In this document: piece by piece, positions 1 through 64,000 of the stretch
How positions within the stretch are numbered: the stretch's first letter is position 1
Layout of the letters: every line of letters begins with the position of its first letter
Sequence record: PQ306573.1
Length of the DNA: 64,000 nt
Source: Escherichia phage vB_EcoM_PTE-Eco05
Strand: one strand, 5' to 3'
The notes under the pieces: generated by a model
Databases searched by the model: none
Told to the model about the DNA's origin: nothing
What the model saw: the letters and a program-made list of their open reading frames with translations, nothing else
Program-made: the position numbers and the translations under genes

Positions 1-2314
<2,314 letters not shown>

Positions 2315-2323
2315 ATTTACCTC

Positions 2324-3145
2324 TTATTGTTTTCTAGGACCAGGAGGGGTTGGTGGAGTCGGGATTGGAATATCGTGAGTATAAGTTTGTTCAACTTCAC
2401 CATTCCAATCTTGTGCTTCAACGTCTCTCGGTTTAATTTCTGTATCAACTGATTCAAAAACGCTGGCGGCTGTTTGAAGGTCTCGTTCATTAGCATGAAA
2501 ATCAAGATAAGTCGTTTTAATAAGGCCTTCTGCTGCGCCTACCGGAGGATACATCCATCCATTTACTTCAAATGTTAATGACCACTCTAAACGTCGACGG
2601 GATAAATTATCACCGTCTATTTGTTCATCCATTGCTGCTGCCATCCATACGACTTTAATATCCCTTTCAAATGGAATATCCTGCCCATATTGCTCAATCA
2701 TAGTCGTATTAAAATGCGGCTGAAAATACGGAATAATTTGCTCAACGATTTGGAACATATCATCTTCATAACGAGTAAAGATGCTCAGTTCAAAAATCAT
2801 TTTAATTGGTGATGGGTTGTATTGGTCTACAATATCCTTAGTCGATTTACTCAAAAGAGAGTTATTCAATATATTCGTTTTAAACGTTGGGTTATAAACG
2901 AAATCTACCATTTGGAGATTTATACGTGGTAGAATAGTTTCGACTTTAGCCACATCTTCTTGTGAGTTTATAGAGGTCCATTTATTAAGTTTCATCATAA
3001 AGTGCTCTTTAGATGCATACGTAATAGGAACTCTAATTAATTTATTGCCTGTAGACAATTGACGGTTAACTTGGATATTTGAAAACAAATCGCCCATCAT
3101 TGTGATATATCGCCTGAACGACGAGTTGTAAAAATAACCAAACAT
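2324..3145 (-). CDS. 15: tail sheath stabilizer / tail completion protein (gp15-like)
   Basis: ORF begins MMFGYFYNSSFRRY, matching recalled T4 gp15 N-terminus from the second Met; AGGAG spacing favours the second ATG. Confidence 0.92.
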   Translation of the reverse strand: MFGYFYNSSFRRYITMMGDLFSNIQVNRQLSTGNKLIRVPITYASKEHFMMKLNKWTSINSQEDVAKVETILPRINLQMVDFVYNPTFKTNILNNSLLSKSTKDIVDQYNPSPIKMIFELSIFTRYEDDMFQIVEQIIPYFQPHFNTTMIEQYGQDIPFERDIKVVWMAAAMDEQIDGDNLSRRRLEWSLTFEVNGWMYPPVGAAEGLIKTTYLDFHANERDLQTAASVFESVDTEIKPRDVEAQDWNGEVEQTYTHDIPIPTPPTPPGPRKQ

Positions 3146-3158
3146 CATTTCTCCTAAC

Positions 3159-3172
3159 CGGCCTTTCGACCG
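3159..3172 (-). promoter_or_regulatory. intercistronic RNA hairpin upstream of gene 15 Shine-Dalgarno
   Basis: CGGUC-GAAA-GGCCG on the minus-strand transcript, immediately 5-prime of the AGGAG for gene 15. Confidence 0.45.
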
Positions 3173-3197
3173 GTGTTTGCTTTATCTTATCTATTTA

Positions 3198-3962
3198 TTA
3201 ATTCATAAACCCATCGTCAAATGGTGAATTTTGTCTACCACGGTTGTTAACTACTACATACGGCTCAACGTATTCACTTGCCTCTGAATTGATTTGCTCA
3301 ACTTCAGAATATTCATCGATATTAATGTCATGGATACCGTCAAGATTTCTAACAGGGTTAAGTTCCAAGTCACTAAATTCAGGTATATTGATACCTTCAT
3401 TTTTCTGAAGCATCGGATTGATTTCTTCGCCAGAGTAAATAAACTTGCCTGCAGTAATTTTACGAATCGCATTTTTACCTACTTGATAGAATGGGTCATA
3501 TGGTTCAACCCAGTTAATCTCAAATAAACTGTTGTCCATTGGGAAGTATATTAAATCACCTTCCTTGGGCTCCTGATTGTTGACCTGGTGTTTGAAAAGA
3601 CCCGGGTTAATAGATAATGTAACTTCGTCTTGAACTTGCATTCCGAAGTTGCTGAAGAACGATTTCGCTCCTTCATAACCTTCAAAAGAGTTCAGATATG
3701 CAGCAAATTTCCATGCTTTAGTAAATTTATTTTTAAGGTCCTCACCAAAGATAAGGTCCACAGCAACATATTCACGTGGAACATAAAAACATTCAATACC
3801 GCGCATCTGTATGCTTTCTGCCACTAGAACATCGGCTAATGTCTGACTATTCTCATAATTATTAAAATTGACAAATTGATTGAGGATTTCGGTCTCATTT
3901 GTCTGAGAATACCCACCACGATTTTCTAGCTTGGCGAAAAGATTTTTATCATAAGTTGCCAT
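3198..3962 (-). CDS. 14: neck protein (gp14-like)
   Basis: 254-aa ORF in T4 gene-14 position and size. Confidence 0.88.
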
Positions 3963-3963
3963 A

Positions 3964-4890
3964 TTAACCTACCAAAATACCTGCAGGAGGGTCCAGTAAA
4001 TATAACTCTTCTCGTAAAGCTTCTTTCTCTAAACGAGCTTCTTCGATTAATCGAACACCATCAACAGTGACGCCACCCGGTAACATCATACCTTGATGTT
4101 TAGCAAGAATTTGCCCATTAAGCTCTTTAGCTAACGCAGTTGCATAATCTTTAACCCAGCGGTTGTTATATGCGCCTTGTTTAGTTGCAGGATCTTCACC
4201 AACTCGTCGTCCGGCCAAATTATGGTCTGGGTTGTCATACCGCTCAGAAATAGACCATGAATCACGAGGACCGACCTGTCCGTACCCTACTGTATTTCCT
4301 ACCATCTTATGGGTCTCAATATAAGAACGAACGTACGATTCAACAATAATGACATCTTTCTGTCTAAAGTTACCCATTACTTTTAATTGCTCGTTTGCGG
4401 AGTTAAACCAAAAATCTGGAAGAGGAGCAATCATATCTTGAAGCATACCCATATAAGATACTAATTGAGAATAATACCCAAGGTCAGCGCCAAAAGCGTT
4501 CGGTCCATAGAACTTACCACAATTACTACCCATGCCACCAGAAACACCTGCCATTCCTAAAAGGAAATCAGTGAACCATGGATAAGTTGCATTACCATCC
4601 ATTGAAGTAATAGAGCCAACATTTGTTCTTATAATTCTTGTTACAGCAAATACGTTAGAACCACGCATATCAAATACGCCGTGACGGTATTTTTCTTCAT
4701 CATCAACAAAAAATACATGGAAACCTTTATTCAACCCATCAAAATGGTATTCGCCATAAAGTTCTAACGCTCGTGAAATACAATCATAAATTTGGTCTGT
4801 AGTTAATTCAACATTTACAATAGGAGCGCCTAAACGACGTAATATTACGTCCTTTAATTCTTTAGGGTTTTGTGCATTATAACCTGACAT
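3964..4890 (-). CDS. 13: neck protein (gp13-like)
   Basis: 308-aa ORF in T4 gene-13 position and size. Confidence 0.88.
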
Positions 4891-4903
4891 ATAAATCCTT
4901 TAG

Positions 4904-4917
4904 GGCCCGAAGGCCCC
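4904..4917 (-). promoter_or_regulatory. intercistronic RNA hairpin between wac and gene 13
   Basis: GGGCC-UUCG-GGCCC on the minus-strand transcript, no U-run; likely stability or processing element. Confidence 0.5.
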
Positions 4918-4922
4918 TTTCA

Positions 4923-6365
4923 TTAAGCTGTAGGAAGTTCAACCCATGCACCATCTTTGCGAACATAGAATTTACCGTCTGAAGGAGCATCTTCGATATA
5001 TCCAGCCTCTTTAAGGGCCTGAATTTCTGCTTCTGCTGCAGCAAGGTCTGTTTCTAAAGTGGTAACACGCGTAGTTAAAGCCATAATTGTTGTGTCATGG
5101 TTTTTAACTGTTGGCAATATACCACGTTCTTCTATGGTTTGACCGTTTGGGTTAGTGCCGCTTATAAGTTTATTTAAACTAGTCACTTGTCCTTTAATAC
5201 CGGACGAATTAGTTCCTAATTCGGTTTGAACGTTTTGAATGTTATTGCCTAGGTCAGTAACACCAGTTTCAAGAATACGAGTCCTATATAAAAGCGAACC
5301 AGCCGGTTCAGGTTGTCCACCATTTGAATCAACGCCAACCACCTGATTAAGCCATGCTACGTTAAAACGTAAACCACTAGAAGAATCAACACCTAAAACT
5401 GTGTTAATACCTGAAATGGAATCGGTATTTAATTTGATCTTACCCTGAAGAGTAGTCGGTAAATCTGGAGAGCCTATAGTAGTTTCTAACGTTGTCAAAC
5501 GTGGTTTAATACCACCAGGCGAGTTAATGTCTGAATTTATTGTTGATATAGAAAGAAGATTGGTCTCGACTTGAGTTTTAATAGCGGTTGAATTAGGATA
5601 TCCAACAAAATCTTTTAATGCCGCAATATCTCTGGTTTGGATAGAAATGGATGAATCAATACCAGATAAACGAGTGTAAACCGGTACTGTTAACGATGGT
5701 CTAGGACCCATTTCTTGGCGGAGGTTTTCAACTTCAGTTGTCAGAGCCCCAACATCAGAATCGGCAAATTTATTTTCCAACTCGGTTAAACGAACGCCTT
5801 GGTCAACCAACACTGAGCTGTTAGTAATAATACGTCGTTTCATCCCGGTGCTTTCATTACCTTCGGTCGGGACGCCATTAATATCTTGTCCAGTATATTG
5901 CCCTAATTCGGTTTTAATCCAAAGAAGGTCGTTACGCACCGTACGATACACTGAATCTGTTTCCGGATTAACTACTCCGATATTAGCAATAGTATCATCT
6001 AGTTTTTCTTCAGTGTTTAAAATATCAACACCGTGTGAATTTACAGTATGTTTTAATACTTCAATATCATCAGTGTTATGTCCAATTTGTGCTAAAGCAT
6101 CTACGTCACCAGAAACATCCAAGATACCTTTAATTGTGGCAATATCGGCATTAGCGGTATCTAAAGATTCTGCGATAGTCTTAACGTTATCGTTAATTGT
6201 TTCCACATTTCGTTGAACTTCTGTTATTGGACGGTTCATTACTCCTTCAGAACCATATAACGTGTCAGCACCAGTTATTTCTTCTGAATTTTTAATCCAG
6301 TTTAAACGTTTTTGACCCTCGTCAGGAGGGCCATCAACATATGGTAGACTTTTTAATTCGATCAT
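4923..6365 (-). CDS. wac: fibritin (whisker antigen control)
   Basis: 480-aa ORF; repeated coiled-coil segments and C-terminal foldon-like GYIEDAPSDGKFYVRKDGAWVELPTA, close to recalled T4 fibritin. Confidence 0.94.
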   Translation of the reverse strand: MIELKSLPYVDGPPDEGQKRLNWIKNSEEITGADTLYGSEGVMNRPITEVQRNVETINDNVKTIAESLDTANADIATIKGILDVSGDVDALAQIGHNTDDIEVLKHTVNSHGVDILNTEEKLDDTIANIGVVNPETDSVYRTVRNDLLWIKTELGQYTGQDINGVPTEGNESTGMKRRIITNSSVLVDQGVRLTELENKFADSDVGALTTEVENLRQEMGPRPSLTVPVYTRLSGIDSSISIQTRDIAALKDFVGYPNSTAIKTQVETNLLSISTINSDINSPGGIKPRLTTLETTIGSPDLPTTLQGKIKLNTDSISGINTVLGVDSSSGLRFNVAWLNQVVGVDSNGGQPEPAGSLLYRTRILETGVTDLGNNIQNVQTELGTNSSGIKGQVTSLNKLISGTNPNGQTIEERGILPTVKNHDTTIMALTTRVTTLETDLAAAEAEIQALKEAGYIEDAPSDGKFYVRKDGAWVELPTA

Positions 6366-6374
6366 TTTTTACCC

Positions 6375-7925
6375 TTAGTAATGGACTTTAATAATATAAT
6401 TTAATGATATATTCCATGGTCTAGTTTCATAACCAATTAATCCTTCGCGATTTAACGTGCCGAACGAGTCACGACCACCACCTAATTCAAATCCGTCATT
6501 TGTGAAATACGAGGCATTGTCCCAGTCTGCATATTTTCTGGTACCAAGATAACCCTGATAAACTGACGCACCAAATGGAGCTTCATTGCGTTGATATTCA
6601 CCCCAGCCACCAGCGTGTTTATGGTATGACATTTGTTGTGCCTGAACACCGCCAACATGCATTCCATCACAACCAACACCCAAACGGTCTTTACCATAAC
6701 CATCTTGACCACGATTATTTAAAATATGACTGCCAGTACCAGCTCCTCTAACAAAAAGGCCGCGCATATCCGGAATCCCTGGATTATTCCAATCCCCACC
6801 AAATCTTGTTCCAACCACATTTCGATAGTCCGGAAATTGGTCTCCAGAAATGGTCCCACCATGACATAAAACCCAACCTGGAGGAGCGCTATCACCTGCG
6901 AACATTTGAATTGTTCCAACAGGAACACGTTCAGATGCATATCTCTCTGTTGCAACTGGCTGGTCACCGTTTTTCCACATTCCGCCACGCGACCAAATTC
7001 CATTTGCTGTGAGGTGATCTAAATTTAAAGAACCATTAATAGTTTGTCCACCGCGTGTATTAATTACATCTGCGTTCCATGCTAATGCTCCGGAGCTATC
7101 GCCTTCAGGGGCAATACCAGCCTGCGTCGTTAATTTAACGACTCCACGTATAGAACCGGTAGCTCCTCTACCATTTAGCGTTTCACCTGTTACTGCAACA
7201 TCCCCTAAATTACTATTAATTTCCGCTTGTGTTCCTAGACGTATAACACCTTTATATTCTTGTGTTGCAACAGAATTCATAAAGGTATACGGGGAAATTG
7301 CATATCCTTCGCGAAGAGTTCCTTGACGTGTTTGAGCCACCGTAGCTAAACGCACAACACCGGTAATAGATTCTGAAGCCGGGTCGTTATTAGGAGCTAT
7401 TTGAGAAATTAATTTTATTGCTAATTGTTGCGTTTTAAGCGGAGTCATTGCCGTGGTGTCATCAGACCCGGCAAGTGCAGCGGTTTGAGATGCAATTTTA
7501 ATAACACCGTTAGTTGTTTCTGTTGAATAACGAGTAGAGAACGCGTTATCAATAGTTTGGTTTAATTTAAGCGGAGTAATAGAAACAGTGTCTAAAGTGC
7601 CAGCAATGGCCTCCTCTTGTGTTGCATATTTAGTTACGCCGTATTGTGTTTCTGATGCATTCGGATACTGAAGTCTTGCATTTAATGTGGCAGGTGTAAC
7701 GGCCTTAGTACTATTAAAACCATCAAGAACTTCTTGTTCTGTCGCTAATTGAATTACACCTTTTTCTGCTTCGCTTGCGTCCGGAACACCTTTAACACCA
7801 TATGCGCTAATTGAGGCTAAGGCTGCCTGGACATTGGTTATTGAACTATCAAAATTTGACCCTACCGGGTCAAATTCAACATATACCGATTCGTTCGAAA
7901 CGTGTTGATATGTATTGTTACTCAT
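6375..7925 (-). CDS. 12: short tail fiber (gp12-like)
   Basis: 516-aa ORF between wac and gene 11; size and position as in T4. Confidence 0.88.
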
Positions 7926-8581
7926 GCGGTTCTCACAAAATAATAAAAGGTTGTAGGTGAATTATGGTTGTCAAGAGTAAGGGTTTGCGCACCTAGTAAA
8001 TTCCAAGTGCCGTACCCGGACTTAGCCTGAGACACTATTTCTTGAGAAACCGTGATACCATAAGAGGAATACGTTGGGAGTACGTGTCTTTGGTTATCTA
8101 AATATGTTATTTGTAATTTAGTCCCAACAGTAGGGTCATCTTTATACTCTGCAATAGCCAATTGGTCAGAAATCGCATTCCGGAGAGTAGTACGTAATTG
8201 TACAACAAATTCGTCGGCTGTCATACCTACAGTAGCATTAACAGGAAGCCCGTAAACTTTTACAATAACAGGGCTTCCATCGGGTAAACTAGGGTCAGTT
8301 ACACTTCCACTAAAGGACCAATAATCTACCTGTGAAGTTCCTTCAGGAGATACACCTGAGGTGTTAATTGTAACTGTTCCTACATCTGCTCTAGCAATAT
8401 TATGAACATCGTTTATTGCAGATTCTACGTTATCATCGTAGAATCCTTTTGCCAATTGAGAAATGGTTACAGAACCTACGCTTTGGTTGTTTAAAATATC
8501 AATTTGAGTAGGATTTTTTCTAAATCCTAAAAAATCTGCTTCGCGGGATATTACTCCCGCTTTAGTATTAAGTATGGCCAT
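7922..8581 (-). CDS. 11: baseplate wedge / tail pin (gp11-like)
   Basis: ORF track extends to 8599, but T4 gp11 (219 aa) begins at the internal Met ([13 protein letters not shown]...), giving an ATG that overlaps the gene-10 stop. Confidence 0.88.
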
Positions 8582-10395
8582 TATGCAATCCTTACCCAAC
8601 GGTATACGGTAATTGACGGTTGAATATTATTTACGGCTTGAGGCGGTACGTGTGTACTATTCGTTGTGGCGTGGCCTTCACGGTATTTGGTGTATATAGG
8701 ACCTTCTGCATCAGGGTCGTATTGACAGCCACCAATAATAATTGTACCGTTCTCATCGGAAATAAGAACTTTCTCGTCAGTTTGAGTAGGAGGTAAATCA
8801 GAATTAGTTAGTGTGTTAGACGTTGTTCCGACTGTTCCACCGGCGGTATGTGTAGGATTCCCGCTAGAATCAAGGTCGTTATTATTTAATGCAAAATTAG
8901 GATCGCTAATATCGTCGTTCCATCCAACTAATACTTTTCCTTGTCCCCATAATTTCCAAGAGCCAAATCCTAAATACGTGGCTGGGTTATTAGGGTTCAC
9001 TGCATTTTCGTAAATAGTACCGACAGGGTAAATGGTGTTAAAAATATTTGCAATAGACGAGAATTCCCTGCTATATGCAGGAACAGATTCTACATTAGGC
9101 CATCCGATATTATTGAAATCGGTCAAAGCCACATCGCCGGTCACATTTACGGTTGCACCTTGTGCGACATACCTTTCATCAGTTGTATCTAAAATGTCAT
9201 CGATACTTAATAAAGTGCCTAAATCGTTATTAAACCATGTAATATCAATAATGTCTTGGTCTTCAAACTTACGGTCAAAGACTAAAGCACGTGCAATAGT
9301 TGCATCATTATCGTCATATTCAATAGAATAATCGGTGTTAGATGTAACCCAAGTCCCACCTAAAGCTGAACACTCGGTAGAAGTTTCTGCATCAGCACCT
9401 TCACATCTGAACATAGGTAAACCAACAGTACCAGCTAATTCTTGAAGAATACCGTTAAAACGAACTTCTAAAGAATTGGTATTGACCGGTTCTGAAGGAT
9501 TAACTCCAAATGCCGAAAAAGGAATAGATTTCAAAGTTGACAAATCCGCGACATATACACTTCCTTCTAAGGAAGGACGGGTTGTTAATTTCGAATCTAA
9601 AATACGTATTTGGCGGCGAGAATAAGAACTACGTAATTGTGTAATCCCATCTAAAAAGGTTTCAATTTGTACGGTGTCGCCGATATTACATGGTTGTCTT
9701 AAACGGATGTTTTTACCATCTAATGCAACGATTTCACCAGGATTAGCTCCTGGAGAACCAAAGTCACTATTGTCACTGAACACGTCACCGTAGTATAATT
9801 CGTTACCACGATGTTTTACACGGATATTATTCACATTATAAGAAACAGACCCAAATACATCAAGAAAATCAGTTTGACCTTGAACTTCGACTAAAAATTC
9901 TTTACGAGCTACACTACTAATATCAGAACTAGTAATTTTGTCTATTTGTTTATTTTTAACGTATTCCCAACGCCCAGGAGAACAGTAAACTAATTCTAAG
10001 TCTGAAAACTGCACATTTATTTCTACTGGGCTAGAAGAACCTTTAATAGTATCACCGCTGGCAGCAATTAATGTTACAGGGTTAATATTCCATGTGGCGA
10101 ATACATCACGGGCTCTAATTACTTTATTATAATCTTCCACTGTTCCTTTAGGTAAATTTATAGAAACACGCCCTGTTGAAGTATCAATTGCGTATGATTT
10201 ACCCCATTCAGCAGCTAAATTAAGTCCATCTGAAGAATGGTATGTTTTCCAGGCACCGGCGGAATATGGAACTTCACCATCGCCTAATTCATAATACAAC
10301 TCATCAAAGTTTTCATTAATTTTTGCACCACCACGACGAAGGTAATCGCCTTGTCCGTCATCAACGACGTTCCCAATTTTAATATTTTGTTTCAT
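8581..10395 (-). CDS. 10: baseplate wedge protein (gp10-like)
   Basis: 604-aa ORF, T4 gp10 size and position. Confidence 0.9.
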
Positions 10396-11258
10396 TATTG
10401 AGCGACCCTAATTTTCTGAGCTGAAATAACTTTAGCTGCCACTCGAAGACCATTTATATGTGAAGAAACTGTCATAGTGGCAAAATTGTTAATTATCGAA
10501 AAACTAATATTAGCAATTTCGTCTTCTTCGTTATCATTACCAACGCGCATCACTGCGTATTCGGTTGAAATAACTCTTGAATTAATTGTATCTATTAGAA
10601 TATTTATTTCGCATGATTTAATTTTTCTGCCGTTGGCAGATTGGCATGTAACCAAAAGTTTAGCAGCATTATATTCAGTTTTATAAAATAGAGGAATATT
10701 GACATAGTCTGAAATAATATTCCATGTCCCGTCTACAGGAATTTCGGTATGACTAAACATACTTTCTGTAGAATAATCCCATATTGAACCGCCTGCACCA
10801 GAAGAAATACAACGAAGAGTAACTTTAGTATAAGGTGTAGTTATAACTAAATTACCTGCAACACCTTTAATAGAATCTAATGCTTGGATACTTAATGGGT
10901 TGTTTACAGAAATTGACCCGTTTGAATTTATAAATTCCACGGAATCGCCGAGTTCACCTCTAGCAACAGTAACAATAACACCACCGGTAGAAGCATCTAT
11001 GTCATGTCTACTTCCTACTGGAACAGGGGTGAAATAATCAGTAGGACCTCCTTTTTGGTAGTATCCAGTGGCATGGATTATTTGTCCATTTGGTCCTGTC
11101 CCATTAGCAGTTGCCATTTTTCGTTGGTCACCAAACGCATTGTAAATAGCATTTATATCATTGTTTATTTTAACACCGCCGTCAAAAAGGATATCGCCTG
11201 TAGAAGCGTTACCAATTTCGCCAACGTCAATCAATTGTTTTGGAGTTTGAATATACAT
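10395..11258 (-). CDS. 9: baseplate wedge, long tail fiber attachment (gp9-like)
   Basis: 287-aa ORF, T4 gp9 size and position; own late promoter upstream. Confidence 0.9.
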   Translation of the reverse strand: MYIQTPKQLIDVGEIGNASTGDILFDGGVKINNDINAIYNAFGDQRKMATANGTGPNGQIIHATGYYQKGGPTDYFTPVPVGSRHDIDASTGGVIVTVARGELGDSVEFINSNGSISVNNPLSIQALDSIKGVAGNLVITTPYTKVTLRCISSGAGGSIWDYSTESMFSHTEIPVDGTWNIISDYVNIPLFYKTEYNAAKLLVTCQSANGRKIKSCEINILIDTINSRVISTEYAVMRVGNDNEEDEIANISFSIINNFATMTVSSHINGLRVAAKVISAQKIRVAQ

Positions 11259-11283
11259 GTGGCTAATCCTTAATAGTTTATAC

Positions 11284-11291
11284 TATTTATA
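11284..11291 (-). promoter_or_regulatory. T4-type late promoter TATAAATA (minus strand) for gene 9
   Basis: Plus-strand TATTTATA about 26 bp upstream of the gene 9 ATG. Confidence 0.7.
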
Positions 11292-11298
11292 CACGAAA

Positions 11299-11316
11299 GG
11301 GAGACCGAAGTCTCCC
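11299..11316 (-). terminator. stem-loop after gene 8 (GGGAGAC-UUCG-GUCUCCC on transcript)
   Basis: Perfect 7-bp stem with UUCG tetraloop followed by UUUCGUGU on the minus strand, directly after the gene 8 stop. Confidence 0.6.
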
Positions 11317-11320
11317 TAAA

Positions 11321-12325
11321 TTAGAACATAAACAAAATATTGATCTCTTCGGTTTGGTCCATTGCCATAATAATAGGTGGACGGTTTTCCATATAAATCA
11401 TTTCACCAGAATGACGCTGTAAATCTCTGGGGTCATAATAATCCTTTTCAGCTTTTATATTAGGGTCATTAGGACGGAGTTTAGCTTCCAACGGGTTTGT
11501 GATAATAGAAATTTGTCTAAATCCTTTATTACCAGGCAGTGCTGCATTAGGGAAATAAACTGAGTCTAAATAGGCTTTAAAACGAATTATGTTTGCTTTA
11601 ACTCTATACACAAGGCCAAAATCATCTTGTTGCCAGGTTAGATTGTTTTCATATCCCCAACGAGCAGGGTCTTCTTTAACTTCTTCCGGCCATGGAACGA
11701 CTATATATTCATTAGTACACCGGTTTATAGACACATCAGGTGGAATCTCATAAAGATACTCCCATATATATCCATCACCAACTTCGATAATCCCTTCAGC
11801 ATCTCCACGGCCTTCAGGAGGGGTTAAAGACCTAACAGATGGAGTCCATTTACCGCCTAATTTAAGACATTCTTCTTTGTTGTCGAGAGACTCAATAGAA
11901 CACATCCCAACATCAGGAACATCTACGCAACGATATACTAACCATCCAGCCCCGACTTCAGTAGCATTATAAGGGGCTGTATTACATACGACTATATCAT
12001 TTATTTTGAATGTATAAGGGTCTGGATAACGAATATCTCCCCAGTCACGTCTAGGAATAACCGAGTCTAACATAGATGGGATAACTTTAACTAAACCCAT
12101 CATGTTAGTCCACATATCTGTTACACCTAAAACCGAGTCTGTTGGATACGGTGGGGCGAAGCCCACCTCATTTTCATTAGCAGCCCATGGTTCAGACCGA
12201 CCAAACGTTATAAAGATGGTGTTTTTATTATCACCATCACCTATTGAATTGTAGAAATTCAACATTTTTTCAGTTCTAAATTTTGAAGTAACTATCGCAC
12301 GATAGACAACACTTGAATCATTCAT
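11321..12325 (-). CDS. 8: baseplate wedge protein (gp8-like)
   Basis: 334-aa ORF, identical length to T4 gp8; followed by terminator hairpin. Confidence 0.9.
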   Translation of the reverse strand: MNDSSVVYRAIVTSKFRTEKMLNFYNSIGDGDNKNTIFITFGRSEPWAANENEVGFAPPYPTDSVLGVTDMWTNMMGLVKVIPSMLDSVIPRRDWGDIRYPDPYTFKINDIVVCNTAPYNATEVGAGWLVYRCVDVPDVGMCSIESLDNKEECLKLGGKWTPSVRSLTPPEGRGDAEGIIEVGDGYIWEYLYEIPPDVSINRCTNEYIVVPWPEEVKEDPARWGYENNLTWQQDDFGLVYRVKANIIRFKAYLDSVYFPNAALPGNKGFRQISIITNPLEAKLRPNDPNIKAEKDYYDPRDLQRHSGEMIYMENRPPIIMAMDQTEEINILFMF

Positions 12326-15300
12326 CTAATTTAACCTGTGGTGGATTAATCGGGTCTCTAGGATTTCCCACGTTATCTAACAATCTTTCATTAACAAGCT
12401 CTCTAAATCTAGAGAACGTTGTACCTGATGCATCAAATAATGGGCTCATTGGCTTGCGTCGTTCGGACGGTAATTGTCCTTGGAAAATAGAGTTATCATT
12501 TTCTTCGTTATAATTTGCAGGTAAAGGGTATTCGATACCGGCATAAGGACTAGCATCATAAATTACTTCACCTGTAACAGGATTGAATTCTACATTACCT
12601 TGAGGGTCTAAACGAGCGACGCGGTCTGCATATTCCGTAGGCAGTCCGGAATCCCACTTATAATTTTTATATTTATTAATAATAGTTTCAACATGTTTAA
12701 GCGTTAATCCTGTATTAATAAACATTGTTAATAAGGTTATTGCAATAAATCCAAATCCTACCGGATGTACAAAACGTAGTACGTCAGATTTCCAACGAGA
12801 GGATGGAAGATTTGACTTTATTTTCATGACGTAATAAGCTCTACCACGATTAAAATAATCAATAGTGTTTTGGGCAAGTTCTTTACCTTTAATACCGCGA
12901 ACTATTTCACCTTCAAAATCTGCTAGTCTTTCGGCTTTTACTTCTTGACCGACTAAAAGCCTACCTAAAAGGTTATGAATAGTCACAGTCCATTGTAATT
13001 TACCTTTAGAATAGCTTCTTTCTAAATATGTAACATTACATCTACCTGTAGCGGTGTATATAGTTTGTCCAACCAAATCTTCACTTATAGAATCAGATTG
13101 AATTATGATATCGTACTCTGTTCCAGCAGATGACTCAATTTCCACTTCAACGTCTTCGTTATAAAGAACTTTAAACAAAAACTTATACGACGCTTCAGTT
13201 CCTTTAGTAGAATAAAAATCGTAACTTCTGGACTCAAAGAACCTAGAAACTAAATCACGTTTCTCAGCATTCAAATAAATGTTCCGTTTATAAATTTCAG
13301 ACCAAAGATATTCCCATGCGTGTTCTTCTCGTGGGTATTTATTTTTAATCAAATTCAATAAGTTATTATAATGAGTCCCGTATCCATCAGAAAGATATTG
13401 AATATACGCTTCACAAAATGCTTCAAAGTTTGTATTATCCAACAGATAAGACTCTGGCATCATTGTAGTGAGTAATGGGCGTAAATCCGGGTCAGCTAGA
13501 CCTGTCTCTTCAACAGGAACCCAAGAAGTTTCTTTTTCTTGGTTTTGTAATGAGGAGGTCAAAAATACGTTAGTGGGCTTCCAAATTATAGAAACGTTAT
13601 CTCTAACACGATAACTAAAATCGTAATATGAAATTATTTCACCTGATGATTTATAAAACAACATACCAGATGCGTATTTTTTAAATCCAGTGAATTCTAT
13701 ATTCGGCATAACAATCTTACAATCGCCATCATTCCAGTATTCATGAACTTTACGATCAGGTGAAGTGCTAGGGTGGCTTTCCACTACCTTTGTGTAAAGC
13801 AAATCAGAATAAATCACTACCGCTCTATCAGAGTTATTAATCCAAGAACGTGTGCCTGATTTTCTAGAATAACTAAAGAAAGGTTCTGCATAATACTGCA
13901 TAGGAGTTGGTGAAAAAGTTTCCCAATTACTTTCTTCGTTTGATGCGAAAATCATCATATGGTAATGTTTATCTGCGAGCCATTCTCTAGGATATTCATA
14001 CTTAACTGCTCCTAAAAGTCCATACTTAGATTGCGTTTCTGGGTCGTCAACAATATCAGATTCTAAAAATTTAAAATTACTAGAAGAGATATAAAGCTCA
14101 ACACCATCAGTAGACATATTGGTGAAAGCCGGTTCTATACGACGGCGTTCTTCTTCGGTATTACCAAATATCCTTTTAAATGTTCCAGCGTCATGGTCTA
14201 AAACGTATACACCTTTATCAACGGAATCCAAAATAGGCTTTGTTCTTGGGTCGTCATTAACATTTTCGACTTCACCAATAATAAGAGCGAATATTCTTCC
14301 ACCAACAGAATCCATTTTATAACAAACTGCTTTAGGGTTGCCTGTTATTGTAAACGTCTCAGGTTCAAACAACCGTTCGGAATAGGTCGGAGATAATGGA
14401 TCTGAATCAATAGGAGCGTTACTGGTTTTAACGAAGCGAACTTTATCTCTGGCCGCAATATAAACATAGTCATCATTACAAGTAATAGCTTCTGCAATAC
14501 GTGATACGTTTCCTGGTAATGACGCGTATGTACCGAAAATCTCTACATCAAAACCTAAATTTAATCGGTCCCCGATTTTAGCAAATGTTACATCTTGTGA
14601 ACTGAAACGAACATCATCAGCAGACCAACGAATATCGGATGATTTACGCCCGTAAAAAATCTTATCATAGCCGAGCAAATACGTCGTATATTCTGATTGG
14701 TAATATACAGTTCGTGAAAGTGGATATCCTACACGGTCATTAAGCAATTTAACCGCTTTCCATGTTTGGCCTTTATCATTAGACACTTTTACAATAGGTT
14801 GGAATCTTTCAAAAAGGTAAAGAATTCCTTCAGATTCCATTAGATATACTCGATTTATATCTTTACATACGTCCTGGATATGCCCCTGGATTTCATGATA
14901 CTGATTTTCACCAATTATAAAATTTCTAATCGATGACACATCGGTGTATGCAGGACTAAATTGGAACGACTCGCTCATCAGTGCTGCCATGATCGTGTCA
15001 TTATTAAAATCAACGTAGTTTGTATTATTTTTTGTAAATTTTTCAGAAATAAACTCGTTAGCTAATTGCATTTCAATCATATGTTGGAATGTGTAAGCGT
15101 TTATTTCAAATGTTTCAAACTCTTCGGTGTATCTCCAATCAGACTGCTCAAATCCCTCCGCTGCTGTAGCCACACGCATCATATATGTTGTTAATGAATT
15201 TAAACCAGACTCAAAGAAATTGTTATCAGCGGTATATCCTAAATTAGTCCATCTATAACTATTACGGGGAATTGCTTCCCCATTAGCTGTTTTGGTCTCA

Positions 15301-15416
15301 GCTATTTCCACAAAATAGTAGAAATTAGCGCCAACCTCATCCCAGCGAATTTGAACTTGGTTTGCGGACAATTTAGATAATCTGAGACTCGTGACTGCTG
15401 GCGCTTTTACTGTCAT
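12318..15416 (-). CDS. 7: baseplate wedge initiator (gp7-like)
   Basis: 1032-aa ORF, identical length to T4 gp7, correct synteny. Confidence 0.92.
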   Translation of the reverse strand: MTVKAPAVTSLRLSKLSANQVQIRWDEVGANFYYFVEIAETKTANGEAIPRNSYRWTNLGYTADNNFFESGLNSLTTYMMRVATAAEGFEQSDWRYTEEFETFEINAYTFQHMIEMQLANEFISEKFTKNNTNYVDFNNDTIMAALMSESFQFSPAYTDVSSIRNFIIGENQYHEIQGHIQDVCKDINRVYLMESEGILYLFERFQPIVKVSNDKGQTWKAVKLLNDRVGYPLSRTVYYQSEYTTYLLGYDKIFYGRKSSDIRWSADDVRFSSQDVTFAKIGDRLNLGFDVEIFGTYASLPGNVSRIAEAITCNDDYVYIAARDKVRFVKTSNAPIDSDPLSPTYSERLFEPETFTITGNPKAVCYKMDSVGGRIFALIIGEVENVNDDPRTKPILDSVDKGVYVLDHDAGTFKRIFGNTEEERRRIEPAFTNMSTDGVELYISSSNFKFLESDIVDDPETQSKYGLLGAVKYEYPREWLADKHYHMMIFASNEESNWETFSPTPMQYYAEPFFSYSRKSGTRSWINNSDRAVVIYSDLLYTKVVESHPSTSPDRKVHEYWNDGDCKIVMPNIEFTGFKKYASGMLFYKSSGEIISYYDFSYRVRDNVSIIWKPTNVFLTSSLQNQEKETSWVPVEETGLADPDLRPLLTTMMPESYLLDNTNFEAFCEAYIQYLSDGYGTHYNNLLNLIKNKYPREEHAWEYLWSEIYKRNIYLNAEKRDLVSRFFESRSYDFYSTKGTEASYKFLFKVLYNEDVEVEIESSAGTEYDIIIQSDSISEDLVGQTIYTATGRCNVTYLERSYSKGKLQWTVTIHNLLGRLLVGQEVKAERLADFEGEIVRGIKGKELAQNTIDYFNRGRAYYVMKIKSNLPSSRWKSDVLRFVHPVGFGFIAITLLTMFINTGLTLKHVETIINKYKNYKWDSGLPTEYADRVARLDPQGNVEFNPVTGEVIYDASPYAGIEYPLPANYNEENDNSIFQGQLPSERRKPMSPLFDASGTTFSRFRELVNERLLDNVGNPRDPINPPQVKLDE

Positions 15417-17383
15417 TGTGAAATAGGCTCCAAATCTATGGTTAAATATTGCGGACGTAAGTCATTTTCAAATACAATTAATGACCCGTCTTTAGTAAAG
15501 ATAACATCATCAGCTGGGTCTGAATAGAGTTCAATAGTTTGAACTTCAAACCTATCAGAAGTTAAATCAATTTTAGCTATATTCCAATAAATTGAATCAG
15601 CCGGATAATTTACTTCACCTATAGAGTAATATTTGTTTCTTCCGTCCGTAACATGAAGTTTATTAAAATCGTCACCAGTATATGGTTGAATATAAGCATT
15701 TTCTATAACGTCGCCATCTGCAAACGGGCCAATGATAACTTGTCCAATGCCACGGTCATTTCTATCTGAACCTACAATGCGAACGTCATATTTAATAGTA
15801 GCTTCCGTTTCAGGGTCAACGCGTAAACTATCAAATGAAAACACGTTAGATTCTAATGTTCTATCTTTAATCTGGTTATTGTATTTAATACCTGTTTCAG
15901 GTGTTTTGTAGAAGTTCTGTACCTCGCGAACCATTTGAATAGTCGCAGACGAACCAATGATAGAAATATCTGCGTCATCGACATACGTTAGCATTTTAGA
16001 TTTTGCGAATGACGAGTTAAAAATTTCCACGTCTTCAATATAATACCGGTCGATTTTATTAATAATTTGGCCTTCTAACCATTGTTCAGATTCCTGTAAT
16101 TTGTTCAATGCATACGTAACGCGAATATTCATTTTAATAAACAAATAATCAGGAGAAATAACAACAGGAGTTATCGTCCCTAAGTTATACTCATTAAGAT
16201 AATTTTTAATATCATCTCGTTGGACGGAAGTCAAATATAACCCAGACTTAGGTTTAGCAGCAATAAATGCGTACCCAGGCTTAGATGAATCCGTAAATGT
16301 CTGAACCGCTTGAATAATAGAACCAAATCGTTCAGAGACGAATGTGTCGTAATCAGTCGCAGTCACACATCGTTGTTGAGTTTCACGTTTAATTGTACCT
16401 AATTCACGGATACGTTCAATATCTTCAGGGTCGCCACCGCCATCCGCACCAACGAAGTCAGGGTTATTACTTGGGTTTTCATTAATTCCAATAACTGTGA
16501 TATTAGCTAATGTATCAGCATAAGAGAATCCTACTGCACCATTTGCTTCAGCACCATTAGTAGAAATATATTCAATTACGATTTTAGAACCCTGGACAGG
16601 TTTAAGGCCACCAATGTAGTTGGATGTTAAAGCACCTTCTGATGTGCTAATAGAGATTTCACCTTCACCAAAATAAAATTCAGTGTTCCCGTCAACAGTT
16701 TCTCGCATATAATAAATGGTTGAAGTAGAACCAGCATGAACCATCGATTTGCGAGTCCAGTTAATCCATTCTGCTCCGTCAACATACAATTTAACCAAAT
16801 TACGGTCGATGTTCTTATCACGAATAATGATAGGTTTTAATTTATCAAATGTTAATTCAGTGCGAACAATACGTCCCTGAGCTAACCTAAGACGTGGGAA
16901 ATATTGATTATTTTTATCTTTAACTACAATGACGTCTTCGGTAGAGACAAAGTTATATGGATTTACAGAAGTACCTTTAGCATATGCCAGGAAACGAGTG
17001 CCACGTGGAATAGTGATATAGTTTCTATTTAATGCATCCGTACATGTGAGCATAATTTCTGTTTGTGCTGCTGATTTAGATGCAGGCAAATATCCATTAT
17101 CCTGAGCCGCTTGTACAACGGAACTGCGCAAGTTAGCAGTACGCATAAAGCTTTCATACACTGCACTATTACTGAACTGTTGGATGTAAAGAGTGTTATA
17201 TGCTAAAAGGTCACACAATACGTTTAAGCGTGAACCTTCAAAATCATAATCAAGAAATTCATTCTGCCCATTAAGCCATTCGATAATGTTCTGTTTGATT
17301 TCGGCAAATGTGCCCCCGATAAAAATTTCGGGAATAGCATTTGCCGTTCTGACTAACTGATAATTTACAGGAGTGTTTGCCAT
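15413..17383 (-). CDS. 6: baseplate wedge protein (gp6-like)
   Basis: From internal Met MANTPVNYQLVRTANAIPEIF..., which matches recalled T4 gp6 nearly residue for residue; ORF track start 17440 is probably an upstream extension. Confidence 0.94.
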   Translation of the reverse strand: MANTPVNYQLVRTANAIPEIFIGGTFAEIKQNIIEWLNGQNEFLDYDFEGSRLNVLCDLLAYNTLYIQQFSNSAVYESFMRTANLRSSVVQAAQDNGYLPASKSAAQTEIMLTCTDALNRNYITIPRGTRFLAYAKGTSVNPYNFVSTEDVIVVKDKNNQYFPRLRLAQGRIVRTELTFDKLKPIIIRDKNIDRNLVKLYVDGAEWINWTRKSMVHAGSTSTIYYMRETVDGNTEFYFGEGEISISTSEGALTSNYIGGLKPVQGSKIVIEYISTNGAEANGAVGFSYADTLANITVIGINENPSNNPDFVGADGGGDPEDIERIRELGTIKRETQQRCVTATDYDTFVSERFGSIIQAVQTFTDSSKPGYAFIAAKPKSGLYLTSVQRDDIKNYLNEYNLGTITPVVISPDYLFIKMNIRVTYALNKLQESEQWLEGQIINKIDRYYIEDVEIFNSSFAKSKMLTYVDDADISIIGSSATIQMVREVQNFYKTPETGIKYNNQIKDRTLESNVFSFDSLRVDPETEATIKYDVRIVGSDRNDRGIGQVIIGPFADGDVIENAYIQPYTGDDFNKLHVTDGRNKYYSIGEVNYPADSIYWNIAKIDLTSDRFEVQTIELYSDPADDVIFTKDGSLIVFENDLRPQYLTIDLEPISQ

Positions 17384-17391
17384 TTTAATTC

Positions 17392-17685
17392 CTATTTTAT
17401 AAAGACTTTTGACGAGGCCTGAGAAACAGTATCCCCGCATGAAATTGGGTCAGCCATTTGAACGGCCTTTTTACCGGTGACATATACTTTAGATGTACGA
17501 GGTTCAGTAACACCACCATGAGTCTCGTACGGTTTTTTAATTTCTGTATGAGGTATTATTTGGTCTCCTGCTACAAGAACAGGAATACCGCCGGTGAATA
17601 CTTTAGATTGAGAAGCATTAATTACTGTAGGAGGCCATGCTTCATGACCTGTTGTAACGCACTGGTCGTAACTTAATCCAGACAT
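17392..17685 (-). CDS. 5.4: PAAR-repeat spike tip protein (gp5.4-like)
   Basis: 97 aa from [30 protein letters not shown]..., matches recalled T4 gp5.4 PAAR protein. Confidence 0.92.
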
Positions 17686-17687
17686 TT

Positions 17688-18203
17688 TTATGGCCTCGCA
17701 TAAACATAGTTTCGTAATTGTTGAGCCCATTTGCTCCAATTTCCTACTATAGTTTTTGTATAAACCTTAGTAAGAGTTTTTTGTATCGGAGCTGGCGGAG
17801 GTTCTGTACTAGAGTCACTTCTTGAGCCGCCTGATGAACTTTCTTCTTGGTAGTTATAAATCATTTCAACCGTATAACTAAACACTTTACGAAGATTCTG
17901 AGGAGCTCTCCACAAATATAGTTGAGTGCTTTGGTCTTGCGGTAAATCTTCCCATGAAGATGCAGTTTTAAAATCATCGTTTAATCGATATTTCAATGCA
18001 TCTGAAGAAAAGCTAAATACACTTTCATATGTTCCATATAAGTGATTACCGTCCACCGTAATGCCTTGTGCTGGTTCATAATCTATTATATTTATTGACA
18101 CCAAAGTTTCGGTTGTTTCTAACTGTGGAGTAAAAAGGACGTCAATAGACGCCCCTTCCATGTCTTCTCCTAAGTCGGTATTTAAAGGAAGTATTTGTGC
18201 CAT
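17688..18203 (-). CDS. hypothetical protein in gp5.1 position
   Basis: 171-aa ORF between gene 5 and 5.4; no motif recognised. Confidence 0.6.
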
Positions 18204-18206
18204 ATA

Positions 18207-19940
18207 TTACCCAATATCAATACGAGATCCGTCAACAGTGTATTGTCCTGAAGCTATTGAGCTCATTGTAGTCATTGTCTCCGACCAATTGCCAGCAACA
18301 GTCATATCAACATTACCATTGACAGTCCATTTAACATTACCATTGACAGTATAGTCATGATTCCCTTCAACTTGAGTCTTAGCATCACCTTTAACAAGAA
18401 TATCTGCATTCCCGTCAACGACTATTTTGATATTGCCCTTAACGTAAAGAGTTCCATCACCTTCAACAGTTTTAACTTGGTTGCCACGAATAAAGATTGT
18501 GTCGTTGCCGTCTATTTGATGGAGGCGGTCTGCCATGTTATAATATATTTCGTTAGCACCAACGTTAACAAGTTTATCACCAGAAACCAGGAAATTCCCA
18601 TCACCATTAGTGATGTCAAAAAGGTCTTCTACAGTTTTACGAGTACGACGCCCGGATGGAGAAACTTCCTCATATGACCCTGTTGGATGAACTAAGCGAT
18701 AACGTTCATTACCTGGAGTATCGTCAAATTCTTGGATATGACCACTTTCTGTTTCCATAGCATGAACGTATGGATACTCACCACGATAACTTGATTCTGG
18801 TTCTTTAAAAAGGATGCGTGAATCTAATGGAACAGGAGGACCAGCCGGGTCTTCTGGATCGGTATTTCTAGTAACTAAATCGGCACCAACTCCTGGTGAA
18901 GGCGGTGTTTTAACAGGAACACCGTATGATTCCATGTTACCTGTTAAAATAATTGTTGTTACACGTGAAGCGCGTCCTTTAGTCTGTTGGAACCATAATG
19001 AATCGCGTCCGGATTTGTATGCGGTTTTCCAATCGCCTGCGGCCATTGCTTTAAGCATAGTATTGAATTTTGCTACACCACCAACGCCCATTTGGAAGCA
19101 CATGTTTTCTAATGCCATTTGACGAGATCTGTTCATTTTAGCATAAACAGGACCTACTTTAGAATTAGAACGAATATCTTTCTGCATCTTAGCAAGGTCC
19201 TTCTCAAATAGAGCTGTTGCTTCTTCTAATGTAATAGTTCCCGGATTTCCTGTTACTTCACGCCCTACTTGATCAGATAACAATTTATTAATTCGAGACA
19301 TATCTCGGGTCTTTTCCATTACGATAAGGTGTCCAATACCTACTGTAGGATACCCTAGATGGTCCCAATACACTTTATCACGAAGACCTTCATCACGACG
19401 TAACATTTCTGTTATTGTAAAATTAGGGTCATCATCTTCTGGAATATTTGCTAAATCTGTATCGTCTGGGTTTATACCATAATCCAAGTTGTTATCTTGA
19501 ATTACGTTAGAGTTCGAATAATAACCAGCTTCACCACCTTGGTTTAATACGTTCGTATCATTACCTAAACGTCGTGGATATTGACCTGTAGGGTCGGAAA
19601 AACCTTCGAGTCTATTAGGTTTTTCACGTACAATTCCGCCATACGTACCGAGTACAATACCGTTTGTTTTCCATTTGTCTAAGAAATGACCATATACTCG
19701 AGTTCCTTCAACAGGGCCTGTAACAGATCCGCCAATACCCGACATTGATGCAGACGTAATAGGTTGAATAACAGTCATCCATGGAAGTTTTTCTGTAGGA
19801 ATACCTTGTACATCACCTTGTGCTCTCTGTGCTGGATGCAGGCCTACGACTCGTACTCGAACACGCCCTTGTTTCAATGGGTCCATTCTGTCTTCAACAA
19901 CACCCACAAACCAATTAAGGCTACTGCTAATCATTTCCAT
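18207..19940 (-). CDS. 5: baseplate central spike with lysozyme domain (gp5-like)
   Basis: 577-aa ORF; internal lysozyme-like segment (DEGLRDKVYWDHLGYPTVGIGHL) resembling gene e product; C-terminal beta-helix repeats (VxGNxxxxV). Confidence 0.93.
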   Translation of the reverse strand: MEMISSSLNWFVGVVEDRMDPLKQGRVRVRVVGLHPAQRAQGDVQGIPTEKLPWMTVIQPITSASMSGIGGSVTGPVEGTRVYGHFLDKWKTNGIVLGTYGGIVREKPNRLEGFSDPTGQYPRRLGNDTNVLNQGGEAGYYSNSNVIQDNNLDYGINPDDTDLANIPEDDDPNFTITEMLRRDEGLRDKVYWDHLGYPTVGIGHLIVMEKTRDMSRINKLLSDQVGREVTGNPGTITLEEATALFEKDLAKMQKDIRSNSKVGPVYAKMNRSRQMALENMCFQMGVGGVAKFNTMLKAMAAGDWKTAYKSGRDSLWFQQTKGRASRVTTIILTGNMESYGVPVKTPPSPGVGADLVTRNTDPEDPAGPPVPLDSRILFKEPESSYRGEYPYVHAMETESGHIQEFDDTPGNERYRLVHPTGSYEEVSPSGRRTRKTVEDLFDITNGDGNFLVSGDKLVNVGANEIYYNMADRLHQIDGNDTIFIRGNQVKTVEGDGTLYVKGNIKIVVDGNADILVKGDAKTQVEGNHDYTVNGNVKWTVNGNVDMTVAGNWSETMTTMSSIASGQYTVDGSRIDIG

Positions 19941-20515
19941 TATGCAATCTCCATCTCACGAATCAAATCAGTGATAAATGAGTTTATATCTTCCTTTGCA
20001 ACAATTTTTATTTTACGAAGTTTTTCGTTATCTAGTACAGCCGCTTCATAAGTATCTACTGCAGCTAAAGGTCCTTTATATTGCGGATACTTACGAGCTT
20101 TGTCGCCTTTATCATACCATACTAATGGCTCATCTGGATATGAAACTAAGTTGTAAAATTTCTCGCGTTTTTCGTTAATATGATAAAGAATTTGGTCGCC
20201 ACCAGCATTAGCATATTTCTGAATAGAAGCTTGATACGCTGCTTCCTGAGATGTAATCCAACCATAATACGGGTCGTAGTTGTCATTACACATCAAAAGG
20301 ACCCAGTATAATTGAGGGTTGCCATAAATGATATTCGCTAGTTCTTCAGGACGCGGAGAGCCTTTAATATAATAAGAACGTAATCTATAATTGGCGGCAA
20401 CACGCTTAAAGTACTCTTTATAGTTACGAAATATGTCTGTCATAGGAATAGTAGGTGCATTCTTATCAACTGTTTTAGCACTATATCCTATTGGGTCGAA
20501 GAATGTAAATAACAA
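19940..20515 (-). CDS. 53: baseplate wedge protein (gp53-like)
   Basis: 191-aa ORF starting MLFTFFDPIGYSAK as in recalled T4 gp53; divergent from gene 4. Confidence 0.92.
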   Translation of the reverse strand: MLFTFFDPIGYSAKTVDKNAPTIPMTDIFRNYKEYFKRVAANYRLRSYYIKGSPRPEELANIIYGNPQLYWVLLMCNDNYDPYYGWITSQEAAYQASIQKYANAGGDQILYHINEKREKFYNLVSYPDEPLVWYDKGDKARKYPQYKGPLAAVDTYEAAVLDNEKLRKIKIVAKEDINSFITDLIREMEIA

Positions 20516-20542
20516 GATAGTCTCCTTCCAATATGAAATTGG

Positions 20543-20550
20543 TATAAATA
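20543..20550 (+). promoter_or_regulatory. T4-type late promoter TATAAATA for gene 4
   Basis: Exact TATAAATA 27 bp upstream of ATG 20577, with AGGAGG Shine-Dalgarno between. Confidence 0.75.
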
Positions 20551-20557
20551 ATAATAC

Positions 20558-20565
20558 TATTTATA
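20558..20565 (-). promoter_or_regulatory. T4-type late promoter TATAAATA (minus strand) for gene 53
   Basis: Plus-strand TATTTATA about 43 bp upstream of the gene 53 start codon; divergent with the gene 4 promoter. Confidence 0.7.
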
Positions 20566-20576
20566 AGGAGGACAAC

Positions 20577-21026
20577 ATGGCCTACTCTGGTAAATGGGTC
20601 CCAAAAAATTTAAAAAAATACCGTGGAGACCATACCAAAATAACGTATCGTTCAAACTGGGAAAAATTCTTTTTCGAATGGTTGGATAAAAATCCAGAAA
20701 TTATTGCATGGGGTAGTGAAACAGCAGTAATTCCATATTTTTGTAATGCCGAAGGTAAGAAACGTCGATACTATATGGACATATGGATGAAAGATGCATC
20801 AGGTCAAGAGTTTTTTGTAGAAATAAAACCAAAGAAAGAAACTCAGCCACCTATTAAGCCTGCAAATCTTACGACTGCAGCAAAGAAACGTTATATGAAC
20901 GAGATCTACGTGTGGTCTGTGAACTGTGACAAATGGAAAGCTGCGTCAGCTGTTGCTGAAAAGAGAAATATAAAATTTCGAGTTCTAACCGAAGATGGTC
21001 TTAGAAAACTCGGATACAAGGGGTAA
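20577..21026 (+). CDS. 4: head completion protein (gp4-like)
   Basis: 149 aa from [11 protein letters not shown]... after AGGAGG; ORF track start 20433 lies upstream of the late promoter and is unlikely. Confidence 0.88.
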
Positions 21027-21028
21027 TT

Positions 21029-21850
21029 ATGAGCATATTCCAAATTATATCTGAAGGCGTACAAGCCCCTAAGATTGCTCAGTCTATGAATGAAAGAAAA
21101 TGGATTGAGATAGGATTAGAATACAAGAAAGCTAAAGAGAAAGGAATCACTGCAAAAGCATTTGCAGAATCAAAAGGAATAAAATACTCGTCGTTTACAT
21201 CTGCAATGTCTAGATATGCATCATCTATTAAGACTGCACAGAAAATTGAAACGCTTGAATCTAAACCTAAAAATAAACTCAATAAGCAAGAACGTCAACT
21301 TCTGATGATAAACTCGTTTCGCAGTTCAATACGAGAAAAGATTAGAAATGAAGGCGCAGCAGTAAACAACAAATCATCTAAGTGGTTTGTTGAAACAATT
21401 AAAAAAAGTGTAAAAGGTCATAAAGTAGTCAAGCCTACACCAGGCAAAATTTATACTTACGTGTATGATGCTAAACATAAAGATACTCTGCCGTATTGGG
21501 ACAGATATCCTTTGATTATTTATTTAGGATTAGGTAAACATAATTTGATGTATGGGTTAAACTTGCACTATATCCCACCTAAAGCACGTCAACAGTTTCT
21601 TGAAGAATTGCTGAAGCAATATGCTAGCACAACTACTATTACTAATAACACAAAGTTGAAGATAGACTGGAGCAAGGTGAAAGGATTTCAAGGTGCTGAC
21701 AAAATGATTAAAGCATACCTGCCAGGCCACATTAGAGGAACAATAACAGAAATAGCTCCTAAAGACTGGGCTAACATAATCATGTTACCTACTCAGCAGT
21801 TTATGTCAAAAGGAAAACGTTTCTCTGCGAATACTGTTTGGAAATCTTAA
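21029..21850 (+). CDS. 2: DNA end protector protein (gp2-like)
   Basis: 273-aa ORF, T4 gp2 size, synteny 4-2-3-1. Confidence 0.85.
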
Positions 21851-21952
21851 TTCTATTCTCTTCCGTTCTTCTGATATTCTGTTGAACCGGATTAATGGAA
21901 GAGACCTAAAACCATTATACTGCATTTTTATTAAAGCGTTTTTGAGGTGCTT

Positions 21953-22537
21953 ATGACTCGTCCAACGAGACAGATTTTTAACCAAACAAATATAACAAAC
22001 TTTGTTGTGGATATCCCAGATAGTACACGAACTTCAGGTTTTGTGCTCAATGCCCAAACGGCACCGTTGCCAGGTGTGAGAATTCCTGTTGTTGAAACTG
22101 TGACAGGCACAATGGGGTTAGGACGTGCAATGCGTGCAGGCACCACATTTGAATATGACCCTTTTGTTGTACGATTTATAGTTGATGAAGACATGACGTC
22201 CTGGATGAACATGTATAAATGGATGCTCAGCACTAATAACTATATAACCGGACATAATACGGCACACTCTGATGGTCCTGAGTTTGTTACTTTGCACATT
22301 TTAAACAACAATAAGACTGAAGTAGTTTTGACGGCGAATTTCTATAAACCATGGATTTCTGATTTGAGTGAAATTGAATTTAGTTACACTGAAGATTCTG
22401 ACCCTGCCGTTACGTGCGTAGCAACTATTCACTATGCGTATATGACGATAGAAAAGGATGGTGAAGTCATTGTATCTCAACAACCACGTCAAGCAGTCGA
22501 ATCTAAATCCATTTCTAGACACCCTTCCTTGCGTTAA
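21953..22537 (+). CDS. 3: tail completion / sheath stabilizer (gp3-like)
   Basis: ORF between gene 2 and gene 1; ATG at 21953 preceded by GAGGTG; assignment by synteny only. Confidence 0.7.
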   Translation: MTRPTRQIFNQTNITNFVVDIPDSTRTSGFVLNAQTAPLPGVRIPVVETVTGTMGLGRAMRAGTTFEYDPFVVRFIVDEDMTSWMNMYKWMLSTNNYITGHNTAHSDGPEFVTLHILNNNKTEVVLTANFYKPWISDLSEIEFSYTEDSDPAVTCVATIHYAYMTIEKDGEVIVSQQPRQAVESKSISRHPSLR

Positions 22538-22591
22538 TCGCTTCTAGCTCCATATGTTATAATCGTTCATAAATTATATGAGGAAAAACCT

Positions 22592-23326
22592 ATGGAGCTA
22601 ATCTTTTTAAGCGGCATCAAACGTAGTGGTAAAGACACTACTGCTGATTACATCAATTCAAACTTTAAATCCATAAAATATCAATTAGCATATCCAATTA
22701 AAGACGCTCTAGCAATAGCTTGGGAGCGTAAACATGCCGAAAACCCGGATGTATTCACCGAGTTGAAATATGAATACTTTGAAGGCATTGGATACGACCG
22801 TGAAACACCATTAAATCTCAATAAATTGGATGTTATTGAATTAATGGAAGAAACGCTAATTTATTTACAACGACAATACCTGCCAATTAATGGTGTTAAC
22901 ATATTATCATCATTAGAAGGTGGGTATTCATATCTAGATATTAAACCATATGAAGCCCTGCGTGAAGCTATAAATAATATCAACGACACATGGTCAATCC
23001 GCCGTCTTATGCAAGCCCTCGGTACGGATGTTGTCGTTAATTTATTTGACCGTATGTATTGGGTTAAGCTTTTTGCATTAAACTATATGGATTATATTGG
23101 AAGTGATTTCGATTACTACGTTGTGACCGATACACGCCAAGTCCATGAAATGGAAACCGCTAGAGCGATGGGTGCTACAGTTATTCATGTGGTTCGCTCT
23201 GGTACGGAATCCACTGATAAACATATTACAGAAGCTGGGTTGCCTATTGAAGAAGGCGACTTAGTTATTACAAACGACGGCTCGTTAGAAGAGCTTTATT
23301 CTAAAATTGAAAAAATCTTAAGGTAA
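22592..23326 (+). CDS. 1: deoxynucleoside monophosphate kinase
   Basis: 244 aa, MELIFLSGIKRSGKDTTADY... P-loop; matches recalled T4 gp1. Confidence 0.93.
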   Translation: MELIFLSGIKRSGKDTTADYINSNFKSIKYQLAYPIKDALAIAWERKHAENPDVFTELKYEYFEGIGYDRETPLNLNKLDVIELMEETLIYLQRQYLPINGVNILSSLEGGYSYLDIKPYEALREAINNINDTWSIRRLMQALGTDVVVNLFDRMYWVKLFALNYMDYIGSDFDYYVVTDTRQVHEMETARAMGATVIHVVRSGTESTDKHITEAGLPIEEGDLVITNDGSLEELYSKIEKILR

Positions 23327-23330
23327 TAAA

Positions 23331-24016
<686 letters not shown>

Positions 24017-24029
24017 TTTTCACAAAACA

Positions 24030-24065
24030 GTTTACATAAGGATGATGGTGTGTTACTATCATCCT
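24030..24065 (+). promoter_or_regulatory. early promoter (GTTTAC-N18-TACTAT) with inverted repeat
   Basis: -35 GTTTAC 24030-24035, -10 TACTAT 24054-24059; inverted repeat AGGATGAT/ATCATCCT flanks the -10. Confidence 0.65.
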
Positions 24066-24093
24066 ATCAAATAAACAACCTCAAGGAAATAAA

Positions 24094-24405
24094 ATGAAAA
24101 CCTATCAAGAATTCATCGCGGAAGCTACTAAAGCAGATAAAAATTTTGTTATTAACACTAACGGCCCGTTAGATGATGAATACGCTAATGCTATTATTAA
24201 GTCAATTTCTAATCAAGGCGTTGAAGTATCAAATTTCGAATATAAGAAAAATGATACTTATATGGTAATTAGTATCAAAAAAGGTTCAAAGGCTAAAATT
24301 AAATCTGCATTTGGTGTTATGCGAGTCGACCAAATCGATAACCACGATTTTTCACAAACAGGGGTTAAACGCCAAAATACCATTTCTTCTAAAGGCATAA
24401 AATAA
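24094..24405 (+). CDS. internal protein with capsid-targeting N-terminus (IP family)
   Basis: N-terminus MKTYQEFIAEA matches the T4 internal-protein capsid-targeting/prohead-protease motif; 103 aa; position of ipI. Confidence 0.8.
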   Translation: MKTYQEFIAEATKADKNFVINTNGPLDDEYANAIIKSISNQGVEVSNFEYKKNDTYMVISIKKGSKAKIKSAFGVMRVDQIDNHDFSQTGVKRQNTISSKGIK

Positions 24406-24440
24406 TTTACAACACGATAGGACTATGTTATAGTAGTCCT
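24406..24440 (+). promoter_or_regulatory. early promoter cassette (TTTACA-N17-TATAGT with stem-loop)
   Basis: -35 24406-24411, -10 24429-24434; inverted repeat AGGACTA/TAGTCCT 24419-24440. Confidence 0.65.
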
Positions 24441-24466
24441 ATCAAAACAACCAAATGGAACCTAAA

Positions 24467-24730
24467 ATGAAAACTTTCAACGAATTCATCTCAGAATCAT
24501 CTGGTGTGAAAATTAACAAAGCGGTCAATCAGGTTATTGCTGTTATTCTTAATTTGTATAACATTGACTTAACTCCGCATATCACGCTTGGTAACAAACG
24601 AAACTTTTTCGTATTTGACACATCCGAACTTGATGAAAATCAGTTCAATAACATTCAACGTTTTGCGAATGATAAAGGTCTTCGACACGAGCCTGGTGGC
24701 TATAAAAAATACGCAATATATTTGAAATAA
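24467..24730 (+). CDS. internal protein-like (capsid-targeting N-terminus)
   Basis: Begins MKTFNEFISES; 87 aa. Confidence 0.7.
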   Translation: MKTFNEFISESSGVKINKAVNQVIAVILNLYNIDLTPHITLGNKRNFFVFDTSELDENQFNNIQRFANDKGLRHEPGGYKKYAIYLK

Positions 24731-24732
24731 AG

Positions 24733-24762
24733 GTATACAAGCCTATAGGGTTATGTTATAGT
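24733..24762 (+). promoter_or_regulatory. early promoter cassette (GTATAC-N18-TATAGT)
   Basis: Same TATGTTATAGTAGTCCTATCAAAACAA core as the 24406 cassette. Confidence 0.55.
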
Positions 24763-24799
24763 AGTCCTATCAAAACAAATGAGTAAATGGAGAAATAAA

Positions 24800-24985
24800 A
24801 TGAAACGCGCTGAACTGATTCGTAATGTTGCTGTAGTAATTGCTTCAATGGCTTTTAGTTTTTCGATGTTTGTAGGATTCATTTGTGGACTACTGACAAC
24901 AACTGAAAACTCTATCTCGTTGGTAGTAGCATTTCTAATCGGCTTAATCGCTATCGTTATGGATAAAATTGCAAAAGGTGAGTAA
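24800..24985 (+). CDS. small membrane protein
   Basis: 61 aa from MKRAEL after GGAG; two hydrophobic helices. Confidence 0.6.
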   Translation: MKRAELIRNVAVVIASMAFSFSMFVGFICGLLTTTENSISLVVAFLIGLIAIVMDKIAKGE

Positions 24986-25348
24986 ATGAAATATCATGTA
25001 TATGCAGATTTTGAAGCAAATCCTTCTAAAGACCCTGATTGTCGTTTGATACGCAGACCATTTGATTCAGCAGCTCAAGCCTGGGCCTGGATTAAAACTT
25101 GTACTCCTTCTTACACTTTCTTTGAAGTGGTAGACGATAACGGAGTTCTGCATCCAGAACCTACAGAAACTATTAATTTCCTTCTGTTTGCTGGTTATGA
25201 CTGTTATCCTCTTGGTGGTATTGACGACCTTGTTGCTACAGGAAAAACTGTTGAGGCTCTTCGCGAAATTTATAAAAATGCAGAAGAAAAATTTGACTGG
25301 TATCATATTGTTGATGCTCATACCTTTGAAGTGGTGGAACATTCATGA
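24986..25348 (+). CDS. hypothetical protein
   Basis: 120-aa ORF, tightly packed with neighbours. Confidence 0.6.
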   Translation: MKYHVYADFEANPSKDPDCRLIRRPFDSAAQAWAWIKTCTPSYTFFEVVDDNGVLHPEPTETINFLLFAGYDCYPLGGIDDLVATGKTVEALREIYKNAEEKFDWYHIVDAHTFEVVEHS

Positions 25349-25635
25349 TTCTTTATGCTAAGGTAAAATCCGTTGAGAATGGATATGAAAGTGACCAACG
25401 TGCAGCTAAAGCACTAGTCGATGACTACGGTATTCTGACTAACTTTGAGGTTGAAAAGGTTTACGTCGACCGTTCATCTTCACAGGTTAAATTACTTTGG
25501 GAAGACCGCAAATTTAATAGTGTGAACTTTGATTTCTTTATTGAAACTGAATCAGGCCCTCTTGAATATGATATTTTCAAGAACCCTTTGAAATTACGTT
25601 GCATTGAATATAACTACATTAATATGGTACGGTAA
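25345..25635 (+). CDS. hypothetical protein
   Basis: 96-aa ORF overlapping previous stop (ATGA). Confidence 0.6.
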   Translation: MILYAKVKSVENGYESDQRAAKALVDDYGILTNFEVEKVYVDRSSSQVKLLWEDRKFNSVNFDFFIETESGPLEYDIFKNPLKLRCIEYNYINMVR

Positions 25636-25731
25636 AACGTAATTTGCTTTAAGAATTATGTGTTATTATTAATCTACCCTCTATTACCAAAGGTGCTCCC
25701 TCAAGTGCCTTTCATAATAGAAAGTTATTTA

Positions 25732-25806
25732 GGCCCTGTAGCTCAATGGGAGAGCTGTCAGCTCATAACTGATAGGTAGCTGGATCGAAACCAGCCAGGG
25801 CCACCA
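25732..25806 (+). tRNA. tRNA with CAU anticodon (Met, or Ile if lysidine-modified)
   Basis: Hand fold: 7-bp acceptor GGCCCTG/CAGGGCC, D-arm GCTC..GAGC, anticodon loop CTCATAA, T-arm GCTGG-ATCGAAA-CCAGC, encoded CCA. Confidence 0.8.
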
Positions 25807-25812
25807 AACAAA

Positions 25813-25884
25813 CGGTGCATCGTATAAAGGTTATTACGGGGAGCTGTTAACTCCTTTATCTTGGTTCGAGTCCAAGTGCGCCAG
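25813..25884 (+). tRNA. tRNA-Asn (GUU) candidate
   Basis: Anticodon stem GGGAG/CTCCT with loop CTGTTAA; T-arm CTTGG-TTCGAGT-CCAAG; acceptor has one 1-72 mismatch; no encoded CCA. Confidence 0.55.
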
Positions 25885-25929
25885 TAATTTAAACGAAGTA
25901 AATTAAGTGCTCTATCCAAATAATAAATA

Positions 25930-25948
25930 CTCCTATATTTTATAGGAG
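25930..25948 (+). promoter_or_regulatory. hairpin sequestering the Shine-Dalgarno of the endonuclease gene
   Basis: CTCCTATA-TTT-TATAGGAG inverted repeat includes AGGAG 10 nt before ATG 25959. Confidence 0.5.
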
Positions 25949-25958
25949 ATAATTGGTA

Positions 25959-26625
25959 ATGAGCATTTGTAAACATTGTAATATGGAATTTGATATTTCT
26001 AATAAACCTAAAGGATGGATGGCTAACCACACTAGATGGTGTAAATCCAACCCTAAATTGGAATTGTATAAAGAAAGTTCTAAATCAGCCATTGCAGCAA
26101 TGAATAAAGCACGTATAGCTTCAGGTAATTTAAACCAGTATGTTGTATCTAAAAAAGACTGGTGTTCCTGTAGTAATTTCGGAAGAGACTAGACAAAAAT
26201 TGTCAGCCGCTTCATTAGGTAGAGAACACTCTGAGGAATCTAGAATAAAAATATCTAATGCTCTGAAAAAATGGTTGAATGAAAACCCCGATAAACATCC
26301 TTGGAAGAAAAATACAAAATTTAAATCTGTGCCTTGTGAATTTTTGAAATCTAAATTAATAGAAAACGGAATTTCATTTATTGAAGAATACCAACCGGTT
26401 AAAAACCGAGCGTATTGCACGGATATTGCTTTAATAGATAAAAAGATTATTATTGAAGTTAATGGAAACCAACATTACTCCAATCCTAAGAAAAAGATTT
26501 TGGCCCCTTATTATAAAGAACGCCATGATATTATAAAATCATTAGGATGGGAAATATATGAACTTCATTATGCTGAAGTTTATAAAGAAGATATTGTAAA
26601 TAATTTAATTGCCTCTATAGTGTAA
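25959..26625 (+). pseudogene. frameshifted homing-endonuclease-like gene (Zn-finger + NUMOD3-like + DUF559/Vsr-like nuclease domain)
   Basis: Two overlapping frames (25953..26192 and 26140..26625) join at an A6 run near 26151-26156; NUMOD3-like SEETRQKLSAASLG and SEESRIKISNALK; C-terminal IIEVNGNQHY...ERHDIIKSLGWEIYEL resembles DUF559. Confidence 0.6.
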
Positions 26626-26686
26626 TGGATAGCATATAATCATTCTAAGGTTAATGGTGAGAGTTCAAATCTTTCTAGAGGCACCA
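26611..26686 (+). tRNA. tRNA-Arg (UCU)
   Basis: Acceptor GCCTCTA/TAGAGGC, anticodon loop ATTCTAA, T-arm GAGAG-TTCAAAT-CTTTC, encoded CCA; overlaps last 15 nt of the upstream ORF. Confidence 0.75.
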
Positions 26687-26704
26687 ACTTTAAGTGAGGA
26701 AAAT

Positions 26705-27049
26705 ATGAAAGGCAATATTTATCTGGTAGTTCATGACTTAACGTTTTATTTTAACGAACGTGAAACAGTTATTTCTCATCGATTGATTAATTCGTTATAT
26801 CAACACGCTGATTACGTTTATTTCCAAAATGAATTTGGCCATTGGAAGTTCATTAAAAATCGTTCTGGGTTAACTAGTTTTGAATACTTTGACCGTAAAG
26901 ACCTTTTAAACGAAATCCCATTGCAACATCGGTTCCAGAAACGCGAATCATTATATTATTGCCGTCATATACCAAACGCCGAATGTGTTAATGAAGCGAT
27001 TAATCTATGGCGTCGGCGTCGAGAGCAAATTGATGGTATGCCAAAATAA
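26705..27049 (+). CDS. hypothetical protein
   Basis: 114 aa from MKGNIYLVVHD after GAGGA; ORF track start 26654 would lie inside the tRNA. Confidence 0.6.
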   Translation: MKGNIYLVVHDLTFYFNERETVISHRLINSLYQHADYVYFQNEFGHWKFIKNRSGLTSFEYFDRKDLLNEIPLQHRFQKRESLYYCRHIPNAECVNEAINLWRRRREQIDGMPK

Positions 27050-27217
27050 GAAGCCGGGTCGCTACCGGTAAGTCGTCGGACTGATGTTCCCTGAGTAAGG
27101 ACTGGTCTTAATAAATCTTTACGATTTGTTATTATCCCCTTATATCACAGCAGAAACGGCGCACCGAATTATCGATTCGAGGAAATATCTTTGCCGTAAG
27201 CCGAGTAGCGTTTTTGA

Positions 27218-27309
27218 CGGAACGTTCGGATATGGTCGAGATATGGCCTTTTAAAAATATTGAGTAGCGTCAACTGCTTAATAACCGGGTTCGAATCCCG
27301 GCGTTTCGT
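27218..27309 (+). ncRNA. tRNA-like structured RNA (long-arm tRNA or T4 stable-RNA-like species)
   Basis: Canonical T-arm CCGGG-TTCGAAT-CCCGG with acceptor pairing CGGAACG/CGTTTCG about 92 nt apart; internal arms could not be folded cleanly by hand. Confidence 0.3.
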
Positions 27310-27360
27310 ACAAACACTTGCCTTAGCAGGTGGAACCCCGACAAGGTTGCCGCAAGGCTT

Positions 27361-27388
27361 AGCCCCTTCCGAAAGGTCGGGGCTTTTT
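27361..27388 (+). terminator. rho-independent terminator (family copy 1, GAAA loop)
   Basis: AGCCCCTTCC-GAAA-GGTCGGGGCT followed by TTTTT. Confidence 0.7.
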
Positions 27389-27433
27389 GGCATAATAATA
27401 AATAGATAAGTTAATTAACTTAGGAAAAGCAAC

Positions 27434-27898
27434 ATGAAATCATACGCTGAATTTTTGACTGAACAATCTAGTTCAGATGTAAAAGCCGCTGCGATTGCAG
27501 CAATTCAAGCAGGTAAATATTCTTACAAAGACGCCTCTGATGAAGAACGTTTCCGTTTTATTAGAGATTTTAAAGCCGAAGGTTTTACTAATGCTAATAC
27601 TGTTAGCCGAGTTTTTAAAAGCCTAGCTGCATCAGGTGAATTGTTCCAGAAAGCTACAGGTAAAGCACCTGCGCCAAAAACAGACCCTAAAGCAGCTCAA
27701 GAAAAAAATATCGCCAAAGGAATTATTTCTAAGTATGAAGCAATTCTTAAAGAGCTTTTAGTAATCAAAACAGAAGGCCAGAAACTGGCACGAGCACATA
27801 GCTTCAAAGATAATCCTCACGCTCATAGCCTTGAGTATGTTGAAGATATCCAAAAACTTATTAAAGACCGTATCTGGTCTGCTAAACAAATTAAATAA
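27434..27898 (+). CDS. internal protein-like (capsid-targeting N-terminus)
   Basis: Begins MKSYAEFLTEQ; 154 aa; Ala/Lys-rich. Confidence 0.65.
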   Translation: MKSYAEFLTEQSSSDVKAAAIAAIQAGKYSYKDASDEERFRFIRDFKAEGFTNANTVSRVFKSLAASGELFQKATGKAPAPKTDPKAAQEKNIAKGIISKYEAILKELLVIKTEGQKLARAHSFKDNPHAHSLEYVEDIQKLIKDRIWSAKQIK

Positions 27899-27904
27899 TA
27901 GAAT

Positions 27905-27931
27905 GCCCCTTCCTTATGGTTGGGGCCTTTT
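27905..27931 (+). terminator. rho-independent terminator (family copy 2)
   Basis: GCCCCTTCCTTATGGTTGGGGC then CTTTT, directly after the stop at 27898. Confidence 0.7.
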
Positions 27932-27964
27932 GGTATCTAGGGCATAAAAATATTTCATAAAGAT

Positions 27965-27993
27965 GTTTACTTCTTCTAAGGACATGATACTAT
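27965..27993 (+). promoter_or_regulatory. early promoter (GTTTAC-N17-TACTAT)
   Basis: Upstream of ATG 28022. Confidence 0.6.
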
Positions 27994-28021
27994 AGACTTA
28001 TCAACCATAGAGGAAAATGTT

Positions 28022-28525
28022 ATGAGTCTTTACACTGAACTGAATAAAAAATCTGAAGAATCTGCTGAAACTATTTTTAAAAACGTGCAAAAGCGTATTT
28101 TGGAAAAGATGTACGATGCAGCATCTAAAGGTGAAAAATCTTGCCGGTTTCCGATGAGGTGTTCTTCTGATTTATGCGCAAATACTATTGAATGGCTGGA
28201 AAGTGAAGGTCTTACGGTAGAGAAAAACCCGGCGACTTCTATTGACGGCGAATCATATATTAGTATTTCTTGGGATAAATCAAGGGTAGAAGAGAAAGAT
28301 GGTGATTGGGTTGTAGATGTTAAAACTTCTGATGGTGGACGTTCTGTTGAAGTTTCAGCTGTAGTTAAAGGTACCCACGAACAAAGGACTTGGGGTTGGG
28401 GTGGTGAAGAAAAAGAAATTGTTCTTAGTGTGATTGCCAGGTCAACTAGTAATAAAATTGCACAAAGCATCATTGACGCTGCAATTGCTGAAGCAGAAAA
28501 AATTTGCAAAATTAAAAATAAATGA
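28022..28525 (+). CDS. hypothetical protein
   Basis: 167-aa ORF behind an early promoter. Confidence 0.65.
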   Translation: MSLYTELNKKSEESAETIFKNVQKRILEKMYDAASKGEKSCRFPMRCSSDLCANTIEWLESEGLTVEKNPATSIDGESYISISWDKSRVEEKDGDWVVDVKTSDGGRSVEVSAVVKGTHEQRTWGWGGEEKEIVLSVIARSTSNKIAQSIIDAAIAEAEKICKIKNK

Positions 28526-28554
28526 TGTACAAACGCCAAGGATGGTGGTACTAT
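28525..28554 (+). promoter_or_regulatory. early promoter (ATGTAC-N18-TACTAT)
   Basis: Upstream of ATG 28585; shares the GGTACTATAGACTTATCAAC core with the 27965 promoter. Confidence 0.5.
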
Positions 28555-28584
28555 AGACTTATCAACTACAGAGGAGTAAACAAA

Positions 28585-28749
28585 ATGACTACTTTAATTA
28601 TTTGGTTCGATGAAAATGAAGAAACATACTGTGTGAATATTGGTGAAAGTCCAATGCCTGAATTTGAATCCTCGGATAAAAACTCTGTTGTATCTTGGGC
28701 TGAAGGTTATAAAGCAGCTAAAGGTGACGTTGAAATAATTTACATCTAA
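28585..28749 (+). CDS. small hypothetical protein
   Basis: 54 aa from MTTLIIWFDENEE after AGAGGAG. Confidence 0.55.
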   Translation: MTTLIIWFDENEETYCVNIGESPMPEFESSDKNSVVSWAEGYKAAKGDVEIIYI

Positions 28750-28767
28750 GTAAGTTTATGTTATAGT
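28739..28767 (+). promoter_or_regulatory. early promoter cassette (TTTACA-N17-TATAGT)
   Basis: TATGTTATAGTAGTCCTATCAAA core again; precedes ATG 28796. Confidence 0.6.
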
Positions 28768-28795
28768 AGTCCTATCAAATCAAGAGGAAAACAAA

Positions 28796-29023
28796 ATGGC
28801 TAAAGTTAGTATTGATGTCGTTGATTATGAATACACAGAAGAAGTTATTCGCAACCGCCACCCTGAAGTTCGTATCGATTCAGTCCAAGATTCCAAGTTC
28901 TGGACAACTGAGCTTAATCTGAGTGGTCCTTATGAAGCTGTTAAGAAGTTCATGGTTGAAGAATACTGCGAAGGCATGCACCCCGAAGACGCCAAGTTTT
29001 ATGTCAATTTGATTAAAAAATAA
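28796..29023 (+). CDS. small hypothetical protein
   Basis: 75-aa ORF. Confidence 0.6.
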   Translation: MAKVSIDVVDYEYTEEVIRNRHPEVRIDSVQDSKFWTTELNLSGPYEAVKKFMVEEYCEGMHPEDAKFYVNLIKK

Positions 29024-29070
29024 TTTACAAACTCTTGAGAGCAGAGTATAATGCTCTCATTGGATAATAA
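29023..29070 (+). repeat. 48-bp exact repeat copy 1 (promoter cassette)
   Basis: ATTTACAAACTCTTGAGAGCAGAGTATAATGCTCTCATTGGATAATAAA, identical to 57616..57663. Confidence 0.85.
29024..29059 (+). promoter_or_regulatory. early promoter (TTTACA-N17-TATAAT) with palindrome around -10
   Basis: -35 29024-29029, -10 29047-29052; TGAGAGCA/TGCTCTCA inverted repeat; part of a 48-bp exact repeat. Confidence 0.7.
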
Positions 29071-29093
29071 ACCACCAATTGAAAGGTAATAAT

Positions 29094-29687
29094 ATGAACA
29101 CACTGAAGAAACTTGTCGAATTCATCCGCACTAAACTGGGTACTGCTATGGCTAAAAATCTGACTGTCGAAGAACAGTATAACGCAGCTGCAGATAAGTT
29201 GATTACCCAAATCAAAGAACTAAAAACGGCTTCTGTTAAATCTATTAATGAAGAAAAACGTATTCGCGAACTTGTTAATGAAAAGAACAAGCAAGCCGCT
29301 TCTAAGGAACGTGAAATTCGTAAGCTCCTGGCTGAAGGACAAGATGTTACCATGCATGCTAAGCTTGGTCTTCTGTATCGTCGAACTGCCGAACAACTTA
29401 ATACAAAAGCTGACGGGTATGCCGCTATGCGAATTGAAATTGCTCGTAAGGTGGTTGAACTTGATGATGCTCGTCAGAATCTGGCAATCAAACTCGAATA
29501 CATTCGTGAAACTCGAGCAGCTAATGCCCTTGGTATCTCTACGGCTGACGATGTAATTGAAATCGCTGCACTGACTAAGGTTGATATCGAAGACACTCTG
29601 ACTCGTGTTGAAACGTTCAATGGCACTCAGCCCGGCGTTGAAACCACTTCTGCTGATGTACAAGAATATATTAACTCTTTGAAATAA
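29094..29687 (+). CDS. coiled-coil protein (possible PspA/IM30-like architecture)
   Basis: 197 aa from [10 protein letters not shown]; long heptad-rich helical sequence; codon usage richer in CTG/CGT than neighbours. Confidence 0.6.
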
Positions 29688-29736
29688 AATAATACGGAGG
29701 ACTCCGGTCCTCCTTTTGGATAATAAAGGAGTTAAC

Positions 29737-30333
29737 ATGCGAAACCAAAATAATGATATTGACTCAATGTTCGAAGAGTTCCGAAATAAGGTAAATCCAC
29801 CTACGTCTTTAGTTGATTCATTACGATATGTCGCAACTGGGCGTAAATGGTACTGGTCGTCTTCTTATGAGACAACTGAATATGCAAATAACCGAAAATC
29901 TTTATTAGCCCCAGGTATTATGATTCATGATATCGGAGCTATTGCTAAACTAGTTGCAGACCATGATATTAGATTTACTGATTTCGTTGCTCCTACGTGG
30001 TCTGTTTGTTGTTTAAACACTGAATGGGAATACATCAGTGAACGTTCAGATGATTACGTAGGCTTTAGAGACAAACTTTTAAGGTCTAACATGTTTTATA
30101 TCGATACTGAAGTTCTAGTCAATAATAAAAAATACTACTTCACTTTAATCGTCGATTCTGAAACTATGTATGAAGGCAAGCCTTTGCTTAAAAGAGTTGA
30201 TGCTTTAAGTGCTATTGATGCTCTTTATGAAACTATGGTTGTTAGTCCTAATTTCACTAACAATTTAATCCTTGAGCAATTTATTATGGAATGTAGAGAA
30301 TATGTCAAAGCCAACCCTGTACATGCCAATTAA
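29737..30333 (+). CDS. hypothetical protein
   Basis: 198 aa from MRNQNNDID after AAGGAG. Confidence 0.6.
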   Translation: MRNQNNDIDSMFEEFRNKVNPPTSLVDSLRYVATGRKWYWSSSYETTEYANNRKSLLAPGIMIHDIGAIAKLVADHDIRFTDFVAPTWSVCCLNTEWEYISERSDDYVGFRDKLLRSNMFYIDTEVLVNNKKYYFTLIVDSETMYEGKPLLKRVDALSAIDALYETMVVSPNFTNNLILEQFIMECREYVKANPVHAN

Positions 30334-30535
30334 GCCATGGGCATACGAATACAAACGTAAATTAATCCCAAACGAAGTACTATTTGGCCCTATTTTAGCT
30401 TTAGCATTTTTAATCTTTATGATTATAGGAGCTGTTTTAGATTCTAGTGAAGTTATATCGTCTGATGCAGTGTTTTTACTTATAGCCGGGTCGTTTATTG
30501 TGCCATTTTTATTAATGCCTATTAATTGGGTGTGA
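30302..30535 (+). CDS. small membrane protein
   Basis: 77 aa; two transmembrane-like segments; start region duplicates that of the 30784 gene. Confidence 0.5.
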   Translation: MSKPTLYMPIKPWAYEYKRKLIPNEVLFGPILALAFLIFMIIGAVLDSSEVISSDAVFLLIAGSFIVPFLLMPINWV

Positions 30536-30694
30536 TATTGGTACCAAGGCCGTCATCACAGAGCCCGATTAAGAGAATGGAAAGTTCAGTGCGCAAAAGC
30601 CCAGTATGATGAAGCTGTTAAAAAGTATGAATATGACGAAGCCATGGAATTCGTTAAGGAGATAAGATGCAAAAGCCTGAACTGAATTTATGCT

Positions 30695-30724
30695 GTTTAC
30701 GCTTCTCAAATGATTAGTTATAAT
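30695..30724 (+). promoter_or_regulatory. early promoter (GTTTAC-N18-TATAAT)
   Basis: In the 250-bp intergenic region upstream of 30784. Confidence 0.6.
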
Positions 30725-30783
30725 GAACTCCTAACTAGACGTGAAAATGAAACAATCGAAAACTTTATTAAGGAATGTAGAAA

Positions 30784-31089
30784 ATGAGTAAGATTATCGA
30801 AATTAAAGTACCAGAGTTTAATGATGCCAAATCCGCTTCAGATGCAATTTATAAACTTCTGAATCAAGCTGAACGTATCGAAGAAGAAGCAACAAAGATC
30901 GCAGACCAATATGCCGTACCATTTTCTGTAGGTGATTATGGTAGCGGTCGTACTTATTATCCTAAGGGTGAAATCGTATCCCAGTGGATGAAAAATGAAA
31001 TTGAAAATAATGGTGGTGATGTTAAGCGTGAAGGTAATGGTTACGTTATTACTGAAGGTGCTTGGGTTTCGTCTTCTGCGTTGTGCTAA
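30784..31089 (+). CDS. small protein, paralog 1 (C-terminal GAWVSSSALC)
   Basis: 101 aa; shares a C-terminal G-W-V-[SA]-S-S-x-x-C motif with the next two ORFs. Confidence 0.65.
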   Translation: MSKIIEIKVPEFNDAKSASDAIYKLLNQAERIEEEATKIADQYAVPFSVGDYGSGRTYYPKGEIVSQWMKNEIENNGGDVKREGNGYVITEGAWVSSSALC

Positions 31090-31098
31090 GGAATCATT

Positions 31099-31371
31099 AT
31101 GTCTAAAGAACAAACCGAACTGGCTGAAGCTGTAGCAAAAATCTATGCAGCTATTGAGGCTGCCAAAGAAATTGCTGATAAACAAAACACAACATTCGAC
31201 TTGTATCCGGCTTATGGTATGGGTGGAACCTATCATTCACCAGGACATCTTAAAGCCGATCTTGAACGTTGTACAAAAAACGGCTATGCTGAATGGGCTG
31301 ACGTTTACCAATACGACTACAACCTGAGCCTTGAAGATGGCGGTTGGGTTGCATCTTCTCACACTTGCTAA
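31099..31371 (+). CDS. small protein, paralog 2 (C-terminal GGWVASSHTC)
   Basis: 90 aa; same C-terminal motif. Confidence 0.65.
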   Translation: MSKEQTELAEAVAKIYAAIEAAKEIADKQNTTFDLYPAYGMGGTYHSPGHLKADLERCTKNGYAEWADVYQYDYNLSLEDGGWVASSHTC

Positions 31372-31380
31372 GGAAACAAT

Positions 31381-31578
31381 ATGTCTCGTGAATTAGATTG
31401 TGCTGTACGTACGGCAGTAGCTGCCCTGGAAAACCTGTTCCAAATTGCAACAGAAGAACGCGAAGAAGTTACATTATGGATTGAAGATAACGCAGGTCTG
31501 AATCTCCAGGACGCGATCTCATTATCCCACAATAGTATCACTATTCAAGGCTGGGTATCATCTAGTTATTCTTGCTAA
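31381..31578 (+). CDS. small protein, paralog 3 (C-terminal QGWVSSSYSC)
   Basis: 65 aa; same C-terminal motif. Confidence 0.65.
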   Translation: MSRELDCAVRTAVAALENLFQIATEEREEVTLWIEDNAGLNLQDAISLSHNSITIQGWVSSSYSC

Positions 31579-31582
31579 AACA

Positions 31583-31612
31583 GTTTACAACAAGATAGGG
31601 CTATGTTATAGT
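31583..31612 (+). promoter_or_regulatory. early promoter cassette (GTTTAC-N18-TATAGT)
   Basis: GGGCTATGTTATAGTAGTCCTATCAAA core. Confidence 0.6.
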
Positions 31613-31640
31613 AGTCCTATCAAATTAAATGGAGTCCACA

Positions 31641-31880
31641 ATGATTTATTACGAAAGTATCGGAACCAAAGTGGTTGTTAAAACCATTACTCGTGAAAAG
31701 TTTGCAAAGATATTCGATATGCGTTATAAAAAATCTGAACACAAAGGCATCCGATTCGAAGATGCGCACTGTACAATTTGCCCTTATAATGAAGACATAA
31801 ACGGTACAATCGTTCCATTGGTAGAGGCTTCACACGATGACCTCTGGGATGAATATGATATCGCATGTCGTGAAATTTAA
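31641..31880 (+). CDS. small Cys-containing hypothetical protein
   Basis: 79 aa from MIYYESIG after GGAG; HCTICP motif. Confidence 0.55.
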   Translation: MIYYESIGTKVVVKTITREKFAKIFDMRYKKSEHKGIRFEDAHCTICPYNEDINGTIVPLVEASHDDLWDEYDIACREI

Positions 31881-31908
31881 GTTAATGAATTAATCCGAGG
31901 AAAATATT

Positions 31909-32865
31909 ATGATGTTAGTTATTGGTTCTCGTGCACTTCACTATCATGGTCTTATTGATTCTAGCGCTATCAAAAATAGCGATTGGGACTTTATTGCGGA
32001 CCAAGGTTCTTGGAATGCATTCAAAAATCAAATGATGGGTGTATATGTCCACCAAGATAACCCTGATGTCCAAATTTTCAAATGCTTCCATAATGGACGC
32101 GAAACTCATTTTGAAGCATATATTGTTCCGGCAATCACTAATGTCCGTGAATTAGTCGGTGAACTCACTCCTGAAGATTTCACGTCTTCTTATGACCTTT
32201 TAAAATACGCCAAGAAAAATTTGACTAAAGACCGTTTGAACGGGTTTTACTGGGCAACTCCTGAGATATGTCTTGCAATTAAGATGTCTCATCGTTTCAA
32301 GAAAAATAATCCATTCTTTTTAAAGACTATGAACCATATTCAGTATCTTCGTGGTAAAGGTGTTACACTGAACGATGAACTTACTGAAATTATGCTGAAA
32401 CGCCAGAAAGAAACCTTGAACTATGCTCACCCAGTTCTTGACACTTCTAAAAGTGCGTTCTTTAAAGATGACATCTATACATATGACCATGATACTATTC
32501 ATGAAGCCATTGCACTAACAGACCGTCCAGCGTATACATTTTATATGAAAGATGGTTCTGAAGTCATGACCTCACGCGAGAAGTTCGAATCGTTACCGGA
32601 AATGATTAAACTGGCCGGTGTATACGAAGAATCATGTGTACTAGCATTAGAACGTTCTCAGATTCCTAATGACTTTAAAATTAACCCTGAAGCCAGTTTC
32701 ATGATGGCATTGGAAAAAGTCTGTACAAGCATCACCTCCGGTTGGTTCCGTGAGTATGCCTGGGAAAACTACAGCAAAGTAGTAAGTATGTACCAAAGCT
32801 TAGGACATGATGATTACGTCAAACGTTTCAAACAAAATTTCCATATTGTAAAACCTTTCAAATAA
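31909..32865 (+). CDS. hypothetical protein with N-terminal nucleotidyltransferase-like G-S...D-x-D motif
   Basis: 318 aa; VIGSRALHYHGLIDSSAIKNSDWDF near N-terminus; spacing is longer than the canonical Pol-beta NTase motif, so tentative. Confidence 0.55.
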   Translation: MMLVIGSRALHYHGLIDSSAIKNSDWDFIADQGSWNAFKNQMMGVYVHQDNPDVQIFKCFHNGRETHFEAYIVPAITNVRELVGELTPEDFTSSYDLLKYAKKNLTKDRLNGFYWATPEICLAIKMSHRFKKNNPFFLKTMNHIQYLRGKGVTLNDELTEIMLKRQKETLNYAHPVLDTSKSAFFKDDIYTYDHDTIHEAIALTDRPAYTFYMKDGSEVMTSREKFESLPEMIKLAGVYEESCVLALERSQIPNDFKINPEASFMMALEKVCTSITSGWFREYAWENYSKVVSMYQSLGHDDYVKRFKQNFHIVKPFK

Positions 32866-32877
32866 TTTCGCAAAACT

Positions 32878-32907
32878 GTTTACACAATTATAGGATTATG
32901 TTATAGT
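32878..32907 (+). promoter_or_regulatory. early promoter cassette (GTTTAC-N18-TATAGT)
   Basis: GGATTATGTTATAGTAAGTCCTATTAAAACA core. Confidence 0.6.
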
Positions 32908-32936
32908 AAGTCCTATTAAAACATGAGGAGAATATT

Positions 32937-33242
32937 ATGAAATTAGGCGAAACCAACCGAATTGGTCTTTTAACAATATTTGCATCACCATTTTACGCAG
33001 CTCTTTCTGTTGCAGTATTACAAAAGGCTTACAGTATGGATGGTGTTCCTGGTTTTGTATTCTTATCACCGTTTTTATTATTCGTCGGAGCTTTGTTATT
33101 ATATGCCACGACTAGTTTCGACCATAATGTCTGGGTCAATTATAAATGTAAATTGACCGAAGAAGAACACGCAGAAGCTCGTAAAAAAGCTATTGAATCT
33201 ACCAATCTAGAAAATTTCATTAAAGAATGTCGAGGAAAATAA
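32937..33242 (+). CDS. small membrane protein
   Basis: 101 aa, two hydrophobic helices. Confidence 0.6.
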   Translation: MKLGETNRIGLLTIFASPFYAALSVAVLQKAYSMDGVPGFVFLSPFLLFVGALLLYATTSFDHNVWVNYKCKLTEEEHAEARKKAIESTNLENFIKECRGK

Positions 33243-33243
33243 T

Positions 33244-33930
33244 ATGAATAGTTCTAAAGTGTTTAATAGTCAAGCTCGTGCAGTAGGTGGTTTTGCTCAT
33301 GCGATTAAAAACGACCAGATTAAAAACGAGCCTATGTTCTTTAACTGCGATTTAAATTTTGCTTTTGATAATGGCGGCCCAATTACTCGTAGCTTTATCC
33401 AAAATCTTCCTGACGATTGGAAAGACTCGGATGTAGTATTTGATTCACGAGTCCACATGCTGATGCCTGGTTGGTACCCTGCTATTCCTGGATATCACCA
33501 TGATGATATTCCTCGCCCTGATATTCCAGTTGGTCAACACTTTATTACTGCAGGACAACCTGACTATGACAATCCTCGCTATTTGTCTGAACATATTCTT
33601 GGTCTTGTTAACGCTGATGTGTGTCCTACTCATTTTGCAACAGGAACTGCAGAGTTCAGTCAGATTCCTGATGGCGAACTTATCTATCGTCAGTGGCACA
33701 AAGAAGTCCTCGAAAAAATTGAAAAAGGTGAACTAGAGAAATGGGAAGCTCCAGATCGTACTCTTCTTCAGTTTGATTGGCAAACATGGCACACTGGTTC
33801 TCGTGCAATTAGTAACGGATGGCGTTGGTTCGGACGTGTATCTCGTAGTACAGACCGAGTTAAAAAGATTACCAATGAAATTCGTGTCAACGCCCAAGTT
33901 TATCTGGAATTCCCTATGGAAGGCTGGTAA
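33244..33930 (+). CDS. hypothetical protein (His/Asp-rich)
   Basis: 228 aa; GYHHDD...CPTHF could be metal-binding; family unknown. Confidence 0.55.
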   Translation: MNSSKVFNSQARAVGGFAHAIKNDQIKNEPMFFNCDLNFAFDNGGPITRSFIQNLPDDWKDSDVVFDSRVHMLMPGWYPAIPGYHHDDIPRPDIPVGQHFITAGQPDYDNPRYLSEHILGLVNADVCPTHFATGTAEFSQIPDGELIYRQWHKEVLEKIEKGELEKWEAPDRTLLQFDWQTWHTGSRAISNGWRWFGRVSRSTDRVKKITNEIRVNAQVYLEFPMEGW

Positions 33931-34421
33931 TGATACAGAAAATTCACTGGTCAAACATGGACGATGGCGACGAAGGTATTTCATACTATTCAGTAGGATG
34001 GACAGGATGTCCATCCTACTTAGTGAAACACCATTGTCAAGCATTTAAAATCGACAAACCAGCAGGTATTATCGTGAACAGATACATTAATGGATATCAA
34101 CCTATCGATGAAGTAATACGAACAACTCAAGCTGAGCTTGAAAAGTTTTTCAATAAGTGCCAATGGATAACAGGATGGATTATATTTGTACCGTCGGTAT
34201 GGTTTTTCGGTACTAAGGTGAGTTCTTTCGGTTTTGTTGATATTATCGCTATCTTATTAGCATCTACTATCGTAAGTATTATTGGTGGTATTATTGGTGG
34301 AGGTACTGTAGGCATCATTATTAATCTTGTTAAAAGTAGTTTACAGGAACGTAAAGACAAGATAAAGGCCAAGAATAATGAAGTTGAACGTTTTATTACC
34401 GAATGCAGGAATTTGAGATGA
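33930..34421 (+). CDS. membrane protein with N-terminal soluble domain
   Basis: 163 aa; Gly-rich C-terminal transmembrane region (IIGGIIGGGTVGIIINL). Confidence 0.6.
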   Translation: MIQKIHWSNMDDGDEGISYYSVGWTGCPSYLVKHHCQAFKIDKPAGIIVNRYINGYQPIDEVIRTTQAELEKFFNKCQWITGWIIFVPSVWFFGTKVSSFGFVDIIAILLASTIVSIIGGIIGGGTVGIIINLVKSSLQERKDKIKAKNNEVERFITECRNLR

Positions 34422-34654
34422 GTATAGCAATTTACATTAAATCAGAATCATGTGATAGTTACCTGTACACATACGATAAAGATGTGTCAGAAGAAAAAAT
34501 CAAAGACGACCTTAATATGGACCTTGATATGTTCTGTCCTATTGCAGATTACAAACTTGCGGTCTCTAATAGTGAAAGTCCATCTAAAGAAACGCGCATT
34601 GAAGAATTTATGTCCGAATTAATGGCCAAATCATGGGACCGAGATGATGAGTAA
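34418..34654 (+). CDS. small acidic protein
   Basis: 78 aa from MSIAIYIKSES after AGGA. Confidence 0.5.
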   Translation: MSIAIYIKSESCDSYLYTYDKDVSEEKIKDDLNMDLDMFCPIADYKLAVSNSESPSKETRIEEFMSELMAKSWDRDDE

Positions 34655-35102
34655 GAAAAATAAAGCGAAAGAACTATCAGCCGGTATTATTTTCCTTACC
34701 GAAGATAAAGAATTATTCATGGGGCGTGTAACTGGTTCTCGTCCTAAAGGTGCATTAGCTCATCGGTGGGATATTCCTAAAGGACGTGTCGAGCCCGGTG
34801 AATCTCCTATTGAAGCCGCTATTCGCGAATGCGAAGAAGAAACTGGGTTTACACAATATGACCCTGCCTTCCTGAAAGACCTAGGTGAACATCATTACTC
34901 AGACAATAAGAATATACATCTGTTCCTATATACCATCCCTGTAGAGCACGAGCAATTCAGAAACAGTATTTGTAATTCATATCATACATTCCCAGACGGA
35001 CGTCAGATTCCTGAATTTGATGCATTCGCTTTAATTAAACCTTCTCAATGGGAATATGTGATGGGCAAATCATTATATAAGGTGCTCACTACCCTACTAT
35101 AA
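34644..35102 (+). CDS. nudE: Nudix hydrolase (NudE / e.1-like)
   Basis: Nudix box GRVEPGESPIEAAIRECEEETG; 152 aa; immediately upstream of e. Confidence 0.88.
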   Translation: MMSKKNKAKELSAGIIFLTEDKELFMGRVTGSRPKGALAHRWDIPKGRVEPGESPIEAAIRECEEETGFTQYDPAFLKDLGEHHYSDNKNIHLFLYTIPVEHEQFRNSICNSYHTFPDGRQIPEFDAFALIKPSQWEYVMGKSLYKVLTTLL

Positions 35103-35136
35103 GTAATAAATACCTCCTATAAACATGGGAGGTATT

Positions 35137-35625
35137 ATGAATATATTTGAAATGCTTCGTAATGACGAAGGTCTTAGACTGACTTTATACAAAGACACTG
35201 AAGGCTTTTGGACGATTGGCATAGGCCATTTGGTAACAAAGAACCCGTCTTTAGCCGTAGCTAAAGCTGAACTTGACAGAATGATCGGTCGTAAATGCAA
35301 CGGTACAATTACCCTTGATGAGGCTGAAAAGCTATTTAACGAAGACGTTGATAAAGCCGTTCGCGGAATCTTGGGTAATGCTAAACTTAAACCGGTATAT
35401 GATTCTTTAGATGCGGTTCGTCGATGTGCATTGGTCAATATGGTCTTCCAAATGGGTGTAGCAGGCGTCGCTGGTTTTACTAATTCTCTTCGTATGCTTC
35501 AACAGAAACGTTGGGATGAAGCGGCAGTAAATCTAGCCCAATCTAAATGGTATCGTCAGACACCTAATCGCGCGAAACGCGTAATCTCAACATTTAAAAC
35601 AGGAACTTGGAAAGCGTATATATGA
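35137..35625 (+). CDS. e: endolysin (T4 lysozyme)
   Basis: 162 aa, [32 protein letters not shown]..., close to recalled T4 lysozyme. Confidence 0.96.
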
Positions 35626-35903
35626 AAACATATAGTGAATTTTTATCAGAATCTATTCTTAGCGAAGCTACCGACACATTTGCAACTAAGCTAGGTGCAG
35701 CTTTGGTTGAAGCCGAAAGTCTATTAGCACGTATTTCTGAACTTGCTAGTAAGATAGATACTCGCAAATTTGAACGTACCAGCGATATCGCTAAGCTTGA
35801 AGCCTTGTTACGTATGTGCGATAAACCGGAAGAAATCGCTAAGAACGGCTCGCTGATGAAACAACGTCTTGAAAAATATATTTCAGGCGCTTCAGAAAAA
35901 TAG
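35622..35903 (+). CDS. internal protein-like (capsid-targeting N-terminus)
   Basis: [14 protein letters not shown] overlaps the e stop (ATGA); 93 aa. Confidence 0.7.
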
Positions 35904-35904
35904 T

Positions 35905-35957
35905 GTTTACTTCCTCCAAGGACTTTGATACTATACATTCATCAACTACTTGGAGGA
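35905..35957 (+). promoter_or_regulatory. early promoter with anti-Shine-Dalgarno spacer (TCCTCCAAG ... CTTGGAGGA)
   Basis: -35 GTTTAC 35905-35910, -10 TACTAT 35929-35934; 9-bp inverted repeat whose 3-prime arm is the denV ribosome-binding site. Confidence 0.6.
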
Positions 35958-35961
35958 AATT

Positions 35962-36375
35962 ATGACTCGTATCAATTTAACACTTGTTTCTGAACTGACC
36001 GACCAACATCTTATGGCTGAGTATCGTGAATTACCACGCGTATTTGGTGCAGTCCGTAAACATGTTCAAAACGGTAAACGTGTAAAGGATTTTAAAATCT
36101 CTCCAACATTTATCTTAGGCGCAGGTCATGTAACATTCTTTTACGACAAACTCGAATTTTTACGTTTACGTCAAATCGAGCTAATCGCCGAATGTTTGAA
36201 ACGTGGTTTCAAAATCAAGGACACGACTGTCCAGGATATTTCCGACATCCCTGCCGAATTTCGTAATAATTATGTCCCGTCCGAAGCGTCCATTGCGATA
36301 AGTCAAGCACGCTTAGATGAAAAAATTGCTCAACGTCCGACTTGGTACAAATACTATGGTAAATCAATTTACTAA
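35962..36375 (+). CDS. denV: endonuclease V (pyrimidine dimer DNA glycosylase)
   Basis: 137 aa, [31 protein letters not shown]..., close to recalled T4 DenV. Confidence 0.95.
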
Positions 36376-36381
36376 GGAAAA

Positions 36382-36642
36382 ATGAAAATGTATCAAGAAT
36401 TTATCATTGAAGCAGATGCCAAAGGTCCTAAATTTAAAGTTAAAGCTTTCATTGGTGATGCGGAAGATTTTGGCTCATTAAAACGTAATGGGTACTTTTT
36501 CTTAGGTGGCGATGGTAAAGAAATCAACACCTATGCAAAACGTAGTGAAATTGCTTATGTTGTAGCAAGTCCTAAAGTAGATGTTGACGATATTGGATAC
36601 GATTTTAACAACTTCGGAATTATTTCTGGCGGTAAAGCTTAA
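36382..36642 (+). CDS. internal protein-like (capsid-targeting N-terminus)
   Basis: MKMYQEFIIEA; 86 aa. Confidence 0.65.
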   Translation: MKMYQEFIIEADAKGPKFKVKAFIGDAEDFGSLKRNGYFFLGGDGKEINTYAKRSEIAYVVASPKVDVDDIGYDFNNFGIISGGKA

Positions 36643-36645
36643 ATT

Positions 36646-36675
36646 GTTTACGCTTAAGTATTAATATGGTATAAT
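36646..36675 (+). promoter_or_regulatory. early promoter (GTTTAC-N18-TATAAT)
   Basis: Upstream of ATG 36706. Confidence 0.6.
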
Positions 36676-36705
36676 TACTCTATCAAAACAAACAAGGAAA
36701 CAAAA

Positions 36706-37284
36706 ATGAAAACATATAAAGAATTTATCGCCGAGGCCTTTGCAGGAAAAGCTCAAGGCATTAATAAGGACGAGTGGACTTATCGTGGCGGAAACGGCTT
36801 TGACCCTAAAACAGCTCCTATTGAACGGTACTTAGCTACAAAGGCTTCCGACTTTAAAGCCTTCGCTTGGGAAGGACTTCGCTGGCGTAACGATCTAAAT
36901 ATTGAAGTTGACGGTCTTAAATTTGCTCATATTGAAGATGTTGTTGCTAGTAACTTAGACGCAGCTTTTGTTAAAGCCGACAGTGACCTTCGTCGTTGGA
37001 ATTTAAAACTGTTCTCTAAACAAAAAGGCCCGAAGTTTGTGCCTAAAGCCGGTAAATGGGTTATTGATAATAAATTAGCTAAGGCTGTCAACTACGCTGG
37101 TCTTGAATTCGCCAAACACAAATCATCATGGAGAAGTCTTGATGCAATGGCTTTCCGTAAAGAATTTGCCGATGTTATGACTAAAGGCGGCTTTAAGGCA
37201 GAAATAGATACCTCTAAAGGTACGTTTAAAGACGCTAATGTTCAGTACGCTTACGCCGTTGCCAATGCAGCCCGTAATTCCTAA
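36706..37284 (+). CDS. internal protein, IPIII-like by size
   Basis: MKTYKEFIAEA; 192 aa (T4 IPIII is about 194 aa). Confidence 0.75.
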   Translation: MKTYKEFIAEAFAGKAQGINKDEWTYRGGNGFDPKTAPIERYLATKASDFKAFAWEGLRWRNDLNIEVDGLKFAHIEDVVASNLDAAFVKADSDLRRWNLKLFSKQKGPKFVPKAGKWVIDNKLAKAVNYAGLEFAKHKSSWRSLDAMAFRKEFADVMTKGGFKAEIDTSKGTFKDANVQYAYAVANAARNS

Positions 37285-37325
37285 TAAAGCTAATACTCAG
37301 ACCTATTTACATTTAAAGGAAACAT

Positions 37326-37628
37326 ATGAAAACATATCAAGAATTTATTACTGAAGCGCGAGTGAGTGCAGGTAAATTAGAAGCCGCTATAAATAAAAAG
37401 GCCCATTCATTTCATGATTTGTCCGATAAAGACCGTAAGAAACTTGTAAGCCTTTATATTGACAAAGAGCGTATTCTCGCTCTTCCTGGCGCTAATGAAG
37501 GTAAACAGGCCAAGCCTTTGAATGCTGTCGAAAAGAAAATTGATAACTTTGCTTCTAAATTCGGTATGTCTATGGATGACCTTCAGCAAGCGGCTATCGA
37601 AGCAGCTAAAGTAATTAAAGGTAAATAA
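37326..37628 (+). CDS. internal protein, IPII-like by size
   Basis: MKTYQEFITEA; 100 aa; resembles recalled T4 IPII. Confidence 0.75.
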   Translation: MKTYQEFITEARVSAGKLEAAINKKAHSFHDLSDKDRKKLVSLYIDKERILALPGANEGKQAKPLNAVEKKIDNFASKFGMSMDDLQQAAIEAAKVIKGK

Positions 37629-37741
37629 CAGTTTACTTTCTCCTAGAATTGTGATAGTATATTCATAATTACTTGGAGTGGTAAATACAGAAATGGACAA
37701 TTCATGCGCCACGGAATGGCCCAACCTAAAAGAGAAACTAA

Positions 37742-38281
37742 ATGAGAACATTTTTAACTGGACCTTATCTATCCCTGATGAATGCTTTTACACACCATTC
37801 TGATGCTAGAGTAGAAGAAATTTGTAAGAACGGTTATGTCCCACCATTTGAAGACGTACTCAAGCAGTACTGTACACTTCGACTAGACGGTGGACGTCAA
37901 TCAGGTAAATCGACCGCAGTAACTAATTTTGCTGTTAATTGGCTATATGATGGTGGAACAGTTATTGTTCTTTCTAATACTTCAGCTTATGCTAAAATTT
38001 CTGCTGGCAACATTAAAAAAGAATTTTCTCGTTATTCTAGCGATGATATTCGATTCCGTTTATTTACTGATTCTGTTCGTAGTTTTATTGGCAATGAAGG
38101 TTCTAAATTCCGTGGATTAACGCTTTCTCGTATTCTGTACATAATTGACGAGCCTATTAAAGCTCCTGATATGGATAAGATTTACAATGTCCATATTAAA
38201 ACAGTCCAACACTGTTGCAAAAGCAAATATTGCATCGGCGGTATTGCTCGTCCTCAATTTTTTGTGATTGGAATGCAATGA
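37742..38281 (+). CDS. P-loop NTPase / kinase-like protein
   Basis: Walker A GGRQSGKST and Walker B-like ILYIIDEP; 179 aa. Confidence 0.6.
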   Translation: MRTFLTGPYLSLMNAFTHHSDARVEEICKNGYVPPFEDVLKQYCTLRLDGGRQSGKSTAVTNFAVNWLYDGGTVIVLSNTSAYAKISAGNIKKEFSRYSSDDIRFRLFTDSVRSFIGNEGSKFRGLTLSRILYIIDEPIKAPDMDKIYNVHIKTVQHCCKSKYCIGGIARPQFFVIGMQ

Positions 38282-38586
38282 TGACCACTATTGAAGTTTT
38301 TGAGTATTGTTATAACAGCCCAGTATGCAATAAAAGGGCTCTTGTAGAAAATTATGAGATTTACCATTTTAAACCTAAACGATATCGTTTGACTAAAGGT
38401 CCGTTCGCAGGGCAGCAGGTTCTTTGTACTGCTCCTAATGCACGGTTGATGACTAGTATTCCGCATTTCAAAATGGAATTTATTGATGGGCCATTTAAGG
38501 GATTAATCACTCAAAGTTTAATGGCGTTTAATTCCGTCCCATTTTTGATTAAAGAAAAAACTTGGATAAATTTATTTTCTAATTGA
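38275..38586 (+). CDS. hypothetical protein
   Basis: About 103 aa from MMTTIEVFEY; start overlaps previous stop. Confidence 0.5.
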   Translation, partial: AMMTTIEVFEYCYNSPVCNKRALVENYEIYHFKPKRYRLTKGPFAGQQVLCTAPNARLMTSIPHFKMEFIDGPFKGLITQSLMAFNSVPFLIKEKTWINLFSN

Positions 38587-38592
38587 GGTTAT

Positions 38593-38955
38593 ATGAAAGC
38601 ATATCAAATTCTTGAAGGTGCACATAAAGGCACTATTTATTTTGAAGACGGTACTCAAGCCCGGATTATTGTCTCTAAGACTTTTAAAGAAGACGCTATT
38701 GTAGACCCGGAAATTTTCTACGGTTTGCATGCCCGTGAAATTGAAATTGAACATCAACCTAAAGTTAAAATTGAAGGTGGTCAACATCTGAACGTTAACG
38801 TTCTGCGTCGTGAAACTCTGGAAGATGCAGTTAAGCATCCGGAAAAATATCCGCAGCTGACCATTCGTGTATCCGGTTATGCAGTTCGCTTTAACTCTCT
38901 GACTCCGGAACAGCAGCGCGACGTTATCGCTCGTACCTTTACTGAGAGTCTATAA
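38593..38955 (+). CDS. autonomous glycyl radical cofactor (GrcA/YfiD-like; T4 Y06I-like)
   Basis: C-terminal [29 protein letters not shown] glycyl-radical motif; 120 aa. Confidence 0.9.
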
Positions 38956-39179
38956 TGGCTAAATTGATTATAGAAGGGTCTGAAGATGTTTTAAAATGTT
39001 TTGCCGCCTGGTTTAGTTGCTCAGGCGAGCAATCATTCATTGAAGCATTTAGAATGGGTGATATTACTGGAAACTATCCGACAACTGATATCACTGTACG
39101 TGGATATGGTATTAATGAGCCTATCCAATTGGTCGAATATGACCTTGCCACCGATGAGGAAATTCCTTATGTCGATTGA
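38955..39179 (+). CDS. small hypothetical protein
   Basis: 74-aa ORF. Confidence 0.55.
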   Translation: MAKLIIEGSEDVLKCFAAWFSCSGEQSFIEAFRMGDITGNYPTTDITVRGYGINEPIQLVEYDLATDEEIPYVD

Positions 39180-39435
39180 AGACATCAAAGGCTACAAGCC
39201 GCATACCGATGATAAAATCGGTAAAGTGAACGCTATTAAAGATGCCGAAGTCCGTCTTGGATTGATGTTTGATGCTCTGATTGAAGAAGCATATATCTTG
39301 AAAGAAAATGAAACAGAGCAACAAACCAAAGAAGATATGGATGCAGTGCAGGCTCTTAAGTATGCTAAGCAACATCTAAAAGAAGCCAGCATGTGGGCAT
39401 GTCGTGCGGTATTTCGACCTGAGGAAAAATACTAA
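39169..39435 (+). CDS. small protein in vs.4 position (possible Acb2-type cyclic-nucleotide sponge)
   Basis: 88 aa from MSIEDIKGYKPH; three ORFs upstream of regB and one downstream of the grcA-like gene; function inferred from synteny only. Confidence 0.4.
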   Translation: MSIEDIKGYKPHTDDKIGKVNAIKDAEVRLGLMFDALIEEAYILKENETEQQTKEDMDAVQALKYAKQHLKEASMWACRAVFRPEEKY

Positions 39436-39650
39436 TGGCTTCTACTATTACTGGGTTATTGGACTTCCAAGAAAAGGTCAACAAAATTTGTAGTGAATAC
39501 TTAAAGTATCTTGAAGAAGACCTTGAAGACTGTAAGGAAGAAGGCGAAGAAGACTATGCTGACCAGCGTCGTCGCCAAATCGAAGAGATGAGGCATTTCG
39601 CCAATATAGTATCTAAAGAATCCTGGGCTTTAACTCCATTTTATCAATAA
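39435..39650 (+). CDS. small acidic hypothetical protein
   Basis: 71-aa ORF. Confidence 0.55.
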   Translation: MASTITGLLDFQEKVNKICSEYLKYLEEDLEDCKEEGEEDYADQRRRQIEEMRHFANIVSKESWALTPFYQ

Positions 39651-39654
39651 AGTA

Positions 39655-39703
39655 GTTTACTTCTCCTCTAGTTGTGTTACTATAGACCTGTCAACTAGAG
39701 GAG
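39655..39703 (+). promoter_or_regulatory. early promoter with anti-Shine-Dalgarno spacer (CCTCTAGTTG ... CAACTAGAGG)
   Basis: -35 GTTTAC 39655-39660, -10 TACTAT 39678-39683; 10-bp perfect inverted repeat 39665-39674 / 39692-39701, 3-prime arm overlaps GAGGAG of regB. Confidence 0.65.
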
Positions 39704-39711
39704 AAATCAAA

Positions 39712-40170
39712 ATGACTATCAATTCGGATGTTTTTATCCGCCGTAATAAACTCCGTCGAATCTTTGAAACGGAGTTCCGCAAAATAAATGCCGGTATAAA
39801 AGATGCTGCAAAGTCTCTTGGACTACCAGGCTTTCATATCAAGTATTCTCAACATCTCTTAGATCGTGCCATCCAGAGAGAAATAGATGAGAATTACGTT
39901 TTTGAATTATTTCATAAAGTAAAAAATCACGTTAAAGAAGTTGCAGAATTTTTATCAATGCCGGCACGTCCGGATGTTGATGAAGATTTTGTCGAAGGTG
40001 TCGAATATCGCCCAGGCCGTTTAGAAATAACTGACGGAAATCTTTGGTTAGGACTTACAGTTTGTCGCGAAAATCCGGCATTCAAAATGAAGACTCTTCA
40101 ATGTAGAATGGCTATTATTAACAGTAAACGACTACCAGGAAAAGCTTCTAAAGCAGTGATTAAAATCTAG
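39712..40170 (+). CDS. regB: endoribonuclease RegB
   Basis: 152 aa, MTINSDVFIRRNKLRR...YSQHLLDRAIQREIDE..., close to recalled T4 RegB. Confidence 0.93.
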   Translation: MTINSDVFIRRNKLRRIFETEFRKINAGIKDAAKSLGLPGFHIKYSQHLLDRAIQREIDENYVFELFHKVKNHVKEVAEFLSMPARPDVDEDFVEGVEYRPGRLEITDGNLWLGLTVCRENPAFKMKTLQCRMAIINSKRLPGKASKAVIKI

Positions 40171-40178
40171 AGGTAAAC

Positions 40179-40721
40179 ATGAGAAAAGCACTACTCGCTG
40201 GTCTATTTGCTCTTTCGTTATCAGCACATAGCTCCGAGCATACTTTTAGTAATGTCCAACTCGATAACTTGAATTATGCTTATCAGTTTGGGGAACAGTT
40301 TTCTAAGGACGGAAAATTTAAAACGCATGAAAATATGCATAAGAAAGGACTTGGATACATAATGGCCGCAATACTATGGCAGGAATCATCTGCCGGTATT
40401 AATCTTAAAGATAAGAAAGGTCACCATGCGTATGGAATGTTCCAAAATTATCTACCAACAATGAGGGCAAGAATTAACCAGCTTGGTTATAATATGTCTG
40501 ATGCCCAAATTAAGAAAATGCTATCTAAGCGGTCTAATTCAGCCAGATGGGCTTATATCGAATTTTCTTATTGGTTAAATATACATAATGGGGATATAAG
40601 AAAAGCTATATCCTCATATAATGCAGGATGGAAGACAAGTGCTGGAAGTAAATATGCTTCTGAAGTCCTAGAAAAGGCTAATTACCTTAAATCAAATAAA
40701 CTACTGGAAATAAAAGAATGA
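40179..40721 (+). CDS. secreted lytic transglycosylase-like protein (SLT motif)
   Basis: Signal peptide MRKALLAGLFALSLSAHS; SLT-like ILWQESSAG...AYGMFQ; position of T4 vs.1. Confidence 0.7.
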   Translation: MRKALLAGLFALSLSAHSSEHTFSNVQLDNLNYAYQFGEQFSKDGKFKTHENMHKKGLGYIMAAILWQESSAGINLKDKKGHHAYGMFQNYLPTMRARINQLGYNMSDAQIKKMLSKRSNSARWAYIEFSYWLNIHNGDIRKAISSYNAGWKTSAGSKYASEVLEKANYLKSNKLLEIKE

Positions 40722-41065
40722 CCAAAATGTTGGCTTTAATAGTTGGCTTGGTTTCATTTAACGCTCTTGCTAATACTACATATACTGATGTAACGGAGTA
40801 TACAAACAGAACGGCGTCTGATTATTGTGGTAAAAGTCGAGAGTGTAAAGTAGATTTTTCACAAAAATTGTTATATGCGTATAAAGACGGAGAAAAAGAT
40901 GGGGTGTCTAGTAGGTTCAAGGCGTCTACCTTAATTAAAAGATACTATAAAAAATGGCAAATATTAGAATGCTCGGTGGCGGAACCTAAAGATAAGGCAG
41001 CATGCAATTCTATGGTGGACCGTCTAGTTGACTCTTATACTAGAGGACTTGCAGCAAGTGATTAA
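40718..41065 (+). CDS. secreted/periplasmic small protein
   Basis: 115 aa with N-terminal signal peptide, several Cys. Confidence 0.6.
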   Translation: MTKMLALIVGLVSFNALANTTYTDVTEYTNRTASDYCGKSRECKVDFSQKLLYAYKDGEKDGVSSRFKASTLIKRYYKKWQILECSVAEPKDKAACNSMVDRLVDSYTRGLAASD

Positions 41066-41522
41066 AAACTATATCAAGGGCGATATTGTCGCCCTGTTTT
41101 CTAAAGGTAATAATATTGCTCACGGGTGTAATTGTTTTCATACAATGGGCGCTGGTGTGGCAGGACAATTAGCAAAGGCTTATCCAAAAATTCTGGAAGC
41201 CGATAAACTTCAAACCGAATTCGGAGACAAGTCTAAACTCGGGACTTATTCGGTTTATGAAAAATATTTTAAGACCCATAAAGCTTATTGCTTTAATCTT
41301 TATACACAGTTTGAGCCGGGACCTAATTTTGAGTACTCTGCTTTAATGAATTGTATAATAGAATTAAATGAATTCGGAAAGAATAAGATAACAAAGCCTG
41401 TAATTTATATGCCAAGAATTGGTGCAGGTATTGGTGGTGGAAACTGGGATGTCATCGAAGAGATTTTAGATACGTATTCCACTAAACTAGAAATTGTGAT
41501 TGTTGATTGGGAACCTAAATGA
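41058..41522 (+). CDS. macro domain protein (ADP-ribose binding/hydrolase candidate)
   Basis: GDIVALFSKGNNIAHGCNCFHTMGAGVAGQLAKAYP fits macro-domain N-terminal motifs; start uncertain (GTG 41058 or ATG 41028 of the track). Confidence 0.65.
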   Translation: MIKNYIKGDIVALFSKGNNIAHGCNCFHTMGAGVAGQLAKAYPKILEADKLQTEFGDKSKLGTYSVYEKYFKTHKAYCFNLYTQFEPGPNFEYSALMNCIIELNEFGKNKITKPVIYMPRIGAGIGGGNWDVIEEILDTYSTKLEIVIVDWEPK

Positions 41523-41701
41523 AATTAACTAAAGAAGAGAAAGCTAAACTGTTCGAACTTATCCATGACCTATTGGATGAACAAGCAGCCACCAATGCGT
41601 ACGATGAATATGCTCCTTTAACAGATGAAGAATATCACGCATTGATGGAATCATTTGACAGGAAAGAACAAGAACTCATTGACTACGTGAATTCACTATA
41701 A
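41519..41701 (+). CDS. small acidic hypothetical protein
   Basis: 60-aa ORF. Confidence 0.5.
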   Translation: MKLTKEEKAKLFELIHDLLDEQAATNAYDEYAPLTDEEYHALMESFDRKEQELIDYVNSL

Positions 41702-41710
41702 GGGACTCTT

Positions 41711-42292
41711 ATGGCTAGTTTAATTTTTACATATGCCGCTATGAACGCTGGTAAGTCTGCTTCATTACTTACCGCCGCACATAACTATAAAGAACGTGGC
41801 ATGGGTGTATTAGTTCTTAAACCGGCTATTGATACTCGCGATTCAAAAGGTGAAATAGTCTCTCGTATTGGTATTCGTCAGGACGCCAATATAATTACAA
41901 AAGACATGGATATCTTTGAATTCTATAAATGGGCTGCAGCACAAAAGGATATTCACTGCGTATTTGTTGACGAAGCTCAGTTCTTAACTACTGAAAAGGT
42001 GTATCAACTTAGTCGTATTGTTGACGTATACAATGTGCCGGTAATGGCATACGGACTACGAACAGATTTTAAAGGTAATCTATTTGAAGGTTCTCAAGCA
42101 TTAATGGCTATTGCCGATAAGCTTGTTGAACTTAAAGGTGTCTGTCATTGTGGTAAAAAGGCCACAATGGTAGCTAGAGTCACGGAAGACGGACTTCCAA
42201 TTACGGATGGCAGTCAAATTGAAATTGGTGATACCGATAGATATGTGTCATTATGCCGGAAGCATTGGAATGATTTGACAGGGTTGTTATAA
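41711..42292 (+). CDS. tk: thymidine kinase
   Basis: 193 aa, P-loop AAMNAGKS, zinc ribbon CHCGKK...C; T4 Tk length. Confidence 0.94.
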   Translation: MASLIFTYAAMNAGKSASLLTAAHNYKERGMGVLVLKPAIDTRDSKGEIVSRIGIRQDANIITKDMDIFEFYKWAAAQKDIHCVFVDEAQFLTTEKVYQLSRIVDVYNVPVMAYGLRTDFKGNLFEGSQALMAIADKLVELKGVCHCGKKATMVARVTEDGLPITDGSQIEIGDTDRYVSLCRKHWNDLTGLL

Positions 42293-42319
42293 ATACTAAT
42301 ATCTAACCAAGAGGTATAT

Positions 42320-42532
42320 ATGCAGCAATTAAACGAAAGACAACTTCGTAATCTTACTGTAACCCAATTGGATGAAATCCGAAGAGAATTAGGACATTCT
42401 ATTTCTCATTTAAACGAGGATATCCGTCAAACTGGTTCTAAAGCTGATTATACACGCAAGCGCAAGCTGGAAAAATACCTCACAGATGTTAAGGCCGTCC
42501 AAAGGCGAAAAATAAATACTGGCCAAAATTAA
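42320..42532 (+). CDS. small hypothetical protein (rI.1 position)
   Basis: 70-aa ORF. Confidence 0.55.
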
Positions 42533-42544
42533 CAGGAGGCCTAT

Positions 42545-42847
42545 ATGGCCTTAAGAGCGATAGCTGTCATGGCGATGCTGGGGTTTTTTGCAGCAACAAC
42601 TCCTATCGTTGGTACTGCATATATCGACCCATATTTTGATAACTTTATGGAATCAGGGATTAAAAACGTATATACTTTGTTTGAAATTCAAAATGTCGAG
42701 AATTCTGAAAAATTCTATAAGTATATGGCAAAGCATTACAAAAATAGCCCCTGTGATGATGCATTTGAATGTCATGAACAAGGCATAAAAACTGCCAGAC
42801 AATTTGCTGAGTTCATGAAAATAAAATTAGAGCCTACATCTATCTAA
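42545..42847 (+). CDS. rI: lysis inhibition regulator (antiholin) rI
   Basis: 100 aa, N-terminal signal anchor, DPYFDNFMESGIKNVYTLFE...CHEQG resembles recalled T4 RI. Confidence 0.88.
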   Translation: MALRAIAVMAMLGFFAATTPIVGTAYIDPYFDNFMESGIKNVYTLFEIQNVENSEKFYKYMAKHYKNSPCDDAFECHEQGIKTARQFAEFMKIKLEPTSI

Positions 42848-42854
42848 TTTACTA

Positions 42855-42881
42855 GCCCCTTCCTTATGGTTGGGGCTTTTT
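42855..42881 (+). terminator. rho-independent terminator (family copy 3)
   Basis: GCCCCTTCCTTATGGTTGGGGC + TTTTT directly after rI. Confidence 0.7.
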
Positions 42882-42882
42882 G

Positions 42883-42890
42883 TATAAATA
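42883..42890 (+). promoter_or_regulatory. T4-type late promoter TATAAATA
   Basis: Exact TATAAATA 25 bp upstream of ATG 42915. Confidence 0.65.
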
Positions 42891-42914
42891 TCCTTGTAAA
42901 CTAAGAGAGGATAT

Positions 42915-43472
42915 ATGAAATTTTTAAAATATGTAAGTTGGGTTGTTCTTGTTCCTATAGATTGGATCGCAGCGATTTTAGCAATTATTCTAGCACCATT
43001 TGTAGTTCCATTCCATAGTGAAAAAACCGGTAAACTACCTTATGGCTTTGACTGGATGATGACTTACGATAATCCTATCGATGGTGACCGCGGCCATGTT
43101 GAACGTTGGTCTAAAATACGTAAAATTCCTGTTATAGGTAAATATGCTCAACGCGTAGCTTGGCTATGGCGCAACAAAGCATATAATTTTTCGTATCATG
43201 TTTTAGGTCGCGAAGCTTCATCAGAATGGCACTATAAAGGCAACGCCGAAACTAAATCTGGATCTCCTGATCCGGCACATCATGGATATCTTTTAGTTTG
43301 GAACGAGTCGGCATGGGGATTATTCGCTGCTATACCTTATCTTAAGGTTGGTGGTATTACATTTTATCTGCGTGTTTACTGTGGTTGGAAACTTAAGAGT
43401 CTTTTGAGTCGTCCTATTCCACGCGCAATGCTTTCATTCCATATCAACCCTTTACGATATTACAAAAACTAA
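42915..43472 (+). CDS. membrane-anchored protein (rI.-1 position)
   Basis: 185 aa; N-terminal transmembrane helix then soluble domain. Confidence 0.7.
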   Translation: MKFLKYVSWVVLVPIDWIAAILAIILAPFVVPFHSEKTGKLPYGFDWMMTYDNPIDGDRGHVERWSKIRKIPVIGKYAQRVAWLWRNKAYNFSYHVLGREASSEWHYKGNAETKSGSPDPAHHGYLLVWNESAWGLFAAIPYLKVGGITFYLRVYCGWKLKSLLSRPIPRAMLSFHINPLRYYKN

Positions 43473-43477
43473 TCAAA

Positions 43478-43505
43478 GCCCCTTCCGAAAGGTTGGGGCT
43501 TTTTT
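43478..43505 (+). terminator. rho-independent terminator (family copy 4, GAAA loop)
   Basis: GCCCCTTCC-GAAA-GGTTGGGGC + TTTTTT. Confidence 0.7.
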
Positions 43506-43515
43506 GCATTTAGCA

Positions 43516-43566
43516 GTTTACTTCTCCTCAGGTTGTGTTATAGTAGACCTTACTTACTAGAGGAGA
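43516..43566 (+). promoter_or_regulatory. early promoter with anti-Shine-Dalgarno spacer
   Basis: -35 GTTTAC 43516-43521, -10 TATAGT 43539-43544; spacer TCTCCT complementary to AGGAGA 43561-43566. Confidence 0.6.
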
Positions 43567-43571
43567 ACGTT

Positions 43572-43751
43572 ATGTCACGTAAAGAAAAAATTTCTAAGTT
43601 AATGTTTTTGATTGAAGAGTACGCTAACGCTGTATCCGATTGGGAAAATGCTCATGGTTGCGAAGATGGAGACATCGACATTAACAGAGCTATGAAAAAG
43701 ATGGCTGATACGCACACCGAATTACAAATGTATGTTAACGAGATTATGTGA
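43572..43751 (+). CDS. small hypothetical protein
   Basis: 59 aa from MSRKEKISK. Confidence 0.55.
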   Translation: MSRKEKISKLMFLIEEYANAVSDWENAHGCEDGDIDINRAMKKMADTHTELQMYVNEIM

Positions 43752-43758
43752 GGATATT

Positions 43759-43965
43759 ATGCTTTACGATTATACTGGAAAATCCGAAGATGGTGTACTT
43801 GAACTTTTACCTGAAAGCGTTGAAGATGATGATACGGTGGTGATGTTTTGTAAAAATGGTCCTGGGGATAAGGGATGGATTTATCTTCGCCAAGAAAATG
43901 ACCTAATTGTTTTGGACCCTAAACAAGTTGAAGAACTTTATCAACATTTAAAACACAATCGGTAG
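43759..43965 (+). CDS. small acidic hypothetical protein
   Basis: 68 aa from MLYDYTGKSEDG after GAGGA. Confidence 0.55.
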   Translation: MLYDYTGKSEDGVLELLPESVEDDDTVVMFCKNGPGDKGWIYLRQENDLIVLDPKQVEELYQHLKHNR

Positions 43966-43994
43966 TTTACATCTTGATAGGACTATGGTATAGT
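43965..43994 (+). promoter_or_regulatory. early promoter cassette (GTTTAC-N18-TATAGT)
   Basis: TAGGACTATGGTATAGTAGTCCTACCAAAACAA core. Confidence 0.6.
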
Positions 43995-44022
43995 AGTCCT
44001 ACCAAAACAAATGGAGAACAAA

Positions 44023-44133
44023 ATGAAACTTTTGCTTATCGCTTATGTTGTAGTACAATATAATTATCCGATGTTTACTTATAACATGGTAAACGGCATA
44101 GTGAATCTTATTGAAACGAGTATGGTAAAATGA
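44023..44133 (+). CDS. 36-aa hydrophobic peptide (unannotated small ORF)
   Basis: MKLLLIAYVVVQYNYPMFTYNMVNGIVNLIETSMVK; GGAG 7 nt upstream; own promoter cassette; below the 60-aa ORF-track cutoff. Confidence 0.4.
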   Translation: MKLLLIAYVVVQYNYPMFTYNMVNGIVNLIETSMVK

Positions 44134-44244
44134 CCTGTGAACAAGCTAATAAATTGATGGATATTATTTAATTTTATAGAAATCAGGTTGATGCGTGCCA
44201 GAATGCTTTGGTGAATTTTGTTGAAACTTTAATTGGTGAATAAT

Positions 44245-44778
44245 ATGAAAACTGTAATTGAAACAACCGAGTTGTTTGGTGATTTATGTATCGAAAAACG
44301 TGGTTATGTGTATGTTCTGACACAAGAAGATGATGCTGCTACTATTCTTCCTATGGAACTGGATAAGATTTTAAAACTCAATCCGTCTGGACGTCGTCGA
44401 GAGGTAATTAACATTGGTGAAGACCTCCAAGTTCGTTTTTATCCTGGTCTTTACAACGCGGCCAATATCGAAACTGAAGACGAATGTTTTTCTATTAATA
44501 ATTGGAAAACATTCGTCACTAAGGTGAAAGAATTAATGGAATCTGAAACAGCCAAAAAGGCCAAACTTCAATGGGCTAAATGCCGTAATGCTTTTATTAC
44601 AAATCAGGACCGCCCTGACTATACAACAGTCCTGGGAGTTAATCCTTCTTATGAAGACGGTGATGTCGTAGTTATTCGCCAAATTGATGACCTTCGTCAA
44701 CATATCATTACATTAGACAAAGATGAAGCAGTTGCTCTTAAAGCTTATCTCGATTCTATTATCCCAACTTTGAAATAA
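44245..44778 (+). CDS. hypothetical protein
   Basis: 177 aa from MKTVIETTELFG. Confidence 0.6.
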   Translation: MKTVIETTELFGDLCIEKRGYVYVLTQEDDAATILPMELDKILKLNPSGRRREVINIGEDLQVRFYPGLYNAANIETEDECFSINNWKTFVTKVKELMESETAKKAKLQWAKCRNAFITNQDRPDYTTVLGVNPSYEDGDVVVIRQIDDLRQHIITLDKDEAVALKAYLDSIIPTLK

Positions 44779-44787
44779 GGAATTATT

Positions 44788-45261
44788 ATGATTATCAATG
44801 AAAACTCTTGGCATTTTAAAATTTATGCCGCGTTCAATAGTACACGGAATCGCCCGAAAACGTTGTGTGCTTATTTTTGGAAAACGTTAATCCCGGTATT
44901 GTCTGTTTCAATTATTGGATTTGCGATTTTAGCAGCAGTCATAATCATTGGCCAGGAAATTTTAACTAAATTCTTTGTTTTTAGCAGTCTATGGACATTA
45001 GTTCCAGCCTCAATTGGTGTAGGCATTTTAATGGTAGCAGTCATGGCTTTTATTGCTGCTGGGTTGGTAATTGGTCCGTCTTGGTTGTTAGACAAATATA
45101 ACGACAGAAAATATTATAAAGAAATTGAGCTCATTGCACAAAACCAAGAACGAATTAAAAATGGACTGGAGCCTATTGAACGTAAGAAATCATTAATAGG
45201 CGAATACCTTAAAGCTCGTAAAGAAAAAGTCTGTCCTACTCTTGAATATAAGGCTAAATGA
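44788..45261 (+). CDS. membrane protein
   Basis: 157 aa; three predicted transmembrane segments. Confidence 0.6.
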   Translation: MIINENSWHFKIYAAFNSTRNRPKTLCAYFWKTLIPVLSVSIIGFAILAAVIIIGQEILTKFFVFSSLWTLVPASIGVGILMVAVMAFIAAGLVIGPSWLLDKYNDRKYYKEIELIAQNQERIKNGLEPIERKKSLIGEYLKARKEKVCPTLEYKAK

Positions 45262-46247
45262 TGAAAACGATTGTTAAGGCTTACTTTGGTAGCCACCTTT
45301 ATGGAACGTCTACTCCTGAATCTGACATCGATTTTAAAGAAATTTATGTCCCTCATGCTCGTGATATCTTGACCGGTAACGTTAAAGAACACATGAGCAA
45401 GAACACGAATAACACATCTTCTAAGAACACAAAAGACGACGTGGACCATGAGTTGTATAGTCTCAAATATTTCTTTAAACTATCTGCGGATGGTGAAACC
45501 GTCGCATTAGATATGCTTCACACTCCACAAAGTCTAGTAGTTAAATCTGATTTGCCTGATGTATGGAAGTATATTCAAGATAACAGGTCTCGTTTCTATA
45601 CCACTAACATGAAATCTTATTTAGGGTATGTCCGTAAACAAGCTTCTAAATACGGTGTCAAGGGTTCTCGACTGGCTGTTCTTCGTCAAGCCCTTAAACG
45701 TTCTAATGAATGGGGACAATACTTTGATAATGGTGCAGTAATTCGTTTATCACATATGAAGAATGTTCTGCCTGTAGGTGAATTTGCTTCGTGGGTTGAA
45801 ACCGAAAACGAGAAAACAGGTAAGCAAACATTCTATAATCTGTTAGACCGTAAATTCCAAGACACGTTAACCAATAAAGAGTTCAATGCCATCCTGGTTA
45901 AACTGGAAGAGAACTATGGTGAACGTGCTCGTAAGGCGGAAGCCAACGAAGGTATTGACTGGAAAGCATTGAGTCATGCATGTCGTGGTGGACTTCAACT
46001 ATTGGAAATTTACAAAACCGGCGACCTGGTTTACCCACTTCAGGATGCTCCATTTATTCTCGATGTTAAGCTTGGTAAACATACGTTTAAAACTGTACAA
46101 GAATTCCTAGAAGATATCGTTGAACAAGTTGAACAAGCATCAGAACAAGCCGCTAAGAACGGTATGCAACAAAAAGTAGATATGAGTTTCTGGGATGACT
46201 TCCTTGAACAAGTCTACTTAGAAAACCACAATTCGTACTATAAATGA
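45258..46247 (+). CDS. nucleotidyltransferase-fold protein
   Basis: N-terminal YFGSHLYGTSTPESDIDF fits the minimal NTase motif G-S-x10-D-x-D; 329 aa. Confidence 0.7.
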   Translation: MMKTIVKAYFGSHLYGTSTPESDIDFKEIYVPHARDILTGNVKEHMSKNTNNTSSKNTKDDVDHELYSLKYFFKLSADGETVALDMLHTPQSLVVKSDLPDVWKYIQDNRSRFYTTNMKSYLGYVRKQASKYGVKGSRLAVLRQALKRSNEWGQYFDNGAVIRLSHMKNVLPVGEFASWVETENEKTGKQTFYNLLDRKFQDTLTNKEFNAILVKLEENYGERARKAEANEGIDWKALSHACRGGLQLLEIYKTGDLVYPLQDAPFILDVKLGKHTFKTVQEFLEDIVEQVEQASEQAAKNGMQQKVDMSFWDDFLEQVYLENHNSYYK

Positions 46248-46249
46248 TA

Positions 46250-46267
46250 AGGGCCTTCGGGCCCTTT
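46250..46267 (+). terminator. hairpin GGGCC-UUCG-GGCCC + UUU after the NTase gene
   Basis: Perfect 5-bp GC stem, UUCG loop, short U-run. Confidence 0.5.
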
Positions 46268-46294
46268 AGGGGGTGAAAATATTTTTAAAAAGTA

Positions 46295-46323
46295 GTGTAC
46301 ATGCTTTTAGGATATGTTATTAT
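46295..46323 (+). promoter_or_regulatory. early promoter (GTGTAC-N17-TATTAT)
   Basis: ATGTTATTATAGACCTATC core shared with the 46575 and 48052 promoters. Confidence 0.55.
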
Positions 46324-46353
46324 AGACCTATCAAAACAAGAGGAGAAAACAAA

Positions 46354-46572
46354 ATGAAAACCAAAATGTTAGAAATGATTCGTGAAGCTGGTGATAAAGG
46401 TCTTATGGTTAACACTCGTGATGCAGACCAACGTCAAGCATTCGGTGAACTGAAATCTAAAGGTCTTGTTAAAGCATCCTTGGGAATCGGTAATGCATTA
46501 CGAGTCACTTTGACTCCTGCTGGTAAAGCAGTGTTCTTTCAACCTCTTACCAAAAAATCTCGTCGCAAATAA
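46354..46572 (+). CDS. small basic protein
   Basis: 72 aa from MKTKMLEMIREAG after AGGAG; ORF track start 46273 lies upstream of the promoter. Confidence 0.55.
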   Translation: MKTKMLEMIREAGDKGLMVNTRDADQRQAFGELKSKGLVKASLGIGNALRVTLTPAGKAVFFQPLTKKSRRK

Positions 46573-46574
46573 TT

Positions 46575-46603
46575 GTTTACTTTTGCTTTAAACATGTTAT
46601 TAT
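46575..46603 (+). promoter_or_regulatory. early promoter (GTTTAC-N17-TATTAT)
   Basis: Upstream of ATG 46643. Confidence 0.6.
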
Positions 46604-46642
46604 AGACCTATCGAAACGAAATGAGTAAATTTGGAGAATAAA

Positions 46643-47623
46643 ATGTTCAACGTTCAAATCAAAAAAGGTATCTATCGTAATAACGAAATCTCTGGTTCTT
46701 ATGTCGCCACAAAGACATGGTTCCCGGCAAAGCTTAATCCTGAATGTTCCCACTTAGGTGACGGTAAAATTTTCGTTATGATTGATGGTTCTGAACGTGG
46801 AGTATGGGTCTTCAAATCAGACATCATAATGGAAGGAGTTGAGACATCACCAGTTGCAGTTGCTGAAAGCACTGAAGATATGAAAACTCGTATCAACAAA
46901 CGCTTTAAAGTAATGAACATGATGACGAATGGCATTATTGATGGCAAAATTCGTTCACTCATTATTTCAGGTGCAGCCGGTATTGGTAAGACGTATTCTC
47001 TGGATAAAGCACTTAATAGTGCTAATGATAACGGTTTCATCAAATACAAAAGCATTAATGGTAAAATCTCTGGTATTGGCCTTTACGAACAACTTTGGCT
47101 CAACCGTGATGCAGACAGCGTTCTCTTAATCGACGACGTTGATGTATTCTCAGATATGGACATCTTGAACCTTCTTAAAGCAGCATTAGATACCGGAGAT
47201 AAACGCAAAGTTTGTTGGAGCACTGCGTCATCTTATCTCGATGATAAGGGTATTGATAAAGAATTCGAGTTTGAAGGTACTATCGTTTTCATTACAAACG
47301 TTGATATCGATAAAGAGTTAGAACGCGGTTCTAAACTTGCTCCACACCTTCAAGCTTTAGTATCTCGTTCAGTGTATCTCGATCTTGGAGTACACTCTAA
47401 TGAAGAGATTATGGTTCGAGTTGAAGATGTAATATTATCTACTGACATGATGCAGAAACGTGGTCTGACGGATGCAGAAACGTATAAAGCATTGTCCTGG
47501 ATGAAGGCTAACGTATCTCGTCTTCGCAATGTATCATTACGTACGGCTCTTTATGTAGCAGATTTTATTTCAACTGATAAAGATGGTTGGGAGGAAATCT
47601 CTGAAGTAACTTTACTGAAATAA
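46643..47623 (+). CDS. AAA-type ATPase
   Basis: Walker A GAAGIGKT, Walker B LLIDDVD; 326 aa. Confidence 0.75.
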   Translation: MFNVQIKKGIYRNNEISGSYVATKTWFPAKLNPECSHLGDGKIFVMIDGSERGVWVFKSDIIMEGVETSPVAVAESTEDMKTRINKRFKVMNMMTNGIIDGKIRSLIISGAAGIGKTYSLDKALNSANDNGFIKYKSINGKISGIGLYEQLWLNRDADSVLLIDDVDVFSDMDILNLLKAALDTGDKRKVCWSTASSYLDDKGIDKEFEFEGTIVFITNVDIDKELERGSKLAPHLQALVSRSVYLDLGVHSNEEIMVRVEDVILSTDMMQKRGLTDAETYKALSWMKANVSRLRNVSLRTALYVADFISTDKDGWEEISEVTLLK

Positions 47624-47761
47624 GCTTATAGGAAGTTCTGAGGTGACAAAAGCCATAAAGATGAATAATCATACGGCTTACCTCAAAGAAGGACACCAGG
47701 AACCTACTGAGGGCATAGGAATATTTAAAAATAATGATGTACAAATCAAAGAGGATATGTT

Positions 47762-48049
47762 ATGGATTTTATGCAAAAAATTAAAGCCGCAGTCGAACTC
47801 TATGCTCATCGTATGGTTAGTTCTACAATGCAATATAGCGAGGAGGTTCGCCAGGTCTCTTCCTTGAAAGGAAAAACTAAAGCCTTAATTACCTTAGATC
47901 GTTTGCAAAAGAATGCTATAGAGATGCTCCAGTACGACAAGGGTGTATATAAGAAAGAGCAGGAAGAGAAACTTAAATCTGAAAAATTACAAAAAATCCC
48001 GAAGTCTGTTTGGTTCAGTGGAAAAAATACCGAAAAAAGTTTCTTTTAG
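47762..48049 (+). CDS. hypothetical coiled-coil protein
   Basis: 95-aa ORF. Confidence 0.5.
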   Translation: MDFMQKIKAAVELYAHRMVSSTMQYSEEVRQVSSLKGKTKALITLDRLQKNAIEMLQYDKGVYKKEQEEKLKSEKLQKIPKSVWFSGKNTEKSFF

Positions 48050-48051
48050 TT

Positions 48052-48080
48052 GTTTACAAGGTCTATGGTTATGTTATTAT
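48052..48080 (+). promoter_or_regulatory. early promoter (GTTTAC-N17-TATTAT) with AGGTCT/AGACCT inverted repeat
   Basis: Upstream of ATG 48108. Confidence 0.6.
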
Positions 48081-48107
48081 AGACCTATCAACTACTGGAG
48101 GTAAAAC

Positions 48108-48635
48108 ATGAACGCTAAAGATATTTTCAACCTGGTAAATTATAACGACGGTAAATTTAAATCTGAAGCACAAAGCAAGTTCTTTAATGACATTGCTTAT
48201 GGTAACGAGATTACCGTGGACGGAGGTCAGATTTTCAAATCTCGCTGGAATTGGATTGTTATCATCGATTCAGTTGGAATTGTGGAAGTCTACAAAAACA
48301 CTAACAAAAAACGTACATTATTCTGGTCTCGTGAAACTAACGAGCAGTACAAAAAGGATAAAGCATCTCGTTTATCCAAAGTAACCCAGGAAGATATCGA
48401 GTTTATCAAGAAAGATATCGAGATGTACGAAAATTTAATCGCTGAAGACCAGGCAGTACTCGATAAGTTTGATGAAATTAAAGCTTCTCGTGAAATCCCT
48501 GACTTCATGAAAGAAGCAGTAAACGAACGATACGCTCTCACTTCAGAACGTATTGCAAACTATACAAAACAGAAAGCAGAACGTATTAGTACTCTTCGGA
48601 AATTTGAAGAACGTTTAAAGACGGTTCACGCATAA
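48108..48635 (+). CDS. hypothetical protein
   Basis: 175-aa ORF. Confidence 0.65.
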   Translation: MNAKDIFNLVNYNDGKFKSEAQSKFFNDIAYGNEITVDGGQIFKSRWNWIVIIDSVGIVEVYKNTNKKRTLFWSRETNEQYKKDKASRLSKVTQEDIEFIKKDIEMYENLIAEDQAVLDKFDEIKASREIPDFMKEAVNERYALTSERIANYTKQKAERISTLRKFEERLKTVHA

Positions 48636-48697
48636 ACGCTTTACCCAAGGACGGGTTATAATGGTTTTGAGTTCCAATTCAATCTGAGGAAATAGTT

Positions 48698-49693
48698 ATG
48701 AGCATTACATCTGATGCGGTAAAACATGAAATTAACGGTTTATGTGCTTCACAGATTAAAGTATGGTTTAAAGACCATAACGATCGCAGAGCACTTAATT
48801 ATGAGCAAATTGCTATCCAAGTTCATCAATTACTGACTAGTAAATTTGATTTTCATATGCCGTCTGAAATCTATACTAATCTGCCGCGAGCACTTATTAA
48901 AGCGTGTAAAGGTTATGGAAAATCAATGGCTGATGGAATCTTCAGCGCGCTGAATAAACTTAACGTTCTGTCGATGATTAACTCTAACAACATCCTGCGT
49001 AATCTAGGACGTACTGATTTGTTCGGCCGTGAACAGGGTAAAATGCCTTTGAAATGGATTGTTGCTCATCTTAACGAGAACCAAACACGTTTTATGGCCG
49101 TAACAGCACGTTTACAAATGGGCCTAGATCGTCAGATGAACTTTAAAACTCATCAGCGTTATTCAGGTTCAACAGACTTTTATAAATGCGAGCTTCAAAA
49201 GGTTGCAGGTAAAACCGTTTTAGTGGTTCGTGTAACGTTTGAAGGACGACGTCAAGGATATTTTGACCTAATCGGCTCCGGTCTTAAACATTGTGGATTT
49301 ATCGACGAAGTTGATATCAAGCGAGACGGCGTTGGATACCGTATTGGGTATGTTTGTACTCTTAAAGAAGAGATTTCAGGACCAGCTCCAGGACTAAAAG
49401 ACGTTAGATATAAAGACGAGCTCGTTGAAGAAATAAAAGAAGTTGAATATGATATCAACCAAGAAGATGCTCTTAAAGACCTTATTGATGAACTGAACCA
49501 AGACGTTATTCCGGTTCAGAAATTTGAATCAAAACATGCTGAGCAAATCAAATACTTTGAAGCTTTGATTAACGAACTTAATGTAACTATTCAACAGACT
49601 GACGATGAAATCTCACGATTAGCAGGCTTAAACGGTAAAAATAAAACAGAACGAGCTAATCTTATTCAGGTAGTAAAACTTCTTAAGGAATGA
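48698..49693 (+). CDS. hypothetical protein
   Basis: 331-aa ORF; no motif recognised. Confidence 0.65.
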   Translation: MSITSDAVKHEINGLCASQIKVWFKDHNDRRALNYEQIAIQVHQLLTSKFDFHMPSEIYTNLPRALIKACKGYGKSMADGIFSALNKLNVLSMINSNNILRNLGRTDLFGREQGKMPLKWIVAHLNENQTRFMAVTARLQMGLDRQMNFKTHQRYSGSTDFYKCELQKVAGKTVLVVRVTFEGRRQGYFDLIGSGLKHCGFIDEVDIKRDGVGYRIGYVCTLKEEISGPAPGLKDVRYKDELVEEIKEVEYDINQEDALKDLIDELNQDVIPVQKFESKHAEQIKYFEALINELNVTIQQTDDEISRLAGLNGKNKTERANLIQVVKLLKE

Positions 49694-49722
49694 TGTACAA
49701 CCAAGGATGGTTGGAGTATAAT
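49693..49722 (+). promoter_or_regulatory. early promoter (ATGTAC-N18-TATAAT)
   Basis: Upstream of ATG 49751. Confidence 0.5.
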
Positions 49723-49750
49723 GAACCTATCTTAACGAGAGGAAAATATT

Positions 49751-50701
49751 ATGACACGTTCACATTACATTGAATACTTTGCCGGTCTTATCGCTAACGT
49801 TCATGCTCAGCGCGCTTCTGGTGCACTAGGATTTGATGTTCCACACCGAGATGTAGTAAGTGGTATTCTTCGCGATTTTGGTACATACACAGGCCAAGAA
49901 AATCATATCTGTAAAGATACTCAAAATGCATATTCTCATTCATTAGGGACACTGCTTCAATGGTTCAAACGTTCTCGTTTATTATCTTCTACTGTAGCTC
50001 GTGATAACATCAAAAACTTTATGAAGCCGAGCTTTATTAAATCTGTGACATCTAAAACCGATTTGGTTGAATTCACTATTGTTAATGATGTTAAAAAGAC
50101 TCATTTGGCTGATTGGTTATCTACCATTCCTGAAACTAAATTTGCTGATAAATTTGCTTGTGAATTCAATAACCAAGTGAATATGCTTTTTAAACATTCT
50201 CGTAAATTATTCACAGGTGGCGATGGTCGTACAAATAAAGTTCATGTTAAAGATTGGGTTACTGCAGTATTCAAACCAACTGGTAATGGTAACGCATCAT
50301 TGTCAATTGATATCCAGGTTCCTTATTACTACTCACGTAATCTCGGTACCATGAAAGCTGAAGAAATTAATAAGCATAACAAAACCGTTCGTTCGTTGTC
50401 TTATAAACTTATTACATTGTTAGAGACTATGGATGTTGTTGAAACGTTCGACGAATCCGAAGATAACGGTTCAATGTTATACAGTTCTCGTACCCGAATT
50501 AAGCTGAAGTCCCCTAACGAGTATAAGCCTAAGCCTATTAAAGAGCCTAAAGCAGAAAAAGTTGATAACTTAAGAGAAGAACGCGAATATCTCAAATCTC
50601 GTCTGAAAGAAGTCGAAGCCCAGATTGCAGAACAAACTAAATCGTTAAAAGCTCTGAATGCGAAAGCGGATGGTTTACGAAATGCCATTGAGGTTTTATA
50701 A
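49751..50701 (+). CDS. hypothetical protein with C-terminal coiled coil
   Basis: 316-aa ORF. Confidence 0.65.
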   Translation: MTRSHYIEYFAGLIANVHAQRASGALGFDVPHRDVVSGILRDFGTYTGQENHICKDTQNAYSHSLGTLLQWFKRSRLLSSTVARDNIKNFMKPSFIKSVTSKTDLVEFTIVNDVKKTHLADWLSTIPETKFADKFACEFNNQVNMLFKHSRKLFTGGDGRTNKVHVKDWVTAVFKPTGNGNASLSIDIQVPYYYSRNLGTMKAEEINKHNKTVRSLSYKLITLLETMDVVETFDESEDNGSMLYSSRTRIKLKSPNEYKPKPIKEPKAEKVDNLREEREYLKSRLKEVEAQIAEQTKSLKALNAKADGLRNAIEVL

Positions 50702-51006
50702 TGAAACTACGTCTTTTAGAGGATATTGATATGAACACTAATCACAGCTTGGTTAAGTTTATTGACGATAGTTCAAAGATTGAATTTGTTCAGCGAGATA
50801 AAATCCACGGTGAAGAGGAGTTCGTTCCTCCAGCATGGAACGAAATCATGAAAATGGTTGAACGACGTGAAAATGCTGCCAAATCGGCAGCAAAACATCC
50901 ATGTCCGGAATGTGGAACTATCCAAGTCCAACTGGTTAACTGGACCACTGATAACTTGAAATTGAAATGCCGTAAATGCTTCCACAAATTTGAGAGAACA
51001 TTATAA
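50701..51006 (+). CDS. zinc-ribbon protein
   Basis: 101 aa; CPECG...CRKC. Confidence 0.6.
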   Translation: MKLRLLEDIDMNTNHSLVKFIDDSSKIEFVQRDKIHGEEEFVPPAWNEIMKMVERRENAAKSAAKHPCPECGTIQVQLVNWTTDNLKLKCRKCFHKFERTL

Positions 51007-51419
51007 TGAGATATAGCCTTCGTTGTTTTATTGCAGCTTTAGTTTTTGCCATCATTCCATTTATTTGGAACAACCAGAATACTTACATGGAAACTAAAGT
51101 AATTCCTGTGGAGGTAGTGGAATTAATTTCAGGTCAATCTACAGGAAAATATTCTAAATTAGAATTTATTGCCGTCTATAAAGATGAGCAAGGACGAGTT
51201 TTTGACAGGCGTGTATCACCTTCGTTTTATACGCTTCTGAATAAAGGTGATACGATAGCTATAGAAATTCGTGAGATGGATATCAAACAAACTACTAAAG
51301 ATAACCTGATTTGGTTCTTTGGTACGGTGTTGATGTTCTCTATCTGTATCACAGGTTTTATTACATGTATTGTATTTGGTGTTGCATATTTAATCGATGA
51401 AAGGAAAAATAATGTTTAA
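51006..51419 (+). CDS. membrane protein
   Basis: 137 aa; N- and C-terminal hydrophobic segments. Confidence 0.6.
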   Translation: MRYSLRCFIAALVFAIIPFIWNNQNTYMETKVIPVEVVELISGQSTGKYSKLEFIAVYKDEQGRVFDRRVSPSFYTLLNKGDTIAIEIREMDIKQTTKDNLIWFFGTVLMFSICITGFITCIVFGVAYLIDERKNNV

Positions 51420-51675
51420 AGTGTACGGGTATGACTCTACTATTCATAAATGCATTTATTGTGATAATGCGAAACGATTGCTGACTGTTAAGAAACAGCC
51501 ATTCGAATTCATTAATGTTATGCCAGAAAAAGGTGTGTTCGATGATGAGAAAATTGCTGAGCTTCTGGTTAAGCTTGGACGTGAATCACAAGTCGGATTG
51601 ACTATGCCTCAAGTGTTTGCTCCTGACGGAAGTCATATTGGTGGTTTTAATGAATTGCGAGAATATTTTAAATGA
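51412..51675 (+). CDS. nrdC: glutaredoxin/thioredoxin NrdC
   Basis: 87 aa from MFKVYGYDSTIHKCIYCDNAKRLL..., matches recalled T4 NrdC. Confidence 0.93.
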   Translation: MFKVYGYDSTIHKCIYCDNAKRLLTVKKQPFEFINVMPEKGVFDDEKIAELLVKLGRESQVGLTMPQVFAPDGSHIGGFNELREYFK

Positions 51676-52007
51676 ACGATATTGATTTCGCCAAAGCATA
51701 TAAATTTGTAGCAACTCTTCTCGGCCCTGACGCTCCTACTAAGCTTGAAGTTTTAAATTCTATTCCGACTTCATTGGTTCGAGATGCTGAAATATGGACA
51801 TGGGACGACCCGGCTGTTTGTGAAGACCTGTACATTCTGATGAATGACATGATGGTTAAAAAGCCTGAAACAATGGTTACCATTACCGTTGAAGAATATA
51901 ATCGCCTGCAAGCCATTGAAGAGCTTCTGTGGAACATTGAATCGGCTTTGCCATCCGGACTAGAATCCTGGATTGATTATGAAGAGCTCAATAAGCTCCG
52001 CGGTTAA
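51672..52007 (+). CDS. hypothetical protein
   Basis: 111-aa ORF. Confidence 0.6.
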   Translation: MNDIDFAKAYKFVATLLGPDAPTKLEVLNSIPTSLVRDAEIWTWDDPAVCEDLYILMNDMMVKKPETMVTITVEEYNRLQAIEELLWNIESALPSGLESWIDYEELNKLRG

Positions 52008-52056
52008 ACCGTGGTATTCGGCTCGATGGGAGACTGTCGAGCCAGACGTCGAAACG

Positions 52057-52086
52057 GTTTACAACGACGAAGAACCATGTTATGAT
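52057..52086 (+). promoter_or_regulatory. early promoter (GTTTAC-N18-TATGAT)
   Basis: Downstream of a GGCTCGA...TCGAGCC hairpin (52020-52042). Confidence 0.5.
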
Positions 52087-52135
52087 GAACCTTCAATAAA
52101 TGAATTAATTGATATGGAAATGGGAAGAGATTATT

Positions 52136-52306
52136 ATGCAAGTTAAATTACTGTACCGTTTATTAAAAAATGGCAAACATGATTGGTATTTGCTTATTAA
52201 AACCGATCCGAATTTTTTCTCTGGACAACCATTTACAGTTCGTCCTACTAAACGTCAGCTTCGCAAAGCTAAACGTTCTCATCGTAACTTTTATAACGTT
52301 TACTAA
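52136..52306 (+). CDS. small basic protein
   Basis: 56 aa from MQVKLLYRLL. Confidence 0.5.
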   Translation: MQVKLLYRLLKNGKHDWYLLIKTDPNFFSGQPFTVRPTKRQLRKAKRSHRNFYNVY

Positions 52307-52308
52307 AT

Positions 52309-52316
52309 TATAAATA
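52309..52316 (+). promoter_or_regulatory. T4-type late promoter TATAAATA for gene 49
   Basis: Exact TATAAATA 30 bp upstream of ATG 52346; followed by CCCTTA...TAAGGG inverted repeat 52317-52339. Confidence 0.65.
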
Positions 52317-52345
52317 CCCTTATCTATTTAAGGTAAGGGTTTATC

Positions 52346-52819
52346 ATGCTATTATCAGGCGCAAAATATAAAGAAGAAAAACAAAAATTTTATGATGCAC
52401 AGAATGGTAAGTGTCCTATTTGCCGCCGTGAATTAGACCCTGATGTTCAAGGTAACCATCTTGACCACGACCACGAATTAAACGGGCCAAAAGCCGGTAG
52501 AGTTCGTGGATTACTCTGTAATCTGTGCAATGCAGCAGAAGGCCAAATGAAGCATAAGTTTAATCGTTCCGGACTTAAAGGACGTGATGTCGACTACCTC
52601 GAATGGCTTGAAGCTCTTCTTGCTTATTTGAAACAAGATTATTCTGATAATAATATCCATCCTAATTTTGTTCCAGACAAAACTAAAGAGTTCTCAAGAC
52701 TAGGTAAAGAGGAAATGATGGCTGAGATGCTTCAAAGAGGATTTGAATATAATGAATCTGATACTAAAACACAATTAATAGCTTCATTCAAAAAGCAGCT
52801 TAGAAAGAGTTTAAAATGA
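52346..52819 (+). CDS. 49: endonuclease VII (Holliday junction resolvase)
   Basis: 157 aa, MLLSGAKYKEEKQKFYDAQNGKCPICRREL...HLDHDHELNGPKAG..., close to recalled T4 gp49. Confidence 0.95.
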   Translation: MLLSGAKYKEEKQKFYDAQNGKCPICRRELDPDVQGNHLDHDHELNGPKAGRVRGLLCNLCNAAEGQMKHKFNRSGLKGRDVDYLEWLEALLAYLKQDYSDNNIHPNFVPDKTKEFSRLGKEEMMAEMLQRGFEYNESDTKTQLIASFKKQLRKSLK

Positions 52820-54633
52820 AAATTGAAAAAGAAATTGAAGGACTGATTCATAAAACTAATAAAGACCTTTTAAACGAGAATGCTAATAAAGATTCTCGTG
52901 TTTTTCCAACTCAACGGGACCTTATGGCTGGTATTGTGTCTAAGCACATTGCCAAAAATATGGTCCCGTCTTTTATTATGAATGCGCATGAAAGCGGAAT
53001 CATTCACATGCATGATATTGATTATTCTCCTGCTCTTCCATTTACTAATTGTTGTTTAGTAGATTTAAAAGGAATGCTTGAGAATGGATTTAAATTAGGC
53101 AATGCTCAAATTGAAACGCCTAAATCGATTGGTGTTGCTACTGCAATTATGGCACAAATTACTGCACAAGTTGCTTCACACCAGTATGGCGGAACTACAT
53201 TTGCGAATGTAGATAAAGTACTTTCTCCTTATGTTAAACGCACCTATGCAAAACATATTGAGGATGCAGAAAAATGGCAAATCGCTGATGCGTTGAATTA
53301 TGCTCAATCTAAAACAGAAAAAGACGTATACGATGCATTCCAAGCTTACGAATATGAAGTAAATACTCTCTTTAGTTCAAACGGGCAAACACCTTTTGTA
53401 ACAATTACATTTGGTACAGGAACTGACTGGACTGAACGAATGATTCAGAAAGCAATTCTGAAAAATCGTATTAAAGGTCTTGGTCGTGATGGGATAACTC
53501 CTATTTTTCCTAAACTTGTTATGTTTGTTGAAGAAGGTGTTAATCTTTATAAAGATGATCCGAACTATGATATTAAACAACTTGCGTTAGAATGTGCAAG
53601 CAAAAGAATGTATCCTGACATTATTTCGGTTAAGAATAATAAAGCTATTACCGGTTCTTCAGTTCCTGTTTCTCCGATGGGTTGTCGTAGTTTCTTGAGC
53701 GTATGGAAAGATTCGACTGGTAATGAAATTCTTGATGGACGTAATAATCTTGGTGTTGTAACACTGAATCTTCCTCGCATCGCGTTAGATTCTTATATTG
53801 GAACACAGTTCAATGAACAGAAATTTGTTGAGCTATTTAACGAACGAATGGACCTGTGTTTTGAAGCCTTGATGTGTAGAATTAGTTCTTTAAAGGGTGT
53901 TAAAGCTACTGTTGCTCCTATTCTTTACCAAGAAGGTGCATTCGGTGTTCGTCTTAAACCCGATGACGATATAATTGAGTTATTTAAAAACGGTAGAAGT
54001 TCAGTTTCCCTAGGATACATTGGTATTCACGAATTGAATATTCTTGTCGGTCGTGATATTGGACGAGAAATTTTGACTAAAATGAATGCTCATCTTAAAC
54101 AGTGGACTGAAAGAACTGGATTTGCTTTTAGTTTATATTCTACTCCTGCTGAAAACCTTTGTTATCGCTTCTGTAAACTTGATACAGAAAAATATGGAAG
54201 CGTAAAAGATGTTACCGATAAAGGTTGGTACACTAATAGTTTCCATGTTTCAGTAGAAGAAAATATTACTCCGTTTGAAAAGATTTCTCGTGAAGCACCA
54301 TATCATTTCATTGCGACCGGCGGTCACATTTCTTATGTTGAACTTCCTGATATGAAAAATAACTTAAAGGGCCTTGAGGCTGTATGGGATTATGCTGCAC
54401 AACATTTAGATTATTTTGGTGTTAACATGCCGGTAGATAAATGTTTTACATGTGGAAGTACCCATGAAATGTCTCCTACCGAAAACGGATTTGTTTGTTC
54501 AGTTTGTGGAGAAAGTGATCCTAAAAAGATGAACACAATAAGAAGAACATGCGGATATCTTGGAACTCCTAGCGTTGTTCCATGGAATTTAGGTAAAATG
54601 AAAGAAATGGTAAAACGAGTAAAACATGCATAG
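52816..54633 (+). CDS. nrdD: anaerobic ribonucleoside-triphosphate reductase
   Basis: 605-aa uninterrupted ORF; C-terminal zinc-ribbon Cys cluster (CFTCGS...CSVCGE) and glycyl-radical region. Confidence 0.93.
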   Translation: MKIEKEIEGLIHKTNKDLLNENANKDSRVFPTQRDLMAGIVSKHIAKNMVPSFIMNAHESGIIHMHDIDYSPALPFTNCCLVDLKGMLENGFKLGNAQIETPKSIGVATAIMAQITAQVASHQYGGTTFANVDKVLSPYVKRTYAKHIEDAEKWQIADALNYAQSKTEKDVYDAFQAYEYEVNTLFSSNGQTPFVTITFGTGTDWTERMIQKAILKNRIKGLGRDGITPIFPKLVMFVEEGVNLYKDDPNYDIKQLALECASKRMYPDIISVKNNKAITGSSVPVSPMGCRSFLSVWKDSTGNEILDGRNNLGVVTLNLPRIALDSYIGTQFNEQKFVELFNERMDLCFEALMCRISSLKGVKATVAPILYQEGAFGVRLKPDDDIIELFKNGRSSVSLGYIGIHELNILVGRDIGREILTKMNAHLKQWTERTGFAFSLYSTPAENLCYRFCKLDTEKYGSVKDVTDKGWYTNSFHVSVEENITPFEKISREAPYHFIATGGHISYVELPDMKNNLKGLEAVWDYAAQHLDYFGVNMPVDKCFTCGSTHEMSPTENGFVCSVCGESDPKKMNTIRRTCGYLGTPSVVPWNLGKMKEMVKRVKHA

Positions 54634-55456
54634 GTATTATATAATTTATAAAATAACAAATATAATTAATTCAAAGGAATATATCGGTGCTATGCGCACC
54701 GATAACATAAATGATGGTTATATGGGGTCAGGAACATTGATTCGTGCCGCTTTATTAAAATATGGTAGAAAAAATTTTAATAAAGAAATTTTACATGTTT
54801 TTGATAATGAAAAACAAATGTATGATAAAGAAGCTGAACTTGTAACCGAAGAGTATTGTCTAAAAGAAAATACATATAATATTAAACCTGGTGGAAAAGG
54901 TGGAACTGCCTATGAACAGACACTTGAACATCGCCGTAAAAATAGTTTAGCAAATAAAGGTAAAAAGAGAACAGAAGAAACTAAAATAGCTATTTCACGT
55001 GCTTTAAAGAAATATAAACGTACGCCAGAGCATCAAGCAAATTTAAATAAAGCCGTAAGCATAGCTATGAAGCGAAAAGATGTTAGAAGTAAATTAGCTG
55101 GAGAGCGGTCTGAGAAAGATAAATTATCTATATCAAACGGTGTTAAAAAATATTACAATTCTTTGAGTGAAGAAGAACGCGAACTTCATCGCAAGCGAAT
55201 TATTGAAGGTAAAAAGAATTCTCCCATGTCATTGGAATCTAGACAAAAGCTTTCAAAAGCTTTAAAAGGGCTTCAAGTTGGTTCAAAAAATCCAATGTAT
55301 GGAAAAATTTCTCCAACTAGCAAAACCGTTTCAGTTGACGGTATTAAATATGATTCAATTAAAAAGTGCTCAAATGCCATAAAAGTTTCTAGACATCTTA
55401 TACTAAAACGCTGTAATTCTACTGATGAAGCTTGGAAAAATTGGATATTATTATGA
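54626..55456 (+). CDS. free-standing GIY-YIG homing endonuclease (seg-like)
   Basis: N-terminal YIIYKITN...KEYIGAM GIY-YIG motif; repeated NUMOD3-like ETKIAISRALK / RQKLSKALKG; overlaps nrdD end and nrdG start. Confidence 0.85.
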   Translation: MHRYYIIYKITNIINSKEYIGAMRTDNINDGYMGSGTLIRAALLKYGRKNFNKEILHVFDNEKQMYDKEAELVTEEYCLKENTYNIKPGGKGGTAYEQTLEHRRKNSLANKGKKRTEETKIAISRALKKYKRTPEHQANLNKAVSIAMKRKDVRSKLAGERSEKDKLSISNGVKKYYNSLSEEERELHRKRIIEGKKNSPMSLESRQKLSKALKGLQVGSKNPMYGKISPTSKTVSVDGIKYDSIKKCSNAIKVSRHLILKRCNSTDEAWKNWILL

Positions 55457-55923
55457 ATTATGACAGAATATACCCGTGCTGCTTTGTTAATGGTCCTGGA
55501 TGCAGGACAGTTCTTTTCGTTACAGGTTGTTTGCATAAATGCGAAGGGTGTTATAATAAATCAACATGGAATGCTAGAAATGGTGTTCCATTCACTAGTG
55601 AAACACTAGAACAATTGATTGAATGTTTGAATAATGATTATATAGAAGGATTAACTATAACCGGAGGAGACCCTCTCTATCCTGATAACCGAGATGTTAT
55701 TCATCGCATTGCTCAAACAGTAAAAAATCTTTATCCCAATAAAAGCATTTGGATGTGGACAGGATATAAGTTTGAAGATATTAAACAACTAGAAATGCTT
55801 AAATATGTTGATGTTATTATTGATGGGAAGTATGAGAAAAATCTTCCGACTAAAAAGCTGTGGCGAGGATCAGATAATCAGCGACTTTGGTCAAATACCG
55901 ATGGGGTGTGGAAACATGATTAA
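55453..55923 (+). CDS. nrdG: anaerobic RNR activating enzyme
   Basis: 156 aa from MNYDRIYPCCFVNGPGCRTVLFVTGCLHKCEGC..., matches recalled T4 NrdG. Confidence 0.93.
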   Translation: MNYDRIYPCCFVNGPGCRTVLFVTGCLHKCEGCYNKSTWNARNGVPFTSETLEQLIECLNNDYIEGLTITGGDPLYPDNRDVIHRIAQTVKNLYPNKSIWMWTGYKFEDIKQLEMLKYVDVIIDGKYEKNLPTKKLWRGSDNQRLWSNTDGVWKHD

Positions 55924-56033
55924 ATTGAATTACATTATGGATACTATAAATGATATGATTTTTCGTTTTGGTCCAGAATTTTATTCGCAATATAGTTTAG
56001 TGCTTATCAATGCTTAGTTAATTAAGGGCAAAT

Positions 56034-56246
56034 ATGTATAAATTTCGTAAAGGTTTAGCTGATTTTCTTACAACTGTAACGTTCTTTTTGTTTATGGCAG
56101 TTGGAGCTATTTTTCTTATTCCTTTTACTGGTGTATTTTTCGTGATTAGTTTAATTTCTCCGGAAAAGGGTTTATCCTCCAGCGAATTCAATGAACGTTT
56201 GGACAAAATTACTAATAAACTGAATTCTGTTCTTGGCAAGGAATAA
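56034..56246 (+). CDS. small membrane protein
   Basis: 70 aa, two hydrophobic helices. Confidence 0.55.
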   Translation: MYKFRKGLADFLTTVTFFLFMAVGAIFLIPFTGVFFVISLISPEKGLSSSEFNERLDKITNKLNSVLGKE

Positions 56247-56248
56247 TT

Positions 56249-56557
56249 GTGGAACACAACAAGATTGAAATTTATGGCATCCCTGAAGAAGTTGGACGTT
56301 GTCCAGGATGTTATACTGTTACAAAACTTTTAAAGGAGCTCAATGCTCCTTATACATTTTATAAAGTCCTCACTAATAATGGTAAGATTGAATACGACCG
56401 TCCTTTAATCGTATCTCTTGCTAAACGTGCAGGATTCACTTCACTTAATATTCGTTATCCTGTCATATTTTTAAATGATAAGAAACAAAAGAATATTGCA
56501 GAGTTTAAAAAGTCCTTGATTTCATTAGGATATGACTCTGATATCATAGAAGATTGA
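56249..56557 (+). CDS. glutaredoxin/thioredoxin-fold protein (NrdH-like)
   Basis: CPGC active-site motif near N-terminus; 102 aa; next to nrdG. Confidence 0.7.
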   Translation: MEHNKIEIYGIPEEVGRCPGCYTVTKLLKELNAPYTFYKVLTNNGKIEYDRPLIVSLAKRAGFTSLNIRYPVIFLNDKKQKNIAEFKKSLISLGYDSDIIED

Positions 56558-56724
56558 CCAGGTGCCGCCTGGTCTTCTTTATCTCATTTCTAATATAATC
56601 CATTGGAATCTTCACTTCACTATCTCCTTGGGCCCCTCTCAAATAAAAAATATTTTCATAAAACAGTTTTACATCCTCAATAGATGTGTTAAGATTAACA
56701 CCATCTACCGCAGAGGAAAACAAA

Positions 56725-56973
56725 ATGATTAGTCTGAATTCGAAGAAAGTTGTTCTATCTCTTAATGTAAATAACGAACGTCCGATATTCATTACCATTT
56801 CCGATTTGAACGTTGAAATTGCTAATGGCATCCGTACTTATCAAACGTCTAAAACACATTGGGACTATATCCCGATGTTGACGCTTACTCAGCGTTTAGA
56901 AGCAATTGGCCTTAAAGACCTTTCAGTAAGTGAAGTGAATTTTATCAAACGCGTTGTATCAATCAACCTCTGA
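56725..56973 (+). CDS. hypothetical protein
   Basis: 82 aa from MISLNSKKV after AGAGGA. Confidence 0.5.
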   Translation: MISLNSKKVVLSLNVNNERPIFITISDLNVEIANGIRTYQTSKTHWDYIPMLTLTQRLEAIGLKDLSVSEVNFIKRVVSINL

Positions 56974-56980
56974 GGTAGCT

Positions 56981-57274
56981 ATGGGTAAAACATATCGTCG
57001 TAAAGATTTGAAAGTTCGCGATTATGACTATTTTGGTAAGCGTAAAGCTCCTGACGGTGTTAGCCACAAAGACATGGTTGAAAACATTTTCCGCTCAGAT
57101 AAATGGAAACGTATGAAAGGCGTTGATTCTGAAGTCAAGAATGAAATGAATCGACAACTCCGCAAAGAAGTTCGTAAGTTGAAAAAAGATGTTTACAGTA
57201 AAGAAGAGTATGATTATAATACTTCTCATACTGAAGCCAAACGTAAAGCTAACGAATGTTATCGTTACAGTTGA
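56981..57274 (+). CDS. small basic protein
   Basis: 97 aa from MGKTYRRKDLK; Lys/Arg-rich. Confidence 0.5.
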   Translation: MGKTYRRKDLKVRDYDYFGKRKAPDGVSHKDMVENIFRSDKWKRMKGVDSEVKNEMNRQLRKEVRKLKKDVYSKEEYDYNTSHTEAKRKANECYRYS

Positions 57275-57412
57275 GGAAATTATGAATATCAAACGAATGC
57301 TTTTTAAGAAGGGATTATACACTTTAAATGTTAATCCAAAGGGTGATACAACTAAATGGTCTGTAAATGACTGAATTAAGTTCATCGATGAAAATGGGGC
57401 CTGGGACACAAA

Positions 57413-57613
57413 ATGAATCCTGAATCTATGTTATCGCAAAAGCTTCGTGAAGAACGTGCCGAATTCTTTGCCAATATGAAACTCAACGGCGTTGAGGATG
57501 AAGACTTCTTACGCTGGTTCTGGATTTACAAATACAAAGAATGCCAGCACGCTGTACTACTGACTTGTGCAGTTATGTACGAAGGCTGGAAAGGCGCTAA
57601 AAAGTTCGGATAA
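57413..57613 (+). CDS. small hypothetical protein
   Basis: 66-aa ORF. Confidence 0.5.
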   Translation: MNPESMLSQKLREERAEFFANMKLNGVEDEDFLRWFWIYKYKECQHAVLLTCAVMYEGWKGAKKFG

Positions 57614-57615
57614 CG

Positions 57616-57663
57616 ATTTACAAACTCTTGAGAGCAGAGTATAATGCTCTCATTGGATAATAA
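57616..57663 (+). repeat. 48-bp exact repeat copy 2 (promoter cassette)
   Basis: Identical to 29023..29070. Confidence 0.85.
57617..57652 (+). promoter_or_regulatory. early promoter (TTTACA-N17-TATAAT), second copy of the 48-bp repeat
   Basis: -35 57617-57622, -10 57640-57645; sequence identical to 29023-29070. Confidence 0.7.
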
Positions 57664-57682
57664 AATAACCGAGGAAAATAAT

Positions 57683-58015
57683 ATGTCTACTAAAATCAAA
57701 AACGTAGTTAATTCTTTCGCTTTCGATAAAGTTGTTGCTCTTCTGGAATCCGGCAATATTGTTACTCCTCAAGTTCTTGACGCATGGGAATTCCGTCTTT
57801 ATGAAATCATGCAAAAACACGACCAGAAAATTGGACGTAATTCTATTCGCGAAATTCTAGTACAATATATTCTTTCTGAATTTGACGTTGCTGCATTTGG
57901 TGTTGAATCTAAAGCTTATCAGAAACATGAAATCTCTGAAAAGACTATCCGTCGTATGAAAAATCAGCGTAAGAAAAAATTCGTTGACCTGAAAATTGTT
58001 AAGGCGGCAAAATGA
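57683..58015 (+). CDS. hypothetical protein
   Basis: 110 aa from MSTKIKNVVNS after GAGGA. Confidence 0.6.
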   Translation: MSTKIKNVVNSFAFDKVVALLESGNIVTPQVLDAWEFRLYEIMQKHDQKIGRNSIREILVQYILSEFDVAAFGVESKAYQKHEISEKTIRRMKNQRKKKFVDLKIVKAAK

Positions 58016-58239
58016 GCGTATTAACAGAAACTTTGATTAATGACCTGCGTCTAGCTGGTTACGAAGTTGGTACAAATAGCCTAGGTCTTCCTCAGATTGA
58101 AGGTCCTGGATTTATTCTTGAATATGAATTCAAACAATGGTGGTTATATGCTACGGTTGACGATGCGTTAAATATTGATTTTGTTGACCAATTTGATTCG
58201 TTGGATGCTGCCTTATTTGCAGCAAAGGAAATAGAATGA
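58012..58239 (+). CDS. small acidic hypothetical protein
   Basis: 75-aa ORF overlapping previous stop. Confidence 0.55.
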   Translation: MSVLTETLINDLRLAGYEVGTNSLGLPQIEGPGFILEYEFKQWWLYATVDDALNIDFVDQFDSLDAALFAAKEIE

Positions 58240-58394
58240 AACTATCTTGAATCGCTATAACCGAAGAAAAGTTTGGTGAATTTTAAGTCGACAACTTTAT
58301 GAAAGTTACGTATCTTTGATAGTATCTCGTGCTTTAAGATAGGTCTCTAAATATTATGATATAATAGACCTATGAATTGAGCCAAGAGGTACTT

Positions 58395-58952
58395 ATGACT
58401 GAACAAAAACCTAAAAATAACTATGTGAATAATAAAGAGCTTCTCGCCGCTATAATCGAGTGGAAAAAGGAGCTCTTAAATAATAAAGACCCAAACAAAA
58501 TTATTCGTCAGAATGATACCATCGGTTTAGCAATTATGCTTATCGCCGAAGGCCTGTCCAAACGTTTCAACTTTTCAGGATATACCCAGTCTTGGAAGCA
58601 GGAGATGATTGCAGATGGGATTGAAGCCTCTATTAAGGGACTTCATAATTTCGACGAAACTAAGTATAATAACCCACATGCATACATAACTCGAGCTTGT
58701 TTTAATGCTTTTGTCCAACGTATCAAAAAAGAACGTAAGGAAGTTGCAAAGAAATATAGTTACTTCGTTCATAATGTCTACGACAGTCATGACGATGATA
58801 TGGTAGCGTTAGTAGATGAAACGTTTATTCAAGACATCTACGATAAAATGACGCATTATGAAGAATCCGCTTATAAAGCTCCTGGGGCTGAAAAGAAGGA
58901 AGTTGTTAGCGATTCGCCTAGTTTGGATTTTTTATATGAGGATGACAATTGA
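58395..58952 (+). CDS. 55: late-transcription sigma factor gp55
   Basis: 185 aa from [27 protein letters not shown]..., matches recalled T4 gp55. Confidence 0.93.
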
Positions 58953-59151
58953 CATCTCTAACTACTTAGAAGAACCTTTTGACGAAGCAATCCCTTATTT
59001 GGTAAAACTGTTGGGTCGTGAATTTAAAATTAATTTTGACATCGACCCTTTGAACCCACATGACGTGTCATTTTCGATAAATGGGACTCCGGTTGAGTAT
59101 GAGTTCTGTATTGAAGAGGATGGACGTTTTTATTTTAATTTAATGAGATAA
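58936..59151 (+). CDS. small hypothetical protein
   Basis: About 71 aa; start uncertain (58936 or 58942); overlaps end of gene 55. Confidence 0.35.
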
Positions 59152-59152
59152 T

Positions 59153-59476
59153 ATGACTACCGAGATTATTGAAAATAAAGAAGCAGAAGATGCAGTAGCT
59201 AAAATGCTACAAGAAATCCAAAAGAAAAATGAAGCTGAAGCACGTAAAAAATCCGAAAAGATTCTTAAAAAGAATCGTTTTGAACTAAACCGTCTTTATG
59301 CTCATGCTCAAGAAGCAGCAATTCAAAACAACTTCGAAGCTTACGAATATGCTATTAAGAAATCTCGGGATATTCTACGACAACCATACAATGACAAGTT
59401 AATTAAAATCCAATGGGTTACTACTCGTCAGGCTATTGAGGACATCATTAATGGCGCTAGTTCAAACAAAGTTTAA
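59153..59476 (+). CDS. hypothetical coiled-coil protein
   Basis: 107-aa ORF. Confidence 0.55.
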   Translation: MTTEIIENKEAEDAVAKMLQEIQKKNEAEARKKSEKILKKNRFELNRLYAHAQEAAIQNNFEAYEYAIKKSRDILRQPYNDKLIKIQWVTTRQAIEDIINGASSNKV

Positions 59477-59657
59477 ACGTCTGAAGCTGAACGCAGGGTT
59501 CACCCTTAAATTGGGAGGTCCTCTTTGTGTTAAAATTTCTGAAAAGGAATATCACGACGGTTCTATTACAGAAATTTGTCCGCCTATTGTAAAGGCAGAC
59601 CCAAAACAACTCGTGTGGGTCGATTCATTTCAAGTTAAGAAATGGTGGAAACGATGA
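59451..59657 (+). CDS. small hypothetical protein
   Basis: 68 aa from MALVQTKFKR. Confidence 0.45.
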   Translation: MALVQTKFKRLKLNAGFTLKLGGPLCVKISEKEYHDGSITEICPPIVKADPKQLVWVDSFQVKKWWKR

Positions 59658-59696
59658 GAGAAATTGATTTAGGCATTTTCTGAGAGGTGCTTATGC

Positions 59697-59870
59697 ATGA
59701 CGAACATCCCGACTTCTGAAAATTTCGATAAAATCCGTAAAGGCAAAGCAGAAAGAATGAGACGTTTTAAAGAGTCTTATGATAAAGCTAAAGCCGAAGG
59801 AACTATTACATACAAGCCCATTCGATTTAAAAGTTCAAATGAGCCTCTGTACGGTGTACTATGTGGATAG
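59697..59870 (+). CDS. small basic protein (unannotated 57-aa ORF)
   Basis: MTNIPTSENFDKIRKGKAERMRRFKESYDK...; GAGGTG upstream; followed by a terminator. Confidence 0.45.
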   Translation: MTNIPTSENFDKIRKGKAERMRRFKESYDKAKAEGTITYKPIRFKSSNEPLYGVLCG

Positions 59871-59893
59871 GAACTCTTCGGAGTTCCTTTTTT
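59870..59893 (+). terminator. rho-independent terminator
   Basis: GGAACTC-TTCG-GAGTTCC followed by TTTTTT. Confidence 0.8.
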
Positions 59894-59939
59894 GCTTTAT
59901 AAACGGATGATAGAATGAATTAACTAATGAGGAAATAAT

Positions 59940-60959
59940 ATGAAAATTTTGCACTTAGGCGACTTCCATATCGGAGTCAAACAAGACGACCCATGGGTTC
60001 AAGATATTCAACGTGATGGTATTCGTCAAGCAATTGAATACTCTAAGAAACACGGGATTAAAACTTGGATTCAGTATGGTGATTGGTTTGACGTCCGTAA
60101 AGCAATAACACATCGTACAATGGAATTCAATCGTGAAATCGTTGATATGATTTCTAAAGCAGGCATTCACGTTCATGTCACGATAGGAAACCATGACATG
60201 GCGTTTAAGAATACAATAACACCTAACACTGTTTCTGAATTGTTAACTCAATTTGAAAACTTTACTATTTACGAGCATCCGACTACTGTAGATTTTGACG
60301 GATGTCTGATTGATATCGTTCCATGGATGTGTGAAGAAAATACAGGTGAAATCTTAGAGCACATCAAGACTTCTTCCGCAGCGTATTGTGTTGGGCACTG
60401 GGAACTGAATGGCTTTTATTTCTATAAAGGAATGAAGTCTCATGGGCTTGAACCTGATTTCTTAAAGACCTATAAACAAGTCTGGTCCGGCCACTTCCAC
60501 ACAATCTCTGAAGCTGCTAACGTCAAATATATTGGGACACCATGGACCCTTACTGCAGGCGATGAGAACGACCCGCGCGGATTCTGGGTATTTGACACTG
60601 ATGTTGAACGTATGGAATTTATTCCTAATGAAACAACATGGCATCGACGAATCACTTATCCGTTTAAAGGCAAAATCAATTATTCTGATTATACTAATCT
60701 AGCCGTACGTGTTATAGTATCAGAAATTGATTCAGAGTTGACTAAGTTTGAATCTGAACTTGAAAAAGTAGTTCACTCTCTTCGTATGGTTTCTAAAGTT
60801 GATAACAGTGTTGAATCTGATGATGACCAGGAAATCGAGATTAAATCACTTAAAGATATCATTAAAGAATATATTGACGCGATTCCAGATATCTCAGACG
60901 AAGACAGAGAAGCGCTGGTCAAATATTCCAACGAACTTTATATTGAGGCAACACAATGA
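59940..60959 (+). CDS. 47: recombination nuclease subunit gp47 (Mre11-like)
   Basis: 339 aa; phosphoesterase motifs LHLGDFH, GDWFD, GNHD. Confidence 0.93.
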   Translation: MKILHLGDFHIGVKQDDPWVQDIQRDGIRQAIEYSKKHGIKTWIQYGDWFDVRKAITHRTMEFNREIVDMISKAGIHVHVTIGNHDMAFKNTITPNTVSELLTQFENFTIYEHPTTVDFDGCLIDIVPWMCEENTGEILEHIKTSSAAYCVGHWELNGFYFYKGMKSHGLEPDFLKTYKQVWSGHFHTISEAANVKYIGTPWTLTAGDENDPRGFWVFDTDVERMEFIPNETTWHRRITYPFKGKINYSDYTNLAVRVIVSEIDSELTKFESELEKVVHSLRMVSKVDNSVESDDDQEIEIKSLKDIIKEYIDAIPDISDEDREALVKYSNELYIEATQ

Positions 60960-61213
60960 CTTTAGATGAATTTAACAATGCTGGGCTCGGGCTTGAAGTT
61001 GAAATAGACGTTAAAGATGATGATGGATTCGAGAACACCATCAAGTATTGGATTGAGCCATTACGCGTTGAAGGCAATGAAGTTAAAGCAGTTCATGTCT
61101 GCACCGACTGGGCTATTGAATTTAGCTTTAATATAATGGACAACGATACTCCCGGCTCTATTCTTAAAATGGCTGAAGCGTGTATTGAGGATGCGTATAA
61201 TGACGAAGACTGA
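60956..61213 (+). CDS. small acidic protein (46.1 position)
   Basis: 85-aa ORF between 47 and 46. Confidence 0.55.
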   Translation: MTLDEFNNAGLGLEVEIDVKDDDGFENTIKYWIEPLRVEGNEVKAVHVCTDWAIEFSFNIMDNDTPGSILKMAEACIEDAYNDED

Positions 61214-61439
61214 TTATGAAATCCATCGTCATGAATTTAGTATTGGTGACGGTTATATTGGTATCGTTGAATGGACTGAGAATTACGAGGAGACAACTCC
61301 TCGTTTCTTTGGAACAATGTATGTTACCTGTGAGTATGCACCAGGTGTTGTTATGTATGCAGAACTAGATGAATATTTTGCTGATAGAGATGACATGTTA
61401 AAATATGTAGAGGACTTCATTCGAAGAGAATACATATGA
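61185..61439 (+). CDS. small hypothetical protein (46.2 position)
   Basis: 84-aa ORF; true start may be at 61200. Confidence 0.5.
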   Translation: MRMRIMTKTDYEIHRHEFSIGDGYIGIVEWTENYEETTPRFFGTMYVTCEYAPGVVMYAELDEYFADRDDMLKYVEDFIRREYI

Positions 61440-63124
61440 AATCATTTAAATTAAATCGTGTTCGTTATAAAAATATAATGTCTGTTGGGCAAAATTTTAT
61501 CGATATCCAATTAGATAAAGTCCAAAAGACCTTAATCACAGGTAAAAATGGCGGTGGTAAATCTACGATGTTAGAAGCCATTACTTTCGGACTTTTCGGT
61601 AAACCATTTCGTGATGTTAAGAAAGGACAAATCATTAATAGCACGAACAAGAAAGAGCTCTTAGTTGAGCTTTGGATGGAATTCGATGATAAAAAATACT
61701 TCATTAGACGTGGCCAAAAGCCCAATATTTTCGAAATCTCCGTTGACGGTGTTCGTCTCGATGAATCTGCCAGCAGTCGTGACTTCCAAGAAGAATTTGA
61801 ACGTAGCATCGGAATGTCATATGCGTCTTTTAAACAAATCGTTGTGCTTGGGACGGCAGGGTATACCCCTTTCATGGCTCTTAGCACCCCTGCTCGTAGA
61901 AAACTTGTCGAAGACCTTTTAGAAGTCGGCACACTCGCTGAAATGGATAAAATCAATAAGTCTCAAGTTCGCGAACTTAATTCTCAGGGACAAGTTCTTG
62001 ATGCCAAGAAAGATGGTATTATCCAACAAATTAAGATTTATAACGAGAATATCGAACGTCAAAAGAAATTATCTGGTGATAATGTAGCGCGTCTACAGAA
62101 TATGTATGACGACCTAGCCAAAGAAGCTCGTTCATTAAAAGCAGAAATCGAAGAAGCTAATGAGCGACTACTTAATATCGTTCTTGATGAAGACCCTACT
62201 GAGGCATTCAACAAGATAGGACAAGAAGCATTCTTGATTAAATCTAAAATTGACTCATATAACAAAGTTATTAAGATGTATCATGATGGCGGTACATGTC
62301 CTACTTGTGCATCACAGTTGCACCAGGGTGATCCTATTGTCTCTAAGATTACCGATAAGCTTCATGAATGTAATCACTCATTCGAGCAACTTACATGTCA
62401 CAGAGATAATCTGAGTGTCCTAGTGGACGAATATAGAGCTAATGTTAAGACTAAACAGGACCTTGCATCTGATATTCGTACCAAGAAACAAGCAATGATT
62501 GCCACTATTGATAAAGCTAAGAAAGTTAAAGCTGCAATAGAACAAGCCTCGGCGGAATTTATCGACCATGCCGATGAGATAGCTTTGCTTCAAAAAGAAC
62601 TTGATAAAATCATTAAAACAAAATCGGATATCGTTCTTGAAAAATACCATCGTGGTATTATCACAGATATGTTAAAAGATTCTGGTATTAAAGGTGCTAT
62701 CATTAAAAAATATGTGCCTCTGTTCAACAAGCAGATTAACCATTATCTTAAAATCATGGAAGCTGATTACGTGTTTTCTATTGACGAAGAATTCAATGAA
62801 TCTATAAAATCACGTGGTCGTGAAGAGTTCAGTTATGCTTCATTTAGTCAAGGCGAAAAAGCACGCATTGATATCGCGTTGTTGTTTACATGGCGAGATA
62901 TTGCTGAAAAGGTCTCTGGTGTTAAAATCAACACTCTGATTCTTGATGAGGTTTTTGATGGGGCAGTTGATTCTGAAGCTGTTAAGGCTATAGATACCAT
63001 TCTTGGAAGTTTACAAAATACTAACGTGTTCATTATTTCTCATAGGGACCATGACCCTCAACGTTATGGACAACATTTGCAAATGAGCAAAGTTGGACGA
63101 TTTACTGTAATGACTGTTTCATAA
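61436..63124 (+). CDS. 46: recombination ATPase subunit gp46 (Rad50-like)
   Basis: 562 aa; Walker A GKNGGGKST, central coiled coil with CPTC zinc hook, C-terminal signature/Walker B region LILDEVFD. Confidence 0.93.
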   Translation: MKSFKLNRVRYKNIMSVGQNFIDIQLDKVQKTLITGKNGGGKSTMLEAITFGLFGKPFRDVKKGQIINSTNKKELLVELWMEFDDKKYFIRRGQKPNIFEISVDGVRLDESASSRDFQEEFERSIGMSYASFKQIVVLGTAGYTPFMALSTPARRKLVEDLLEVGTLAEMDKINKSQVRELNSQGQVLDAKKDGIIQQIKIYNENIERQKKLSGDNVARLQNMYDDLAKEARSLKAEIEEANERLLNIVLDEDPTEAFNKIGQEAFLIKSKIDSYNKVIKMYHDGGTCPTCASQLHQGDPIVSKITDKLHECNHSFEQLTCHRDNLSVLVDEYRANVKTKQDLASDIRTKKQAMIATIDKAKKVKAAIEQASAEFIDHADEIALLQKELDKIIKTKSDIVLEKYHRGIITDMLKDSGIKGAIIKKYVPLFNKQINHYLKIMEADYVFSIDEEFNESIKSRGREEFSYASFSQGEKARIDIALLFTWRDIAEKVSGVKINTLILDEVFDGAVDSEAVKAIDTILGSLQNTNVFIISHRDHDPQRYGQHLQMSKVGRFTVMTVS

Positions 63125-63178
63125 ACGCTTTAACACGATGTGGTTATAATGACCACATCAAATTAAATGGAGAACAAC

Positions 63179-63367
63179 ATGGAGTATTCAACTGGACAAC
63201 ATCTTCTCGTTGTCCCTGAAATTAAAAAATATGTTTTGACCAATACGTTTTCAGGTGAAGAACATATTGTCACTGAACAAATGCTCAAATCTGCTTTTAA
63301 AGATGAGTATAATAAAATAATGTCTAATCGCAATTCCGCATGGACAGTTACCGACTTCTACGAATAA
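63179..63367 (+). CDS. small hypothetical protein (45.2 position)
   Basis: 62 aa from MEYSTGQHLL after GGAG. Confidence 0.55.
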   Translation: MEYSTGQHLLVVPEIKKYVLTNTFSGEEHIVTEQMLKSAFKDEYNKIMSNRNSAWTVTDFYE

Positions 63368-63379
63368 GAGAGAAATAAT

Positions 63380-63796
63380 ATGTTTACTACTGCTAAAGGT
63401 TTTACCGCTGCTGATCTGAAAGTTACTTCTATCCGTACTGACGCTAACCCGCATAACCATAATCGTGTTCGTAAAGCATGGGTCCTGCATTGTGATGACG
63501 CAAGTGCTAAAAAACTCCAATCTTTGCCACAAGAAACTCGTTTTATGATTTATGGTTTTATTGATAACGATGTGTCGGATATGTGGATTCATTTGATGCG
63601 TAAGCACTATAAAGATTCTATTGAAGCTGGCGGAAAAATCGTTCTTGATAAAGACGGTTCTGAACGCCTTGAAGATTTTTACTGTGTTGATGCCGACGAA
63701 CAACTAATTGCAGCTGGCGAAATTGTTGCTTCTAAAATTCCAGAATATATTGAATCACTGCCTGAAGCTATTAAAAAGCAGATGGTTGCTGCATAA
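63380..63796 (+). CDS. rpbA: RNA polymerase binding protein RpbA-like
   Basis: 138-aa ORF immediately upstream of gene 45; assigned by synteny and size. Confidence 0.7.
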   Translation: MFTTAKGFTAADLKVTSIRTDANPHNHNRVRKAWVLHCDDASAKKLQSLPQETRFMIYGFIDNDVSDMWIHLMRKHYKDSIEAGGKIVLDKDGSERLEDFYCVDADEQLIAAGEIVASKIPEYIESLPEAIKKQMVAA

Positions 63797-63838
63797 TAAA
63801 TTTGTTATAAACTTTGAATTGTCTTGAAAGGAAATAAA

Positions 63839-64000
63839 ATGAAACTGTCTAAAGATACTATCGCTATTCTGAAAAACTTCGCTTCTATTAACTCTGGCAT
63901 TCTGCTGAGTCAAGGTAAATTTATTATGACTCGTGCAGTTAATGGCACCACTTATGCGGAAGCAAATATCTCTGATGAAATTGATTTTGACGTAGCACTT
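63839..64000 (+). CDS. 45: sliding clamp gp45 (5-prime part; continues beyond window)
   Basis: MKLSKDTIAILKNFASINSGILLSQGKFIMTRAVNGTTYAEANISDEIDFDVAL matches recalled T4 gp45 N-terminus. Confidence 0.93.
   Translation, partial: MKLSKDTIAILKNFASINSGILLSQGKFIMTRAVNGTTYAEANISDEIDFDVAL

Follow-up and report, generated by a model that had tools for sequence, protein, structure and literature searches.

A short C-terminal tag on adjacent small phage genes and its linkage to a nucleotidyltransferase-like gene

Why should three neighbouring small phage genes, which differ in length and in most of their sequence, close on the same few residues directly before the stop codon? This question is raised by a locus of Escherichia phage vB_EcoM_PTE-Eco05 (PQ306573.1), of which we analysed a stretch of 64,000 nucleotides, here called the window. 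The window belongs to a Mosigvirus, an RB69/JS98-type T-even phage, and Mosigvirus genomes match the region at 97% identity, in agreement with the T4-like assignment given in an earlier note made from the sequence alone. The same note had described three consecutive ORFs of 101, 90 and 65 aa, and we recovered them with the same coordinates, lengths and endings. Paralog 1 (ORF1; 30784–31089, + strand; 101 aa, pI 4.7) ends in TEGAWVSSSALC, that is, in GAWVSSSALC followed by the stop codon; this tag occupies positions 31057–31086 (+), and its W94, S97 and C101 are invariant in the alignments (A1, A4). Paralog 2 (ORF2; 31099–31371, +; 90 aa, pI 4.7) ends in EDGGWVASSHTC, with GGWVASSHTC before the stop codon (31339–31368, +) and with W83, S86 and C90 invariant among 113 aligned sequences (A5). 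Paralog 3 (ORF3; 31381–31578, +; 65 aa, pI 4.2) ends in TIQGWVSSSYSC, with the tag QGWVSSSYSC before the stop codon (31546–31575, +), as read from the ORF translation and a profile comparison. The three ORFs are separated by spacers of 9 nt, each of which contains an AAGGAA ribosome-binding site.

The description of these genes as a tandem triplet of paralogs holds in part. ORF1 and ORF2 are supported as paralogs by sequence comparison, since they align in BLASTP (E = 9e-5) and both match the family HMM of phrog_899 (E 5.2e-22 and 4.8e-19, respectively). ORF2 is a canonical member of this family, with the hairpin motif AYGMGGTYHSPG, and ORF1 is a variant member, with DYGSGRTYYPKG at the corresponding hairpin. 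ORF3, however, has a short body that lacks the YG.G.TY motif and falls into a separate PHROG, phrog_4882 (E 1.2e-36). Because only its last 10 residues align with the ORF1/ORF2 family in a profile-profile comparison (hhalign probability 90.8, E 1.2e-6), its kinship to the other two is demonstrated for the tag alone. A tblastn search with paralog 1 gave matches in 391 phage records. The annotation of RB69 gives this gene as a truncated, tagless protein of 71 aa (P0002), so that this copy, at least, can be dispensed with.

A consensus scan identified a promoter-like site on the + strand at 30696–30724 (TTTACG-17-TATAAT, 10/12 matches), 60 nt upstream of ORF1, which resembles the T4 early-promoter consensus and would make the triplet a group of early genes. 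The same scan placed a second promoter-like site at 31584–31612 (+; TTTACA-17-TGnTATAGT), which separates paralog 3 from the two genes that follow. The nearer of these, at 31629–31880 (+), encodes an 83-aa protein of phrog_3723 with homologs in phages PEi20 and Bp7. It is conserved in some T4-like genera only and is absent from the corresponding loci of Myxococcus phage Mx1 and of uncultured phages, and is probably not core to the gene module described below.

We defined a strict tag, W.[SA]S[ST]..C directly before a stop codon, and examined all stop-to-stop ORFs of at least 40 codons on both strands of the window. Exactly three of the 566 ORFs carry the strict tag, and these are the triplet, adjacent and co-oriented; from residue frequencies, the chance of the strict tag is estimated at around 1e-7 per ORF, as an order of magnitude. 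A HMMER search with a profile of mixed subfamilies (A3) returned 21 proteins, several of which were false positives with FG-GAP-like repeats, and a subfamily profile (A4) was far more informative. The tag is common to at least 227 protein clusters (at 90% identity) from diverse phages, in which the W, the S and the terminal Cys are essentially invariant. Among 117 listed homologs (P0091–P0207), 105 fit the exact tag pattern, a further 9 deviate at a single Ser, and in a few the Cys is followed by one more residue. Apart from W, S and C, the alignments of canonical members show a single invariant element, the YG.G hairpin. The tag is kept in T4-like phages of Klebsiella, Enterobacter, Edwardsiella, Yersinia, Pectobacterium, Citrobacter, Aeromonas and Acinetobacter, and also occurs in a Phapecoctavirus, a jumbo Erwinia phage, phage Mx1 and uncultured phages.

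Across many phage lineages, then, the tag is the most conserved element of these proteins, and hundreds of homologs keep it where a chance motif, as the earlier note had pointed out, would lack conservation in orthologs. Variants with other spacing occur, such as a shorter W-x-x-S-S-Cys ending. Moreover, the tag is found on bodies which show no other detectable similarity, some of them up to about 150 aa long. Judging from these comparisons the tag is portable, in that bodies diverge or get replaced and the tag stays. The proteins that bear it are small (60–150 aa) and acidic; the median pI of the family is 4.3.

An AlphaFold2 model of paralog 2 (pLDDT 95.1, pTM 0.83) comprises a helix (residues 3–29), a β-hairpin (32–46) with YGMGG at its turn, a second helix (48–60), a strand (81–85, GGWVA) and a short terminal turn (86–89) that leads to Cys90. 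In the predicted fold of canonical members a long N-terminal helix lies on a three-stranded sheet, to which the tag contributes the last strand and the terminal turn; the tag is thus modelled within the fold (pLDDT about 85) and not as a floppy tail. A helical N-terminus, proposed in the earlier note for all three proteins, is therefore predicted for ORF2, and for ORF1 and ORF3 it may be expected from their sequences. Structure comparison found no solved relative of the paralog 2 model, searches of Pfam, NCBIfam, PADLOC and PDB sequences with the three ORFs returned sub-threshold noise only, and no literature was found on the tag or on its gene linkage, in keeping with the previous statement that the motif lies outside characterised families.

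At 331 nt after the end of ORF3 begins a gene for a 318-aa protein (31909–32865, +) with the Pfam domains DUF7277 and DUF7275 (E 3.5e-27 and 3.8e-79), which also matches phrog_2141 (E 4e-150). This downstream gene, the key context of the triplet, was absent from the earlier note. Its homologs in other phages are 290–350 aa long, and the catalogue entries concerned (phrog_899, phrog_4882, phrog_2141, DUF7277 and DUF7275) carry no functional annotation. The N-terminal motif VIGSRAL...NSDWDFIA fits the signature of the Pol-β type of nucleotidyltransferase (NTase), hG[GS]-x(9–13)-Dh[DE]h followed by a third carboxylate on a later strand, here in the form hGS...DxD...E. In an alignment that includes actinophage versions (A8), G6, S7, D25 and D27 are invariant and E69 nearly so, with 9–17 residues from GS to D, so that the signature and the later Glu hold across the enzymes of proteobacterial and actinobacterial phages. 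The best hhalign matches, to E. coli Cca (E 0.23) and GlnE (E 0.13), are non-significant and lie on the catalytic NTase motifs. No Pfam NTase family matched at E ≤ 10, PDB profile searches gave no match, and a single-sequence AlphaFold model was unusable (pLDDT 37.7). Homologs in Acinetobacter phages were annotated as putative nucleotidyltransferases by independent annotators. We therefore call the protein nucleotidyltransferase-like, an assignment read from one short motif. In its C-terminal domain, H128, H194, D195 and H198 are invariant and E240, E241, E248 and R249 are conserved. Despite this H...HD pattern the Pfam HD profile does not match DUF7275, and the spacing from H to HD is longer than is typical of HD-domain phosphohydrolases.

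The linkage between the two kinds of gene is strong and directional. At 80 IMG/VR enzyme loci, we found the strict tag on 132 of the 1186 ORFs that lie upstream on the same strand, on none of the 1234 downstream ORFs and on none of the 3358 ORFs of the opposite strand. Phages have one to six tag genes, on the same strand as the enzyme gene and immediately upstream of it. Tag ORFs accompany 26 of 30 enzyme clusters (at 60% identity), the flanking neighbourhoods of which are otherwise unrelated. Starting instead from the small proteins, the enzyme gene lies 0–1.4 kb downstream in all eight context look-ups, and it follows each of the 30 YGMGGTY/tag ORFs that have at least 2 kb of downstream sequence. 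These last ORFs were located through a degenerate DNA pattern encoding YGMGGTY, which also matched another, unrelated family (about 230 aa) that was left out. In record counts per genus, paralog 1 never exceeds the enzyme. The syntenic e-region of T4 has neither tag genes nor the enzyme, and T4 e.2, found where the triplet lies here, is unrelated to it. Phapecoctaviruses had appeared tagless from one IMG/VR lineage, a reading ruled out by Mt1B1_P17, where three tag genes lie directly upstream of the enzyme gene.

Of 50,697 phage records, 733 contain the enzyme, and bacterial genomes yielded 9 loci among 185,579 species, mostly on MAG contigs. We conclude that a conserved gene module, essentially confined to phages, is present here, with the three ORFs as its small-protein half and the DUF7277+DUF7275 protein as the other. 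Actinophages (ClubL, Wakanda) and one proteobacterial phage lineage have the enzyme without tag genes, so that its core activity does not depend on them. Co-variation of the invariant Cys272 of the enzyme with the tag genes was considered and rejected, as the tagless L063-type enzymes keep this residue. The neighbourhoods of the module are rich in accessory and counter-defence genes (Acb1, Gad2, macro domain, ADP-ribosyl glycohydrolase, Sir2, NAPRTase). A 'sulfurtransferase' annotated in phage F27 is an e.4-like membrane protein outside the module, and the annotation looks spurious.

What could the tag do in such a module? The earlier suggestion of a shared targeting, modification or interaction signal gains support from the conservation of the tag, its portability and its linkage to the enzyme, and we infer that it may act as a docking or acceptor signal which joins diversified early proteins to the enzyme. 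In the reading that we favour, with a probability of roughly 45%, the Pol-β-type NTase domain would recognise the free C-terminal tag and transfer a nucleotide, or some other group in phosphodiester linkage, to one of the tag serines or, possibly, the terminal cysteine. One enzyme could in this way arm or switch a set of diversified client proteins early in infection, whose variable bodies would be directed at host or defence targets. We infer each of these steps, from the physical interaction through the covalent modification and its acceptor residue to the targets further downstream. Several observations count against this reading: the NTase assignment of the enzyme comes from a short motif, some phages have the enzyme but no tag genes, RB69 does without a tagged paralog 1, the tag lies inside the fold in the paralog 2 model, which is less typical of an acceptor peptide, and a promoter-like site of its own separates paralog 3 from the enzyme gene. 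A more far-reaching version, which we consider doubtful, is that of a dedicated phage protein-tagging system, in which the Pol-β-like enzyme would covalently modify the encoded W-x-S-S-S-x-x-Cys tag and so activate or re-target an array of effectors in host takeover; the modification could be nucleotidylylation, or a new group built on the terminal Ser and Cys. If true, this 'tag and client array' logic would have no described counterpart in viruses.

The small proteins could instead be non-covalent regulators or specificity adaptors of the enzyme, a proposal that we find rather improbable. Here the tag would insert into the enzyme, in a pocket or at a metal centre such as the conserved His/Asp/Glu cluster of DUF7275, and the enzyme would be held inactive in the manner of an antitoxin-bound toxin or steered to its targets through the variable bodies. 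It is less likely again that the tag serves as a built-in cap, structural or metal-binding, on autonomous acidic early effectors, host-takeover or anti-defence proteins that are possibly nucleic-acid mimics, and that the enzyme lies next to them by co-inheritance in an accessory island. Such effectors would suit the predicted place of the tag as last strand and turn of a well-predicted fold, the strong acidity of the family, the counter-defence genes nearby and the tolerance of RB69 for a truncated paralog 1. Co-inheritance nevertheless leaves unexplained the fixed order and strand in the 26 of 30 enzyme lineages with unrelated flanks, the presence of the enzyme beside every tag gene that has enough flanking sequence, and the survival of the tag when bodies are exchanged.

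Tandem small, precursor-like genes directly upstream of a single enzyme also bring to mind RiPP, mycofactocin or pearlin-like precursors, the C-terminal Ser and Cys of which would be processed, to an AviCys-type ring or a released molecule, the enzyme doing the tailoring or activation. The S-x-x-C-COOH spacing of the tag matches the AviCys-forming ends of epidermin-type peptides. We nonetheless hold this to be very unlikely, as the Pfam domains of the neighbouring genes reveal no dehydratase, HFCD decarboxylase, radical-SAM enzyme, cyclodehydratase, protease or exporter nearby, the pattern of a constant 'core' and a variable 'leader' is the reverse of that in typical RiPPs, the putative precursors are predicted to be well-folded proteins of 60–150 aa, and short variants such as W-x-x-S-S-C lack the S-x-x-C register. 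That the motif is a coincidence, or that the ORFs are not genes, has a negligible probability and is refuted by the strong PHROG matches, the 391 phage records, the conservation in hundreds of homologs and the restriction of the tag to three adjacent, co-oriented ORFs of 566, together with the confident structure prediction.

The small-protein family and the enzyme are both widespread and both labelled as of unknown function. Seen as parts of a single module that a short, invariant C-terminal tag unites, these anonymous early genes yield a hypothesis that biochemistry can test. If correct, modification of the tag by the enzyme would give a function to two Pfam DUFs, provide a new short recognition tag that might be usable as a tool, and explain why small genes duplicate and diversify beside a highly conserved enzyme. 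It would also single out proteins of therapeutic phages (T4-like, Phapecoctavirus and Acinetobacter phages) as candidate effectors of host takeover or counter-defence.

Several known systems resemble parts of this module. Tandem small genes before one enzyme and an invariant Ser/Cys C-terminus are shared with RiPP arrays (prochlorosins, epidermin-type peptides, MftA, pearlins), but the phage modules lack the defining tailoring-enzyme families, by Pfam domains of nearby genes, and consist of folded domains with a constant C-terminus and a variable N-terminus, not of leader-core peptides; they belong neither to the RiPPs nor to the aminovinyl-cysteine peptides. The ubiquitin-like and sulfur carriers (ThiS, MoaD) are likewise set apart, by their β-grasp fold, C-terminal Gly-Gly and E1-like adenylating partner, a combination that the phage module does not show. 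As regards the acidic anti-restriction DNA mimics (Ocr, ArdA, Arn), the triplet proteins have a pI of 4.2–4.7, and searches by sequence and fold gave no match.

The layout of a small-protein gene followed by that of an NTase-like protein (about 300 aa, with a helical C-terminal domain) is also found in type VII MNT-HEPN and in the AbiEii/MenT DUF1814 modules, and in MNT-HEPN the NTase covalently modifies its protein partner. The phage module, in contrast, has no NTP_transf_2, DUF1814 or HEPN profile or PADLOC match and no Rx4-6H motif in its small proteins, and bacterial genomes hold just 9 loci among 185,579 species, so that we do not place it in the type VII, AbiE or MenT systems. Unlike toxin-antitoxin modules, it is found in lytic phage genomes, with the small partner expanded to as many as six diversified copies. 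In CitX-CitD and MdcG-MdcC (EC 2.7.7.61), an enzyme of the nucleotidyltransferase class loads a small carrier protein, acidic and of about 100 aa, with a prosthetic group, which is phosphodiester-linked to a serine. Neither partner of the phage module has detectable homology to these proteins, no lyase or decarboxylase genes are associated with it, and its conserved serines sit in the C-terminal W-x-S-S-S-x-x-C tag. GlnD-PII offers a functional analogy: GlnD, a uridylyltransferase and uridylyl-removing enzyme for the small signalling protein PII, has a Pol-β-type NTase domain followed by a conserved His/Asp domain, as the phage enzyme would have, and by this analogy the small phage partner would undergo reversible nucleotidylylation at a hydroxyl group. 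The best-supported mechanism here, in which an NTase would act on its cognate small proteins, is an already known sort of system; if the chemistry were to differ from this, the module would be categorically new. The tag-array architecture is new, and neither partner fits any characterised family.

Three small tandem ORFs on the plus strand, ORF1 (30784-31089, 101 aa), ORF2 (31099-31371, 90 aa) and ORF3 (31381-31578, 65 aa), end in GAWVSSSALC, GGWVASSHTC and QGWVSSSYSC, exactly at the coordinates and with the lengths given in the earlier note. The spacers between them are 9 nt long, an AAGGAA ribosome-binding site precedes each, and these are the only three of the 566 window ORFs of at least 40 codons to match the strict form of the C-terminal tag, W.[SA]S[ST]..C directly before the stop codon. 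The note had taken all three for paralogs, which by sequence is demonstrable for ORF1 and ORF2 (BLASTP E = 9e-5; both match phrog_899) but not, beyond the tag, for ORF3 (phrog_4882), of which the last ten residues alone align with the ORF1/2 family in profile-profile comparison (probability 90.8, E 1.2e-6). ORF2 has the canonical family form, ORF1 is a variant (DYGSGRTYYPKG) and ORF3 lacks the hairpin motif. Promoter-like sites, both consensus matches only, lie upstream of ORF1 (TTTACG-17-TATAAT, 30696-30724) and past ORF3 (31584-31612), the latter upstream of an 83-aa ORF and the enzyme gene discussed below; we take both to resemble the T4 early-promoter consensus. The 83-aa ORF (phrog_3723, 31629-31880), which separates the tag genes from the enzyme gene, has the conserved segment RFEDAHC.I.PYNED, and is present also in PEi20 and Bp7 and missing from the module of distant phages.

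The phage is a Mosigvirus, a T-even phage of the RB69/JS98/HX01 type, and positions 29000-33000 are 96-97% identical to many genomes of that type. The triplet region is the counterpart of the variable e.2-e.8 stretch of T4, with tRNA genes on one side and nudE/e on the other. Three tRNA genes (Met-CAT, Asn-GTT and Arg-TCT, 25732-26686) lie ~4-5 kb upstream of the triplet, at a position where some close relatives are annotated with Met and Arg tRNA only. An e.4-like membrane-protein gene (30272-30664) carries an in-frame TGA at 30533-30535, GGA in the close relative G2469, which shortens the protein from 130 to 87 aa; since the frame runs on intact to the normal stop, the TGA reflects a recent nonsense mutation or else an error in sequencing. 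An e.3-like membrane-protein gene, whole (119 aa) in phages mogra and F27, is deleted in G2469 and also here, where its last ~25 codons remain (30700-30786, ending in NELLTRRENETIENFIKECRK); the stop of this remnant overlaps the ATG of ORF1, and the ORF1 promoter-like site is situated within it. Several small membrane proteins nearby end in a second recurring motif, F-[IV]-x-x-C-R-[KGR] (for example NFIKECRGK, EFVIDCRKIK and FIDDCRRARK), at 32937-33242 and 30272-30664 of the window, in the T4 locus (L003:4958-5715) and in loci L005 and L006 of other phages. T4 e.3 and e.4 are members of this set, the motif is displaced by one residue in e.4-type relatives (EFVKEIRCKSLN), and the set looks like a further family of paralogs whose tail is conserved. 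Far from the module, a 54-codon Cys-rich ORF (63055-63219, plus strand) has the loosely tag-like ending FNWTTSSRCP; it does not match the strict pattern and is probably unrelated to the tag family.

The tag is a real, non-random feature, widely conserved well beyond the T4-like phages, and the probability that it reflects chance is practically nil. A tblastn search with ORF1 matched 391 phage records, and two to six adjacent ORFs per locus share the ending in loci from Klebsiella, Enterobacter, Edwardsiella, Pectobacterium, Citrobacter and Yersinia phages, Aeromonas phages of three genera, Acinetobacter phages, a Phapecoctavirus and a jumbo Erwinia phage. A profile search with the ORF1/2 type gave 227 clusters at 90% identity. 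The canonical order is a long N-terminal helix (..EAE.IADE.G..F.F), AYGMGGTYYP, a variable, W/S-rich and often very acidic linker, and a C-terminal GWVSSSxxC. An alignment of 113 sequences is invariant at both glycines of the hairpin, at the W and one S of the tag, and at the closing C; the last position is nearly always Cys, with one residue beyond it in rare variants. Missing from the window are a class ending in GFW[YF]SSSM..C and a subfamily of 71-78 aa with two conserved cysteines (L004:3572-3805, L005:3294-3527, L007:3246-3461, L009:3211-3429 and proteins P0005-P0071), in which the motif occurs twice, as internal DW[LQ]SS[SD]CYGE and terminal W-x-x-S-S-C, suggesting that W-x-S-S-x-C is a repeatable unit. 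The RB69 reference genome has an ORF1 ortholog (P0002, RB69ORF139c) annotated as 71 aa; its sequence diverges after residue 68 (SQWYEK) and lacks the tag, probably through a frameshift.

Tag genes form arrays and, in many phage backgrounds unrelated to one another, are linked almost obligatorily, in fixed order and orientation, to a single, highly conserved enzyme. In the window this enzyme, a 318-aa protein with Pfam DUF7277 and DUF7275 (31909-32865), begins 331 nt downstream of ORF3, and a homolog lies downstream of the tag genes in every related locus. Aeromonas phages keep the two together although the cluster sits elsewhere, by nrdD/49 or RNA ligase. When distant small proteins were the starting point, each of the eight contexts looked up had a co-oriented DUF7277/DUF7275 gene 0-1.4 kb downstream, in backgrounds as different as uncultured phages with PolB/RecA/DnaB or PolA replication modules, Myxococcus phage Mx1, and contigs with Acb1, ADP-ribosyl glycohydrolase or NAPRTase genes. 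When ORFs of 80 IMG/VR loci centred on the enzyme were sorted by side and strand, the strict tag was carried by 132 of 1186 upstream on the same strand, by 0 of 1234 downstream of or overlapping the enzyme gene and by 0 of 3358 on the opposite strand; most apparent misses have looser tags (e.g. WVQSSC, WRPSSQNC, WYNSSESC). After single-linkage clustering at 60% identity of the enzymes from these and the other enzyme loci analysed, tag ORFs were upstream in 26 of 30 clusters. In the reverse test, a degenerate DNA pattern for YGMGGTY recovered 41 tag-bearing ORFs, and the enzyme followed all 30 whose sequence extended 2 kb or more past the ORF (25 by pattern, 5 by inspection); an unrelated ~230-250 aa family with YGMGGTY, ending in IGRVVAIVRKV (L125, L126, L131-L133, L147 and other IMG/VR sequences), was left out. 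The enzyme occurs without tag genes in actinophages (Gordonia ClubL, Streptomyces Wakanda) and one proteobacterial phage lineage, and is thus able to stand alone, whereas the tag proteins essentially never do. Cellular genomes of 185,579 species gave nine enzyme loci, mostly on MAG contigs or in probable prophages.

Module neighbours in unrelated phages (L021 (Mx1), L018, L115, L118, L119, L121, L103) often have an NAD/ADP-ribose or counter-defence theme: macro domain, HopBF1-like kinase, Gad2, Acb1, ADP-ribosyl glycohydrolase, NAPRTase, Sir2 and a putative ADP-ribosyltransferase. In T4-like phages a few genes separate the module from nudE, which is downstream of it. RNA ligase or polynucleotide kinase lies close to the module in phages of Aeromonas and Erwinia, and in ClubL the enzyme gene adjoins a tRNA cluster.

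The enzyme is nucleotidyltransferase-like by motif. G6, S7 and A9, D25-x-D27 (9-17 residues on) and a Glu further along, E69, are retained in alignments with the actinophage versions included; at sequence level they form the hG[GS]...DxD...E signature of Pol-beta-type nucleotidyltransferases, and annotators of Acinetobacter phages independently labelled it a putative nucleotidyltransferase. The helical C-terminal domain keeps K125, H128, K139, F184, F185, H194, D195, H198, E240, E241 and A-L-E-R (246-249). Comparisons by hhalign with E. coli Cca and GlnE were not significant (E 0.23 and 0.13), and the best local matches coincide with catalytic motifs (Cca residues 1-30; SSDIDLIF of GlnE). A Pfam search gave no family besides DUF7277 and DUF7275, and a PDB sequence search no relative.

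The earlier proposal that the fixed tail is a shared targeting, modification or interaction signal gains support, the tag being short, terminal and invariant, portable across bodies and linked to a partner enzyme. Functional coupling of some kind between tag proteins and enzyme is likely, and we infer that the tag is the element by which the small proteins engage it. We tentatively favour (probability roughly 0.45) a reading in which the nucleotidyltransferase-like domain would dock on the tag and attach a phosphodiester-linked modification to it, one enzyme serving early client proteins that have diversified. Against such a modification stand the lineages in which the enzyme is alone, the apparently truncated RB69 ORF1, and the predicted structure of ORF2. 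The AlphaFold2 model (113-sequence alignment; pLDDT 95.1, pTM 0.83, very confident) has a helix (3-29), a beta-hairpin (32-46, YGMGG at the turn), a second helix (48-60) and GGWVA as a third strand (81-85), followed by a terminal turn (SSHT) and Cys90, so that the tag is modelled as structured rather than floppy.

Alternatively, the small proteins may act on the enzyme non-covalently, as its regulators or adaptors, which we consider rather unlikely. They could also be autonomous effectors, acidic as the window's three proteins are (pI 4.2-4.7; family median 4.3), with the tag as a structural or metal-binding cap; beside the near-obligate linkage, we give this still less weight. That they are RiPP-, mycofactocin- or pearlin-like scaffolds seems very improbable.

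Both the small proteins and the enzyme fall in catalogued, uncharacterised families (phrog_899, phrog_4882, phrog_2141, DUF7277 and DUF7275), and full-text literature searches with family and ORF names, motif strings and keywords, most subscription journals being outside their coverage, returned nothing relevant. The module proteins failed the tests that define type VII and AbiE toxin-antitoxin systems, RiPPs, ubiquitin-like carriers and Phd/YefM antitoxins. For HD-domain phosphohydrolases, comparison with DUF7275 gave invariant H128, H194-D195 and H198 and conserved E240, E241 and E248, an H-to-HD spacing longer than is typical, and no Pfam HD hit; for acidic DNA mimics, it gave acidic small proteins and no match in sequence or fold. 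With the partner enzyme, the idea of a shared signal takes a sharper form, and function can now be tested directly; the tag modification proposed here would resemble the action of GlnD on PII, of MNT on HEPN or of CitX on CitD.

What the first reader, a model, noticed from the sequence alone, without database searches (positions are those of the whole stretch)
39655..39703. Early promoters whose spacer is the complement of the downstream Shine-Dalgarno sequence
At least three early promoters (35905-35957 before denV, 39655-39703 before regB, 43516-43566) place a TCCTCC/CTCCTC-type sequence directly after the -35 GTTTAC, forming a 9-10 bp perfect inverted repeat with the GGAGGA ribosome-binding site of the gene they drive. 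Read-through transcripts from upstream would contain both arms and occlude the ribosome-binding site, whereas transcripts initiated at the local promoter start between the arms and leave it free. This would couple translation to local initiation, analogous to the known T4 gene 49 and I-TevI arrangement but applied to early promoters.
Basis: seen in the sequence. Interest (0 to 1): 0.65.

Follow-up and report, generated by a model that had tools for sequence, protein, structure and literature searches.

The report
Early promoters that hide ribosome sites
In this RB69-like T4-type phage, several early promoters carry in their spacer the exact complement of their gene's ribosome-binding site, so RNA arriving from upstream should fold the site shut while RNA started at the promoter leaves it open; this extends a trick known only for T4 late genes to early genes, and is so far supported by sequence and folding analysis only.

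Summary
The window is an RB69-like Mosigvirus. At the three named sites the bases right after the -35 GTTTAC pair perfectly with the Shine-Dalgarno region: 14 bp for regB, 10 bp for denV and 8 bp for a DUF7438 gene. Of 61 SD+ATG sites on the + strand only these three have such a stem (0.65 expected by chance).

Pairing is under selection. regB leaders in six genera and denV leaders in several lineages keep 9-15 bp stems with different sequences. The stems run 2-5 nt past the purine core into 12 different flanks, each complemented in the spacer. Leaders either have a long stem or none. T4 shows the same design at 7 of 33 early promoter units.

Folding predicts SD occlusion only in read-through RNA. 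The extra cost of opening the ribosome site is 14.3 kcal/mol for regB and 10.9 for denV, against 12.0 for the gene e homolog used as positive control and 1.8 +/- 2.0 for 14 other promoters. The third site is weaker and sits behind a terminator.

It is a new variant of a known kind: T4 e/soc/49/I-TevI logic with a sigma-70 early promoter, inside PeSL-type cassettes. Transcript starts and the translational effect remain untested.

The parts
39655..39660 (+). regB early promoter, -35 hexamer GTTTAC
   Evidence: Sequence. Matches the T4-type early promoter consensus (PMC1524935). Conserved in regB orthologs of several genera.
39661..39674 (+). regB 5' arm (anti-SD) TTCTCCTCTAGTTG, inside the promoter spacer
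   Evidence: 14-bp perfect complement of 39692-39705. Orthologs keep the pairing with different sequence.
39678..39683 (+). regB promoter -10 hexamer TACTAT, in the hairpin loop; predicted +1 near 39690
   Evidence: 17-nt spacer after GTTTAC. The +1 position is inferred from the RB69 logo convention and was not mapped.
39692..39705 (+). regB 3' arm CAACTAGAGGAGAA, containing the Shine-Dalgarno GGAG
   Evidence: hairpin -21.6 kcal/mol, z -4.9; ddG to open 14.3 kcal/mol.
39712..40170 (+). regB coding sequence (RegB endoribonuclease)
   Evidence: ORF list; PF10715 E=6e-69; RB69 annotation.
35905..35910 (+). denV early promoter, -35 hexamer GTTTAC
   Evidence: Identical in RB69.
35911..35920 (+). 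denV 5' arm (anti-SD) TTCCTCCAAG, in the spacer
   Evidence: 10-bp perfect complement of 35949-35958. Four different stem versions occur among denV orthologs.
35929..35934 (+). denV promoter -10 hexamer TACTAT; predicted +1 near 35941
   Evidence: 18-nt spacer. The +1 position is inferred.
35949..35958 (+). denV 3' arm CTTGGAGGAA, containing the SD
   Evidence: -17.8 kcal/mol, z -5.2; SD unpaired 0.57 falling to 0.00; ddG 10.9.
35962..36375 (+). denV coding sequence (endonuclease V)
   Evidence: PF03013 and phrog_1183; RB69 annotation.
43476..43506 (+). Terminator-like GC-rich stem plus T-run (aaagCCCCttccgaaaggttGGGGcttttttgc) directly upstream of the third promoter
   Evidence: Read from the sequence and folded. 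The simple scan missed it because of the interior loop.
43516..43544 (+). Third early promoter: GTTTAC 43516-43521, 5' arm TTCTCCTC 43522-43529, -10 TATAGT 43539-43544; predicted +1 near 43551
   Evidence: Paralogous to the regB cassette.
43560..43567 (+). Third unit 3' arm GAGGAGAA (SD)
   Evidence: 8 bp perfect. Weak by z-score (-0.85). ddG 7.1.
43572..43751 (+). 59-aa DUF7438 gene driven by the third promoter
   Evidence: Not at the corresponding RB69 position.
27965..28024 (+). Additional anti-SD unit: GTTTAC 27965-27970, arm TTCTTCTA 27971-27978, -10 27988-27993, arm TAGAGGAA 28008-28015 (one G.U), ATG 28022
   Evidence: -12.1 kcal/mol, z -1.8; ddG 8.1.
56667..56727 (+). Weak or possible anti-SD unit: TTTTAC, outer TCCTC 56674-56678 / GAGGA 56713-56717, inner TAGATG 56681-56686 / CATCTA 56702-56707, ATG 56725 (DUF7290 gene)
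   Evidence: -14.7 kcal/mol, z -4.5. ddG of 4.4 lies within the control range.
35110..35139 (+). Comparator in the same window: gene e leader hairpin ATACCTCC 35110-35117 / GGAGGTAT 35128-35135, ATG 35137, with late-promoter-like TATAAA motifs around the 5' arm
   Evidence: -14.1 kcal/mol; ddG 12.0. The mechanism is known for T4 e (PMC3014915).

Best explanation
These are self-gating early promoter-leader cassettes. The 5' arm of an RNA hairpin is written into the spacer of a sigma-70-type T-even early promoter, directly after the -35 GTTTAC. The 3' arm is the Shine-Dalgarno sequence plus 2-5 flanking bases of the gene the promoter drives.

RNA polymerase starting at the promoter begins about 7 nt after the -10, between the arms. 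Its short leader of about 20 nt lacks the 5' arm, so the SD is free. RNA arriving from upstream promoters carries both arms and folds into a 9-15 bp helix (-17 to -22 kcal/mol for denV and regB) that buries the SD. Such RNA includes early read-through, middle transcripts, and for denV the late transcripts of gene e just upstream. Translation of regB, denV and similar genes would therefore be restricted to transcripts from their own early promoter, meaning the brief immediate-early burst.

Because RegB cuts only unstructured GGAG, the same helix should also shield the site from RegB in read-through RNA.

Shown: the sequence geometry, selection for pairing, and predicted thermodynamics comparable to the T4 gene e hairpin. 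Inferred: the start sites, formation of the helix in vivo, and the effect on translation and on RegB cleavage.
For: Geometry: the arms flank the -10 and the predicted +1 at all sites.

Specificity: only 3 of 61 SD+ATG sites have a perfect upstream stem of 8 bp or more, and all three abut GTTTAC. Shuffled spacers give about 1% per promoter.

Selection for pairing:
- regB leaders of Mosigvirus, Tequatrovirus, Moonvirus, Gelderlandvirus, Dhakavirus and Winklervirus keep 11-15 bp stems with different sequences. The SD core itself changes (GAGGAG, CAGGAG, TGAGGA) and the spacer tracks it.
- denV leaders show four different stem versions.
- Of 14 distinct stems, 12 extend into different non-SD flanks, each matched by its complement. 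The only deviations are G.U.
- Stem lengths are bimodal: 9-15 bp, or no more than 7 bp at chance level.
- Interior non-Watson-Crick pairs are 6 G.U to 1 A.C, which leans towards sense-strand RNA.

Replication in T4: 7 of 33 early promoter units, including regB, denV, alc, nrdC.8 and 30.8.

Thermodynamics:
- Hairpin z-scores are -4.9 and -5.2.
- SD unpaired probability falls from 0.67 to 0.17, against 0.64 to 0.53 in other promoters.
- ddG to open the ribosome site is 14.3, 10.9, 8.1 and 7.1 kcal/mol, against 1.8 +/- 2.0 (max 4.8) in 14 controls and 12.0 for the gene e positive control.
- The regB and denV helices are predicted to be more stable than the T4 e hairpin at -13.3 kcal/mol, which is reported to lower lysozyme synthesis about 100-fold (PMC3014915).

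Read-through is plausible: no terminator-like site lies between upstream promoters and regB or denV.

RegB is inhibited by secondary structure, and 16 RegB-resistant GGAG sites lie in stable structures (PMC1702504).
Against: - No transcript 5' ends, structure probing or translation data exist for these leaders. Everything functional is prediction.
- The loops are long (17-28 nt), so folding competes kinetically with ribosome loading on nascent RNA.
- The upstream ORF stops only 7 nt (denV) or 10 nt (regB) before the 5' arm. Terminating ribosomes might fray the helix and allow coupled re-initiation rather than a full block.
- Two of the five units (43516, 27965) sit right behind terminators, where read-through may be scarce and the gating little needed.
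- 43516 is not significant by z-score, and 56667 falls in the control range.
- Many denV orthologs (18 of 31 distinct leaders) and the Gaprivervirus and L026 regB leaders lack the stem, so it is dispensable.
- Most early promoters carry a spacer hairpin that does not reach the SD. Some other hairpin function could therefore be primary, with SD pairing one positional variant.
- The G.U versus A.C asymmetry is not significant (p = 0.06).
Confidence: 0.6

Rival explanations
1. The helix exists mainly to shield the GGAG in read-through RNA from the phage RegB endoribonuclease. This would keep long polycistronic transcripts and their downstream genes from being cut and degraded. Translational silencing would be a side effect.
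For: RegB cuts GGAG in SD sequences of early mRNAs and is blocked by secondary structure, and 16 RegB-resistant GGAG RNAs lie in stable structures including intergenic stem-loops (PMC1702504; PMC3014915). The most conserved case is the regB leader itself, whose SD RegB is known to cut in T4. Most 3' arms contain GGAG.
Against: - Some stems cover SDs without GGAG: X20 regB TGAGGA, window 27965 AGAGGAA, T4 motB.2 TGAGGA.
- The T4 denV SD is RegB-resistant in vivo because of the sequence 3' of GGAG, independently of structure, yet it has a 10-bp stem.
- A helix that buries the SD necessarily blocks 30S binding too, so the two effects cannot be separated by sequence.
Confidence: 0.15
2. These are ordinary PeSL stem-loops acting on transcription. 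As proposed for RB49/phi1, the hairpin attenuates or terminates polymerases coming from upstream, insulating the promoter. That the 3' arm falls on the SD is incidental.
For: The cassettes fit the PeSL description: early promoter, stem-loop, SD and ATG, repeated and exchanged between genes (PMC2839356; PMC4122927). A PeSL stem-loop from RB49 lowered downstream lacZ as much as rrnB T1. Most promoters in the window carry spacer hairpins that do not involve the SD.
Against: - There is no U-tract after the 3' arm (AAAUCAAAAUG, AAUUAUG), and the loops are 17-28 nt. None is called terminator-like.
- Where termination is wanted, separate canonical terminators sit upstream (43476-43506 and upstream of 27965).
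- The 3' arm is placed on the SD in more than 12 independent sequence versions. That is not expected if position were incidental.
- The five PeSL positions described all lie within or next to the promoter, not at the SD.
Confidence: 0.1
3. The helix enforces translational coupling rather than a block. In read-through RNA the downstream gene is translated only when a ribosome finishing the upstream ORF melts the outer base pairs, tying its expression to upstream translation.
For: The upstream stop codons lie only 7 nt (denV: TAG 35901-35903, arm from 35911) and 10 nt (regB: TAA 39648-39650, arm from 39661) before the 5' arm. That is close to the leading edge of a terminating ribosome.
Against: - The SD lies 40-45 nt beyond the stop codon, far for re-initiation.
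- Only the outermost 0-3 pairs could be reached (inference from ribosome footprint size).
- Units 43516 and 27965 have no adjacent upstream ORF, only a terminator.
- The 5' arm is anchored to the -35 in all versions, not to the stop codon.
Confidence: 0.07
4. The inverted repeat acts at the DNA level, or has no function. It could be a cruciform, a protein-binding palindrome, a recombination site used in cassette shuffling, or a hitch-hiking feature of a duplicated cassette.
For: Cassettes are clearly exchanged. The T4 denV cassette is close to the Dhakavirus regB cassette, T4 alc and alt.-3 share one cassette, and the 43516 cassette is absent at the RB69 position. PeSLs are proposed recombination sites.
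Against: - More than 12 different arm sequences all preserve pairing, which common descent alone does not explain.
- Deviations are G.U rather than A.C (6 to 1), as expected for sense-strand RNA and not for DNA.
- The 3' arm always covers the SD.
- The length distribution is bimodal.
Confidence: 0.05

Closest known systems
T4 gene e (lysozyme) leader, and the soc, 49, I-TevI, segB and Aeh1 mobE leaders: an RBS-sequestering hairpin with an internal promoter
   Same: The SD is buried in a helix in transcripts started upstream. A promoter placed inside the hairpin region yields transcripts that lack the 5' arm and can be translated (PMC3014915; PMC2988022). The window's e homolog (35110-35139) gives the same size of predicted effect as regB and denV.
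   Different: In all documented cases the internal promoter is a late (gp55, TATAAATA) or middle promoter and the gene is late. Edgell et al. 2010 say these genes 'are all late genes'. Here the promoter is a sigma-70-type early promoter whose own 17-18 nt spacer encodes the 5' arm, and the genes are early (regB, denV). The gate would therefore confine translation to the earliest minutes rather than delay it. No TATAAATA lies at these sites.
PeSL (promoter-early stem-loop) cassettes of T4-type phages (Arbiol et al. 2010; Comeau et al. 2014)
   Same: An intergenic early promoter with an AT-rich upstream region, an associated stem-loop, then SD and ATG. The cassettes are repeated through the early regions, linked to variable ORFs, and exchanged between genes (here).
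   Different: Described PeSL stem-loops occupy five positions within or next to the promoter and are read as terminators or attenuators and as recombination sites. Here the 3' arm reaches the SD, the helix has no terminator features, and the predicted effect is on translation.
RegB / ribosomal protein S1 control of early mRNAs at GGAG
   Same: It acts on the same SD sequences of the same early genes. regB mRNA is itself a RegB target, and structure blocks RegB.
   Different: RegB is a trans-acting nuclease. The feature here is a cis RNA helix, and some of the stems cover SDs without GGAG.
Intrinsic (Rho-independent) terminators placed before promoters
   Same: A stem-loop in an intergenic region between early genes.
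   Different: These helices have no T-run, have long loops, and overlap the promoter and SD rather than preceding the promoter. True terminators occur separately upstream of 43516 and 27965.

Membership tests
Promoter-in-hairpin translational gating (T4 e / soc / 49 / I-TevI type) | SD and/or AUG sequestered in a stable RNA helix in transcripts initiated upstream | tested here: met
   In silico only. Helices of -21.6 (regB) and -17.8 (denV) kcal/mol, z about -5. SD unpaired probability falls from 0.67 to 0.17. ddG to open is 14.3 and 10.9, against 12.0 for the gene e control.
Promoter-in-hairpin translational gating (T4 e / soc / 49 / I-TevI type) | A promoter placed so that its transcripts start between the arms and lack the 5' arm | tested here: met
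   Promoter geometry from the sequence: the -35 abuts the 5' arm, the -10 is in the loop, and the predicted +1 (7th nt after the -10, per PMC1524935) lies 2-9 nt upstream of the 3' arm. The real 5' ends were not mapped.
Promoter-in-hairpin translational gating (T4 e / soc / 49 / I-TevI type) | The internal promoter is a late (or middle) promoter and the gated gene is a late gene | tested here: not met
   The promoters are GTTTAC-N17/18-TAnnnT early type. No TATAAATA lies at these sites. regB and denV are early genes.
Promoter-in-hairpin translational gating (T4 e / soc / 49 / I-TevI type) | Demonstrated difference in translation between long and short transcripts | not testable with these tools
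   Needs reporter fusions, toeprinting or ribosome profiling.
PeSL cassettes (Arbiol 2010) | Sigma-70-like early promoter in an intergenic region, followed by SD and start codon | tested here: met
PeSL cassettes (Arbiol 2010) | Stem-loop in one of the five described positions (upstream of -35, over -35, between the boxes, over -10, or just before +1) | tested here: not met
   The 5' arm lies between the boxes, but the 3' arm lies at the SD, 8-20 nt downstream of the predicted +1. The five positions are listed. Most other promoters in the window do fit the 'over -10' subclass.
PeSL cassettes (Arbiol 2010) | Repeated cassette, linked to variable ORFs and exchanged between loci | tested here: met
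   The regB and 43516 cassettes are paralogous. The T4 denV cassette is close to the Dhakavirus regB cassette. T4 alc and alt.-3 share a cassette. The 43516 unit is absent at the RB69 position.
PeSL cassettes (Arbiol 2010) | The stem-loop works as a transcription terminator or attenuator | tested here: inconclusive
   Sequence features of an intrinsic terminator are absent (no T-run, long loop), but activity was not measured.
Intrinsic terminator | GC-rich stem with a short loop, followed by a T-run | tested here: not met
   calls none of the anti-SD helices. The tails are AAATCAAAATG, AATTATG and CGTTATG.
Curated RNA families (Rfam 15) | Match to a covariance model at the gathering score | tested here: not met
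   Only three tRNAs in the window.

The most novel reading that the evidence does not exclude
About a fifth of early promoter units across Tevenvirinae are portable, self-insulating expression cassettes. The promoter spacer doubles as an anti-SD, so a gene dropped into a densely transcribed early region is translated only from its own promoter, during the first minutes of infection. On read-through RNA of any origin the same gene is invisible both to ribosomes and to RegB. Together with the late-promoter hairpins such as gene e, 800 bp upstream of denV, this would give T-even phages a two-way, promoter-addressed code for which cistrons of a polycistronic RNA are translated at each stage. It would also help explain why these cassettes shuffle so freely.
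Probability: 0.35. Interest if true: 0.65.

Novelty: new variant of a known kind. Interest (0 to 1): 0.5.

Why it matters
RBS sequestration with an internal promoter is a textbook T4 device, but reviews describe it only for late genes, as a way to delay translation (PMC2988022, PMC3014915). If the early-promoter version works as predicted, the same device is used in the opposite temporal sense. It would confine proteins such as the RegB RNase and endonuclease V to the immediate-early burst even though their coding regions keep being transcribed from upstream.

This would bear on three things:
- how early protein synthesis is shut off so sharply;
- why some GGAG sites resist RegB;
- how genes can be inserted into, or swapped within, polycistronic early regions without being driven by their neighbours.

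It also gives the widely noted but functionally vague PeSL stem-loops one concrete, testable role. It offers a compact design for synthetic biology too: a promoter of about 55 bp whose gene is translated only from that promoter.

Tried and rejected
- **Chance.** Rejected by spacer shuffles, the survey of all SD sites and hairpin z-scores. Site 43516 is not significant on its own.
- **Trivial composition** (pyrimidine-rich spacer against purine-rich SD). Rejected because the stems extend into 12 different non-SD flanks, each complemented in the spacer.
- **Terminator.** No terminator features.
- **Known RNA family.** None in Rfam.
- **Sequence-based alignment with RNAalifold on regB leaders.** Only 5 pairs recovered, 2 of them compensatory, because indels put the arms out of register. 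I counted pairs per stem instead. That registration is fitted to the structure.
- **G.U versus A.C asymmetry**, used to separate RNA-level from DNA-level selection. It leans towards RNA (6 to 1) but is underpowered (p = 0.06).
- **Curated T4 promoter or stem-loop features.** NC_000866 and AF158101 carry none.
- **Literature.** Miller et al. 2003 (PMC150520) and Valerie et al. 1986 (NAR 14:8637) are not held. I recall the abstract of the latter saying that sequences preceding ipIII, ipII, denV and orf61.9 (= regB) can form stable stem-loops. That recollection is unverified. If it is correct, the structures were seen in 1986, although I found no functional reading of them.
- **T4 start-site or Ribo-seq data.** Searches found nothing usable.
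- **** used a wrong ATG for 43516. This was corrected.
Full report
**What the window is.** The region is 99.8% identical to Escherichia phage AV109 and 98.5% identical to RB69 (genus Mosigvirus, Tevenvirinae). The + strand of the window is the reverse of the RB69 record. The genes behind the three promoters are:
- regB (PF10715, E = 6e-69);
- denV (PF03013);
- a gene for a 59-aa DUF7438 protein.

| Unit | -35 GTTTAC | 5' arm | -10 | 3' arm | ATG | Perfect stem |
|---|---|---|---|---|---|---|
| regB | 39655-39660 | TTCTCCTCTAGTTG 39661-39674 | TACTAT 39678-39683 | CAACTAGAGGAGAA 39692-39705 | 39712 | 14 bp |
| denV | 35905-35910 | TTCCTCCAAG 35911-35920 | 35929-35934 | CTTGGAGGAA 35949-35958 | 35962 | 10 bp |
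| DUF7438 | 43516-43521 | TTCTCCTC 43522-43529 | TATAGT 43539-43544 | GAGGAGAA 43560-43567 | 43572 | 8 bp |

RB69 itself has identical regB and denV leaders.

**Is it more than chance?**
- I listed 22 gene-proximal GTTTAC-type promoters on the + strand.
- With shuffled spacers, a perfect stem of 8 bp or more to the downstream leader appears in about 1.1% of trials, and 10 bp or more in about 0.05%.
- Taking every SD+ATG site on the + strand (61 sites, real starts and look-alikes), only three have a perfect stem of 8 bp or more from -75..-22 onto the SD, against 0.65 expected.
- Hairpin energies against dinucleotide shuffles are -21.6 kcal/mol (z -4.9) for regB and -17.8 (z -5.2) for denV.
- The third site reaches only -14.0 (z -0.85; 38 of 200 shuffles fold as well). 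It is convincing chiefly as a paralog of the regB cassette.
- Two weaker members turned up: 27965 (TTCTTCTA/TAGAGGAA with one G.U) and 56667 (a two-part stem).

**Wider context in the window.** Nine of the 22 promoters have a perfect stem of 8 bp or more between the spacer and downstream sequence, against about 0.2 expected. In six of them the 3' arm lies directly after the -10 and not on the SD, for example GATAGGACTA/TAGTCCTATC at 24405. These match the published PeSL (promoter-early stem-loop) cassettes of T4-type phages. PeSL stem-loops were sorted into five positions within or next to the promoter and read as terminators or attenuators and as recombination sites (PMC2839356; PMC4122927). 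None of the five positions reaches the SD. The anti-SD promoters are thus a minority positional class (5 of 22) of a broader cassette family.

**Comparative evidence for regB.** BLAST matches in other genera begin exactly at the -35. Leaders from six genera keep a stem from spacer to SD, each with a different sequence:

| Genus | Stem |
|---|---|
| Mosigvirus (window) | TTCTCCTCTAGTTG/CAACTAGAGGAGAA |
| Tequatrovirus (T4) | TTTTCCTCTTGACTG/CAGTTAAGAGGAGAA, 15 bp with two G.U |
| Gelderlandvirus | TTTCTCCTCTTTATG/CATAAAGAGGAGAAA |
| Moonvirus | TCTCCTGTAAG/CTTACAGGAGA |
| Dhakavirus | ATCTCCTGTAG/CTACAGGAGAT |
| Winklervirus | ATCCTCATTTG/CAAATGAGGAT |

In the Winklervirus leader the SD itself differs and the spacer follows it. 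Gaprivervirus and a distant Aeromonas-type relative have no such stem.

**Comparative evidence for denV.** Four different stem versions exist. Thirteen of 31 distinct leaders have a stem of 9 bp or more, and the other 18 have nothing above chance. The length distribution is sharply bimodal.

**Pairing beyond the SD core.** Of 14 distinct stems, 12 extend 2-5 nt beyond the purine core into flanks that all differ. Each flank is matched by its complement in the spacer, and the only three deviations are G.U. This excludes the trivial reading that a pyrimidine-rich spacer merely happens to pair with a purine-rich SD. Interior non-Watson-Crick positions, counted from Watson-Crick seeds without favouring G.U, are 6 G.U, 1 A.C and 1 A.A (p = 0.06). 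That leans towards selection on sense-strand RNA but is underpowered. A sequence-based alignment with RNAalifold recovers only 5 pairs because of register shifts.

**Replication in T4.** The same census on the T4 genome (AF158101) finds 33 promoter-SD-ATG units. Seven have spacer-to-SD stems at shuffle p of 0.003 or below: regB, denV, nrdC.8, alc, alt.-3, 30.8 and one in the ndd.4 region. motB.2 is a further 10-bp case with one G.U. ipII, mobD.2, ipI, dmd, 30.7 and ipIII have the form that pairs across the -10.

Cassettes are exchanged between genes:
- the T4 denV cassette is almost the same as the Dhakavirus regB cassette;
- T4 alc and alt.-3 share one cassette;
- the 43516 unit is not at the corresponding RB69 position.

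**Predicted mechanism.** Nolan et al. 2006 place +1 at the 7th base after the -10 in RB69 early promoters (PMC1524935). On that basis local transcripts start near 39690, 35941 and 43551, between the arms. These RNAs are almost unstructured at the SD.

In read-through RNA the SD is predicted to be paired. Mean unpaired probability falls from 0.67 to 0.17 for the five anti-SD units, against 0.64 to 0.53 for the other 17 promoters. The class labels come from the pairing, so this measures effect size and is not an independent test.

The extra free energy needed to open -16..+12 in read-through versus local RNA:

| Unit | ddG (kcal/mol) |
|---|---|
| regB | 14.3 |
| gene e leader (35110-35139), positive control | 12.0 |
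| denV | 10.9 |
| 27965 | 8.1 |
| 43516 | 7.1 |
| 56667 | 4.4 |
| 14 other promoters | 1.8 +/- 2.0, max 4.8 |

The T4 e hairpin is predicted at -13.3 kcal/mol and is reported to lower lysozyme synthesis about 100-fold (PMC3014915). The regB and denV helices are predicted to be more stable than that.

No terminator-like site separates regB or denV from upstream promoters. For denV, the late transcripts of gene e should also read through. In contrast, 43516 and 27965 lie directly behind GC-rich stems with T-runs, so little read-through may reach them.

**Link to RegB.** RegB cuts GGAG in the SD of early mRNAs, including its own, and is blocked by secondary structure. Sixteen RegB-resistant GGAG sites lie in stable structures (PMC3014915; PMC1702504). 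The helix should therefore also shield the site in read-through RNA. This cannot be the whole story: some stems cover SDs without GGAG, and the T4 denV SD resists RegB for sequence reasons.

**Rivals.**
- A transcriptional attenuator role, the published PeSL reading, is disfavoured by the lack of a T-run, the long loops and the consistent placement on the SD. It was not tested directly.
- Translational coupling to the upstream ORF is conceivable, because the stop codons lie 7-10 nt before the 5' arm. It does not fit the units that have no adjacent ORF.
- A DNA-level or purely historical origin is disfavoured by the many independent arm sequences and the G.U bias.

**Comparison with what is known.** The logic is that of T4 e, soc, 49, I-TevI, segB and Aeh1 mobE. 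In those cases the internal promoter is late or middle, and a 2010 review states that the genes so regulated "are all late genes" (PMC2988022). The companion review lists only e, soc, 49 and I-TevI.

The feature here fails that one defining point, since it has an early sigma-70-type promoter and early genes, and it meets the others in silico. It also fails the positional definition of the five PeSL subclasses while meeting the rest of the PeSL description. No Rfam family covers it.

From memory, and unverified because the paper is not held, Valerie et al. 1986 noted potential stem-loops before T4 ipIII, ipII, denV and orf61.9 (= regB). If so, the structures were seen long ago. I found no statement of the promoter-spacer/anti-SD relationship or of its consequence in the accessible literature.

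**Verdict.** I rate it a new variant of a known kind, of moderate interest. The steps still to be shown are the transcript 5' ends, formation of the helix in vivo, and the effect on translation and on RegB cleavage.

Noticed in passing
window 24405-24450, 43965-44005, 48052-48095, 24030-24075, 29023-29065, 57616-57660: Most other GTTTAC early promoters carry a different inverted repeat. The spacer pairs with the bases directly after the -10, for example GATAGGACTA/TAGTCCTATC, AGGTCTAT/ATAGACCT and TGAGAGCA/TGCTCTCA, and the arms covary between paralogous cassettes. RNA started locally lacks the whole hairpin and the SD is not involved. This fits the PeSL subclass 'overlapping the -10', and its function is open. 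T4 has the same at ipII (14 bp), mobD.2 (14), ipI (10) and dmd (10).
   Followed up: partly
window 29023-29075 and 57616-57668: Two promoter cassettes 28.6 kb apart are identical over about 50 nt (ATTTACaaactcttgagagcagagTATAATgctctcattggataataaa). They are candidate substrates for the PeSL-mediated recombination described in RB49/phi1.
   Followed up: no
window 35110-35139: The gene e (lysozyme) leader has the known RBS-sequestering hairpin ATACCTCC/GGAGGTAT, with late-promoter-like TATAAA motifs around the 5' arm and the ATG at 35137. It lies about 800 bp upstream of the denV early-promoter hairpin with no terminator between. One read-through path therefore crosses a late-gated and an early-gated cistron in succession.
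   Followed up: partly
L010 4857-4925 (T4 denV leader) versus L005/L006 (Dhakavirus regB leaders); T4 alc and alt.-3 leaders: Nearly identical promoter-leader cassettes precede different genes in different phages (T4 denV and Dhakavirus regB) and in the same phage (T4 alc and alt.-3). This indicates cassette exchange or duplication independent of the coding sequence.
   Followed up: partly
window 43476-43506 and 27905-27930: GC-rich stems with T-runs (intrinsic terminator-like) sit immediately upstream of the 43516 and 27965 promoters, forming composite terminator-promoter-anti-SD units. The simple terminator scan missed them because of interior loops.
   Followed up: no
L023 and L024, about 340-400 (regB leaders from IMG/VR contigs): These regB leaders nest a GC-rich stem across the -10 (GGGCCAT/ATGGCCC) inside a weaker 7-bp anti-SD stem. 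They look like a hybrid of the two hairpin classes.
   Followed up: no
window 43516-43751 versus L001 (RB69) 10400-10520: The 43516 cassette and its DUF7438 gene are not present at the corresponding position of RB69. This is an indel difference between close relatives, flanked by promoter cassettes.
   Followed up: no
window 25732-25803, 25813-25884, 26611-26683: Three tRNA genes on the + strand are the only Rfam matches in the window.
   Followed up: no

What the first reader, a model, noticed from the sequence alone, without database searches (positions are those of the whole stretch)
41058..41522. Macro-domain protein in the tk/regB early operon
The ORF has N-terminal motifs typical of macro domains (GDI...GNNIAHGCNCFHTMGAGVAGQLAKAYP), which bind or hydrolyse ADP-ribose. 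T-even phages encode ADP-ribosyltransferases, and hosts use ADP-ribosylation in defence, so this could regulate phage ADP-ribosylation or reverse a host modification. The start codon is ambiguous (GTG 41058 versus an upstream ATG overlapping the previous gene).
Basis: partly seen in the sequence, partly recalled or inferred. Interest (0 to 1): 0.5.

Follow-up and report, generated by a model that had tools for sequence, protein, structure and literature searches.

The report
Phage macrodomain that counters DarT defence
This gene is the RB69-type copy of phage T4 tk.4 (adfM), a small macrodomain enzyme that most likely strips host-added ADP-ribose off phage DNA to defeat the DarTG2 defence system; it is real but already annotated, and its T4 twin has already been characterised genetically.

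Summary
The ORF at 41058-41522 (+) is real and is a macrodomain protein. The window is an RB69-like Mosigvirus (98.7-99.2% nt). The gene is RB69 tk.4, annotated since 2003-2006 as an "A1pp phosphatase/macro domain" protein.

It is the positional orthologue of T4 tk.4 (regB-vs.1-vs-tk.4-...-tk), with 84% aa identity and dN/dS 0.065. A 2025 preprint renamed T4 tk.4 adfM, because deleting it makes T4 sensitive to DarTG2.

The predicted fold (pLDDT 95.8) sits in the TARG1/DarG/SCO6735/Poa1p class. DarG is the only NCBIfam and only PADLOC hit. All ADP-ribose-contact motifs are present.

The catalytic lysine of DarG and TARG1 is an invariant glutamine here (Q84). SCO6735, a proven thymidine-ADP-ribose DNA hydrolase, has the same glutamine.

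The start codon is settled. GTG 41058 aligns with the ATG start of the eight other T4-like records checked (five other genera).

Side finding: a stem-loop at codons 7-13 (41077-41095) is conserved, with some covariation. Its function is unexplained.

Verdict: correct but ordinary. Interest is low.

The parts
41058..41522 (+). tk.4 / adfM coding sequence: 154-aa stand-alone macrodomain protein, GTG start, TGA stop at 41520-41522
   Evidence: ORF list and sequence. Corresponds to RB69 tk.4, NP_861803.1. 84% aa identity to T4 Tk.4. Pfam Macro above its gathering score. AF2 pLDDT 95.8.
41043..41047 (+). Shine-Dalgarno-like GAGGA, with 10-11 nt to the GTG start
   Evidence: A GAGG-type element (GAGGA in most) lies at the same distance from the start in T4, T4_ev151, FelixPlatter, VR20, VR5 and PM2; it is absent in ValerieMcCarty01.
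41121..41135 (+). Codons H22-G23-C24-N25-C26 (H-G-C-N-C motif). N25 is the conserved macrodomain Asn (DarG N22, SCO6735 N27). H22 corresponds to SCO6735 H24 and Poa1p H23.
   Evidence: G23, N25 and C26 are invariant and H22 is present in 74 of 75 family members. Alignments to reference proteins.
41307..41309 (+). Codon Q84, at the position of the catalytic Lys of DarG (K80) and TARG1 (K84) and of the essential Gln85 of SCO6735
   Evidence: Present in 75 of 75 family members. Equivalence shown by HMMER profile against TARG1, MAFFT and hhalign against TaqDarG and SCO6735.
41412..41447 (+). Codons P119-W130 (PRIGAGIGGGNW): the diphosphate-binding loop of the macrodomain
   Evidence: P119, I121, G122, G124 and W130 are invariant. 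Aligns to DarG PPLGAGNGGLPW, TARG1 PRIGCGLDRLQW and SCO6735 PRIGCGLAGGTW.
41077..41095 (+). Conserved 8-bp stem-loop inside codons 7-13 (AGGGCGAT-ATT-GTCGCCCT), followed by a U-rich stretch; role unknown
   Evidence: Terminator-like hit. Folding energy -13 kcal/mol in Mosig-, Tequatro-, Gapriver- and Dhakavirus. All five stem codons are identical in four genera, against 25 of 71 codons overall. Compensatory variants occur in other clades.
40718..41065 (+). vs (valyl-tRNA synthetase modifier), the upstream gene; its stop overlaps the tk.4 start by 8 nt
   Evidence: PHROG 1256, E 2e-34. RB69 annotation.
41519..41701 (+). tk.2 (DUF7438), the downstream gene; ATGA overlap with the tk.4 stop
   Evidence: Pfam DUF7438, E 1e-16. 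RB69 annotation.
39712..40170 (+). regB endoribonuclease, first gene of the tightly packed block
   Evidence: Pfam REGB_T4, E 6e-69.
40179..40721 (+). vs.1 (SLT-like protein)
   Evidence: PHROG 600, E 5e-67. Pfam SLT E 0.0017, below its cut-off.
41711..42292 (+). tk, thymidine kinase
   Evidence: Pfam TK, E 7e-57.
39655..39683 (+). T4-early-promoter-like GTTTAC-17 nt-TACTAT upstream of regB; candidate promoter of the block (inferred only)
   Evidence: Read from the sequence. Not picked up by the generic sigma-70 scan.

Best explanation
The gene encodes the RB69-type orthologue of T4 Tk.4 (AdfM, "anti-DarT factor, macrodomain"). It is a 154-aa stand-alone macrodomain of the TARG1/DarG/SCO6735 (ALC1-like) class.

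Proposed mechanism:
1. The gene is made as part of the regB-vs.1-vs-tk.4-tk.2-tk block. Early timing is inferred from T4.
2. The protein binds ADP-ribose attached by the host toxin DarT2 to thymidines in single-stranded phage DNA and hydrolyses the bond. This lets replication proceed in DarTG2-carrying hosts.
3. In effect it is an orphan antitoxin without DarG's C-terminal DarT-binding domain.
4. Catalysis cannot use the DarG/TARG1 lysine, because that position is an invariant glutamine. It most likely follows the SCO6735-type mechanism, in which Gln (held by the conserved Asn) positions the distal ribose and a water molecule does the chemistry.

Shown here: the ORF and its start codon, orthology, the fold class, the motif inventory, and purifying selection.

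Taken from the literature: the T4 knockout phenotype, and SCO6735 and DarG biochemistry.

Inferred: that the RB69-type protein has the same activity, that the activity is enzymatic, and the expression timing.
For: Orthology:
- Same position between vs and tk as T4 tk.4, and the same position in five further Tevenvirinae genera.
- 129 of 153 residues identical to T4 Tk.4, E 1e-103.
- dN/dS 0.065.

Function of the orthologue:
- tk.4 was the single significant hit in a T4 transposon screen on DarTG2.
- A clean knockout sensitised T4 to DarTG2 (bioRxiv 10.1101/2025.11.20.689424).

Family placement:
- The only NCBIfam hit is antitoxin DarG, macro half only (E 8e-8).
- The only PADLOC hit is DarG (E 9e-9).

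Active site:
- G8-D9, H22, N25, M30-G33, N80, Q84 and P119-W130 are conserved.
- Q84 aligns to SCO6735 Q85 and N25 to SCO6735 N27.
- SCO6735 removes thymidine-linked ADP-ribose from DNA. Q85A abolishes this activity and N27S nearly does, and the protein protects against DarT (PMC9411070).

Precedent and consistency:
- PhiKZ gp104 is a stand-alone phage macrodomain shown biochemically to remove DarT2 marks (PMC13309987).
- RB69 is reported as a target of DarTG1, not DarTG2 (PMC9967889). T2 and T4 resist DarTG2 independently of adfA and adfN (PMC11825919).
Against: - No experiment exists on the RB69-type protein.
- The T4 evidence is genetic and comes from a preprint. Its authors only say enzymatic removal "seems likely".
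- The catalytic Lys of DarG (K80) and both catalytic residues of TARG1 (K84, D125) are absent; the window protein has Q84 and G126.
- The score against the DarG model is far below its cut-off (31.8 against 250 bits).
- Sequence similarity to the yeast ADP-ribose-1''-phosphate phosphatase Poa1p is as strong as to DarG, so substrate cannot be read from homology alone.
- SCO6735 also inhibits DarT by binding it. A non-catalytic contribution therefore cannot be excluded.
Confidence: 0.72

Rival explanations
1. The protein neutralises DarT2 mainly by binding the toxin, or by shielding modified DNA, rather than by hydrolysis. The macrodomain would act as a stoichiometric inhibitor.
For: Catalytically dead SCO6735 (Q85A), DarG (K80A) and TARG1 (K84A) all inhibit DarT in vitro, and SCO6735 does so most strongly (PMC9411070). 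The other phage anti-DarT factors AdfA and AdfB act by binding. Tk.4 lacks the catalytic Lys.
Against: Every ADP-ribose-contact and SCO6735-type catalytic residue is invariant across 75 diverse homologues. That is the pattern expected of an enzyme, not of a toxin-specific binder. Tk.4 lacks DarG's C-terminal DarT-binding domain (154 aa against 338-356 aa). The family is spread over phages of many hosts with very different DarTs.
Confidence: 0.1
2. It is a small-molecule ADP-ribose-derivative hydrolase, as its database label "phosphatase" implies: a Poa1p-like ADP-ribose-1''-phosphate phosphatase or an O-acetyl-ADP-ribose deacetylase. It would clear by-products of RNA repair or sirtuin reactions, or NAD-derived signals.
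Against: The T4 orthologue has a specific DarTG2 phenotype. Poa1p has Ser, not Gln, at the position of Q84 (alignment). The "phosphatase" label derives from the old A1pp domain name, not from an assay. No Tpt1/KptA-type source of ADP-ribose-1''-phosphate is linked to this locus.
Confidence: 0.08
3. It erases ADP-ribose from proteins or RNA. It would either tune the phage's own Alt/ModA/ModB modifications or reverse other host ART-based defences.
For: SCO6735 and TARG1 also cleave Glu/Asp-linked protein ADP-ribose. T-even phages encode three ARTs (general knowledge; references listed).
Against: Alt, ModA and ModB modify arginine, a linkage that macrodomains of this class are not known to cleave (established knowledge, not tested here). 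The T4 screen gave the tk.4 phenotype only with DarTG2. T-even phages remain sensitive to the mRNA ADP-ribosylating CmdTAC system despite carrying tk.4 (PMC11618068 abstract).
Confidence: 0.07

Closest known systems
T4 Tk.4 = AdfM (NP_049723.1; bioRxiv 10.1101/2025.11.20.689424)
   Same: Positional orthologue between vs and tk. 84% aa identity over the full length. Same length (154 against 155 aa). All family-invariant residues are shared, as is the 5' stem-loop.
   Different: GTG rather than ATG start. 24 substitutions. The RB69-type locus lacks tk.3 and tk.1 between tk.4 and tk. The anti-DarTG2 phenotype has been shown only for T4.
Streptomyces coelicolor SCO6735 (PDB 5e3b; PMC9411070)
   Same: Stand-alone ~150-aa ALC1-like macrodomain with no adjacent DarT. 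It shares the Gln at the catalytic position (Q85 / Q84), the Asn that holds it (N27 / N25), the His (H24 / H22) and the PRIGxG loop. It cleaves dT-ADPr on DNA.
   Different: Only about 23% identity. Tk.4 lacks the longer mobile loop and the DNA-contact lysines K34 and K89 (A32 here, and a 5-residue-shorter loop). SCO6735 is a bacterial, DNA-damage-regulated protein, not a phage one.
DarG antitoxin of DarTG2 (T. aquaticus 5m31/5m3e, M. tuberculosis 5m3i; NCBIfam NF048014)
   Different: Tk.4 has no C-terminal DarT-binding domain and no adjacent darT. Gln replaces the catalytic Lys80. The score is 31.8 bits against the family cut-off of 250.
Chimallivirus AdfM (PhiKZ gp104; PMC13309987)
   Same: Phage-encoded stand-alone macrodomain that counters DarTG2. 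It carries the same name.
   Different: A different lineage. PhiKZ AdfM is a Lys-type DarG-like protein (N23/K78) and is imported into the phage nucleus. tblastn with a DarG macrodomain finds 298 phage records, mainly jumbo phages and none of T-even genome size among the listed rows. Tk.4 finds 2846.
Human TARG1/OARD1 (PDB 4j5r)
   Same: Best Foldseek hit (E 2.8e-10). Profile E 3e-16. Shared KGD, MGAG and PRIGCG motifs. TARG1 also removes dT-ADPr.
   Different: Both TARG1 catalytic residues are absent: K84 is Q84 and D125 is G126.
Yeast Poa1p (PDB 6lfq-6lfu) and Bacteroides BT1257 (2fg1/2afc)
   Different: Poa1p has Ser at the Q84 position and is a phosphatase of a small molecule. BT1257 has no known function.
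AdfN (T4 gp30.3, NADAR; PMC11825919)
   Same: The same strategy: a T-even orphan antitoxin-like enzyme that erases DarT marks from DNA.
   Different: Unrelated fold (NADAR). It is specific for guanine-ADPr made by DarT1, it lies elsewhere in the genome, and it is truncated in RB69.

Membership tests
Macro domain superfamily (Pfam PF01661) | Profile match above the curated gathering score | tested here: met
   28.2 bits against a cut-off of 22, E 1.9e-6, covering model positions 2-117 of 118.
Macro domain superfamily (Pfam PF01661) | Three-layer alpha/beta/alpha fold with a mixed central sheet, superposable on solved macrodomains | tested here: met
Macro domain superfamily (Pfam PF01661) | ADP-ribose contact motifs: N-terminal G-D, loop-1 Asn and G-x-G, loop-2 G-x-G-x-x-G | tested here: met
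   G8 (73 of 75), D9 (D or N), N25 (75 of 75), G33 (75 of 75), P119/I121/G122/G124 (75 of 75), W130 (75 of 75). Aligned to DarG, TARG1 and SCO6735.
Macro domain superfamily (Pfam PF01661) | Binds ADP-ribose | not testable with these tools
   Needs ITC, a thermal-shift assay or a co-crystal.
ALC1-like class, Lys type (TARG1 / DarG) | Catalytic Lys after strand beta-5 (TARG1 K84, DarG K80) | tested here: not met
   Gln84 at that column in 75 of 75 family members.
ALC1-like class, Lys type (TARG1 / DarG) | TARG1 Asp125 partner of the Lys | tested here: not met
   Gly126 in the window; Ala or Gly across the family.
ALC1-like class, Gln type (SCO6735-like) | Gln at the Lys position, held by the loop-1 Asn (SCO6735 Q85 / N27) | tested here: met
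   Q84 and N25 are invariant. hhalign probability 98.6%, E 1e-15, with NLYTQ aligned to NMIGQ. Mutational importance of these residues is taken from PMC9411070.
ALC1-like class, Gln type (SCO6735-like) | Hydrolysis of thymidine-linked ADP-ribose on ssDNA | not testable with these tools
   Requires a gel-shift assay on a DarT-modified oligonucleotide.
DarG antitoxin (NCBIfam NF048014, equivalog) | Full-length match above the cut-off | tested here: not met
   31.8 bits against 250. Only model positions 4-148 of 338 are matched.
DarG antitoxin (NCBIfam NF048014, equivalog) | C-terminal DarT-binding domain | tested here: not met
   The protein ends at residue 154. Real DarGs fetched for comparison are 346-356 aa.
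DarG antitoxin (NCBIfam NF048014, equivalog) | Adjacent darT (DUF4433) gene | tested here: not met
   The neighbours are vs and tk.2. By contrast, DUF4433 lies directly upstream of darG in L006 and L007.
T4 Tk.4 / AdfM orthologous group | Full-length high identity to T4 Tk.4 | tested here: met
   129 of 153 residues identical, no gaps, E 1e-103.
T4 Tk.4 / AdfM orthologous group | Conserved position downstream of vs in the regB-to-tk block | tested here: met
   Directly downstream of vs in RB69, moha, T4, T4_ev151, FelixPlatter, VR20, VR5 and PM2; one small ORF intervenes in ValerieMcCarty01.
T4 Tk.4 / AdfM orthologous group | Required for growth on DarTG2-expressing hosts | not testable with these tools
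   Shown for T4 only.
Poa1p-like ADP-ribose-1''-phosphate phosphatase | Sequence and fold similarity, including the H-x-C-N-C motif | tested here: met
Poa1p-like ADP-ribose-1''-phosphate phosphatase | Phosphatase activity on Appr-1''-p | not testable with these tools
Poa1p has Ser where Tk.4 has the invariant Gln (alignment).
Chimallivirus AdfM (PhiKZ gp104 type) | DarG-like N/K active-site pair and close similarity to the DarG macrodomain | tested here: not met
   K is replaced by Q. A DarG-macrodomain tblastn recovers jumbo phages and others, with no phage of T-even genome size among the listed rows. The PhiKZ residues N23/K78 are taken from PMC13309987.

The most novel reading that the evidence does not exclude
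Two points go beyond the published picture and are not excluded.

(1) The very widespread T-even-type AdfM family (homologues in 2846 phage records) is not a copy of DarG. It is a Gln-type, SCO6735-like macrodomain that removes thymidine-ADP-ribose without the DarG/TARG1 lysine. The two phage proteins currently sharing the name AdfM (T4 Tk.4 and PhiKZ gp104) would then be independent recruitments with different chemistry. One natural Q-to-K variant exists (L054).

(2) Its mRNA carries a selected 8-bp stem-loop at codons 7-13. The stem is maintained by compensatory changes, even at the cost of amino-acid replacements, in T4-like contigs and in ~137-kb non-T4-like contigs. It could be a cis-acting control of adfM expression, or the terminator or 3' stabiliser of the upstream transcript.
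Probability: 0.4. Interest if true: 0.4.

Novelty: already known. Interest (0 to 1): 0.25.

Why it matters
The gene shows how T-even phages carry layered, enzyme-based counter-measures against DNA ADP-ribosylating toxin-antitoxin defences: AdfA and AdfN against DarTG1, and AdfM against DarTG2.

For this window the practical value is correct annotation. The gene is an anti-DarTG2 macrodomain, not a "phosphatase". Its start is GTG 41058, not the internal ATG used in some records.

The only points that add to the literature are:
- the catalytic position is a glutamine, as in SCO6735, which predicts a lysine-independent mechanism for the T4-type AdfM;
- a conserved 5' stem-loop lies within the coding sequence.

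Both are easily testable. Neither would surprise a specialist much.

Tried and rejected
- Generic sigma-70 and terminator scan of 38500-43000. Promoter-like sites were fewer than in shuffles (11 against 15.6), so it says nothing about operon structure.
- Rfam scan of 40600-41800. Only one chance-level hit (RsaJ, E 0.86), so the stem-loop belongs to no known RNA family.
- Searching the window for further copies of the stem-loop. None found.
- Upstream in-frame ATG or longer N-terminus. Rejected because of the stop at 41025-41027, and because homologues have a stop 3-9 nt upstream of the aligned ATG.
- Internal ATG (Met30), as annotated in phage TU01. Rejected because it removes strand beta-1 and the invariant HGCNC motif.
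- Filing the protein as a DarG. Rejected on score, length, missing C-terminal domain and missing darT neighbour.
- The first literature search timed out. Two queries failed on term length.
- The original DarTG phage-defence paper (LeRoux 2022) is not in the library. RB69's behaviour on DarTG2 therefore rests on a review sentence.
- A plasmid tblastn was used only to obtain genuine DarT-DarG loci and an SCO6735 homologue as alignment references.
- A middle promoter annotated inside tk.4 in phage SA79RD was not verified in the window.
Full report
**What is there**

The + strand between 41028 and 41522 is one open frame.

The surrounding 2.5 kb is 98.7-99.2% identical to RB69 and other Mosigvirus genomes. 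In RB69 the same CDS is tk.4 (NP_861803.1, "phosphatase; contains A1pp phosphatase motif"). In phage moha it is "macro domain protein". The A1pp/macro match of tk.4 orthologues was already reported in 2006 (PMC1524935).

The neighbours are:
- regB (Pfam E 6e-69);
- vs.1;
- vs;
- tk.2 (DUF7438);
- tk (E 7e-57).

All lie on the + strand, with 4-8-nt overlaps or 8-9-nt gaps.

**Is it a real gene, and where does it start**

The evidence that the gene is real:
- Pfam Macro scores above its gathering threshold (28.2 against 22 bits).
- PHROG 335 gives E 1e-66.
- tblastn finds homologues in 2846 of 50,697 phage records.
- Against T4, dN = 0.092 and dS = 1.4, so dN/dS is 0.065.
- The window protein differs from RB69's at only two residues, A32G and K58E.

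TAG at 41025-41027 closes the frame, and only TTG 41028 and TTG 41049 precede the GTG.

In T4, T4_ev151, FelixPlatter, VR20, VR5, PM2 and a Klebsiella Jiaodavirus the gene starts with ATG exactly where the window has GTG 41058. Those phages have an in-frame stop 3-9 nt upstream. All of them except the Klebsiella phage also have a GAGG-type Shine-Dalgarno-like element (GAGGA in most) about 11 nt upstream of the start. GTG 41058 is therefore the start.

Some records (for example TU01) call the gene from the internal Met30. That removes the invariant HGCNC motif and is an annotation artefact.

**Orthology with T4 tk.4**

T4 tk.4 (NC_000866, 60922-61389) lies in the same place, directly after vs and upstream of tk. 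It is 84% identical over its whole length, E 1e-103.

The block regB-vs.1-vs-tk.4-(0-4 small ORFs)-tk recurs in Tequatrovirus, Gaprivervirus, Dhakavirus, Mosugukvirus and Jiaodavirus; in the Jiaodavirus record one small ORF separates vs from the macro gene.

**Fold and family**

A 75-sequence family alignment (A2) gave an AlphaFold model with pLDDT 95.8 and pTM 0.91.

- Poa1p (17.7);
- M. tuberculosis DarG (17.4);
- Thermosipho DarTG (16.9);
- TARG1 (16.8).

Every other macrodomain class scores 13.9 or less. Foldseek and profile-sequence searches give the same set plus SCO6735. Among 18,950 NCBIfam models the only hit is antitoxin DarG, and among 5,027 PADLOC models the only hit is DarG. Both matches cover only the macro half of DarG and fall far below family cut-offs.

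**Active site**

The family-invariant residues are G23, N25, C26, G33, A35, D49, G62, N80, Y82, Q84, P119, I121, G122, G124 and W130.

Reference sequences were recovered from PDB alignments. Three independent alignments (HMMER profile, MAFFT, hhalign) agree on these equivalences:
- N25 corresponds to DarG N22 and SCO6735 N27.
- Q84 occupies the column of the catalytic Lys of DarG (K80) and TARG1 (K84).
- TARG1 D125 corresponds to G126.

So the ligand-binding apparatus is intact, but the Lys-based chemistry is absent.

SCO6735 has the same Gln (Q85). It cleaves thymidine-linked ADP-ribose from DNA. Q85A abolishes this activity and N27S nearly does, and the protein protects cells from DarT (PMC9411070).

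72 of 80 IMG/VR homologues have Gln at this position. One T4-like contig (L054) has Lys.

**What it does**

A 2025 preprint screened a T4 transposon library on DarTG2-expressing E. coli. It found tk.4 as the single significant hit and confirmed that a clean knockout is restricted. The authors renamed the gene adfM, noted its similarity to DarG, and proposed enzymatic removal of ADP-ribose from DNA (bioRxiv 10.1101/2025.11.20.689424).

Earlier work showed that T2 and T4 resist DarTG2 independently of adfA and adfN (PMC11825919). A review lists RB69 as a target of DarTG1 but not DarTG2 (PMC9967889).

An unrelated-lineage stand-alone macrodomain, PhiKZ gp104, is also named AdfM. It has been shown biochemically to remove DarT2 marks, but it is the Lys type (N23/K78) (PMC13309987). 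A DarG-macrodomain tblastn finds 298 phage records, mostly jumbo phages, with no phage of T-even genome size among the listed rows.

The best-supported reading is therefore that the window gene is the RB69-type AdfM, an orphan SCO6735-like (Gln-type) DNA ADP-ribosylglycohydrolase against DarT2. Orthology, fold and motifs are shown here. The phenotype is taken from T4. Enzymatic activity, substrate and early timing are inferred.

**Rivals**

Three rival readings were considered: pure DarT binding, a Poa1p-like small-molecule phosphatase or deacetylase, and erasure of protein or RNA ADP-ribosylation. They are weighed in the rival section. None is excluded by computation, but each fits the T4 genetics and the conservation pattern less well.

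**Novelty**

The gene, its domain and (for the T4 orthologue) its role are already in databases and the literature. The result is correct but ordinary.

The increments are:
- the settled start codon;
- the Gln-type active site;
- the name collision between the two AdfM lineages.

**Side observations: a stem-loop in the tk.4 coding sequence**

A terminator-like stem-loop, AGGGCGAT-ATT-GTCGCCCT, lies at 41077-41095. It sits 11 nt after the vs stop and spans codons 7-13 of tk.4. Its folding energy is -13 kcal/mol.

All five stem codons are identical in the window, T4, VR20 and VR5. Only 25 of 71 comparable codons are identical overall, and the loop codon and the first post-stem position vary.

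Among 53 distinct homologue 5' ends, pairing is bimodal: 17 have 7-8 of the 8 possible pairs and 36 have 5 or fewer.

The 17 include compensatory variants:
- G-C to A-U at the second pair;
- C-G to A-U at the fifth pair, coupled to Ala12 to Ser;
- U.G to C-G or U-A at the closing pair.

Some of these variants come from ~137-kb contigs that are not T4-like.

On the unselected set, pairing exceeds the shuffles only modestly (64.6% against 61.9 +/- 0.9; 1 of 500). On the selected subset it is 98.5%, but that number is circular.

The U.G pairs imply the + strand RNA. There is no Rfam match. The function is unknown.

**Side observations: a stem that sequesters the regB Shine-Dalgarno**

Upstream of regB, a 12-bp perfect inverted repeat (39663-39674 with 39692-39703) sequesters the regB GAGGAG Shine-Dalgarno. 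It is extended to 14 pairs in the predicted fold (-23.2 kcal/mol, z -4.3).

A T4-early-promoter-like GTTTAC-17-TACTAT element (39655-39683) overlaps the stem, with its -10 hexamer in the loop. A relative annotates the same spot as a terminator.

Noticed in passing
window 41077-41095 (+), inside codons 7-13 of tk.4: An 8-bp GC-rich stem-loop followed by a U-rich stretch, 11 nt after the vs stop. The stem codons are identical across four Tevenvirinae genera despite dS of about 1.4. Compensatory variants occur in other clades, including ~137-kb non-T4-like contigs, and some cost an amino-acid change. There is no Rfam family and the role is unknown.
   Followed up: partly
window 39663-39703 (+), upstream of regB (ATG 39712): A perfect 12-bp inverted repeat, CTCCTCTAGTTG...CAACTAGAGGAG, pairs the regB Shine-Dalgarno (which contains the RegB target GGAG). 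The predicted fold is -23.2 kcal/mol, z -4.3. A T4-early-promoter-like GTTTAC-17-TACTAT (39655-39683) overlaps it, so transcripts started there would lack the 5' arm. Phage SA79RD annotates this spot as a rho-independent terminator.
   Followed up: partly
window 41522-41519 junction; L013 (phage TU01) 1723-2138: RB69-type genomes, including this window, lack two small ORFs (213 and 207 bp, tk.3-like) that JS09-type Mosigviruses and T4 carry between tk.4 and tk.2. This explains the two-piece matches with a 415-bp insertion in many relatives.
   Followed up: yes
L013 (MZ560701.1) 1346-1726: In phage TU01 the macro-domain CDS is annotated from the internal ATG (Met30), giving 126 aa. That cuts off strand beta-1 and the HGCNC motif. 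It is an artefact of the GTG start in Mosigviruses.
   Followed up: yes
L054 (IMGVR_UViG_2974573495_000001) 1501-1956: A T4-like contig with vs.1-vs-macro synteny has Lys instead of the otherwise invariant Gln at the catalytic position (VNLYTKFRPGPNA). This is a natural Gln-to-Lys switch within the Tk.4 family.
   Followed up: no
literature: Two different phage macrodomain lineages have independently been named AdfM: T4 Tk.4 (Gln type) and PhiKZ gp104 (Lys type, DarG-like).
   Followed up: partly
window 40179-40721 (+), vs.1: The 180-aa vs.1 product starts with a hydrophobic, signal-peptide-like N-terminus (judged by eye, no predictor run) and gives a sub-threshold SLT lytic-transglycosylase match (E 0.0017, 18.3 against 21.3 bits). 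This is as noted for T4 vs.1 in 2006.
   Followed up: no
L007 (Meiothermus plasmid pMtWR-220) 1848-3541: A genuine DarT (DUF4433)-DarG pair sits between a type I restriction S subunit and an AAA ATPase/DUF4276 pair, a defence-island context. It was fetched only as an alignment reference.
   Followed up: no
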